Source of the DNA: Spizellomyces punctatus DAOM BR117 | Lineage: Eukaryota | Reading direction: 5' to 3' (one strand) | Assembly: GCA_000182565.2 (NCBI GenBank) | Contig: KQ257452.1 | DNA: 52,774 nucleotides | Part shown: positions 1 through 52,774 of the stretch, piece after piece | How positions within the stretch are numbered: position 1 is the first letter of the stretch | How the letters are laid out: each line of letters begins with the position of its first letter | The notes under the pieces: model-generated | The model's database searches: none | Seen by the model: only the letters and a program-made list of their open reading frames with translations | What the model was told of the DNA's origin: nothing | Program-made: the position numbers and the translations under genes

Positions 1-214
1 CCGCTACCTAAATCGCTCAAACAAACACTTTCACGGCTGAAACATTCCCGCGCATCCAAATAAAAGACTACCCTAGAGAAAAAAAAAACAAACGCAAACC
101 CTCACAGTCTAAAGCAAAACAAATGGCTGTGATCAAACCGTTTCCCTTTACGGCCCAACCACATGGGTATGACGAGAGTCCCTGGAACCCATGCACAATT
201 CATTGCGAGAAAGT

Positions 215-2314
215 TTATTTCTTCAGCAAGCCTTCCAATTGAGCTTCAAGTTGACGTATCCGTGCATCGCGTTGTGAAAGCTGGTTTTTAAGGTCATCAT
301 TGTCCTTTCGCAAGGTGTGGTACGCGTCTTGGTACTATTTTAAATTCGACATGTTATCAGTTAGATTTCAAAGTAGGAAGGCATATTGAAAGCAAACATC
401 GCTATCCTGTACCTCCTTTTCTGTCGATGGGAGCTTCTCGGCGCCCGCCTCCACTACAGGAGCAGTTGTTACAAACTCCTTGGCGGGTGCAGCAGTGAAC
501 CCGGTCTCCAAGCTGATAAGCTTGGGCTGCGCGGTTTTGCCGGCAAAGAACTCATCAACGGTCAAGGCGGGCTCCGGACCAATGGTTTCTGGGTACAGGT
601 CCGTTTGGAAGGCGTCCGACTAAGTTCAGATCTCGAATTAGAAAAGAAATAGTATGTAACGATGCCAGGAGCAGTCTTGTACCTTACGGGGGACTTTGAA
701 AGAAATGGGCTCAACAAGAGTGGGATGAACTTTGTACGCACGTGCAATCTCCGTTTCATTGACAGATACAGCACGCTTGGGTAAGAATCCGATGCCACGT
801 TGAGGTTCAGCTGATTTGTACTCGGAAAGGAAGTAAAGACCCTTTTCATCATCCACCCATTCGTAGTAGCGGATGTTTCCATCACCCTAGTGGAGGACTT
901 AAATTGTAACTAACTCCTTCTGCAATGGTCTTCAAAATCACGTCATACCTTGCCCGCCAGGTACAGCATGCTCGTGTCACCATCGTAGTAAGGCATCAAC
1001 ATGCTAGCGGCGACATGCGATTTCAGTCCCGGATCAAGCATAAATAGGACAAAATGGCAATACTTTACCCAGAAGCCGTGTCAATGGTCTCCTGTTTAAG
1101 GGGCTCGGCCAAGTTGTTCGAATCGTAAATGAAAACTTGACGATCACTGGTTCTGCTGAAGCCCGTAGTGCAAATACGGTTGCTGTTGCCCATCCACGTC
1201 ACGCGAGCACCTTTGACACCTTGGTGTCCATTGGTTTCCTACTCAATGAAATGCAACTAATTAGCCCACCGGCTATTGACGGCATGCCATCCAATCTCAC
1301 GATAATACCTGGACGACTTTGTTAGCCCGAACATCAAACACTCGGAGTTTCTTGTCCTTGCACGTTGTGACCAGCAAGGTACCGTCGTAGTTCCAAGACA
1401 ATGCTTGGATAATCTCGGTGTGGCCAGTAAGCTCTTGTTTTTCCGCTCCTTTAGAGATATCCCAGAGTTTGATCGTGAAATCCGCACTAGAACTGGCAAG
1501 AAGGTTGTCCGCGGTGGGGTGGAAGAGGACATGGCCGACCTTAACGAAGCATGACGTGTTTAGGTAAGGATTTCTTCAAAAGTTTTTACGCGAATAATCA
1601 CCTTCCGCCCGTGTCCAGTCAAAGTCAGAGCTGGAGTGGAAATGCTCTCAGTCGGGCCTCCCTCAGGAATCGTCCAAACCATAACCTGCATGCATGTTCA
1701 GCACAATGTTACAAAACCGGTGAATTGATCACGCTCTTCGGACCTTGGTATCTTCGGACGCAGATGCGACAACATGGTCATTAAAAGGGTTGAAATCGGT
1801 GTCAAGCACAGCAGCAGTGTGACCGTTGTATACTGGAAGTGTTTCGGGTAACTTTCCGGTGGTTCCATGTGGAATGACCGCAAATGCACCACCTATACGC
1901 ATACCGGCGAGTTAGCACGCCGCCACTTGTTCTCCGTATCATTTCATTTCACAGCGGTCCTAATGTAGGGTGAACGAACCTCCTCCCGCTTCCAAGTTTA
2001 CGGAAATGAACAATGGGTTGGCCTTGACAAGGTTGGTATCCCAGGCGTTACGCGAAATCTGCATCACGTAGGTCGTTAGTCATATAATTCTCACTTCCTC
2101 TAAGAATACGCATCCAGTCTTACAAACCTTAACATTGTCGTAACATTGGTCGCGCTTGGTAGCATTTCCAAAGACGTGACGGTCTATAAACAACCAATAC
2201 TTTGGTTTAGCAAACCACTTGTTGCCATCTAGAGTCCATCATCTGGCTCTCCAACGACTGAAGGCAACGCTGCCACCGCAACTTACATTTGGACGCACGA
2301 ACGAAACGCGACAT
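215..2314 (-). CDS. CRN1: Coronin (WD40 actin-binding protein), multi-exon
   Basis: Starts MSRFVRASK|YRHVFG. Exons encode ISRNAWDTNL, GHTAAVLDTDFNPF, GHVLFHPTA, YYDGDTSMLYLAGK and PQRGIGFLPKR...VEPISFKVPRK. C-terminal coiled coil ends LEGLLKK-stop at 215. Confidence 0.93.
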
Positions 2315-3376
2315 TTTAGCGAATTCTTCTGTAGCTTTTCCAAGACTTGACTATACTCTACGTTGTCAATATGAGTAGATAAAGGTAGGAATTGAAGCGG
2401 TCAGTTATGGACCACAAAAGCGGCTCTTCAGATGTGCCATGGTTGCCATCACAAGCGCGTTTGTGGGGCAAGATGGTTCCAGTTCTGCTCACCTTTTTAC
2501 GCCAATAAACCGCCGTAGGAAGGAGGAATGAAGCATATGAGTGACTATTGAGCAAAGAGTCAGCTCTCCTTGTGATTAATTACCTTTTTTACGCAGCCGC
2601 TATCCCAATGGAGACAAACTAACGTTTGCGTTTTGTACGAAGGCTAGCTTGGAACGGAGGGGGGGTGGATGGACCTCCAGCCACAATTGCCTCAACGGCT
2701 ATTTTGGGCCTAATGGATTACCTAATCCGCGTTCCGCAGTATTCAAAAGACTCGTGCAAAGGGGCAAGGAAACGGACAAAACAAACAGCGTTTGGGTCGT
2801 CTAGAAGTTAAAGGAAGACATGAAAGGTATGAAAGAAGATCAGGAGGGAAGATCAAGTCGTATTGAGCAAACGAGCCGTTTGTTTTTGTAAGTCGCCTGG
2901 TACTGGAAAGGAATACTGGACAACCTCGGGGTGATTGACATCAGCATCCAATCTACTTTAGGATATTATCACTCTGTATTGTACCTTTCATTCTTACAGT
3001 GTCATAGTCTAATGTTATTCCTTAACCGTGAGATATCTGCTCATGTAACTTAACTTCGTAATGATAAGAACACAGGACAGTCCATTCGAATCTTGTCTCA
3101 TACTCACTACAACTGGGCTACTATGCCAGATTCATGTTCTCATGATCTTCGTCAGAACCCAATGTGCACCTACCCTACATAGTTCCAGATCGTATGAAAT
3201 GAAAATTATAAAGCGCGAAGATCGTCCTCATATGGAAGACAATTCATTCTCGTCTCGTTGGAAAAAGTGGGCCATGGCCGACCTTGATCAACTCCAGCAT
3301 GCCCGCCCGTCCAGTTGGTAGTGGTCTAACCGCTCCATTTAAAAAGCCAGCACTTTGTATGGACGGCGAAAAGGTT

Positions 3377-3434
3377 ATCTTCCTTGAGTATCTTCCAACA
3401 CGTTTGAACCTGGAAGTGCTAAAAAACCAACTCG
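3377..3434 (-). repeat. ~58-bp inverted copy of MED9-like exon 2 (5450-5506)
   Basis: Reverse complement matches 5450-5506 apart from one substitution and two homopolymer-length changes. Both copies translate to LALPGSNVLEDTQ. Confidence 0.9.
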
Positions 3435-3743
3435 ACGTTTTCGAGGCAGTATGAACGCCTTTCGACAAATTAGAATAGGCTGACACAATAAGCTTCCCTC
3501 TAGCAATAGATTGCTCGTTGCGGCCAAGCACATTCGGTCGGCTTGTTGGCCATGCGAGAAGAGGAACGCATCCAATATTTTATTGTAAGTAAATACCGAT
3601 AAATTCCTGCCCAACTGAATATATGTTCATTCACGAGTTTGATCACAATCTACAATGCCTACGATGATCTTTCAGTCCATTGGACCCATTTCCTACACGG
3701 CAGAAGCCCGTGGACCATGTCGCAAATTGTCGGCCAAAGTGTC

Positions 3744-4951
3744 TCATCTAGACTTTCGGGCGTCATCGGATCCACCGAGCTTCCTCTCTAGCTCCACATA
3801 GCGATCGGTCAATCGCATGTACTCTGTTCAAATTAATCGTATTTAAAAACTGTAAATGCAACCGCCGATGCTCGATGATCGTACCATCATGTGTCTGCTT
3901 CGCCTGTTTCTTCACGATTTCCACCTCACGAATTTGCTTTTTCGCTTCTTCAAGCTCCTTCTTTAAATCAGCGATCTCCTTCTCGCGATCCTACAGAGCG
4001 AGACTGAATAATGAGCAATCGAATGAGCATTCCTGCTACTACTTACCTGCTCCTTATCCAGCAGACGCTGTATTTGGCCATGTATAGGTAAGTTCCTTTA
4101 CCATGAAACGCATATAAAAATTGATTCTACCATGTATTCCTTGGACTGCTTAGCGGCTTGTTGCTTTAAAACCTATGAAAATTGGAAATTATCAGCACTT
4201 TATGACGTATGCAGACGGGGCCACCTTGCACTTACCTCTGCTTTTGATTCGTTGGTGACCAGCTCAGTAATCATCGAGAAAAAGCGGTTCAACAGCAGTG
4301 ACAAAAATAGTACCGCTCCAGTCAAGTACCTGAGACCGCAATATGAGGCAAGGTTTAACCGGGACGGTCCTCGAGATGACTTACAAATTGCGCTGATCAT
4401 AAAAGAGTCGGGCACGATGGTAAGGGTCGTGATGGTGATCGGTCGGATTCGCATCCTCCTTCCGCATCGTCCGATTCAAGCTGTCTGTAGCGGAACATCA
4501 ATTAAGAGGTCGGTCGACTTCGATCTCATGCCAAAAAGCCAAAAATCAAGCAATTATGTACCCAGAAACATAATGAAGACGTATACAAATACAATCTTCA
4601 GCCACTGCTTCGCTTGCGCTATTACGGGGCTTTTGGACATCCATATCTGTTGAAAATGAGTTTAGTTTTGAACAGGTCAGCATTGGCTTGTACATCGATC
4701 GTACCAGGAACTGACGCTTGAGACTCAAAGGAAGTGGTGCTAAACCATGAGAGTAGTTCATAATTGTAAGGCCGGCATCTCAGACTCCAAACAACAATTC
4801 GACTATGTACCAATGAGGAGGGTAAATAGAGCCATCTGGAAGCGAGTTGAGGGTTGAGGATATGAGAAACACACCAGCAAGCTTCGGCCCAAACCAAAGC
4901 ACTCACCTCGGCCGCCAGAATAACAAACACTATCTGATAGAAGAGAGACAT
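3744..4951 (-). CDS. BAP31/Yet3-family ER membrane protein, multi-exon
   Basis: Starts MSLFYQIVFVILAAEV, followed by FIDSI and a QRNLYLTGAVLFLSL-like motif. C-terminal coiled coil EYMRLTDRY ends in the dibasic tail RKSR-stop. Confidence 0.85.
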
Positions 4952-5112
4952 TTTGGCGAATAGGCTTCTTCAACAAGAATGGTGCCAACTAGTGAACAAG
5001 AGTCAAAGAAGGATTTGATGGCTGTTGATCCTGGGTGGCATGACGCGTCCCAAATCCAAGGTTTCCGGACGCTCAAACCTACCAATCTCAACAAATGATT
5101 GGCGCACACTAC

Positions 5113-5664
5113 ATGTCCTCCGACGCAGATATCAAATCCGAATACCCATCTGCACCAGGCAGTCCAACAACATCAGTAACTAGCTGCACGTCTGAAGGAA
5201 CAGCCCCTTCCGACCAAGTTGCGGAGTTCGATCGCGATGCCTTCAAGTTTATGCCCTTGATAGTGCGAACACTGGAAATCATGCACCGAGCGGACGTGAC
5301 AGGGGACGAGACCACCGGATTGCCAGAGGAGGTGGATAGGATGGTATGTAGCTCATGGTTTTGTTATCAACCCGTGACCAATAGTAGAAATCTGACATTG
5401 TGGCCCATTCTCAGATTCGGACTTTAAAAAACATGATACGGGAAGCACACGAGTTGGTTTTAGCGCTTCCAGGTTCAAACGTGTTGGAAGATACTCAAAG
5501 GAAGATTTTGGAAAAGGACCTGGCGAAACTTTCCGCAAAAAGGTTCGTCACGCTCCCTGCAAATGCGATAGGCCCCTTTTCTCACAATACCTGATGTTAG
5601 AGATCGTATCAAGGCCTTTCTACCTAATGAGACGGAAGAGAAGAATGCCATGGAGATGGATTAG
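5113..5664 (+). CDS. Mediator subunit MED9-like protein (3 exons)
   Basis: FKFMPLIVRTLE...IRTLKNMIREAHELVLALPG...LAKLSAK helical pattern resembles Med9. GT-AG introns at about 5344-5414 and 5543-5599. Confidence 0.55.
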
Positions 5665-6334
5665 CGGGTGATCCCATCAGCCTTCCTTTGCGCTAATGGG
5701 TAGGCACTAAGTGCAACCTGGAGCACTACATATGAACATCAGCCGCGCCAAGCATGACCTTACCACGAGTAACCTTTCCGTATGTTACATCCTTTCCGGG
5801 GTGTCCGACCATTGAGGTTTCCGGCACCGTGTACGACGTGCCGTACGTTCCAGACGCGGAGGTTTACTCTAGAGGCTCTACTGCATAATCGGGAACATTC
5901 TATCACGGCATCTCATTGCATCTTTCGTCGTTTTGCAGCCTATGGGCTATGTGCCGAATGCTAAACGGAGCAACACAGCCAACAACTGAATCTTCTTGAG
6001 TGTTCAATTATCTGGCCCTGACGCATTGCTTGAGTAGCAGAAGTGACTGTACATAAGCCAATGATCAGTTTCATTGAATACCGTTGCAAGAATTTGTGGC
6101 CGGCGGTGAAAATACTGTTCCGAATAAAGCTAAGGAGGTGAAGACCTATGTATTGGAAACAACCATGGTCGTAAATTGAAAGAAGTGTAATTACATATTG
6201 TTAAATCCTGACTGTGCCAAGTTAAGGGAAGGATTTCGGCATTGGTACAAACACAATTTACCCATTAGATACCATTTGAGTCATATATTCACCAGACGGA
6301 ACCATGATCGCTCTGAGTGAAGCCTCATTGTATC

Positions 6335-7663
6335 CTATCTGCGGCCACTATACCGGTCCCCGTCTCTCTGCCTATATGATTCGCGACTTCTTTCTCTGCT
6401 ACGCGAAGGCGAATATTGTCTATCATAATGTCTTGACCTTTCCCGCCGGCTATCATCTGTTCGTCTTCTCCTCGACAAATCATCACCACGCCCATCTCGT
6501 CTCTCGACCCTCAATTCTTTCATACCACGTTCTTTGCTATGATCTCGTCCTTTATCAAAATCTTTTCGCTGCGCGGTATCATGTATGTCATATCCTTCTC
6601 TGTGTCGATCGCGGTAACTTTGCTCCACGCCGCGCTCATACGGTGAAACACCGCGTCTGGTAGATCTTTGGTCGCGGCGTGAGGGCCGATCATCGTCGCT
6701 ATCTACATGTCTCTTCCTCCGTTCAGGTTCTGTCCTAGATTCTCGCCCTTGTTCTTCATTTATCGATTCTGCCTCCCCTCTCTCTTTTCTTTTCTTTTTC
6801 TTTTCCTTTTTGGCTTTCTTGGCCTCTTTCTTTGCCTTCTTTGCCGCCTTCCTTGCAAGGTACGCCCGCATTGGATCCTCCTTGTCAAGCTCTTCTGCTA
6901 TTCTTCGTGCCTCGTCCATCTCGGACTCAGAAGAACTAGAATCAGCCCCTGCGTCAAAAATATGTAAGCATATTGATGCAAATAGGAAAGAACTCCGAGG
7001 TATACCATCTGGCTTTGGCTCTTTAGGTCGCAAATGTGGCGGAAGAATATGCAGTTTTCTTTTTTTCTCCTCCTCCTCGTCAAAATCATCGTCCTTTTTG
7101 GGTCCGCGATATTTCGCTACATGGTCGACCCTTATAGTACGATTTAGAATCTGCAGTTTTGAGGGAAACGTCTTGGGTTGGGTCGAGTACTTTGAGAGCA
7201 AAAATGCCATTTCTGGGGCCATCTCGAGTGTACCTTAATACCGTTGAAATTGTCCACCGCCAAGGTGGTGCTCCTTTGGTCCTCAAAGGCAACAAAGGCA
7301 AAACCTTTGCTCTTCCCTGACTGCTTGTCCCGCACAAGGTTGAGATCTACAATCTCTCCGTACTGTGAGAACACCGCAATCAGGTCGCCCTCCGTCAGTT
7401 CATAGGGTATTCCTCCAACAAATACATAGGCAGAGTCCTGTAATTCAAAGTAAGGCAGGCTCGACCAGGCAAGGATGGATCATGTGAGGATGAGCTACAA
7501 ACCTTGTACTGTGAGTGCCAGGATGCGGAATCTTTGATGTCACGGAAAAGTTCAGCAGCGTTCAGCCGTTCAATTTCTTTTACAACGCTACAATAAAGCA
7601 AGTGCGATAAGTTTGAAGCAATGACTGAAAGAGCCCCAAGTCTCGTACGGCCGCTTACTTCAT
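6335..7663 (-). CDS. RBMX2: RES-complex RRM protein (RBMX2/IST3/Snu17)
   Basis: VVKEIERLN...SWHSQYKDSAYVFVGG, RNP1 KSKGFAFVAFEDQRSTTLAVDNFNG, RTIRVDHV, DPM motif and an R/D/S-rich tail. Confidence 0.93.
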
Positions 7664-9308
7664 GAGGATGAATGAGCGGAGTAAGCCTATGCTCGACCAT
7701 CTGTGAACCACCACGATTGATGACTGATATTGTGGCACAGCACCATATCCCAAAATTTTGTCGCCAACGTCTCTCCGTCGCTGTCAACCAACGACGAGCA
7801 AATCTGTCCTACAAACCAGTGAAATCATATAATCCTTCATAGCAACTACTGCATCTTTACGCCGACACATCTGCATATCTGTGTACCTACTCTAGGATTA
7901 TTTACCATGTCTCATTACGATACATCAGTGCCAAAAGTGATAGCAGAGAATCCCAAACTGCTGAAGTACCGTCGACGGATATTAAACCCACGTAAGCTGC
8001 AACTACGTTAGCGACCCTAATCTACGGTAATGTTAAAGCGATGATACGTCTCTAATAGGACGATTGGAACCGACACAGGGAGTGAGAACTATAAAAGTGG
8101 CAGGGAAATTGGGAATGGTTGGTGCGGTCTTCTATATGGTACTCATGGCGGACTGGGGAGAGGGGGAGCACTGTTTCAGTGGGGTGAGAATATCTTGATG
8201 TGTTAGATGTGTGACTGCAGTCTCTTAATGGTTGTACGGCGGGTAGGTGCGACGATTTTATGATGAGAAGAAGCGAGAGTTTTTCACACTATCAGAGGAG
8301 GATGAGCGAGGTGGGTTTGGAATCACCTAAGAGATGCCGTTGGAGGCACTTTCGAAGAACTTTGGCAATATGCAGCCTTTTCAACTTCCAACTCACCCAT
8401 TCCGTTTTCAGAATTGCGATCAAAAGGCAAGATCGTACCACCTGCAATAAATCCTGCAGATCAAACCCCGTCGTCACCGAAAGGCATTGGACCTTTTATT
8501 AGAAGTGGAACTAGTGGGTAAATCGATCCCGAATGGTTGCAGATATGTACTATCGTATATTTTAACCGGATATCAGGAAACAACAAGTATGAGTTTGTTA
8601 TTTATGCTAGAACAGTTGCTTAAATAAATATAATATATGTTTTTTGACCAAGATGTGGTCCGATGTAGATATGAACAGATTGTTTAATGTACTATTACAA
8701 GGGAAAACTTTGGAATTTCGAGATGCGCGGTGATGGTATCAGAGATCCCATATGTCCAAATTTACCTAACATACGGCGTACATTCCATCAAAGAACATCC
8801 ACAATTCAGAGGCTGTGTGTGATCTACCTCCATTGCCGAATTGGATTTGGGAAGACGAACCATCCGCAGACCACAACGCCGTCCTCCGTAAGCCCCAAAT
8901 GGCGGCACAGGGAGAAAAAAGTCACCCAGATCCAACAGTGCAAGTCATCGTTGCGTCAGACGCCAAGAACATCTGCTCCAAGGAGGAAGGGCTTCGGTGG
9001 CCTGATTGTGGCACTGACGGGTTCCCTGGTCGTCAGTCTCGTCACGCTTCGAAGGTCAGGCCCCAAGGTTGTGACGGAAGGGATTCCACGACTACGCCAC
9101 CTGCGCGTACTCACGTGGCGCTGCGCACCGCCACTGGACGTCATTCCGTTGTCGTCGTCCGTAATCCTCTTGGATGACCTCCCAAAGTGGGCATCGTTGG
9201 AATATAAAAGCTGGCGACAACGGACGGCATCTTCTACTCAAACAACCAAAATACCATAACATTCAGCTACTTTGAGAAACAAAGCAACAAAAGCAATCAA
9301 ATATCATT

Positions 9309-9747
9309 ATGCACGGCCATCATCACAACCCCAACCTTGTCAACACCAACTCGACTGCTTATCCAACTCAAACCACCACGGCAACCGGGATTCCATCTAC
9401 CACTCACCACCACCACACGACTCCCACAACCGCATATCAACCGGGTATGAAGACCAATAACGTGACGGCTACGAATCATCCCACCGCTCCCAATTCTCAC
9501 CCGAGTCGAGTTCATGCCGCCGTGGAGAATGCTGTGGGATCCATGCAGGTAGCATCCCGCTGTCTTTGAATGACAGAGCTGTCTCATGATACTGATATGA
9601 TCGCATCTGCAGTCGTCTATTGGTCGCATGACCAACAATCCAAATACCATTATCAAAGGAGAAGAGAAGAAAGTAGCCGCACGCGCTGAAGCAGATATGG
9701 CAAAATTGAGGCACGCCAAGAAACAGCATGCTTCCATGGGAATTTAA
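9309..9747 (+). CDS. Small T/H/N-rich protein with CsbD-like C-terminus (2 exons)
   Basis: Intron at about 9549-9612 joins AVENAVGSMQ to SSIGRMTNNPNTIIKGEEKK, a CsbD/stress-protein-like pattern. Confidence 0.55.
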
Positions 9748-10163
9748 TGTATAAATGTTTAGTAGTATTGGAGTTGTAAACACAGAGTTGTAAATAGAAA
9801 TTATGACACATGCTCGTTGTGAAAATTTTGTACTTCTGCCGACAAGATCACTACTTGTCTCGTTCAAAGCGCTAACTACATGTTCCAGCTTTCAATTACC
9901 CTATTCTACCTTGGGTTCAAAGATTGAAAATGCACGGATAGTGCGTTGCACTCTTCCCACATTCTAATTGAATCCACAGAGAGAGTTAACGGGTCGGTTG
10001 ATGGTGGTTCATGATCGCCTGCTCCCGCTGGCAGATGCATCAGGAGGTAAACTTTATCCCTTCCTTTGCTGCGTCCACTTGAACGACCAACCCGCTGAAT
10101 CTCTGTCCATTGTGGAAGAAACCGGTATCAGAGTATCAATGGTTATGGCTTTAAGCCGTTCAG

Positions 10164-11317
10164 TTAGTGCTGAGCCTTCTTGGTTCCAATCTTCGGGCAC
10201 AACATTGCAGCAGGACACTCTGCACAACCTGGTTTCTGGGCGCGACACAATGTTTGCCCGAACCCGACTAGCAGAGGATTGATTGGGCCCCAGTACTCTT
10301 TTGGAAGCCACCGCTCAAGACTTTGTCTGGTGGCTTCCGGGTTCTTCGTCCGGACCCAACCTAGACGATTACTGATGCGGTGAACATGCGTGTCGACGGC
10401 AATTGCAACATCTCTGATCATAGATTGTCAAACTACCGAAGCAGGTCGCGAAATCAGTTGTATGCTGGTTACTCACTTGTTCCATGCTATCGACATGGTC
10501 AATGCGGCCTAAATAGTGCGGAGAATATCAGAATTATGCACAACTGGAAGCAATCCACTGTAAGCTCCTACTATTTTAGGGCCAACCCCAGGAAGGGCGA
10601 GTAGCTCTTCCCAGGTAGGAGGGATATCGCCGTCATATCGCTCGTGCAAAACTCTACTCGTTGCCAGCAGAGATCTGGATCATAAAGGTTTCAGCCAAAT
10701 TGCACGGCCATACACGAAACTACGGCGACACAAAACTTACTTTGTTTTCTGGTTTTGCATTCCGATTGTCGCCAGACAGCTTTTAATCAGTTCAGGATCC
10801 ATCGCTAATAGGGCATTCGGGGTCATGCCTTCAGGTGTGTGGGATTGGAGCAGTCTCATGGTGGGAGCCAGTTTCAAGTCGGGTGTTTGAGCCGAGAGAA
10901 TAAGCGATACAAGTGTCTCAAAACGATACACCTGAATCAAATGCGTTCAGCAAGCAAAGCAACTGTTTGGAAAGGACGACAGCGTATATGATTTACCTTG
11001 TCACCAAATTCTTTTCTGCCGAGGACGGCACACCCGCAGGTATCTACAGGTGCCTCCACCCGCTTCCTATACGCTTCAATGCTAGTCCACACATCTTGCC
11101 ATTCGCCTTTATCGGACCTTGACGCCTCCTCTTTGATTTCTGCCTTTACCGTTTCCAGAGCAATCTCTTGGAGATCGTAGCGAATCGGAACATGCTTAAC
11201 CGCGGGTCGCTTCTTTGTCGGGCGCACCTTTGTTTGCTTTCCAAATACGGTAGCGATGGGACAAACTGTCTCCACGACAGGAGCCGCTGATCGGGGACGG
11301 AGTCCCGGTCGTGGCAT
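10164..11317 (-). CDS. NTH1: Endonuclease III / NTH1 DNA glycosylase
   Basis: [15 protein letters not shown], HhH motif [22 protein letters not shown] and the 4Fe-4S motif C-x6-C-x2-C-x5-C. Confidence 0.95.
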
Positions 11318-11418
11318 ATGTGGTTTTGAACTGTGAGATATGGGTTATCATCTCCTCCCAACTTGGATTTTACATGTCGAGGGGCTTAGCCGAACCCATG
11401 GGGCGTAGCAAATTCATA

Positions 11419-11446
11419 GTGCGGAGCCGATGGGAACTGGCACTAG
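11419..11446 (+). repeat. Left terminal inverted repeat
   Basis: GTGCGGAGCCGATGGGAACTGGCACTAG versus the reverse complement of the right end, GTGCGGAGCCGATGGGTATTGGCACTAG. Confidence 0.95.
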
Positions 11447-11522
11447 TACATAGATTCCAACCGATTTAATCATAATTTTACTCGATTTAGACTCATGAAC
11501 TATGGTTTGATCCAAAAAATCC

Positions 11523-11530
11523 TATATAAG
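11523..11530 (+). promoter_or_regulatory. Candidate TATA box for the Fanzor mRNA
   Basis: TATATAAG about 55 bp upstream of the ATG at 11580, inside the element. Confidence 0.35.
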
Positions 11531-11579
11531 TTGTCGTGCCCATTTTCCCAGGCTTTCATCTTTTCCCACAGATATCATC

Positions 11580-13476
11580 ATGCCGCCAAAAAAGAAGCAA
11601 AAACTCGAAAAACTCGACAAACCCACCTTACATACCTGCAACAAGACTTCCTTTGCAAAAGCCCTGCCAAACGAGATCTATCGCCAACGGCTTCTAGATT
11701 ACATCGCCATCATCCATCAACTTGCCGACCATGCTTCCCACGCGCTGAAATTCTATCTCCTTTCATCATCAGCGCCAGTTTTTCCCACGGTAAATGAAGA
11801 TACAATCGAAGCCATCCTGTATCTTCTCAACAAGGGGGAGGCTTGGCATCCAAGAAAGGAAGCAAAGAAGGCATGGCGGGATTGTTTGCTGCCATATGTT
11901 CAACGGTACTGCCAAATCGTCGGCTTCATTCACCCAAATCTACGAGGCGAGCAGCAGTCAATCAATTACCTGACAGCGAGTATGATGATGAACCTGAAAG
12001 TCAACGTTCAAGAGCATTTCATGACGATGCTGCTCCGATATATCAATCTGCAGCTTGACGTGAAGGGACAGAAGCAGCAACTGCCACCGAAAAGTGATGC
12101 GTGGAAAAGTGATGCGTGGAAAGCTTTCTTTGCTCGTCTTCGTTACTTGAAGTCAATTTTCCTTTTTGATGTGGTGCCCGAGTTGCTGGATCTGAGCAGG
12201 ACAGAATCCGATATCATGGACGAAATTTGGTCGCTCGATCTGCCTTTTCTTGTCAACGATCCACTGGCATATGCTGTTGCCGTTGACCCGATGTCCTTTT
12301 TCCCTGCATACTGTCGGTTGTCAAGCCTATATGAAAAGCATGGATTTCGACGGTTCAGCGCCATCCCACTTCGCCACTCCCTCATCCAAACACATATTCA
12401 CATCGACACGGTCATTCTGTACCAGCATATCCTTTGCATCATGCGACGGGAAGCGGAAACTGTTGAAAAGTTCGATTTATGGTTGCGCGTGTGCAACCTG
12501 CGGAGCAAGGCTTTTCGGTCTCGCCGCGGTATGCAGTTTGAAGGCTCGATCAGTACGGATGGAACCTCGGTGTCGGTATACCTAAAGCACCCAGAAGCAG
12601 AGTATGGAAAGCGCGGAGCGAGAAAGTCAGCAAAGAGTTTAGAGGATGAAGTTAAAGCGCAATACATGGAGAAAAACTTACCTGCTTGTCGAGCAGCAGA
12701 GAATGTCGTTGTTATCGACCCAAACAAGCGTGATCTACTCTACTGCCAAGACAGCAATGGTGCGACAATGTTTCACTACACCGCCAACCAGCAAGCCATG
12801 GAGACTGGAAGCCGTCGACAGCAAAGTGCAACGGCAGCAGATGAAGAAAGAAGCTGGAGTTGACCTCATAGAATCACGTATCCCTAGCCACAAAACAATG
12901 AACCTCATGGACTTTACTCGCTACCTTCTTGTTCGCCGTGCTGATTGGGATCGTCACAAGGAGTTCTACTCACATCCTGCCCACACGCGGTGGAAGTGGC
13001 ATGCATTTATAAACCATCAGAAGAGCGAATCAGACCTCATAAGCGCCATGCACAACAAATACGGTGAAAACTTTACCGTTGTGATGGGTGATTGGAGCGA
13101 TGCCGGTCGAACTGCAAGATTTCAGACCTCATCAAAGACGAAAGGTTGGCGCACCCTCTTTAAGCACAACAGGATCACCTGCTTCCTTCTCGACGAGTAT
13201 AAAACCTCATCTGTCTGCCCTCACTGTTCCTCTGGCGTTGAAAAAGGCTTCAAAACACGACCTCATTCAAGACCTTGGTGCCGTCGCGAAGGCAAGATTG
13301 AAAAAGTCCACGGATTGCTGGGTTGTACCAACCCTAACTGTCAGCAAGCCTGGACGATGCGCTACTGGAATCGAGATACGCTGAGCACCTGCAATATGCT
13401 AATGATTGTGAGATCAATGTTGGATGGGCACTGTAGACCAGAGGTGTTCAGCAGAAGCGTTCCAGCTATAGCGTAG
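11580..13476 (+). pseudogene. Fanzor1 RNA-guided endonuclease (SpuFz1-like), split by one frameshift at ~12819
   Basis: N-terminal NLS MPPKKKQK, TDGTSVS, RuvC-I VVVIDPNKRD, GDWS, RuvC-II LLDEYKTS, Zn ribbon CPHC...CTNPNC and RuvC-III WNRD. ORFs 11580-12863 and 12646-13476 join at GSRR/SKVQRQQMK. No introns. Confidence 0.93.
12090..12119 (+). repeat. In-frame 15-bp tandem duplication in Fanzor (KSDAW x2)
   Basis: AAAAGTGATGCGTGG is repeated exactly twice. Confidence 0.95.
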
Positions 13477-13494
13477 CGTAGATTAGTTAGTTAG

Positions 13495-13585
13495 CTTTTC
13501 CGAACCGGTTGTCGCCGGTTCAATCCCTGGTGCGGGTGCTAGTGCCAATACCCATCGGCTCCGCACTATGAATGTCGCAAGCAAA
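13495..13585 (+). ncRNA. Putative Fanzor omegaRNA (scaffold ~13495-13568, guide from 13569)
   Basis: Structured GC-rich stretch between the Fanzor stop and the right end, overlapping the TIR. It matches the established TnpB/Fanzor right-end RNA arrangement and closely resembles the SpuFz1 scaffold as I recall it. Exact ends are uncertain. Confidence 0.82.
13539..13566 (-). repeat. Right terminal inverted repeat
   Basis: CTAGTGCCAATACCCATCGGCTCCGCAC followed by TA. Confidence 0.95.
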
Positions 13586-14038
13586 ACAAACCCAATGCGC
13601 AACGATTGGTAAGACGGGTATTTGCCATCTATGCCCTTGTTCACCATTTCTTGCAAACGTACGCTGGTGCACAGTTTATTATCATGGAGATCCCGGAGTT
13701 TGCTGTCCGAATGCAGGAAATCAGCAAACTCTTCGTGGTGAAATTCTACGCAATGGAGTAACAAAGTGCCAAGCGAAACTGCAAGCGGCTATCGCCCTCC
13801 CACGCCTTTGTGGTTGATTCCAAGCGTTACGATCAAAGAAAGCACGCGATGGAAAGCAAAGTAAAAAAATCTATTTGACAATTTCTGGTCGCCTACCTTT
13901 TAGCACGTTGAGGCGTTTTAAAGAAAAATGATTTTTTACTATTGGCCCCACGGGTGAACGAGCGATAGACGAGCAACAGTCCAATTGCTGAAAAACAAGT
14001 TGCTGCTCATGTTCGCTGCCCACTAGAGATCTCATGCC

Positions 14039-15306
14039 ATGAATACGACGATACCCCCTTCCACATCCGTTGTGCCAGAGCATCTTCAATATACGTTGGA
14101 ACTGGTCTTTGGAGGTCTAGGTACCGCCATTCAGCTCTTCAACTGTATATGGGCTGCATCGGTACTGTTCCGTCGTCCGAATCCCTACAATGGGACTCTG
14201 GTTATCTGTGGGGTCTTCTACCTGTTGGCCCAGGGTATTGTCGTGACGCAGACAATTATCTCCTTCTCGGGGGGCAAAAACCATGAGTACCTCACCATGC
14301 TGGAAGACTTGGGCCAAGGAGAGGAAGTGAAGCAACAGTACTCGGACTGGAAATTGGGAGTGATCATGCCCTGGCTGCAGCGAACATACAATTTCGTTTA
14401 TGGCGTAGCCACACTTGTTTATGTGTTGATTGTTCAAATTCGATTTCGTGTCGTTCGACGAATCGTCCCGTATTGGAAGGGTTGGGTACGTTGTAGATCG
14501 ATTCTTCTCAGACTGAGCAACTCGCATATTGAGACTTTGAACGACCTTAGGATCACATCTTTGTTGGCTTTACCGTCATTCTATGGGCTGCTACCTTCCT
14601 CACTTGGAATGTCATACATTATTCGCGCGATGGCCTTTCGAGTGGGATATCAGCGGCCGTATGGAATATTTATGTTTTGGTGGTTGATCAACTCTTGTGC
14701 GTCCTGTTCCTTATGCGTCTGAAGATGTTCCAAAGAAAGTTTGGCCAATCAATCCGACGCCAGACAGCCAGGCGAACGGTCTTTGTCGCTCTCATCTGCC
14801 TAGCGATAATGTCGTGGGTTGCTTTCGGCGTTTTCATGTACAGTAATATGGGATATCGGCACGACGAAGGGATGCGTAATGTTTTATTCAGAGTAGCAAG
14901 TGCCCTGTCTGGCTTTATGATGTCCGCCGCATTGGTGAGTACATAAGGCTGTAGATGCCTAAAGTCCACCATGAGGTGTCTGCTAAGGTGGAACAAAATG
15001 CTGACTTTAACTTGCCTGGAATAGCTTTTCATTTACACCGTGAAGACGATGATGACCGGCTCAACCACCAGCCAATTGAGCCGCTCCAAAGGGTCTGGCG
15101 GAACGGAGTTAGAACCAAGTTCAGCTTTGAGAATACCTAGGAAACCTGAAGCCGCTCTAACTGACGCGACAGAAAGATTGCATGCAGTCGAGGGCCAAGT
15201 TACGTATGGGTTCGCGAAGCAGCCCACGTTAAAATGGGCCAAATCCTATGAGACCATAACGACAGCGAGTGTGCAAAGCGACGCTGCATACGATGCGCGG
15301 CAATGA
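14039..15306 (+). CDS. Multi-pass (probably 7-TM, GPCR-like) membrane protein, 3 exons
   Basis: About seven hydrophobic segments across ORFs 14039, 14677 and 15040, joined by GT-AG introns at about 14486-14550 and 14935-15024. N-terminal NTT sequon and S/T-rich tail. Confidence 0.65.
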
Positions 15307-15640
15307 CGTACACCGATAACTTTCGGACGATACTGCTTAGATTTTGTAGATAATTTAAATACTATGATATATAGAAATTCATATAGTAATAATTTACTCC
15401 CTAGGGCTAGCGTAAATCCAGTGCTGGGTGAGCTGTTTATTTCAATAATCGAACGAGCTTCCAGTCCCCAAGCCATCAACCAATCAGAGAACGGTGGCAC
15501 AGCAGATTTAGCAAAGCGCCTGCAAACTACAGCGCAGTCAGCGAACAACAATCCTTTAAACAAGGATTTCACACACGGCTCCGTTTTCACAAATTTCATA
15601 CCCTCTGCGAGAAGCACATAGCCAAATAACGGCTTGAAAC

Positions 15641-18600
15641 ATGGCGGACGACCTGGACGCCCAAATCAGGGCCGCTCAGGCAGCTCGCAAAAAGGAGAAG
15701 ACGGCAGACAAGGCATCATTGGTTGGAGATGTTAGTTACGATCAGGATTTGTACGGCGGCCGAGGGGTGGAAAGGTTTGAAGGTTACACCACATCCATTC
15801 CAGTGAACGACGAAGACGAGGAAGACGATATGTTTGCAAAGAAAGCCAAAAAGTTGTCCTCTTACACTGCACCAAAACAAGTTTTCGAGGAGATGGCCAG
15901 TATGGAAGATGATGTGGACCCTATGGAGAATTTTCGACCTTCCCGCCGCATTGCGGACAGAGAGTCAGAGTATCACGCTCGTCGGTTGAATCGTCAGCTA
16001 TCTCCGGAGCGAATTGATGCATTTTCCGGACAGCCAGCCAATTCAGAAGCTAGGTCTTACGCTGAGGTCATGAGAGAGGCAGAATTGGACCGCGAGCAAG
16101 CTCAGTTGCAACGGAAGATACAGGAGAAGAAAAAGGAAGAAGAAGAAAATATGAAAGAGTTGGCGTCGTCCGGGGAACTTCAAATTCGGGCACAAGCTCA
16201 AGCTGCTGCCATGGTGGAGAAAGCAAAGGCTGCAGCCGCGGCGGCCGCAGCCAGCGCGGATGGTCCAAAAAAACGGAGATGGGATCAGAATGGAGAGGGG
16301 AAGACGTCGGAATGGGAAGAAGATGAAAAAAGTACAGGCGGGAAGAGCCGATGGGATGAAACTCCAAAAGAAGAAGTACCCGCCCGAAAGCGGAATAGAT
16401 GGGATGAAACACCGGTCGACGCATCCGCATCTGCCTGGGACGCTACGCCTAAAAAGCAAAGTGGAGCCGCAACACCCGGTGGGAAACGTTCACGTTGGGA
16501 CGAAACGCCTGTCGGCATTACCAATCAGTTCGCCGCAACTCCAGTCGGAAACATGGGTCTTATGACTCCCACACCGGGACAGATCCCTGTTCCTATGACA
16601 CCAGAAGCTGTTAACGCCATGCGATGGGAGAAGGAAATCGACTACCGGAATCGATATCTTACTGATGAAGAACTGGATGCAATGTTTCCCACTGAAGGTT
16701 ATAAAATTCTCGAACCTCCGGCTACGTATGTTCCTATACGCACTCCAGCACGAAAGCTCATGGCCACTCCCACTCCTATGGCGGGGCAAGCCGGGGGATT
16801 CATGATGCAGGAGGAGGATAGAAATCAAATGTACGATGTACCACCGGAAATTCCAGGTGTCGGCGGTTTGCAGTTCTTCAAGCCGGAGGATATGCAGCAC
16901 TTTGGCAAGCTTCTGGATCAGAAGGACGAAGCCGAGTTGAGCGTGGATGAGCTTAAGGAGCGTAAAATTATGAGACTGCTTCTAAAAATCAAAAACGGGA
17001 CTCCGCCTATGCGTAAAACCGCTCTCCGTCAGATCACCGATAAAGCCAGAGAATTCGGCGCCGGCCCACTCTTCAACCAGATTTTACCCTTGCTCATGTC
17101 TCCCACTCTAGAAGATCAGGAACGTCACCTGTTGGTTAAAGTCATCGACCGTGTCTTGTACAAGCTGGACGATCTTGTTCGTCCGTATGTACACAAAATT
17201 CTAGTCGTCATTGAACCACTCTTGATTGATGAAGATTACTATGCCCGAGTTGAAGGTCGTGAAATCATCAGCAATCTCAGTAAAGCCGCGGGATTGGCGA
17301 CGATGATTGCCACCATGCGTCCTGATATTGACCATGTCGATGAATATGTACGTAATACCACTGCTCGTGCCTTCTCGGTGGTTGCATCAGCGCTCGGCAT
17401 CCCCTCCCTCCTGCCATTCCTAAAGGCTGTGTGCCGATCAAAGAAGTCTTGGCAGGCCAGACACACTGGTATTAAGATTGTGCAGCAGATTGCCATCCTT
17501 CTGGGTTGCGCAGTTTTACCTCATCTGAAGAGTTTGGTTGAAGCGATTGCCCATGGGTTAGAGGATGAACAGCAGAAAGTGCGGACAATCACGGCATTGG
17601 CCATTGCTGCTCTTGCGGAAGCGGCTGCACCTTACGGTATTGAATCTTTCGATATTGTGCTGCGTCCTTTGTGGGCGGGTATCAAGAAGCATCGAGGAAA
17701 GGGTCTAGCAGCCTTCCTGAAAGCGATCGGCTATATTATTCCGCTTATGGACGCCGAATACGCCAACTACTACACTAAGGAGGTCATGATCATCTTGATT
17801 CGTGAGTTCCAGTCACCGGACGAAGAAATGAAGAAGATTGTGCTCAAGGTGGTGAAGCAATGTTCTGCGACCGACGGTGTCGAACCCCAGTATATCAAGA
17901 CGGAAATTCTTCCCGAGTTCTTCAAGCACTTTTGGGTACGACGAATGGCTCTTGATCGCCGTAACTATAAGCAATTGGTGGAGACGACAGTCGAACTTGC
18001 CCAGAAGGTCGGCGTAGCTGAAATAGCAAGCAAGATCGTTGAAGATCTGAAGGACGAATCAGAACCCTACCGGAAGATGGTTATGGAGACCATTGACAAA
18101 GTAGTTAGCCAGCTGGGCACTGCCGACATTGATCACAGGCTCGAGGTGACCTTGATTGACGGTGTTCTATATGCATTCCAAGAGCAGACTGTGGAGGACG
18201 TAGTCATGCTTAACGGCTTCGGTACAGTTGTCAACTCGCTAGGTCTTCGTGTCAAGCCGTACTTGCAGCAGATCTGTTCTACTATCCTTTGGCGCTTGAA
18301 TAACAAGAGCGCAAAAGTTCGTCAGCAAGCAGCGGACCTAATCTCACGAATCGCTGTGGTGATGAAGACTTGCGGTGAGGAGAAACTCATGGGTCAATTA
18401 GGTGTTGTGCTGTACGAATACCTTGGCGAGGAATATCCCGAAGTGCTCGGGTCCATCTTACGCGCGCTAAAATCGATCGTAAACGTCATTGGTATGAGCA
18501 ACATGACTCCCCCGATCAAGGACTTGCTACCAAGGTTGACACCAATCTTGAAGAATCGACACGAAAAAGTCCAGGAAAACTGTATCGATCTTGTGGGACG

Positions 18601-19393
18601 TATCGCCGACCGTGGTGCAGAGTTTGTTTCTGCTCGAGAATGGATGCGTATCTGTTTTGAGTTGCTCGACATGCTCAAGGCCCACAAGAAGGGTATACGC
18701 CGTGCCACTGTGAATACTTTTGGGTACATTGCGAAAGCTATTGGTCCACAGGATGTACTAGCGACACTCCTCAACAACTTGAAGGTGCAAGAGCGTCAGA
18801 ATCGTGTCTGTACGACTGTTGCCATTGCGATTGTCGCCGAGACTTGCTCTCCCTTTACTGTGCTACCCGCACTTATGAACGAGTACCGTGTACCCGAACT
18901 CAACGTGCAAAATGGTGTGCTCAAATCACTTTCCTTCTTGTTTGAATACATTGGGGAGATGGGCAAAGACTACATCTACGCCGTCACACCTCTCCTCGAA
19001 GACGCTCTCATGGATCGTGACTTGGTTCACCGTCAAACTGCTTGCACTACGGTCAAGCATATGTCGCTCGGAGTCTTCGGCCTTGGCTGTGAAGACGCTC
19101 TTTTACATCTTCTAAACCATGTCTGGCCCAATATCTTCGAAACGTCCCCTCACGTCATCAATGCAGTTATGGAAGCTATTGACGGACTACGAGTTGCATT
19201 GGGACCAAGTGTTATTATGCAATACGTATTACAAGGATTATTCCACCCTGCAAGACGAGTACGGGAGATCTACTGGAAGATTTACAACAATCTTTATATT
19301 GGCAGTCAGGATGGGCTGGTGGCATTTTATCCGCGAATCGAAAATGATCAGAGGAATATTTACGAACGATATGAGCTGGACCTGGTGATCTGA
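15641..19393 (+). CDS. SF3B1: Splicing factor 3B subunit 1 (intronless)
   Basis: 1250-aa ORF with RWDETP/ULM repeats and HEAT repeats ([33 protein letters not shown]). Confidence 0.99.
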
Positions 19394-19906
19394 TTTTGGC
19401 ATCAAGGCGAGATGATGCTTTTGTATATAGATATGAATGGTGGCAACTTGTGTAAGGTGTTTTGGATGGGAAAATTGGGTTATGTTAATGCACTAAAATG
19501 AAATTCATCGTGATATACGATCCGTTCAGTACCAATCACTCTTGAACCACCTGTCACGATGCCTTGTCCTGTGAACGGTTGAAGAGATGCTTACATAGAA
19601 GGTACTAGCTGCACCGTGTTCCCTGACATACGGACGAGGATGGCTTTTACTAGCAATATATCATGGAAAAGTTCAGTTCAACGTACATAGTCTGACGGCC
19701 AGTTTTACTGATCCGCTTTGTACAGAGTTCCAAAATTTCGCCAAACTCTTCATTATCTGACGGATTTCATGCCCAGGTCAACATGCCCACAGAATTCACC
19801 TGTTACAGCTGAATTCAATATAGCATCACGCAATTACATATCAATTTTAGAGATTTTCACATATAAACAATCGTCTCTTGGTCTGGAGAACTAGCGATGT
19901 TTATTA

Positions 19907-21204
19907 TCATAGCTGTTTCTTCCATCCAACTTTAGCTCTGATCCAATTGGCAATGAAGTGCATGGCTTGCTCACTCTCGTCAAGCCAAGCAAAGAAAACC
20001 GGATAGACGTGGCACATCCCTTTTTGAATAATCAATTCTACATCGCCGCCATCCTTCGCAATGTTCTCCGCAATTTCCTTGGAGTCATCCAACAACAATT
20101 CATGGCTCCCAACAAGGACAAGGGCGGGCGGAAATTCCTCATACGTGGGTGGCGGGATGGGGGTGGGTGACTTTAGGACTAGAGAACAGACGAACGAGAT
20201 TGACGGCGCATCCAACATGACGTCCAAAGATTTGTTGGTTTCCATTGAAGGATAATTTGGGTGGAGATTCAAATAGGGCGATAACATAACCACGCCAGCT
20301 GGGAAATACTGTGGAGTGCGGCGAAGAGCGTTGATGACATGGACCGTCATACCACCTCCTGCACTGTCACCTATAAGAGCAAGGTTCGATGCACCGTACC
20401 TATGATCAGAAAAATAGCATATTAGCATTAGGGACGGACAAAAGTAGAAGCAATCGGAGGCAATTTCTACCTTGCAGTAGCCCATTCGAAAACCTTGATA
20501 CAGTCACCCACAGATTCGGGCAGAAAATCAGCTTCTGGTACGAGGCGATAATCCGGGATAACAATCGGTACACCGCCCAGTCGCGCAGATAAATCGGCAC
20601 CGATTCCCCGATAATGATGAGCACGACCAGCCATGTAACCACCTCCATGCAGCCATCTGAAATAGTATTAGCAATATCATGTAAGTATCCATCATACATT
20701 ACAGTAAGAATAATTATTGCATTCATACGCACACAACAGCACCAGGAGGTGTTGGCCCTGTGACGACGGCCGTGATGATTTCAGTAGGAACGCCGTTAAC
20801 TTCCAGCTGAGAAACGCTGTAGGCATTCTTGCTAACAACTAGGTTTACGATTGCTTCGGTACGTTCTCGGACGTGTTCGACATCGGTGGAGTGGGGCTGC
20901 CTGAAGTAGTAAGGAACACGGCACTTGCTCGTCAAGTTGACATACACCTAAAGTGCAGAGAGCGTTACCTATTACAAGATACTTACTTGGACAATTTGAC
21001 GAGTAGCAAGAATGCTCTTGTCCTGGAACTCAAGCCTTCCCACTCTGCACGAAGAGAAGCTGGGGTGACAAGGGACGGGACATGATTAAAGAGGAAACGG
21101 AGGCCGCCGATTAGGCCCGAGAGAACAGTCCTCGTAAAGCTTCCCTTCAAGGAGTCACCGAATGATCCTGTTATTGGACGGAGAAGGAGGGTTGGCGAAG
21201 TCAT
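19907..21204 (-). CDS. HSL-family alpha/beta hydrolase (Abhydrolase_3)
   Basis: HGGGY oxyanion motif, YRLAPE-like segment, nucleophile GDSAGG, ELLLDDS and GMCHVY. Confidence 0.9.
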
Positions 21205-22381
21205 GGCATTTGGGAAGGTGAAAGTGCAAAAAGAACCATCAGGTAGGATAATCTAGCTGAGTAGAAAGTTATCGCTCCAATTTGATTTCCAAGGTCCCAT
21301 TCGGGAAATAATCGCGAATGACCCCTCTTTCTGACTCGGAAGGATTGCATCGGCGTCGTTACAGTACAAGGTGCATGAATGATGGATGAATGAACCGGCT
21401 TTGCATATCTACATTTTACGCCCGTATTTCGCGTTTCCTGCACCAGAGCCTTCATTAATTTCGTACATCTGAAATGACCCAGTGGAAGAAGAATGTGTGT
21501 TATCGAATTCATAGATGTGTTTGAATTTGTCTATAGCTCCAAGCGGTAGGACGGAGGATTGTATAAAGCATTCATGACAGCTTCCAATATGTAATAGAAA
21601 TAATACAATGTCGACAAGCTTGTGAATTTAAGCGCGTCTCCGCATTTTCTGAAAAGACTTCAAGATCTTATGTGTTGGCAGGAACCGAGGGACGGTATAG
21701 GCAGAATGTCTATTATATTGTAACTCGCCTGTTTCCCCACAGCCAACGGGACGTTACCCTCCGACAGGTTGTTGCCGGATCCGTTCACCATCGCTGTGTA
21801 CTTTACTGCCGAGCTAGAAGTGGGACGCAGACGGTTTGCACAGCAGCTGTAGAGGCCCCTCTAATTAACAATGTAGATCCCGAAGACCTATAATTCAGCC
21901 AGCATCTAAACACATTATTAGCAAAATTTAGCTCGATGCTGGAACATTATCACTGCTCAAATGCCGATGATGGTAATCTCGTCCCGTGCATTATCAAGAT
22001 TGTTTCTTCCTTGTAAGTATACATTTCCAACAATACTTTGCATGCAAAGCGATTGGAACAGTTCCAAAAATTGGGCCGACCAAAGTAGGGCCGACCACAT
22101 AGATAATTTATGAACTGAGTGTCGGCTCACTTCATCTCAGCTGGAACGTCACTGATGGAGCGCTTCCACCACGGAGAGAGACGGACGGGGATAATCGCCG
22201 TGCGCAGCAGCAGGCTTTTATCCCCAATACCACTATCACGGGCTATGGCGCAGGCGATGATTACGTACAGTAGGGCTTGCTCAGTCCTGGCGCGGTTCTT
22301 GAGAAAGTTCGACTTGGATTGCCATGAATATTCGCTCAGACAGCTACATTGATACACATTCAAGCGCAAGTTAAACTTGAA

Positions 22382-22951
22382 ATGCCAACTGCAACTCTGT
22401 CTGCACTGGACCATGGTATGCCGTCGACGGCAAACTTATCGCCAACGCTCCTGCCCCGCTGGATTTCTGCTAAAGCCAACGCCATACCTGCGACACTCGC
22501 TTTTCCTGCGGGCCAGGAGGCTACAGGGGAAACGCTCTATATCTCCCGTGGCATACCTCAAAATGGTTCTTACGCAATAGTGCCAGGAAAGGCGGGGCTT
22601 CACCTGCAACCCCGCGGTCTGCACATTGGCTATCTCGGTCAAGAAAGCGTCATTACGGATCACCAGATCTTGCATATACCTGATCCAAGTTTATTCGAGT
22701 GGGTACCATGGGAAGGTTGCTGTGATATTGAGTCTTTGAAGGCCCAAGGCAGGATCCCGTTAGTTGGTGGGCGGAATAAAGACGGGGAGTGGATGTTTAT
22801 TGCTGTGGCATATCCGTTGACCGGTGATGAAGGGGGCCTGCATCCTGGAAGGTGTGGTCCTGGGCTCAAAGGGGCTGCGATTGGGTATCCAGGGAAGGAG
22901 AAGATTGTTGATAAGTCCAGGGTTTTTTGCTTGAGAAAACCTGACAAATGA
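22382..22951 (+). CDS. DM9 (DUF3421) repeat protein
   Basis: Two repeats of the W..G..P...GG....GE.LY/FI...PGK/R...IGY.G.E pattern. Confidence 0.8.
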   Translation: MPTATLSALDHGMPSTANLSPTLLPRWISAKANAIPATLAFPAGQEATGETLYISRGIPQNGSYAIVPGKAGLHLQPRGLHIGYLGQESVITDHQILHIPDPSLFEWVPWEGCCDIESLKAQGRIPLVGGRNKDGEWMFIAVAYPLTGDEGGLHPGRCGPGLKGAAIGYPGKEKIVDKSRVFCLRKPDK

Positions 22952-23025
22952 CGGGGTGTTCAGGGTAGTTGTGAACCCCCCATATTAAGAACCGTAGCAA
23001 ATACCCCCCTGGAAATTTGATGGAT

Positions 23026-23042
23026 GGGGGGGGGGGGGGGGG
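23026..23042 (+). repeat. G17 homopolymer
   Basis: 17 consecutive G between two convergent genes. Confidence 0.9.
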
Positions 23043-23128
23043 TATATATGCAGATAAATTTTTCATATACAAAATAATTCGGTGAAGAAAGTAGAACCAC
23101 CACAGTACAATCTAAGGTTAGCAACGCT

Positions 23129-25405
23129 TTATCGCCTTTTAGGAAACTCCTCGTCCTCTCCGTCCTCTTGCATTTCAGCCAATGTTACTGCATCTGCGCT
23201 CTTTCTACCGTCATTGTGCCCCACCACGCTGGGATCTAACCCGTACGACGATCGCTTCCACATTTCCATATCATTTTCCTTCTGTCTCATGATCTTTAAT
23301 TCCCACATCAGTAATGCGCATGCGACCATGTTGAACAAGACGGCCAATCCCACAATCGTAACACCGATTCCCAACCTCCCTCTCCATCCGTTCCCCCACT
23401 CCTCCACATTTCGTTTGATAGAGTTATAATAACTTATCAGTGTCGCAAATGCAACAAACCCGCTCAAAAGAGCGACCATGCTGGTCGACGGAGCAACAAC
23501 GTCCGATGTTCCGTTAAGCGACCGAAGCCAAAAGGAAACGATACGGCTGAAGACCGCGATGGCCATGAAAACGCTAGCACCCAGGAGGAGCACAAAGTCA
23601 ATCGCATTCATTTTCTTTGGGTAGGCATCTTGGTTTACCACTGTGGAATTGAAATTGAACGAGGAGAACATGGGGACCTCAGAAGAACATTGGTATGTAT
23701 GTCGTGTGATTCGACAGTAGCCCTGCGCAGAAGTCGTAAATACGGGTCCGTATAGTTATGTGAAAATCCCTGGCGTACCCATAGTCCCAGCCCTAAAGTT
23801 GTGCGGGTATCGGCTGGCTCAGTTTCATTTGCGATTGTCAAAAAATTCACCTCCTTGACAAACAAATCACGATTTCCACCAAAAAGCGCCAGCATATAAA
23901 GGATGAAAGCGGTGGTAGCAAATATAACCGCCAGGATCGAAACAGCTGACACTGGAAGTGGTCGTTTCCGGGATGGCGGCACCATGCCAGTTAGACCCGC
24001 AGCAGCGGCACCAAGGACCGAGGTGTCTAGGTACTCGTTAACAAAAAAGCGAAACCTGGACATTTCGTCAGTTCCGAGGGGAACGTAAGTTGGCATACTT
24101 GATTGTGGTAAGAGACGATGAATCAATCCTGAAGAGAGGTGGAATCGTAAGTCTCGAAGAATCACACGCGTAAATCAACACGCTTTACCGTAAGGACTAA
24201 ATCGTCCTTGGCCAAATAAGAACATTAACCCGGTCAACAATAATATCTGGAAACTTGTTGCGATGCTATTTGGATACAGATAACAAGTTAACGACCAATG
24301 TTGGATAATACCAAAACATATCCATAATTCGATGCAAAAACTCACGATGATAATGTTTGGGACCAAGAAATGGCTTGGTACTCGGTATAGACAGTCGTCC
24401 ATTGTGACGATAGTAGGACTCGTACGACAATTGTATCTGCAGATGGCATTTGAAATTGTCCAACATTTGCAATCTCTGAGAGTCATGCGTAAGATGCTCG
24501 ATCGCTGTGTACACATCCATCACTGCCATCTCACAAACCGTAAAATATCTCGTGCGAACCATTCAAATATTTGTATTCATAAGCTCGAATGCCGTACGTT
24601 GTCTCATAGCCCCAGGAACCCTCTTGGACAAGCGGATTGATATCTCTCGACAGGGCCGCTCTTGCACGAAGGTCCGTAAAGCCATTGAAATTCTCCGGAA
24701 GGGCGGAGACGTTGATGGGTCGCGTTTGACCAAAATCCTGCTCCGTTGTGAGTCTACTGCCAAGGAGGGACATCTGCAATAAAGCTGACGCTGGGGGCCT
24801 TCCATTTGGATCAGTGAAGAGCCTAGATCTATTCAGAGACACGACAAATTGTACTGATGTGGATGATATACCAGCAATCATACATTACTCCGCATAAGAA
24901 AAGAACTTACGGTGTGGCGGTTTCCATTTCCGACCTTCAGGGTCCAGTACATACAGTGTCGAAACATTGGGGAGCGCTTCGGATGGCGCGGTGTTATGGA
25001 CGAAGCTTCGATTCTGAAGCGAGAACCAATTGACTAATGGCTCTCCAAATGTCGACGCTTGATTCGGTCCCAATGCCCGTTCCTTTTGCGAATCAATTAC
25101 GAGAAAAGGTTGCCATAACGGCTGCGCTTGTGCAGCGCGCCGGTTGAAAATATTGGCAACATCTGCTCCATACGGCACAACAAACACGAAGTCTGTGGCA
25201 AACATGAACAGTTTAACCGGATGCCATGAAAAGCGGAAAGGCGGCAACACATACAAGGAAGAGTTGGTATTTCGCTCGACAAAGTAATCGAAACACCCGG
25301 TATTTGCGTGACATGTAGATACAAGCAGAAACCCGAGTAGATAATGAAAGTTGCGAGAATGATGGGAACGAGGACATATTTGGCCGTTGTCACTGTAAGC
25401 GCCAT
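23129..25405 (-). CDS. Membrane protein: N-terminal 2-TM large-loop domain continuing in frame into a Sur7/PalI (claudin-like) 4-TM domain
   Basis: TM1 after MALTVTT, then a loop, TM2 ending LFGQGRFSPY|GLIH...FFVNEYLD. No stop precedes ILAVIFATTAFILYMLALFGG...GLW|GYC...C and three more TMs. It could instead be two genes, with a second start near 23985. Confidence 0.6.
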
Positions 25406-25785
25406 GTTGAAGCGATAAATCTCAAAGGTAATGAACTGGGCGTCAACGACCCAGAACAAGAGGACGTCAAGAAGAAGGCAGGATGAGAAGAACTTTCCTC
25501 GCCGCTCTCCTGAGGAATCCAGCTGGTGGCAATGGCTGTGCAGATCGCTTGGATGTGTAATTAATCTCAATATGGCAAGTTTCTGTGGGGTAGGTCACGA
25601 TGAGTAAAGGCCTCAAGTTGACATTCCGTCGACGTCTTCGTCACCGCCAATCTATAGGTTTTTCGCTCCTGACTCTGGCTGACCCGTGTGACTCCTTCTC
25701 GGCTCCACGCCTTCGGCGCAATTGCTCTCCACCCCCAAACTCCCCTCCTGCTACAGAAACGTCGTCGCGTCAACTTTTCACAGTG

Positions 25786-28700
25786 ATGGACTCGTTAGAC
25801 GACAGCAGCAATGCCGACGAGCAGGCGCAATCCCTACTGGGAAGGACCGCTCCTCGGCGCAGAAATTTCTGTCCCCATATGCTAACGCAACCACGACATC
25901 GGATTTGGGGCTCTATTGCTGCTTTATTAATTGCCGTTCCCGTCGTCGCCGCGCTATATCTTACATTCTTTGGGATAACGGGCACCTTGGTAGGCCAGCT
26001 AGTCACTCAATGTTACACTACTTTCCCAGGCCGATGCTCACATACGCTGTTAGACATCAGAACTACCCTGCAATACTCATGACTGTGTAATCACCGCCGG
26101 GCGGATATTGCAAAATATGAATTTTTCAGTAGATCCTTGTGAGGTATAGAGCGTGATCAATTTAACACTTAAACGGCATATACATGACAAGACTTCTACG
26201 ATACTTTTCAAACCAGGACTTCTACGAATTCAGCTGCGGTGCGTGAGTTAGATTCGATAGCATGTCGCGAGCTCCCGAGAAGCTAATCATCTCCTTATTT
26301 GTACTGGAAGGCGGCTGGATTCAAGAACATCCTATTCCTGACGACAAGTCACAGGTCGGGACTTTTGATACACTTGTCGAGAAAAATTTGAGAATTCTGA
26401 AAGATGCGTTTGAGAGCCCGTACGCTCCTGACTCCACCCTGCCACCAGAAGAAGAGACGTTTAACCGCCAGAACTTTGACAAAGTTCAGCATCTTTATCT
26501 CAGCTGTATTGTAAGCCAGGGTTTTGCTTCACAACAAGTATGCCTCTTTCATCTGACCCACCCGTGGTATCAGAATGAAACACAGATCGAAGGCGAAGGA
26601 AAGGAGCCAATAGTTGCAACACTGAAGAAAGTGGTCAAGGATTTTCCGTTGGGGATTGATAACAAATTGGATGCTCATAAAACTATTCTTGCGATAGCAG
26701 CAGCGCATGACGTTAACGCTGCTGCACTGTTTGGGATGTCTGTGGGACAAGACGACAAGGACCCCGACCACAACGTGATCATGTTCGCACAGAGTGGACT
26801 CTCTCTGCCAAGCAAAGAGTCAGTTCTGCAAGCTTCTAACTGTATGCTTACGGGCTCCTGACATCATCTTTGGCATTTTATCACTTCTAGGTATTATGAC
26901 AATGCCCAGTACATAAAAACGCTAACGGATGCTATAGCCAAGTCTTTTTCTTTCATTCTGCCTGATGTGACTCCCGATAACACAGTCGATTGGGAGAGTT
27001 TGGCCAAGGGCGTTGTCAATGTCGAATCAGAACTGGCAAAGATATCGTTACCGAGGTACCTTTCTGAGATCGAGGTTCCGGTTCCGCATCTGCGATTAAC
27101 ATCTGTTACCCATTTCCCCCAGCTCTGAACTTACCGATCCTAGCAAGCTGTATAATGCGTATACCATCCCGACATTGAAAGCGAAGAGTCCGTTTATTCC
27201 ATGGGACTCGTACCTCCTCGCGAGGTTTCCACCAAGTCATTTCTCCGACGTTATTAATGATTCGACCAGGCTTATTGTCACCGTACCCACGTTCTTCGGA
27301 AATCTGTCGTCCACTCTGTCCAACATCAGTCCCCAAGATATGCAAAACTATATATTATGGTAGATAAGGCTCCTTCGAAGTTTTTGCCGCTGATGATTTA
27401 GGCAGTCTCACGTTATTTGCCCACACAGGCATTATATCTACAATTACGCAGATCATACTGCCAAATCTCTTAAAGATCTATTGAATGAGCTGAAGGAGAA
27501 AACGGGCCAAAAAGCAAAGCTGGAACCTCCGCGCTGGAGGACCTGTCTTGGGAGAACAGATGCCTTTCTTGGAGAGGTAGCAGGTCGCTGGTTCGTGACT
27601 CGTGTTTTTGGGGGTAAGCACAGTGCAGAAATTACATGGATACCCTCAGTGGCAGTTCTCAAATCAAATGTTAGGGGACAGTAAGAAGGCTGCTTCCTCT
27701 ACCGTGGAGTATATTAGGCAAGCTTTTGTCCAGCGCTTGCCGCGAATTGATTGGCTCGATAAGATTACGCGAGAGCGAGCGATTGAAAAAGCAAATTCTC
27801 TCATCAAGAAGATTGGTTATGCGAACATTGTTATGCAGCCGAAAGCGCTCGCCGAAAAGTATCGGGATGCTGCCGTCTATCCTGACAAGTATTTCGAAAA
27901 TATCTTGTCCGTTACGAAATGGCACATTCATGAAAACTTGAAAGATATCATCAAGCCCGTGGATCGAGCCAGATGGGAAATGACTCCAGCAACCGTCAAT
28001 GCTGTATGTCTACTTCGTCATTCGTCTAGGCCCGAGAAGCATATTGATATACCTCATTCACTGATAGTATTACAACCCAACCATGAATGAAATTGTATTT
28101 CCGGCAGGTGAGTTTGAGCGTACCTTTCTTGATTTGTAAAACGATTGCTGAAATGCGGATAGGAATACTTCAACCTCCGTTTTATAGTATTAAGGATCCG
28201 CAATATCTTAACTATGGTGCTATCGGAATGGTTGTCGGCCATGAACTTACACACGCATTTGATAATATGGGCCGACAATATGATTCTCATGGCCGCTTAG
28301 TGGATTGGTGGACAAACGCGACGCAAAGAGAATTTTCTAAACGGGCGGGATGTTTTATTGAGCAGTATAGCCAATATACTGTCCTGGATCCCGATGGAAA
28401 GCCACAGCCAATTGACGGGTAAGAAGTCGCGCTTAAGCTTGGTGACCTAGCATTTACTTGAAGGACACTGCACCAGAACATTGACACTGGGCGAGAACCT
28501 AGCTGACAACGGCGGGGCTACCCGTGCCCTGGAGGCTTGGAGAATGGATTTGGAAGCGCCTGGTGGAGCGCAGAGGAACCCGATGCTACCTGGATTTGAT
28601 GGCTTCAGCAAGGAGCAAATCTTCTACATTTCTTTTGCCCAAGTGAGTCTTGACACTTTATTAAACTCGGTCTTTATCGACTAATGTGCCTGTGTGTGCC

Positions 28701-28954
28701 TCGTCTGAAACTAGGTCTGGTGCGGCAATACACGACCTGAACTGGCGCTCCGGAGGGTATGTTCGCTGAAGACCTTACCGCATGTATAGCCTATTAACTC
28801 ACTACTGTCCTAATTGCAGCTACGAACTGACCCCCATTCCCCTAATAAGTACCGAGTGATCGGTGCGCTGGTTAACTCTGTGGAATTTGCGCAGGTGTAC
28901 AGTTGCCCAGTGGGTTCCGCAATGAATCCTGAGAAGAAGTGCTTAATTTGGTAA
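25786..28954 (+). CDS. Neprilysin/endothelin-converting enzyme (peptidase M13)
   Basis: N-terminal TM, VDPCEDFYEFSCGGW, VNAYY, zinc motif GHELTHAFD, GENLADNGG, LRTDPHSP and C-terminal KCLIW-stop. Confidence 0.96.
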
Positions 28955-29693
28955 AACAAGAATTGACGAACACACATTTATTTCCCAACTGTCGTTTGTG
29001 ATCTGCTGCAATCAAACAATAGCATTTGCGGTCCAAAGCCACCATTAGGATTTTGTCTACGAACCGGCCCTATTCCCAGGCCGAGAACCTGGCATGGGCA
29101 GTGGACGCGGTACGTGAACTCAACATGGAATGGCACTTACACTCCTCCTTGAGACAGCCCACGGATGAACATTTTGTAGTAGGACGGGTCGAAAGTGGAT
29201 GATTTCAGGGATGAGCTGGACGTTGTGGACGAGATAGCTCGGGGGAGCCAGTCCGTCGGTTTTTCCAACGTGGGGAGATAGATACATTCATCGGGCGAAG
29301 CGAGTTCGATTTAGGTAGACAGTTGAGATGCCATGAATTTGGTTGGGATCAACTTCTCATGGGACAAGAGTCCCAGCATGAGGGAGACCTGGTATCGCCG
29401 GGTACAAGCGTTAGTTCCGTAGGTAGCTGTGTATAAACTGTGGTTGTGACGACTGGGAACACCCGCCGAAACCTAATGTGGCGATCGTGTTGTCGATGCC
29501 TTTGGATGTACAGTACGCTTGAGGCGGCCATTTCATTGGAAGCTACCAACGCGTTGTATGCGCGGTTTTCGCCCTTTTTGGTGATGACTCAATTTTGGCC
29601 ACGACGATACGGTGCTGGAGCCCATGTCCTCGCGGAGTAGACGGTCGTCCATTTTTCACTGGAATTCCAAAGCGAAGTACTAAAGAAAAGAGA

Positions 29694-31745
29694 ATGTTGC
29701 GGAACGTTGGCCGTCCAGGGACGTCCCGTTTCTTGTTCCCAATGCGAACGATTCCCGAAGCCTTAGAGCCTTCCCTAAGGCGATGTGCTTCACAACGACG
29801 GCAACCAACAGTGTACCTCCATATACCACACGTACGTTCGCACACCAGTACTTCGACTGCACTCTCAAACTCTCAGAACTGCTGGTCGGACCGGTTTCAC
29901 ACAGTTGCTGGTGATAGACGGACACATCGGTGTGGTGATATCCGTTTGTCCGATGTGGGCAAGGAGGTTGTGTTGTGCGGATGGGCGCTTTCACCCAGAA
30001 AGATTGGGTCGGATATTGCCTTTCTGCCCATCCGTGATGCATCTGGCGTGGCACAATTGGTGCATGAGATGCCGGGTGCAATCTCACAAGCAGATACGAC
30101 TTTACGGGAATTGCTCTTGTCTCTGTCGCCAGAAACAATAGTATGCGCTACTGGGCTGGTACGCAAACGACCGGTGGATGCGGTCAATTCTGATCAATCC
30201 ACTGGGGAGGTGGAGGTACTCTTGAGGTCCTTCCAAGTTTTGAATCCAGCAGACCCACTTCCATTTTCTACCTCTGCACGCGCAAAGCCTCCCACTGAGG
30301 AAACTAGGCTAAGATATCGGTATGTCGACCTGCGTAGGCCAGCTTTACAGGAGAATATTCGAAAGCGGTCCAAAGCAGCGCACGTGGTTCGGAATTTTCT
30401 CCACAATCAAGGGTTTGTCGAAGTGGAAACTCCATATCTATTCAAAAGCACACCAGAAGGAGCTCGGGAGTTTCTCGTCCCGACCAGAAATAAAGGACAA
30501 TTCTATGCACTTCCTCAAAGTCCACAACAGTACAAACAAGTGCTTATGTCCGGTGCAGTAGACAAATACTATCAGATCGCTCGATGCTTTCGTGATGAAG
30601 CGTTGGGGGCAGATCGACAGCCAGAATTCACACAAATCGATTTGGAGATGTCCTTTGTATCTATGGAGGATATCATGGAGTTAATGGAAGGGTTGGTCTC
30701 CGAGTTGTGGGCAAAGGTGGCGAATCATAAAGTTACCATACCTTTGCAAAAGATGTCATACGAGGAGGCTATGAAGAAGTATGGATCCGATAAACCAGAT
30801 ACTAGGTATGATATGGAGATTCTCGACTTGACGCCTCTATTGGGGAATGTAGAACAGGGGATGATGGTCGAAGCGTTCAATGTGAAAGACGGTGCACGCA
30901 TGATCAGTAACAAGCAAGCGGATCGCCTAAAGGACGCGATTCAGAAAGAGAAATTCCCCCTTCTTGGGGGCACTATTGATCCCCGCGATTTGTCCTTCGT
31001 TCGTATATCGGAAACAGGTGAAAAGGACTGGCTTATGCGGTCCAAGATTGTCGGCAGTACACCACCTGATGCGTTGACCAACATCAATCAGTCCTTGGGT
31101 GTGCAACCTGGGGATCTCATCGTGGTGAATCGACGGAGGGCCGGATATCTTGGCCCTCACACCATTGTTGGGCGGGCCCGTGTGCATGTTGCTAAAACGC
31201 TGGTTTCGTTAGGAAAGTTGGAGCTAGCTGGAAAGCTCAACTTTCTCTGGGTTCATTCTTTTCCGTTGTTTTCTCCCTCCGAAACCCTTTCTACTCCGTC
31301 TGGACGTACGGCCTACGAGTCTACTCATCATCCCTTCACTGCACCCATGTCATCTGATCTCCATCTGCTGCAGAATGATGTAGCCGCGGTGCGTGGCCAA
31401 CATTATGATCTTGTTCTCAATGGGCAAGAAATCGGCGGCGGTTCCATTCGTGTTCATGACCCTCGCCTCCAGTATTATATCTTTTCTGAAGTTCTTCGCA
31501 TTCCTCCTTCCAAAATTGCACAAGATTTTGGGCATTTACTGGATGCTTTACGTTACGGGTGTCCGCCGCACGGCGGGATTGCGCTTGGGTTTGACAGGTT
31601 AATGGCGATTGTGTGTGACGCACCCAGTATCAGAGACGTAATCGCATTCCCAAAACTGTCCGGAGGAGATTTGTTTGTGGACAGCCCTTCATCAGTGGCC
31701 GCTGATTCTCTAAAGGAATATCATTTGAAGGTTCTGGATGGCTAA
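29694..31745 (+). CDS. MSD1: Mitochondrial aspartyl-tRNA synthetase (intronless)
   Basis: Bacterial-type AspRS motifs RTHRCG, STPEGAREF, LPQSPQQYKQ, RCFRDE and PPHGGIALGFDRL. Arg/Ser-rich presequence from the ATG at 29694. Confidence 0.96.
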   Translation: MLRNVGRPGTSRFLFPMRTIPEALEPSLRRCASQRRQPTVYLHIPHVRSHTSTSTALSNSQNCWSDRFHTVAGDRRTHRCGDIRLSDVGKEVVLCGWALSPRKIGSDIAFLPIRDASGVAQLVHEMPGAISQADTTLRELLLSLSPETIVCATGLVRKRPVDAVNSDQSTGEVEVLLRSFQVLNPADPLPFSTSARAKPPTEETRLRYRYVDLRRPALQENIRKRSKAAHVVRNFLHNQGFVEVETPYLFKSTPEGAREFLVPTRNKGQFYALPQSPQQYKQVLMSGAVDKYYQIARCFRDEALGADRQPEFTQIDLEMSFVSMEDIMELMEGLVSELWAKVANHKVTIPLQKMSYEEAMKKYGSDKPDTRYDMEILDLTPLLGNVEQGMMVEAFNVKDGARMISNKQADRLKDAIQKEKFPLLGGTIDPRDLSFVRISETGEKDWLMRSKIVGSTPPDALTNINQSLGVQPGDLIVVNRRRAGYLGPHTIVGRARVHVAKTLVSLGKLELAGKLNFLWVHSFPLFSPSETLSTPSGRTAYESTHHPFTAPMSSDLHLLQNDVAAVRGQHYDLVLNGQEIGGGSIRVHDPRLQYYIFSEVLRIPPSKIAQDFGHLLDALRYGCPPHGGIALGFDRLMAIVCDAPSIRDVIAFPKLSGGDLFVDSPSSVAADSLKEYHLKVLDG

Positions 31746-31954
31746 AAGCATGGGTAGATAGATAGACTAGATAATTTATTCATATTTATGGCACAGATAG
31801 GGGTAGCTAAGGACAGCAGTGGCGGGCGACATGCTTAATACGCGGAATAATCATTCACCATTCACTGTTTAGCTATGAAGGAATCCTCCCAGTGCAAAAT
31901 GGGTGTTGTTTACGCACAACTTTTGCCCCTTCTTCGTGATCTCGACGTAGGGAC

Positions 31955-34900
31955 TACCCAGGTGCTTCCCTAATTTTGGAGTACACAGCCAGTTGTTCTT
32001 CAGCGACAATGCATCGAGTCAAAAGGCGAGACCGTTCATCCTCGAGCATGAACAGCGAACCGCGCAGCTGTGGCGGGACTGTCAAGTTATTCCCTTCAGC
32101 AGGTGTAGAAACAATATATCCTCACCTGTCTGGCCACATCCTTCGAGTCAAACCGAGCGGTGAAACATCATTGGATGGGTAACGATTGCAGAATACTGTT
32201 AGAACATATTGCCAAAAGCGGGCTTCGTCATGCACGGTACCTGTGAGCCATTCTTGGTAACTGTACTTGCACCTTTGAGCACCTGTTGAGAGACCGTCAC
32301 TAATTGCATTGTTGTGTCGTCTGCTGAAAAAGAAACACGCACCTTCATTTCCTCCCGACCTAAAAGCAGCTCTTTCATCAAATGCTCTTCTCTGATTATG
32401 TAGGTGCGAAGTATCTCATCGAGAAATCGTTTTACCAGAGCATTAAGAGAGGTCACCCAGCTGGGACTAGCAGAATCGTTGTCCGAGAGAGCTACGAGAC
32501 TCTGATTGACTAAAATTGTTGTAAGCTTTTGGGCTCAATAGTTCGATGCTCACGGATGCATTACGTTCATCCAGAATGGTACGATATGCATTCATCACAG
32601 TTTGTTGCTATTTCATATGTTTCAATAAATAAGCGAATCAAGAAAATCTCTACTGAGCATTTCGGTCGCACCTGGTTTCTCAAGTCTTCGATGATTTCAT
32701 CCTTTTTGGCGAGCTGGACCCAAGCGAACGCATTTTGTTCCCCCACGTACTTCACTTTTCTTTCAAATGCCAGCATTTCCGCCTGGAGATTTCCAATTTG
32801 ACTGGCATATGTATCCAGAAGAGTTCCGGTAGCGTTTCCCTGGTCCGCTTTGGTTGTGACAGCGGCTGCCTTTGTGGAGGAAACACATGACTCTCACATT
32901 CGGATGACGAGTTCAGATCGGCACCACTGACCAGCGACTTTGGTGTGCATCCTAGTTGCGATCTCATTTTGCTCAACAAGTCCCTCGTCTCATTATATTG
33001 GTCCCTGTATGTGAGAAAGATGCGATCAGTTTTGTGCTCGTACAATGGAAAGATGTTGCACGGTACCGCAGCTTTCTAGCTTGCCCGTCGGTTTCCTGTC
33101 GGTCACGCTGTTCTTTCTCGTAGAGAGTTTGGAGAAAATCATTGCTAGACCGTGTTGGTCAGCGGAGAAGAAGCTGGTGACGTTAAAGCTACCTACTGCT
33201 TCTTGAGCTTTTGAGTTTCAGCTATATGCTCTTTACTCGTCCTCTGGAGCGATGCCTGTATGCAGAGTGTTAAGGTACGAGCTGATATATGCTTTTAAAA
33301 TGACTTACGTTTTCGTTTTTTAAGCTAACCACTTCGAGACTTAAATCAGTAACCTCCCGACACAAAGTCTCGTTTACTTCTGCTGCACCCTGGAGGGAGC
33401 TTTGCAGCGTGATGGCCTTCCGGAAGAGGACAGTAAGGAATAAATTGCAAGATGTGGAGCGGCGACCAGATGTTTGTACCTGCTGTCTATCAAATTGCAG
33501 CTTATTTAGAGAGTTCTCCAACAGCAATTTGCTTTGTGCTGCGGCTTCCAGGCTATCTTTCAGTTTTTCATTTTCCTGCTGCATCTGTTCATTGGCATGT
33601 CGAAGCTAATCGTGTAATATAAGGCAAAACCATTTGGTTATCAGCTTAATCATAGTGTCTAAGTGCGAGGATTACCGATTCAATTTCCTCCAACATTTTG
33701 CTGCAATGATCGTCAATATCCTGCCTTTCCTTTTTCAAACTCAGGCGCCCCTGTTCACTCTTTGTCAAGCTAGTCTGAAGATCATCTCTCAGTGCGGCTA
33801 GGTCCCTCAATCTTGAACCAACTCAGCAGCCGGCCTTATATCATCCGCGTGTCGTATATTGGAACCTACCGCTTATTTGTCATGTCGAGCCTTTCTTGAA
33901 GAGTGCCGACATCATGTCTCAGAGCACTGTTATCTAGCACCAATTTCCTAGGATCTGTATTCCCAGCAGTCTCGCGGTCCTCAGACGTCAAGTAAAGCGA
34001 TCGTCGCGCTTGATTCTGAAGGCATCCATCCTAAGAACAACTGCTTGCAACTCATTCGCTTAAGGTCCATACCCAGATCCTGAGGTAATTAGCACGTAGG
34101 TTTTCGTCATTGCGAACAGGATAGGTCACAATGTTTCTGAGCATTCCACTCATCTCCAAGATTGCCAAATTTAGGTTCACGTCATGATCTGGATTCAACG
34201 CGAGTAAGAAGGACGAGATGCAGTTTCCTCCGATCTCATCATACAGAAGCTGCGTGGCTATGGACTGTTCGAAGTCGCAACGGTCCCGCTAATATGATAC
34301 CGGTTAGGTCTTCAAATATTTACTCTCGCGCAATACTGTACAGACCTTGTTATAGCTGCACGCTTTCAGAGCATTCCAGGTGGAGATGATTGGCTGGCTT
34401 ATGAAGGGACCTTAAGCCGCTGATATATTAGTCCACTTACTGACAAACTCGCATCGAGAAGGATAACCGACCATATTTTATTCTGAGTTTTGCAGGATCC
34501 TCTAGAAGATTTTCTACACCGCATAGTTCAACAACTGTAAATTTGGAGTGTATGGTACCAGAACGGATCTTTTGAAGAGGCTCATCATCGACAATATCGT
34601 TTAAAAAAATCGCGTGGCTGCACAAACCTCAGTGTCAATACTGCCATTTCTTTGTTTGCACTGAAGTTGAAACTGGCAGACCAGGATTGACGTTTGTTCC
34701 ACGGCATTGACCTCTTGCCTAAAGCTGCTTGCTAGGGCCTATGTAAAGCATTTTAGCTTTCTTTGCAGTTAGATTCAGGATCAAATGTCATGCCTTCTTG
34801 ATAAGCCCAACGCACGTCCATGGATCATCCACTCGAATCAAGGCGACATTGTCCGGTGCCAGACCCTCGTTCCGTTCAGGCTGAAGCAAATCACGGACAC

Positions 34901-35493
34901 TTTCACCTGCTATCTCGTAGAGCGTATGCGCTTGTTATGGAATAAACAGTGGCAAGGTTGCTAGCAAAATCGCGCAAAGGATATTTTAATTTGACCGATT
35001 GATTTTCCCTGTCACCTTCGTCAGTTTGTGGCACGGAAGAAATACTGTGAACAAGCATTGAAAGGATTCCTGCGCTGTCTACAATTCTATATAAGCCAGT
35101 TATCCTATAATGAGTTCGTCCAGAGGCACTATAAACACCATTTGAACCATCGGACAATAGCCGCTTTCCGCTGCCGCTAACACAGGTTGTCAACAATGAG
35201 ACATTGAAGCCGTCGAGAAATTTCCTGACTAGAGGCTTCATCACAATATCGAACAGCATGTCATTCGAATCATTTTCAGATTCGACTATCCCGTCAAAAT
35301 CGAAAGATCTTAGTCTGCGTCAGCGATTTGGAGATACTTCCGCCTCTTTCCACGAGATTTCTATTCACCTCTTTGAGCCTTTTGCCGCTAAAGGGCGAAC
35401 ATAAAGTCGCCGTCCGTCAGCCACGCATTGGAGTGCTGGAGACGAGTTCTGATATCTCTCCAGCTGGAGAAAAACCTTAGTTGAAATGCCCAT
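31955..35493 (-). CDS. Coiled-coil protein with degenerate kinesin-like N-terminus, CCDC78-like C-terminus
   Basis: N-terminus TKVFLQLE...FDFDGIV...KPLVRKFLDGFNVSLLTTCVSGSGK...FTVVELCG. Long coiled coil. C-terminal RFLDEILRTYIIREEHL and LEDERSRLLTRCIVAEEQL. Exon structure is approximate. Confidence 0.6.
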
Positions 35494-35645
35494 AGTCGAA
35501 GATGGTAGGATTGCACGGAGGGCATGCAAACCCATTTGTGAACGTAAGCACGGTCTGCGCCACGAATTCATAACCGTGGGGCGCAGCCGCTGTGCCAACT
35601 ATGAAACGCGCTTGGGCTTCCTTCCTTACCACCGAACCCGCAGCA

Positions 35646-38600
35646 ATGAGTCGACGATCAGTATGTCTTATATGGATATATATAACTGCATTCGTTCTCT
35701 TGCAGTCTGCCACGTTGACGGCAGCTGCGAAATTTTGTGGTATGTCTTAGGTGTCTGTAGACGGATGCTGCACAGGTGATGGCCGCCTTTGGAAGAACTG
35801 CAGGAGTTTTGCGTTATAGAAGTGCATTTTCTGTTCAGAAGTTTTTGGCGTCGTCTACCTATAAAACACCGAAATGCCATGAGGACGAGGAATTGAATGT
35901 GCTACCTTCTTTTCATAGCTGCCGATTATTATGTTCAAGACTTGCCTGACTTGCAACCTGATGTAACAGAAACATTCAAAATGCACGCAGGGTAGGTGAT
36001 GCAACGATGGAGATGCTCTCGTCAGGCATCACTTCATGCTCATCGAACGTTACCAGACACATGCCTGTAGATGATGCAGGGAACTGGCAGCTATTCTTTT
36101 GGCTGGTTCAGGCACGCAATAACCTGCCAAAGGATAAGCTCGTATGTATAGAATGATCTGTCTCTGATGTATGCTATCCCTGGTAGTCTCTTGTCTAAAA
36201 TAATGCCTTTCTTGTCCTCAGGTTATCTGGCTAAATGGAGGTATGGGGCAATTCGTCGGTTCTGAATCCCCCATCGTTGATGGTTTTTATAATGATAACT
36301 ATTTGTAGGGCCTGGATGGTAGGTTTCCTACTCCATGAACGCGAGAGGACAGAACCTCCCGGTATTAACGTGCCTTTGCTATGTCACTCTTTTTCTCGTT
36401 TTCAGCTCGAGGTAGACGACCACGTCATTCGCAGTTATGGCAGCATGGTGACATTTCATTCTCTGATTAGCATGGACGGAATGTTCCTGGAAAACGGACC
36501 ATTTCGGGTGACCCCCGAAGGAAAAGTTGTTGTGAATCCTTACAGTTGGAGTCATAACGCAAATATTCTCTATGGTACTTTCAACACCATGTTCCGCAAT
36601 GATACCCAATTGCTCATCTATCGGTCCAGTTGATCAACCTGCCGGAACTGGCTTAGCTTACACCAATGGGACTTACGCAACAAGTCAGGCGCAAGTGAGT
36701 AAACCAACAGCTGCACACCGTTATTCTTTGGATTCCTTCCTGGCCATTCATAAACTTTGCTAGTCAATTTCTGACTTTTCTAAATAATTTCCTGACGGCG
36801 TTTCCGGAATTTTGGCGGAGCGAGGTGGGACTGGTGACGATTTTCGTCAAGAGTTTGGGAATGGGAAAGCACGTCTAATGTGTGTGCCGCAGATTTACAT
36901 AACTGGGGAAAGCTATGCTGGAATGTACATACCGTATATCGCGTCTGAGATACTGATGAGAAACAGGGCTAGCACTCAGAAGGTCGGTACGAGCAATTAT
37001 CATTATTCTTGGATACAGTCTTACCTAATGTTCGAATTAGCCCCCTTTGCACCTACGAGGTATTACGATCGGAAATGGATGGATGGATCCACTGCGGCAG
37101 GTAGAGACCCTTCAGGTTCATTAGGTTAACATCATACTTACTTTACCCTTGCACGCTAGTATCCAGCGTACATTCAATACGCTCAACACCACGGACTCCT
37201 TAGCGGGGAGTATCTGGTATGAAATTGGTCACTCTTCGGATCATGACAGTCGGGACGTTCCTCGCTTATGAACATTACAGGAAATCGCGATACGCAACTG
37301 GAATTCTTGCAGTCCGTCTTTACAGAAGGACGAGGTGGCGAAAAATGATGAGTGTGAGAAAATAGTGAATCAGATACTTCGTCAATCAGAAACTGGGTAT
37401 GCTCGCTTGCGATCGCTATAATTGTCCACTTGGATTGCTGATACTTGAGTTCCAGGAACCAGTACTGCATTAATATGTACGATATCCGACTGAGGGACAC
37501 TGGTCCTAATCAATATTGTGGAATGGCTTGGCCCGACGGCCTATCGGCTGTTACCCAGTATTTACATGTACGCTCATCGCACGAGTAACCCATAGTCCTA
37601 ACTATTGCTGACAAGGCAGTACCATTATAGAGGAGCGATGTCGTGGCAGCGTTACACGCCACTGCTGCACATAAGGCATGGCAAGAATGCGACTCGTCTG
37701 TTATGAATGCATTAGCCGCGGACAGAAGTGCTCCATCATATAAGGTACTGTCCGGCTTCCGATTTGAGTGGTTCCGTCTTTCAGTATTAATTGTTTTCCT
37801 TCGGCCAGCTATTACCGGATTTATTGTCGCAGATCGAAGTGACCCTATTCAGGTAGGATCAGGATGTGGAGGACCACGGAGGAGAAACTGAAGTTGTTGT
37901 GCTTGCAGCGGCGATCAAGATCTCATTTGTAATTGGTTCGGCACTCGAGATATGATTTCGGAGCTAGAGTGGAACGGTGGGAAGGGCTTTGAAGTAGGTC
38001 GCAGGACGTAATATCAGGTTAAAGAAACGCTCTGAATGCCATTTCTCCCTGCAGGATACTCCTAAAATGGATTGGTATGTGGATGACCAACTAGCGGGTT
38101 TCTATCAAACGGCAGGGAATCTTTCCTTTGTCGTTTTCTATGATGCCAGTCACATGGTGCCCATTGATAAGCCCAAAGAAGCACTGGCGATGTTTAATGG
38201 CGCAATTAGGGCCAATAGTACCATTAAATCTGTTCTAACAAAGGTATGTGTTGAGAGGAGCGACCTATTATATTTTAGGGTTATTCCATCCACATCTGAA
38301 ACACTCTATCTGTCAAATAGCCAGGATTTTCGGAGACGGTGCGACAACATTATTATGCGTAAGTCTTTTCCTTTCGGAAGGCAGCTGTCATGTCAACGCT
38401 AAAACCCATTCCTGGAAAGCGGCGGAGTGCTATTGGTGCTAATGCTATTAGGAACCATGGCGTACGGTGCTTACCGGTTACGTGATCGACTACCGTTCGT
38501 GAAGTCTGCAATGCAGAAAGTTGGTATGGATACCAGAAGAAGTGCGGCCGGACAGAGTAGCTCTTGGCAAGTTACAGTCAGGTGTTGTTGACTGCTATTT

Positions 38601-38714
38601 AACCACACTGATAATTGTCTGTATAGGCGTGAAGTGGAGGGCGGCGATGAAGAGGCTCTTTTTAATGCAGAGGACATAGAGGAGGAACATGACATGCGAC
38701 CGATTAACCGATGA
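35646..38714 (+). CDS. KEX1: Kex1-like serine carboxypeptidase (S10) with C-terminal TM
   Basis: Signal peptide, [49 protein letters not shown], then a TM and an acidic tail. Confidence 0.92.
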
Positions 38715-39156
38715 ATGTGTACAAGACTAATGTGTATAGCTTTTGTATATTACTGAAGTAAATTAATATAAACATCAAAACGTGTGTTGCTGTCTGCAGG
38801 GAAGAGAAATGTGAGGCGTATATGAGAACTCTGCTGACTGACTACACCCCACAGTGGGTTACTGTTCAACTTAAAAATTAAAGCATAGTGTTGCGGAAAC
38901 ATAATAACAGCGGTCCTTTGGACAACCATGCTCAGAGTATAGATAGAGTATAGATATTACTAGGTGGTTGGTACAATCAACCGTTATTACAACGGCATCT
39001 ACCGCGTCATCTTAATGAAACGCTTAGCCTGCCGGTAACGCTTGGGTTGGCAGATATCTGCAAGAGTTCCCTCAAATCGTGAACGCGTGACGGTCCTTAC
39101 CTGCGGCACTAGAGTAATCTAAAGGGGCAGCATCAGCACCGGTTGACACGAAAAGC

Positions 39157-41329
39157 ATGACCACGCCGACGGTGGAAGAGACGAGTGACGTGTCCATCGA
39201 CGCCCCAATCGTGGCATCTCACAACAAGTATCTGGAAGACCAGACCGTTGCTATTCGCTCGAGAACCATTCCATGGGAGGTACGCTGTTTCTTTCAGAAG
39301 GTTTAATATTCATGTTACGGAGAGAACTGTTGGGTGTGCCAAAGTATGAGAAAAGCGTCAAGCTCATCACAATGACGCCGTTGTACAGGGATATCAACGA
39401 GCAAGTCTTATCACGGAGGAAGAGCTTTCGCAAATACGTCAATTCGAAAAGTCACCCACCGCTGCGTTAAACGAGGTGAACAATATCATATAATGGTGCT
39501 CGGAACGCTCGTTATACTAGCTTTATCCCCTAACCAAATGTTAGGCGGGGGACAGTTACATTGACTTGTTCCTGAACCTTCTTCAAAAACTCAGCCGAGC
39601 TGATACCATCCAGAATAGCTTGGTTCTTATCGATGACGTTTTGGCTGGTTAGTGTCCGAAAACTCTAAAAAGGAAAATTCTTACGGACTTCTTGGTGCGC
39701 TAAGCTGTTTACTCTGTTCAGAGAGCGAGGGACGAGTTAATATATTCTACAGACTTGCAGAACAGAAAGGAGACATTTCATTACCTTATAGACCCTTTTT
39801 CAAGTAAGGCAATATACCCAAGGTCGTTAATGGTCCAGTCATGATAAATCTTTCCACAGATTGCTGAAAAAAGACGATGAGTATATTCAGCTGAAGTCCG
39901 CAAAGATTATCACATACTTGCTCATGTGAGTGGCCGAAGAATCATATGCGTGTCGTTCTACTGTATGTAGCTCAGTCAAGCTTGGCGACTTCAGACATTC
40001 AGATGCTGCGACCAAAGTGGATGCCACAGAGCTATTCGTGTGGATTGCCGAGCAGCTGCAGAATGCGAATGCAAATATTGTTGATATTGCCGTACAGCTC
40101 CTTCAGAGTCTATTGTCAGTACCCGAATACAGACTACCATTTTATCAAACGCCGAATGCTGTCCAGAGGTTTGAATCTGGTAGACGCAACAATTTCGGAT
40201 GCGGATAGCTTACATCTTCTCCAGCCTTGTAGGCATCTTAAAGAAGGGATCATCTAATGCCCAAATGCAATATCAAGTTATTTATACTTTGTGGCTGTTG
40301 ACCCTTATCAGGGAGATCGCTGCTGACCTGCAAAGGTAGTCTCGTCGATTTTGATGCATGAAACTGAAACAAGCATTTGGCTAAGAGATGGTGTGAAACC
40401 CGTCCGGCAGGAAGTTTGACGTGGTACCGGTCTTCATCGAAATTGCGAAAGCAGCTATCAAGGAGAAGGTTACACGTGTGGTGGTCGCAACCTTGCGGGT
40501 GAGACACGGATGCGAATGCCACGGACCACATTTGATGGAAATGAAGCTTACATTCATGTTACCTCACAGAACATGTTGAGTAAGGCACCACAAGAAAATA
40601 TGGCTGCGATGATAGGCAATAAACTCCTGAATGTTTGCGAAACACTGGCGGGAAGAAAATGGTCAGACACAGATATTACGGAGGATCTGGAGTACTTAAA
40701 AGAGGAGCTTGCAAAGAGCGTTGCGAATTTGAGGTATGGTCGCAGAGGGGTAAGGTAATGTAAAAACATTAACACTCTATTCCATGTCGTAGTACATGGG
40801 ATGAGTACGAGTCCGAAGTCAAGTCTGGAAAGTTGGAGTGGTCCCCGCCTCATTTGTCAGAACAGTTCTGGAAGCAGAACGCCAGTAAGCTGAATGACAG
40901 AGATCACGAACTATTGAGGTGAGAAATAAGGTCCCACGTGAAATTAAGCAACGCGTTGACTATGAAATTTTTTTCACTTTCAAGGATGCTCTCTCGAATC
41001 ATTGCGACATCTCAGTCGCCACTTGTCCTTGCCGTCGCTGCACATGACATTGGGCAGTACGTGAAGTACTGTGCAAACGGAAAGAGGCAAGCGGATGTGT
41101 TTCTCCGATTGCATGCGTTGGATAGCTTATGATCATGGGTTTGACTATAGGGCTCTCGATGAGATAGGTGCTAAGACACAAGTGATGCAGTTGATGACAC
41201 ATGCAGATCCTGACGTGCGATATCAGGCCCTCACTGCGGTGCAGTAAGTGTCTCTAGCATCCAGGGGCCTCAGATTAGGATGTTGACTTCGTCTTTAGGA
41301 AGTTGATGACTCATGCCTACAATTCTTGA
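39157..41329 (+). CDS. VMA13: V-type ATPase subunit H
   Basis: IRSRTIPWE, QMQYQVIYTLWLL, KEKVTRV, RKWSDTDI, GKLEWSPPH, FWKQNA, AVAAHDIGQYV and VRYQALTAVQKLM. Confidence 0.96.
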
Positions 41330-41524
41330 AGAGAAAAGTCCGAATTGGTAACACATTTGAAGCTATGTAATTCTTTATTTCAGTCATCAGAACGCTGAAA
41401 CCGGGGATGACAGACGGGTAGTAGGGCATTAGTCGTTATAGCTGCATAACTAAGGCCTCAGCTATCCTATAATTAATAATGAATTGGGCTACCAAACTGA
41501 ACGGAACCTGATGAAGGTGTTGAT

Positions 41525-43011
41525 TTACACGCACCTATCAGGTTCACCATTTCCAAAGAGCGCCCAGCGCATCAGCTCACCCACTACCTTACAATTCATG
41601 CTATTTCCAAGCACCCGCCAGCGTTGGATAGTGCTGAGGTCTGGTGGGAAAGCGAAGCTATGCTGCCTTTGTGACGTCACGTCGCTTGCATATGAATTTG
41701 AGGGTTTCGGTGCTTGGTCGTCGATTGGAAATGCATGTAGTCGGGCGATTCTAGCGAAGGAGCATGGATGCTAATTAGCATTGGTGATACCATCTTACCG
41801 GATAACACAAACGCACTCTGTCGGGGTAAAAAAGCGTAATCCCAATTTCTCAACCGCTGTCGAGGGATCATCGAGATACTTGGCGCCCTATAACATGGAG
41901 GGTTAGTATGGAAGGGCCCCGGTTGAAAAGACTTTTCCATTGAGCTCACATCGAAGCCCTTCGTTTGTAAGAAGGATCCTGCTCCTAGACCATGATGACC
42001 ATATGCTTTCGTGAAACAGGACGATCGCGTACTGAATGGTGTGACAATGGCTATGTGCGTAAGGCAATTCAGTCGTCTTCAATTCCCATATGGGACACAC
42101 CATTAGGACATACCTGCTTCGCTGAAAGCTCTTCTTCGTCGCACAAAAGGCTCGGGAACCGCATATATGTCCGCTATATTACCAGTTGGGTCATCCTCCA
42201 AGAAATCGGCTAGCGGCTGTGGTCCTTGATAGTTCTCATACGGCCAAGTCGTGCGGAGGTTGAGGACCGGCGGCGACTCTACCTCCTTCGTGGTACCTGT
42301 TCTGCGCGCCGTCAAATAGTATCTCATGCGATCATTTGGTATTCCGAACTGCAAAGGAGATAACAGCCACTCGGAGTATTCGTAACCCAAGCGGACAAGT
42401 TGCGACACAAGCAAGTCTCGACTACGGGATTTTTCGAAGTTTACCACATTCTCCAAGAAGATGTAAAAAGGGGGTTCCTTCAATATTGCTAGCAATTCGA
42501 TAAGATGGAGAAGCCCCTCCGCTCTGGCATCTTGGTCATCAAGTTGTTTACCGGCTGCGACACGATGAATTATTAGATCGAACCCAGTTAGTGCCACGAA
42601 AAACGGATGAATAGTCCGGCATACCTACTCCGCGTATAAGGTTGACAAGGAGGACTAAGAAGCCAACAGTTCGCATCGAATGACTCAACTGTCTGGGCCG
42701 ACACATGGTGAATTCCTACTTGGATGGGATTCACACCCCAGTTGAAGGTGTAACTCCACGATATTTGTCAGCAAATCTCAGCAGAGAGTTTGTATTGCCA
42801 AAAGTAGGCTGGTCCATTAAACACTACCATTGATTTGCAACCGGGTTGAGATCGAAGGAAGCGACCACTGTCCCGTCAACTCCAGACCATTTCAGGCCAT
42901 AATGCTAGCAGGTGGAGGATTTTAGTAGATGACACTAGGTGAACGGAGTACATTGCATAGTTTTACCATGCCTCCGATGCCAGAAAAAAACTCCAGTGCC
43001 CGTACTGTCAT
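41525..43011 (-). CDS. TRDMT1: DNMT2/TRDMT1 tRNA C5-cytosine methyltransferase
   Basis: Motif I LEFFSGIGGM, IV LSPPCQPY, VI LENV, VIII QFGIPNDRMRYY, the DNMT2-type CLTHSH/GS TRD region, LRFFTPTE and X LGNSMN. Confidence 0.93.
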
Positions 43012-43169
43012 GCCGTTGCAGTGAAGTCCCAATCGCGCAACAAACCAAAGTTAATTAACTTTCAGATATGAAGTTGTGTAACGTCGCTAGCGTGATGAGA
43101 TAAGCAGTTCCACATATGTTCTGACGAGAGTAGTTCCGCTTCTGTTGCATACAGACAATTGCCGGCAAC

Positions 43170-46100
43170 ATGTCCAAATCGAAGCATGTAAAAGTAGTAA
43201 TTCGGACGAGACCGACGTCCGATTATGCACAGGATATGATCAAATTCACTGGCGACCGAAAGGTACTTCGAATATCTGCGTTTTGAACACCCGTCGCTAC
43301 AGTTCATTCCTACTTAATATTAGGGGGTGCATATACACATTCCGAAAAACGTAGAAGGTGGCTTTATCAACAATCAGCAAGAAAACTGGGACTTTCGCTT
43401 CGACAGTATTTTGCATAATGTGTCACAAGAAACCGTATATGAGGAATGTGCAAGTTCTTTGTTGAAGGGAGTGTTGGAGGGTTACAATGGTATGTAAAGC
43501 TGGAAACCTTACCAGGCATGCAATATTGAGGTGCGCTGTTTTTCAAACTCTTTCTTTCTTCAACTTATTAATGACATGCTGCTGAAGGCACAATCATGGC
43601 GTACGGCCAAACAGGTAAGTGTCCTCCTCATATCAATTCGTTATCATTTTACCGATGAATTCTATTATGCTACCTCAGGAGCTGGAAAAACATTTACAAT
43701 GTTGGTAGTATCAATTGTTAGCACCGCCTTTATGCTTTGCTGACCAGCATGATATTTTATAGGACCGGTGCTACAGAAAATTACAAGCACAGGGGCCTTA
43801 TACCGCGGACAATTTCACATGTCTTCCGGGAGATTGGCGAGCGTCCTCAGCTCTCTTACGTTGTTCGTGTAAGCTATATCGAGATATATAATGAACAGAT
43901 GGTGGATTTGCTAGGAAATCTTCCTGATGCATTGAGACTGGACAGCAACTTGAATGTAGTCGAAGATAGAACCGGTAAATCTGATGGGAAGACAGGTGCA
44001 ATTCAAATGATGTGTCACTAACCACTCTCTTTCTTATCAGGGACAGCTCAGGTGAAAGGGTTAACAATGAAGATTGCGACTAGCGAGGAAGAAGCGCTCA
44101 GCTACCTCTTTGAGGGTGAAACAACGAGATCTATTGCAGAGCATCAGCTAAACCGAAACTCTTCAAGGTTAGCAGCTGCGCCAGAGATGGATTCATACTT
44201 TAGCGTGTTTTGCTGAAAAGGCATGGGTAGATCACATTGCGTCTTCACTATCTACCTCGAGTCGCGTTCAAGAATCGAATCCTCTGAGAAAGTCTTATTT
44301 AGTAAATTGAACCTGGTCGATCTCGCCGGGTCTGAGCGATTATCAAAAACACATACAACAGGCGTCTCTCTTCGAGAAGCTATGTGTACGTAAACAATGC
44401 TGGTACCTTCCGTCTCATCGTAGTCTAAACCTCACCTTTCAGATATCAACAAGTCCCTCACTTTCCTTGAACAAGTTATTGTTGCGCTGGCAGACAAGAG
44501 AAGGCAGGCTTTCATTATTTTCTGGCCTCTTCGGTGAAGTCTTACAAACTATCGGTCCATCACATAGAGGACACATACCTTATCGTCAGTCAAAGCTAAC
44601 GAACGTGCTGCGGGATGCTCTCGGAGGGAACTGCAATACTTTAATGATATCGAATATACGGTGTGAGTGCTAATATCCGGTCCAGCCCATATTTTTTGAA
44701 TTAATGGTTAGACTTTTACAGGTGAGGCGGATTATATCGAGGAAACCATATCAACCCTTCGTTTTGCCACGAGGATGATGTGCGTAACGAACACGCCCGA
44801 ACTGAATGTGCAATATGATCCGATAGCGCTGATAAAGAAATACGAGCGGGAAATCAAAGAGCTTAAGCAGGAGTTATCCATGCATGACACACTTAGCAAT
44901 CGCAGCCACGTCCAACATGAACCATTCAGCGAACCCCAGCGGCTGGAGCTTCAAAGACAGGTTAAAGCTTTTCTCGAGAACGAGGAAGACGAAATAGAGG
45001 TACGTATAGCCGCATTAGAAGATTTGTCGATTCACTAAGAGACCAACAGGTGGGAATCTATAGATAGTAAGCCTGCGACAAATCAGGGAGATATTCCACC
45101 AGTTTCGCATGTTGTACAAGACCCAAGAACAGGAAAATGAGGATTGGCAACGAATTCACAGGAATGCAATCGGAACTCACCCCACTATGGCGAAAGATGA
45201 TGCTACAGAGAATATCAATATGGTTGGCTAATTTGGTCATCGATTGTGCACATGCAAAAGTTTGCTAAGGCTCCATTTTCAGAATACCCGTCCCTTAGAT
45301 GAAAAGGATGACGGCGTAGGGGAATTGGAAGGAACAGGATTTGGACTTGGTCTGGTACGACTGAACAAGCTGATGAACTGAGTACTACGGGAAAATAATA
45401 GTTTTGTCTGCAGGCACCTTCAGGTGGTCGGCAAACGGGAGGCATTGCGATGGCAGCTGGTGGTACGCGGGGTCCTAAGGATAGGCGACGTAAAAATAGT
45501 AGGATCCCAGGACTTGGCTTATCTGCACAAATGGGTGCTCCAGCTCACACGGAAGTTGAAGAAGAAGACGGAAAACACGAGGTTGGTTTGCACCTTCCTT
45601 GTAGGCATGGGACCGTTGCTGACATTCAATATAAACTGGGTTACTTGAAGATTCCCATGGAGAGAGATCGGATACCATCTCCGCCCACGAAGGTGACGGA
45701 GATTTCATCCCCTGCAGAGTCAAGTGGGCTTCCACCACTGCCGAATGCCCATCATCCAAACAAAAACAACCGGTCGCTCGCCCCACCTCCGAGTAGAGCT
45801 GATGAGTTCGAATCCTTCAAGCGTGGAAAAGGGGCAGATATTAATCGCATTCTTAACGAAAACAAGTGTAAGAAATTGCAGAGGAGCGCCCTGTGCTTCA
45901 GCTTGTAGTAGGTGGGCACTGATTGGATGGGTCACAGTCATATTGCGCGATAAGAAGAAACATGCCAAGGACCTGGCGGCATCGGTCAATGATACCAAGA
46001 GACATATTGATGACTTAAAGATAAAAATTGACTGTAAGCGACATGATAGAACATGCGGAGGTAAAACTCCATGTCAAATTGAACAGCATATGATGACGAT

Positions 46101-46576
46101 ACTGATTTGTCTCGACTAGTGGAGATACAGCGAGATGATGAGGTTGTCATTGACGAAGAAGAGTATATCCTTTTGAACAGTCTGAAGCAGCTCAAACAAC
46201 ACTATCGAGAGCAGTATGAAGCACTTCGTACAGTTAGAGCGGACATTGAGTATTGCTCGCGTCTTGTTGATCAATGTCGGCAGAAGCTCATGGCTGAATT
46301 TGAGCAATGGTATGAGATACAGTATGGAGGGCAATTACCCGAGGACGGTTCAGATGGTCAGGTCGAGGTGAGTGCTTTAAAACCTTGTGATTTCCGTGGT
46401 TGTTCGATGCAGGGCTAATATGTCATCTTTAGGACTTGATGGATATCGGTGAGAAATTCGACAGATTGCAAATGGAGCGCATGTCCCAGGAAGATCCGGA
46501 TTCGCTGCCATTCTATAATGCCCGTAAGAACACCGAAAGACGATATCACAAAGGCCCACGAAGTAAGAGGCATTAA
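43170..46576 (+). CDS. KIF9: Kinesin-9 family motor (KIF9-like)
   Basis: VKVVIRTRPT, INNQQENWDF, YGQTGAGKT, GATENYKHRG, SSRSH and DLAGSE. C-terminal VIDEEEY and DPDSLPFYNA. Confidence 0.93.
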
Positions 46577-47149
46577 TCACCTCCTACTATGGAACTCACA
46601 TTCTGAGCTGGGGAATTGGTCAAAATTAACCAGTATTGGAATTGTGCCCCTGGTCAAAAAATAAGTGATAAGTGATAATTATTCAAAATTTTCATCATTA
46701 TAATATGGAGCCACCTGAACCCATTATATGCACCCAGTATTTGATTTTGCAAATCTCCTCCTTTTTAGTATCTGGAAGGCTATCAACCTACAGTTGGCCA
46801 ACCATTTTTTCCAAGCAAAGCAAAATTAATAGTGTACAATAAGAGCTTAATTACTCTTTTGGCTAGCTGAAATAAATACTAGAAAATTATCCTTCATCAG
46901 GTATATTTGGAAAATTTGCATAATAGGGATACTGTGGAAAGAATTTATCTGGAATACTCCTTTACTCTAGAAATATTATATAATATACAGTAGTAATACA
47001 TAGAAAGGAGCTTGGAACTTTCTTAGCTATAAAACTTTGGGACTAACAGATACATTGTAACAGGCTAGCAGGGACAAGAAGACAACAGAAAACTAGGGAA
47101 GACTTGGTTACTACTTGTTATTCTTTTGAGGGGTCTCAGAGAGGTCCTC

Positions 47150-47157
47150 TTTTTATA
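47150..47157 (-). promoter_or_regulatory. LTR TATA box
   Basis: TATAAAAA on the minus strand, downstream of the U3 repeats. Confidence 0.55.
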
Positions 47158-47191
47158 GACAAAGGGGCTGACAAATGCTATATCCTAACTA

Positions 47192-47342
47192 CCCAATCAG
47201 ATCTCACCCACATCATCCTAAACTATTTGTCAGCCTATTGCACCATTTGCAACCAATCAGATCTTGTACATGTCATCCTAAACTATTTGTCAGCCTATTG
47301 CACCATTTATAGCCAGTCACAAGTGAGACAAGTCATCCTAAA
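47192..47342. repeat. 60-bp tandem repeat (~2.5 copies) in LTR U3
   Basis: TCATCCTAAACTATTTGTCAGCCTATTGCACCATTT and CCAATCAGATCT recur at a 60-bp period. Confidence 0.9.
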
Positions 47343-47543
47343 TACACTGTGCCACTTGATTGAAAGGGGCAGATGCCAGTGTGTCAGGATACTCATCTAA
47401 TTTAGCCAGAAATGGCTAAATCTGCTTATTTATCTAATTCTGGTCAAATGAATGCTGACACCATCAGCAAAGTCATGTGACCACTAGTTTGGAACCACAT
47501 CTAACCAGTATAACCATAGCACTGACAGAAGAATTCTGTCACA

Positions 47544-47555
47544 CTCCCCCACTTT
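47544..47555 (-). other. Polypurine tract
   Basis: Minus-strand AAAGTGGGGGAG lies between the pol stop and the LTR TG. Confidence 0.85.
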
Positions 47556-47559
47556 AAGA

Positions 47560-50500
47560 TTAAGCTCCCTTCTGGGCTAGGAACTCCTTCAAGATTTCTC
47601 TGCCATGGGGTAGGAGGTTTTCTTCTGGTTCCCAGGTGTTCTGAGAGGAGGGATAGCCTTTCCACTTGATGAGGTAGAGATTCTTCTTCCTTCTGATCTT
47701 GTGGTCAAGAATCTTCTCAACTTCCCAAAACTCTTCTCCTTGCTGGATAATTGGCTCAGGCTCAGGGGGCACTGGTCTGGTAGGGAAGTCCTCTGTGGGG
47801 TCCAAGTAAGGCTTGAGGAGTCTCACATGGAACACTGGATGAATCTTCATGGTGCTGGGGAGCTCCAGGGTGTAATTCTGAAATTCATCCTTGGCCTTGA
47901 TTCTGTAAGGTCCAAGCCAGGGGGGAAGAAGTTTCTGGGCTGGCCTCTGGGCTTCTTCTTCTGGGGTGATACCTTCTCTAGATAGCCAAACTTTGGAGCC
48001 TAGGGGGTAGCTTGGGGCCTTGCTGAGAGACTTGTTGGCTTGCTGAACTTGTCTTTCTTGGGCCAGTATCATGTTATCCTTGGCTACTTGAAGCAGTTGC
48101 TGAATATACTGGTGGAAGTCTGTTGCTTCAAGATCATTGCTTTCTCCTGGTGGTGTTGCTGGGGTCCTGGGATGCTGGCCATTCTCCAAGTAGAATGGGG
48201 TAAAGCCTGTGGTTTCTGAGATACTGTTGTTGTAGGCAAACTCAGCAAAGGGGAGAAGATCTTCCCAATTCTTCATGTTGTACTGCAGGAAAGCTCTGAG
48301 GTAAATCTTCAAAGTCTTGATGGTTCTCTCTGCCTGTCCATTGGTCTGCTGGTGCCTTGCAGTGGCTAGGAGGGTGCTGCAGCCTAAGAGTTGCATCAAG
48401 TTGGACCAGAATGAACTGGTGAACTTGGTGTCTCTGTCTGATACAATCACTTCTGGGAGTCCATGGTGCTTGAAGATGTGCTTCAAGAAGAGCAGGGCCA
48501 GGTCCTTGGCTGAGGCTCTGGTGGTGGTAGGGATGAAGTGGCCTCTCTTTGACAATCTGTCAACAATGACAAAGATGGCATTGTGATCAGAGGAAGTCAT
48601 AGGTAGGTCAGGGATCAGGTCAATGGAGATCTGGCTCCATCTGGTCTTAGGTACTGGGAGGGGCTGCAGCAAGCCTGCTGGTGGTTGCTGACTAGGTTTG
48701 CTTCTCTGGCAGGAATCACAAGACTTGACATACTTCTTAATGTCCTTGTACATCCTTGGCCAGTAGTAATGCCTTGCTAGGGCATCATGGGTCTTGGTGA
48801 TGTCAAAGTGTCCAGCATATTGAGTGTCATGGGTTTCTTGGAGTAGGCTCAACCTTAGGTCTGGGTCACTAGGAACAAAGATCCTGCCCTGGAAATAGAG
48901 TAACCCATCTTGATGGCTGAGGTATTTGAGCCTTTGTTGCTGGTCTTCTGGTCTCCTGGGGTCATCCAAAGCTTGGATGAGCTCTTGAAGTTCTGCGTCT
49001 TCTGTGGTACTGGTCTTCAATCTCTCTTGAAGGGTGCTGGTGGTGTGGGTCACAGCATTCAACTCTGCTGTCACCAAGGCCTTGCACTTGATGCATCTTG
49101 GGGCCAGGTCTGGTCTTCTAGACAGGATGTCTGCCACTGTGTGGAGTCTTCCTGGGCCATAACCAATCTCAAAGTCAAAAGATTGGAAGTTCATGACCCA
49201 TCTGGCTTGTCTTCTGGTCAAGAAGGGCTGGTTCTGTAGCCACTTGAGGGACTGGTGGTCTGAGATAACTTTGAAGGGGGTTCCTTCCAGGTAGGGCCTC
49301 CAAACTCTGAGGGCATCATGGATGGCTAACAGCTCTTGTTCTCTGGTGTCATATCTGGTCTCTGCTGGGGCCATCTTCCTGGAGTGGTAGGCAACTGGTC
49401 TCATGCCTTTCCCATCATCCTGTCCAAGCCATGCACCAACTGCATAGCCTGAGGCATCAGGGAAGACAGTGGTAGGCAAGGCTGGGTCAAAGGGTCTGAG
49501 TACAGGGGCTTTGGTGACCATATGCTTCAGCTGCTGAAAAGCTTTCTCCTGAGGTTCAGACCAGGTCCAGGGCTTGTCATTTCTCAACAGGTCTGTCAAT
49601 GGTGCAGCTTGCTCTGCCAGGTCCTTCAGAAAGCTATGGAAGTAGTTCACCAGGCCCATGAACTGTCTGACTTCAGTGACACTCTGAGGGGTGGGCCATT
49701 CTTGAACAGTCTGCACTTTCTTGGGATCAAGCTTGACTCCTTCATGTGAGACTACATGGCCAAGAAACTCTACTTCTTGCTTGAAGAACTGGCACTTGCT
49801 GGGGTTGGCATACAGCTTGTTCTGCCTGAGGGCTTGCAGAACCTGCTTGAGGTGGTCCAGGTGATCTTCTGGGGTCTTGGAGTAGATGAGGATGTCATCT
49901 AGGTAGACAATAACAAAGATGTCCAAGAAGGGTCTAAGGACATCATTCATCAAAGTCATGAAAGTGGCTGGGGCATTGGTCATTCCAAAGGACATGACCA
50001 GGAACTCAAAGTGACCATATCTGGTTCTGAAGGCTGTCTTGGGGATGTCTTCTGGGTGGACTCTGATCTGGTAATAGCCTGACTTCAGATCTAGCTTGGT
50101 AAACACCTGGGCTCCATTCAGCCTATCCATCAGCTCATCAATCCTAGGGAGGGGATATCTGTTCTTGATGGTGATTTTATTCAGAGCCCTGTAGTCCACA
50201 CACATCCTCAAAGAACCTTCTTTCTTCTTGACAAAGAGGATAGGTGCTCCAAATGGGCTCTTGGATGGTCTGATGTGGCCTGCCTCCAGAAGCTCTGAAA
50301 GCTGCTTCCTCAGTTCTTCTAACTCCAAAGAAGAGAGGTGGTAGGTTGGTCTCCAGGGGGTCTGGTTGGGGTCACTGAGTTCAATTCTGTGATCTACTGA
50401 TCTCTCAGGGGGAAGTCCTGGGGGAAGCTCTTCAGCAAAGACATCTTGATAGTTTTCAAGAAGCTTGGTGACTTTGGAATCCATGGTGTCTGGAGGGGTG

Positions 50501-50745
50501 CTGGTATCTTGAGGGTTCTTGAGATACACAGCAAAAGCTGTTGCTGTCCTCTTCTTCAGTGTTCTGGCCAACATCTTTGCTGATACCATGGTGATAAGAT
50601 TGGACTTCTGGGATTTGTTGGAAGAGCTGGCCTGCTTAACAAACCATCTGACTCTGGGGTGCTGGGAGGTGGTGAAGGTCACAGTGTTCTTGTTGTAGTT
50701 GATACTGGGATTCCTCCAGGCAAACCAAGGTATACCCAGGATCAA
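47560..50745 (-). CDS. pol: Pol: RT, RNase H, integrase, GPY/F, chromodomain
   Basis: [27 protein letters not shown] (HDTQYAGH...CDSC), SDRD and [22 protein letters not shown]...YLIKWKGY...TWEPEENL. Confidence 0.97.
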
Positions 50746-51466
50746 GTCAAACTTGATTGGGGCTAGTCTACCAACAAAAAATCCGTTACAGTTCCTACTG
50801 AGTATTGAACACCTTTGACAAAGCCTATTTCTTGGTGCTTTCTGTTATCAGCCATAGAGATTTCTGCTCCAGGGAGAGAATGAGTCACCAGTTGTGCCTT
50901 CTTGACAAATGACTGTGACACATAGAGCTGGTTTGCCCCATTGTCCAGGAGAATGGTTACTGGGATTCCCTGGATTGTACCTTGCACAGTCAGCAAGTGA
51001 CTCTGGGCAGTCCTTGGCCCTTTGGGGGTACTTAAACAGTATGGAGCCACCTCTACTACATGGATCTTGCTTTCTTTGTAGGTGACCTGGGGACTCTGGG
51101 TTTCATGGGGTTCTGGGGTTCTCTGGGGTTCTTGGGTTCTCTGGGGTTCTCTGGGGTTCTCTGGGGTTCTCTGGGGTTCTCTGGGGTTCTCTGGGGTTCT
51201 GGGGTCCTCTGGGGTTCTGGGGTCCTCTGGGGTTCTGGGGTTCTCTGGTGTTCTTGGGTTCTTTGGGGTTCTGGGGTTCTCTGGGGTTCCAGGTAAAGTC
51301 CATGGATAGTTAAAGTCTCAGGGGTGGTTTCAGGTGGGTCCAATAGGTCCAAGGGTTGAATAACAGGAGAGTGTACCAGGTGGTGGGTGTCAGGGTGGTG
51401 GTTCTTGATATCTTCCCCAGTAGAGGCAGAACCTCTATCTTCTACTGAGTCTGCTTGCCATTTCCC
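50746..51466 (-). pseudogene. Pol N-terminal linker and aspartic protease, interrupted by two frameshifts
   Basis: ILLDNGANQLYVS protease motif. Frame breaks occur in the repeat array (~51120-51200) and at ~50780. Confidence 0.8.
51107..51290. repeat. GGGGTTCT/GGGGTTCTCT minisatellite (18-bp and 10-bp units)
   Basis: Direct inspection. The 18-bp units encode TPEPQR on the minus strand. Confidence 0.95.
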
Positions 51467-52353
51467 TGCTGCTTGGTCTTCAAGGGACAGAGGGGGGCAA
51501 TATGGCCTGGTTTTCTGCACCTGAAACAGGCTCCCTTCTTTCTGAGCTCAGTCTTCTCAGCCTCAGTGAGTTTGGAGAGAGGCTTCCCAGAGTTGGTGGA
51601 TATACTATCTATCTCCATAGGGACTACTCCAGAGTTCTCAGTCTTGGGGGAGTAGTAGCTGGTGGCCTGGCTTCTTTTCTGGTAGCTGAACTGGATCTGG
51701 TCAATCCTATCAGCTGTTGCTGCAGCTGTGGCTAAGTTGATGGTACTGGTGGGGTTGAGCTCCAGTTGTTCCTGAACCCTGGGTTTAAGCCCTCTGATAA
51801 ACTTGTCTAACTTTTCAGCTTCTGACAAGTCATCCACCTGAAGGCATAAAGTATTGAACTGGTTCAGGTACTCCTTTACTGAGCCTTGTTGTTTGAGCCT
51901 GGCCAACTGGTCTCTTGCTGCTCTGGTGGCATTTGCTGGGAGGAACTTCTCTTGAAGGGCTCTCTTGAACTGGTCCCAAGACTGGATTCTGAGAGGGGAT
52001 CCTACTGGGTGGTTCTTGACATGGCTTTGCCACCAGACTTCAGCATGGAGTTCCAAGTAGGTGGTGGCTACTAACAGTTGGCCTTCTGGTGATAGATCTG
52101 CAGCTGCCTGGAAGTACTCTTCAAGTCTGAGGAGGTATGTCCTAATCTCTTGGACATTCCTGTTGCCTTTGTAGGGCTTCAACTTGCTTTGGAGGACTTT
52201 TACCAGGGATTTATCTACTCTGGGTTGGTACTGAGCAGTGGCTGGTGTGGTGGAGTTCAGCTGCTGGAGCTTTGCTTGATAAAGCTCCTGCCTGACCTGG
52301 TCTATGTCAAGCTCAGCAATGGTGTTGAAGAGAATCTCTTCCTGGCTGGTCAT
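51442..52353 (-). CDS. gag: Gag with CCHC zinc knuckle
   Basis: Retrotrans_gag pattern (AEVWW, SWDQFKRAL, LKQQGSVKEY, FIRGLK), VPMEID and CFRCRKPGHIAPLC. Confidence 0.95.
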   Translation of the reverse strand: MTSQEEILFNTIAELDIDQVRQELYQAKLQQLNSTTPATAQYQPRVDKSLVKVLQSKLKPYKGNRNVQEIRTYLLRLEEYFQAAADLSPEGQLLVATTYLELHAEVWWQSHVKNHPVGSPLRIQSWDQFKRALQEKFLPANATRAARDQLARLKQQGSVKEYLNQFNTLCLQVDDLSEAEKLDKFIRGLKPRVQEQLELNPTSTINLATAAATADRIDQIQFSYQKRSQATSYYSPKTENSGVVPMEIDSISTNSGKPLSKLTEAEKTELRKKGACFRCRKPGHIAPLCPLKTKQQGNGKQTQ

Positions 52354-52384
52354 GGTGGTAATGGGGTGGAGTCTTGGGTAGTTA

Positions 52385-52595
52385 CAATATTACTTGTAAC
52401 AACAACAATAGGGTGGGTCACAGGCCCAAGAGATGCAATGTTACTTGCAGTCAAGATAGGGTGGGTCACAGGCCCAAGAGATGCAATGTTACTTGCAGTC
52501 AAGATAGGGTGGGTCACAGGCCCAAGAGATGCAATGTTACTTGCAGTCAAAATAGGGTGGGTCACAGGCCCAAAATATGCAATATTACTTGCAAG
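52385..52595. repeat. 48-bp tandem repeat (~4.4 copies) in the retrotransposon 5' leader
   Basis: TAGGGTGGGTCACAGGCCCAA occurs at 52409, 52457, 52505 and 52553. Confidence 0.95.
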
Positions 52596-52774
52596 TACAA
52601 CTGGTGGGGAGGATACAGGGGGACTCTACAGCTTCTTCACAATCCCACAATAGAAAAGCTCTATCTGCTTTCTCAGAGCTTCTGATGCTAACCAAGTGGG
52701 GCAAGAGTCTGGGTGTGTCTGGTAGTAGTTCTGGAGGTTGTGCTGGGGGTAGGTTTGTGGTATGGGATGGTGTG

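Follow-up and report, generated by a model that had tools for sequence, protein, structure and literature searches.

A copy of the SPu-1 (Spu-1) element of Spizellomyces punctatus with a most likely broken Fanzor1 gene and a predicted omegaRNA module

The window analyzed herein, a stretch of 52,774 nucleotides from the chytrid fungus Spizellomyces punctatus DAOM BR117, contains an SPu-1-type Fanzor1 element at positions 11417–13568 (2,152 bp). Two inverted repeats (IRs) enclose a leader, a Fanzor1 gene and a non-coding tail. The gene starts with the ATG at 11580, and its first part runs in frame 1 to a stop at 12861–12863 (427 aa); the C-terminal part lies in the frame of 12643–13476 and ends with the TAG at 13474–13476. 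The family was described by Bao and Jurka 2013 (PMC3627910) and Saito et al. 2023 (PMC10432273). The features are as follows.

11415–11418, plus strand: CATA at the left junction, composed of a conserved CA (11415–11416) and the terminal TA; equals the published TAM of SpuFz1 (PMC10432273)
11417–11446, plus strand: left 30-nt IR (TA and 28 nt), with two private positions, 11435 and 11437
11447–11579, plus strand: leader of 133 nt from the left IR to the ATG; presumed promoter and 5' UTR
11580–12818, plus strand: N-terminal 413 codons of Fanzor1 in frame 1, with WED, REC and RuvC-I (D and N of VIDPN); matches structure 8GKH
12089–12118, plus strand: perfect 15-bp tandem duplication in the REC domain, in frame (KSDAW twice); not present in four intact paralogs, one of which is SpuFz1
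12819–12840, plus strand: frame-break interval, net +1 nt in the assembly (22 nt versus 7 codons in intact paralogs)
12841–13476, plus strand: C-terminal 211 codons and stop of Fanzor1 in a second frame, with RuvC-II (E of DEYKTS), the C4 zinc ribbon and RuvC-III (D of NRD); matches structure 8GKH
13494–13568, plus strand: putative omegaRNA scaffold of 75 nt (published definition), ending with the IR; in the predicted fold, stem-loop 1 lies at about 13502–13521 and stem 2, whose loop has 8 nt, at about 13528–13568
13539–13568, plus strand: right 30-nt IR with TA at its end, from repeat search and BLAST
13569–13583, plus strand: predicted 15-nt guide TGAATGTCGCAAGCA in the DNA of the right flank, its length and position following PMC10432273

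The ends of the element are marked by inverted arms of 38 nt each (11412–11449 and 13536–13573) that are 92% complementary (BLAST E value 2.4e-9). The window contains exactly two occurrences of a 17-mer from the IR core, versus 0.08 expected, and none of 100 shuffled sequences reached two or more. The 28-bp terminal inverted repeats (TIRs) of a first-pass annotation, which had been made from the letters alone, are found at 11419–11446 and 13539–13566 with two mismatches, and the TA that it placed outside both is present at 11417–11418 and 13567–13568. With this TA included, the 30-nt IRs match at 28 of 30 positions. The flanks are palindromic around the element, reading ATTCA-TA...TA-TGAAT, and the CATA that had been noted against the left end is read there as well. 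Searches of the window with the 17-mer (three mismatches allowed) and with blastn (word size 7) retrieved its left and right ends and neither a second copy nor a ghost element. Together with the protein matches and the RNA fold described below, the repeats bear out the annotated architecture of a transposase-less TIR element that carries a Fanzor1 gene and an omegaRNA region.

The same termini occur elsewhere. Two X6 contigs share the right IR and then enter different 255-nt flanks, diverging at 13569 and 13571, respectively. The IR on the right, and the left one in its shared parts, match the readings of other full copies at a likeness of at least 95%, and the leader is likewise conserved among copies, with many reads at this level (at least 95%). 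The two private positions of the left IR are both T in other copies; for 11435 this holds for 165 of 165 depth in X6, and in X22 for 33 of 35 on the plus and 5 of 5 on the minus strand, and for 11437 it follows from the comparison of contigs and reads. At the protein level, 59 homologous clusters were found, 24 of which are named Spizellomyces punctatus DAOM BR117. The first-pass annotation had proposed other copies with shared ends as a check, and the 24 paralog clusters, together with contigs and reads that have the same right end, speak for such copies. The 427-aa product of the window and SPPG_09012 lie on the same contig of 1,895,877 nt.

That the system class had already been described, as annotated, holds for the element itself: SPu-1 was reported in 2013 (PMC3627910), and its biochemistry and structure followed in 2023 (PMC10432273). 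According to Bao and Jurka, SPu-1 has about 2,100 bp, TIRs with "putative TA TSDs" and a single Fanzor gene of about 633 aa; they list 17 full-length copies, only nine of which have intact ORFs (PMC3627910). Saito et al. describe 42 Fanzor loci of Spu-1 with 19 full-length genes and a CATA TAM, in addition to 134 protein-less "ghost" loci of about 550 nt that comprise an omegaRNA and lack the protein gene (PMC10432273). With its size of about 2.1 kb, IRs of 30–33 nt and CA upstream of the left IR, the element of the window has the published SPu-1 anatomy (PMC3627910, PMC10432273). Scanning metagenomes with alignment A2 produced 80 pattern matches and from these 29 loci, seven of which were inspected; among them, L002, L003, L005 and L013 showed no convincing terminal inverted repeats. 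L003 has the same 3' flank as L002. A scan of viral contigs (alignment A1) yielded no relatives among 53 pattern matches, the query being a poor one with a misaligned C-terminal piece.

As inferred in the annotation, the element could be a non-autonomous Tc1/mariner element (IS630 superfamily) with TA as target-site duplication, for which a mariner-type DDE transposase encoded elsewhere in the genome would provide mobilization in trans. This reading can be combined with membership in SPu-1 and is advanced here only tentatively. It is suggested by the TA next to each of the 28-nt repeats, by the palindromic arrangement, which might suit a symmetric transposase dimer, and by the literature, in which putative TA duplications are assigned to SPu-1 and other Fanzor1 genes lie within proven Mariner elements (PMC3627910). 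Conversely, ORFs and Pfam reveal no transposase inside the element, and the 10 other ORFs scanned in the window are devoid of transposase domains save for a Ty3 integrase. Saito et al. count the TA as part of the IR and did not find a transposase between Spu-1 IRs (PMC10432273), and DNA transposons are reportedly very few in chytrids including S. punctatus (PMC5751038).

The identity of the gene is given by its likeness to solved Fanzor1 proteins and not by family models. The comparison with Fanzor structures that the annotation had called for returned the SpuFz1 structure 8GKH for both parts of the gene: the N-terminal part matches with an E value of 1.8e-227 (345 of 407 aligned residues identical, 85%) and the C-terminal part with 7.6e-131 (196 of 214, 92%). 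PpFz1 (9CF0) is matched at 2.6e-23 and 5.9e-22. A profile built from 15 relatives retrieves the three solved Fanzor1 proteins (Spu, Pp and Gt) and nothing else below an E value of 0.02, and even with this profile no direct sequence match to TnpB structures is obtained. A Pfam search with both ORF pieces (E≤1) gave nothing relevant, meaning two rows at chance level, the Pfam copy used evidently being one without PF26935.1; this family is precomputed in the protein database for this gene and all close relatives. SPPG_07727 is 100% identical to the Fanzor of 8GKH over residues 2–638. Hence, the annotated resemblance to SpuFz1 was right and at the same time understated, as the gene belongs to the same multicopy SPu-1/Spu-1 family of the same species.

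Alignment to SpuFz1 reveals that the functional positions are all kept. The catalytic residues are D383 and N385 (VIDPN), E541 (DEYKTS) and D606 (NRD), the zinc ribbon is formed by Cys 548, 551, 586 and 591, and the six TAM-reading residues are likewise present; every residue of the split RuvC and of the C4 zinc ribbon named in the annotation is accounted for. The motif of Bao and Jurka, D-X(125,275)-[TS][TS]-X-X-C4 zinc finger-X(5,50)-RD, is found with KTSSVCPHC and NRD and spans the frame break. Near the N terminus of the product lies the basic cluster PPKKKQKLEKL, which would correspond to the nuclear localization signal noted before. The intronless ORF of the annotation exists as a gene, yet it is split over two frames, for which the annotation had used the term "frame-corrected".

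This split governs the interpretation of the gene. Past the break, frame 1 continues with 14 out-of-frame codons up to its stop. Four intact paralogs align collinearly across the break, and no extra segment is seen. Because of the net +1 frameshift in the assembly, this Fanzor1 copy is most likely a pseudogene, as judged from the sequence. The "diverged paralog" of the annotation is this probable pseudogene. The predicted product would comprise 413 native and 14 out-of-frame residues. It would lack RuvC-II, RuvC-III and the zinc ribbon, and since these are missing, it should be unable to cut.

The main alternative is that the copy is intact, the frameshift being an error of assembly or sequencing and the locus encoding a full-length, active Fanzor1 paralog of about 631 aa with its own omegaRNA. 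The complete set of catalytic, zinc and TAM residues speaks for it, as do the two open halves, 85–92% identical to SpuFz1, and the 19 full-length genes among 42 loci of Saito et al. (PMC10432273). Furthermore, the frame break rests on the assembly, and reads are nearly absent at 12758–12838, where read or contig depth is 0.3 in X1, 0 in X6 and about 0.5 in X22. We nonetheless consider this alternative unlikely. A long homopolymer is absent from the break interval 12819–12840, the public gene call for the locus is the truncated 427-aa product, and the sampled 6% of run X22 contains zero RNA reads on the copy-specific ORF body. Added to this, the protein has lost four arginines whose counterparts in the solved structure touch nucleic acid, and arginine losses make up 10 of its 22 private amino-acid changes. 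A further alternative, programmed +1 frameshifting or a tiny intron that connects both frames in the cell, is highly improbable; its sole point in favor is that the frames are open on either side of the break. It was rejected on the collinear alignment: the four intact paralogs are single-framed over the same stretch, 22 nt for 7 aligned residues are too short for an intron, and SPu-1 was published as a single-ORF element (PMC3627910, PMC10432273).

The arginine losses, meaning exchanges of R for H, Q, W or C, compare with 5 of 66 private changes in the four intact paralogs (Fisher p 2e-4). R268H, R407Q, R481H and R531H fall at published nucleic-acid contacts (PMC10432273). The CpG observed/expected ratio of the element is 0.93; thus, the signature is local, and a general CpG decay of the whole element was rejected. 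In Spizellomyces, 5mC is restricted to transposons (PMC12695648), and losses of the CGN-to-CAN/TGN kind would fit a silenced, 5mC-marked transposon copy. The span 11994–12332, within which the KSDAW duplication lies, is covered by an X1 contig with no differences and by an X6 contig with seven differences and no gaps.

Downstream of the gene, the annotation had recognized a structured tail of about 90 nt that overlaps the right TIR. This tail extends over 13477–13568 (92 nt), and the region 13495–13584 folds into a two-stem structure with a linker (−31.9 kcal/mol, z score −2.43), a value reached in 2 of 200 shuffles. The omegaRNA of Saito et al. consists of a 75-nt scaffold with "two stems and a linker" and a canonical 8-nt hairpin loop, beyond which the guide extends by 14–15 nt (PMC10432273). 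Compared by description, the predicted fold fits this architecture, and the omegaRNA module of this copy, as modeled, looks intact. In a four-sequence alignment of the stem-loop-1 region, the consensus has −0.8 kcal/mol and four of six pairs show two-sided changes, which, the alignment being poor, are not counted as covariation. Rfam gave no match at E≤1 over 11000–14000. A tRNA origin of the GGTTCAATCC stretch in stem-loop 1 was ruled out, as ARAGORN finds no tRNA in the window. The predicted guide occurs once in the window, where it is preceded by ACTA and not by CATA.

The RNA reads form a peak over 13487–13567 that stems mainly from other loci: 5,009 of 5,073 reads fit the locus only in part, and thousands match the scaffold with different letters upstream or downstream. 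Depth is about 3 in the bin 13568–13648 and zero in the ORF-body bins 11948–12109 and 12434–12676. First mates map to one strand in the 5' part and to the other over the omegaRNA region; depending on the strand convention of the library, the peak may even be antisense. No locus-specific RNA signal was seen in the 6% of run X22 that was sampled, and in run X24 nothing aligned to the locus.

Among named systems, SpuFz1 (SPPG_07727; PDB 8GKH and 9CEU–9CEZ), the genome editor that came from this family, is the closest, being a protein of the same species and family with 85% (N-terminal part) and 92% (C-terminal part) identity and the same catalytic, zinc and TAM-reading residues. Its Spu-1 locus has the same size of about 2.1 kb, 30-nt IRs, CA and TA on the left and, on the right, a scaffold of two stems with a loop of 8 nt. 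In contrast to it, the copy described herein has a frame that is broken in the assembly, the 15-bp REC duplication, the four exchanges R268H, R407Q, R481H and R531H, a left IR with two private changes and a guide of its own. From the prototype SPu-1/SPu-1-1p, compared by description, it does not differ in kind, broken copies already being a known class (PMC3627910). If the frameshift is real, it would resemble the ghost Spu-1 loci in being a source of omegaRNA without a nuclease that depends on Fanzor from elsewhere; unlike these, it retains the whole gene body and the canonical stem 2 with its 8-nt loop. With ISDra2 TnpB (IS200/IS605), the system shares an RNA-guided RuvC nuclease, a guide RNA templated by the right end of the transposon and its flank, and a TAM that is the sequence left of the element, which makes the empty site a natural target (literature in PMC10432273). 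It differs from ISDra2 TnpB by having no TnpA partner, by double-stranded TIR ends instead of hairpins and by its eukaryotic host, and this Fanzor additionally has a larger REC domain, along with a basic cluster at its N terminus.

In summary, the locus is very probably one copy of the published non-autonomous SPu-1 (Spu-1) element, with a most likely broken gene for Fanzor1, a TnpB-like RuvC nuclease, and an RNA module that we infer to be intact. The element family, nuclease, guide RNA, TAM and structure, as well as broken and protein-less copies, are all already published. In this family, double-stranded DNA is cut by the Fanzor–omegaRNA complex where a match to the guide adjoins 5'-CATA (PMC10432273), and for SpuFz1, Saito et al. 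demonstrated such omegaRNA-guided, CATA-dependent dsDNA cleavage (PMC10432273). The right end of SPu-1 would template the omegaRNA, the 75-nt scaffold including the right IR and the 14–15-nt guide being derived from the flanking DNA. If transcribed, the RNA of this copy could load onto Fanzor from intact paralogs; RNAs of ghost loci load onto Fanzor in published assays (PMC10432273). Once loaded, it would direct cleavage at CATA followed by TGAATGTCGCAAGCA, which, in the case of a TA target-site duplication, would be the exact empty insertion site. The occupied site would be protected, since the match to the guide is preceded by ACTA there.

For practical purposes, the locus serves as a positive control, that is, a Fanzor system correctly recognized from sequence alone. 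It is also a clean worked example of TnpB-like logic, with the TAM on the left, the guide from the right flank and ACTA protecting the occupied site. Beyond this, it is possibly a snapshot of a full element that decays toward a ghost. Such an intermediate between full Spu-1 and ghosts would be "protein-dead, RNA-live", meaning that the gene decays by 5mC-driven CpG loss, while the omegaRNA is made, loaded by Fanzor of a paralog and polices the empty CATA site; we regard this as conceivable and somewhat doubtful. If it were true, the guide repertoire of the family would outlive its genes.

The Fanzor1-bearing element of the window is already known, as is its family, and it lies in the genome of its discovery. 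Fanzor was discovered in exactly SPu-1 (also written Spu-1), which Bao & Jurka 2013 (PMC3627910) describe as about 2,100 bp long, with one 633-aa ORF, 33-bp terminal inverted repeats and putative TA duplications, in 17 full-length copies, nine of them intact. For strain DAOM BR117, Saito et al. 2023 (PMC10432273) give 42 Fanzor loci, 19 of them full-length, and 134 protein-less ghost loci; the Spu-1 inverted repeats (IRs) are there 30 nt long, and CA precedes the left repeat. The same work reports the CATA target-adjacent motif (TAM), the cleavage pattern, and the cryo-EM structure. In the window, with stop-to-stop frames read over 11200-13800, the element comprises:

11417-13568: SPu-1 element of 2,152 bp, ends as defined by Saito et al. 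(repeats 11417-11446 and 13539-13568)
11415-11416: CA outside the left repeat, so that CATA spans the left junction
11580-12863: first frame of the gene, ATG at 11580 to the stop at 12861-12863, 427 codons
12643-13476: second frame, open from 12643 to the TAG stop at 13474-13476

Sequence reading, frames, and repeat search agree with the coordinates and features of the first-pass annotation. The repeat search yields a single long inverted repeat in the element region, 11412-11449 against 13536-13573 (92% complementary), found as 38 nt rather than 30 because the flanks are themselves palindromic. Within the 30-nt definition, 28 of 30 positions match, and the element begins and ends with TA. The 17-nt core of the repeat has exactly two occurrences in all 52,774 bases of the window (0.08 expected; 0 of 100 shuffles with two matches). 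Searched by blastn (word 7) through the entire window, the element returns its own two ends (E 2.4e-9) and no further copy. The DNA outside the repeats reads ATTCA-TA on the left (11412-11418) and TA-TGAAT on the right (13567-13573); seen in one copy, this palindrome may reflect either target preference or chance.

The copy may have been moved in trans by a putative IS630-Tc1-mariner transposase encoded elsewhere, as first proposed. TA at both sides, the palindromic flank ATTCA-TA...TA-TGAAT, the "putative TA TSD" published for SPu-1, and the Mariner-borne Fanzor1 genes proven in other species (both PMC3627910) are consistent with such a transposase, whereas none is present in the element or the other window ORFs scanned, the account of Saito et al. 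(PMC10432273) finds none within the Spu-1 IRs, and chytrid genomes are reported with very few DNA transposons (PMC5751038).

The identification of the protein as a Fanzor is correct: its two frame-separated parts match the solved S. punctatus Fanzor1 structure 8GKH with E 1.8e-227 (N piece) and 7.6e-131 (C piece), the next-best structure match for both being Parasitella Fanzor1 (E about 1e-22). Local copies of Pfam and Rfam give no match; hence, the assignment rests on similarity to characterised Fanzor1 proteins, which is overwhelming. Of 4,741 candidates in a protein search, 59 clusters pass E<=1e-5, 24 of them named S. punctatus DAOM BR117. The best cluster, SPPG_07727 (SpuFz1), shows 82% identity to the N piece (BLASTP) and 100% to the Fanzor portion of 8GKH. 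A profile from 15 relatives recovers the three solved Fanzor1 proteins, with no other notable match. The 427-aa product itself is present in the protein collection, on a 1,895,877-nt contig that also carries the paralog SPPG_09012. Aligned with SpuFz1 and three other intact paralogs, the window copy shares 345 of 407 N-part residues and 196 of 214 C-part residues with SpuFz1. It retains the catalytic-site residues D383, N385, E541, and D606, all four zinc-ribbon cysteines, and all six published TAM-reading residues (R96, Q129, Q130, N133, R291, and Y345).

The gene is not in one frame, as the caveat that it needs frame correction had anticipated. Between the Arg codon at 12816-12818 and the Met codon at 12841-12843, 22 nt of the window take the place of seven codons in intact paralogs (net +1). 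An intron or a programmed shift is not credible because the alignment to the intact paralogs is collinear. The predicted product keeps WED, REC, and RuvC-I and loses RuvC-II, RuvC-III, and the zinc ribbon. Read or contig depth at 95% likeness in the frame-break bin (12758-12838) is 0.3, 0, and about 0.5 in the three runs with matches, so the apparent frameshift is read from the assembly.

Beside the apparent frameshift, the copy bears three further marks of decay: a duplication, changes in the left repeat, and arginine losses. The perfect 15-bp tandem duplication at 12089-12118, which adds KSDAW, is genuine and no assembly slip since contigs of two sequencing runs span 11994-12332, one with zero differences and the duplication included (X1), the other, under another organism label, with 7 differences and no gap (X6). 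The left repeat differs at 11435 and 11437 from nearly all other copies in reads and contigs. At the 469 columns where the four intact paralogs agree, the window copy has 22 private changes (11580-13476), of which 10 are R to H/Q/W/C, with window codons CAC/CAT/CAA/CAG/TGG/TGC; when each intact paralog is in turn set against the others, R losses make up 5 of 66 private changes (Fisher p 2e-4). Deamination of methylated CpG produces CGN-to-CAN/TGN changes. In Spizellomyces, 5mC is reported as confined to transposons (PMC12695648); the overall CpG observed/expected of the element, 0.93, speaks against the strong form of a deamination explanation. The losses include R268H, R407Q, R481H, and R531H, at positions contacting the guide–target duplex in the published structure (PMC10432273).

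The published Spu-1 RNA of 88-90 nt combines a 75-nt scaffold that runs through the right IR with a 14-15-nt variable guide (PMC10432273). In the window, the predicted fold of the right-end RNA leaves a 5' stretch unpaired; stem-loop 1 follows, then a linker and a long stem 2 with an 8-nt loop (z -2.43), the loop size being the mark of canonical versus ghost scaffolds (PMC10432273). Given a scaffold end at 13568, the predicted guide is 13569-13583, which occurs once in the window with ACTA directly before it. If TA is the target duplication, the empty site would read ...TTCATA+TGAATGTCGCAAGCA, placing the guide match immediately after a CATA TAM. Since any TAM mutation abolishes cleavage (Saito et al., PMC10432273), the occupied site, with ACTA, would then be immune and the empty site, with CATA, cleavable. 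The same logic, empty site cleavable and occupied site spared, applies to TnpB.

In about 6% of the stranded RNA run X22, 5,073 reads match the region of the copy, 5,009 of them only partly. A tall peak covers 13487-13567 (first mates 1,698 on + versus 48 on -), in which 2,784 reads differ from the window upstream of 13483-13491 and 586 depart from it past 13520 or 13532; these reads therefore derive from other loci. Depth is about 3 in the bin right of the right repeat and, in this part of the run, zero in several bins of the copy-specific ORF body. Hence, the scaffold region is expressed at the family level, with no locus-specific signal in X22. First mates lie on the - strand over 11462-11947 (193 versus 49, 75 versus 0.75, and so on) and on + over 13406-13567, so one end of SPu-1 copies gives RNA antisense to the gene; which end hinges on the strand convention of the library. 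Scaffold variants in reads from other loci are T>C at 13487 (617/1,926), C>T at 13521 (280/1,134), and A>T at 13523 (936/1,106); at this last position, which falls in the linker separating the stems, the window's A is thus a minority variant among expressed copies.

A metagenome scan gave 29 loci out of 80 pattern matches, and seven of the loci were examined. Among the seven, L007 comes from an environmental relative and resembles a ghost element:

1455-2045 of the metagenome contig: mini element of ~570 bp with repeats 1469-1494 and 2010-2035

All that it has of a Fanzor gene is the final ~150 codons (52% identical); it also carries an RNA region with two stems that ends ...GGCTACGCACTA. Its termini, TAGGTGCGTAGCC... 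and ...GGCTACGCACTA, are of the same kind as those of the window copy, and it shares CATA and even the preceding AAATT, the left junction being AAATTCATA / GGTGCGTAGCC. The left flank AAATTCATA is identical to that of the window over 9 nt; the right flank (CTTCATT) is unrelated. No clear terminal repeats were seen at L002, L003, L005, and L013. A four-sequence alignment of stem-loop 1 was too poor to be counted as covariation.

The element sits between genes, and the nearby host genes are ordinary; the short ORFs that adjoin it match no family. The neighborhood contains:

15638-19393, + strand: HEAT-repeat splicing factor SF3b1 (E 2.3e-47), some 2 kb downstream of the SPu-1 copy
29523-31745, + strand: class II aminoacyl-tRNA synthetase, D/K/N group (E 2.8e-113)
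46800-52774, - strand: Ty3/Gypsy chromovirus, gag ORF 51442-52389, pol ORF 47560-50844

The chromovirus has an open gag and a 1,094-aa pol with RT, RNase H, integrase, and chromodomain. It is nearly CpG-free (2 CpG in 48001-52774; pol observed/expected 0.01, with GpC at 0.82), whereas the rest of the window lies at 0.8-1.1 and the SPu-1 copy, at a distance of 35 kb, shows no depletion (0.93). That the frames have stayed open despite such near-total loss suggests prolonged 5mC pressure or avoidance of CpG.

The element family is already published, and the window copy brings no new system; it probably represents a pseudogene that keeps its guide-RNA module intact.
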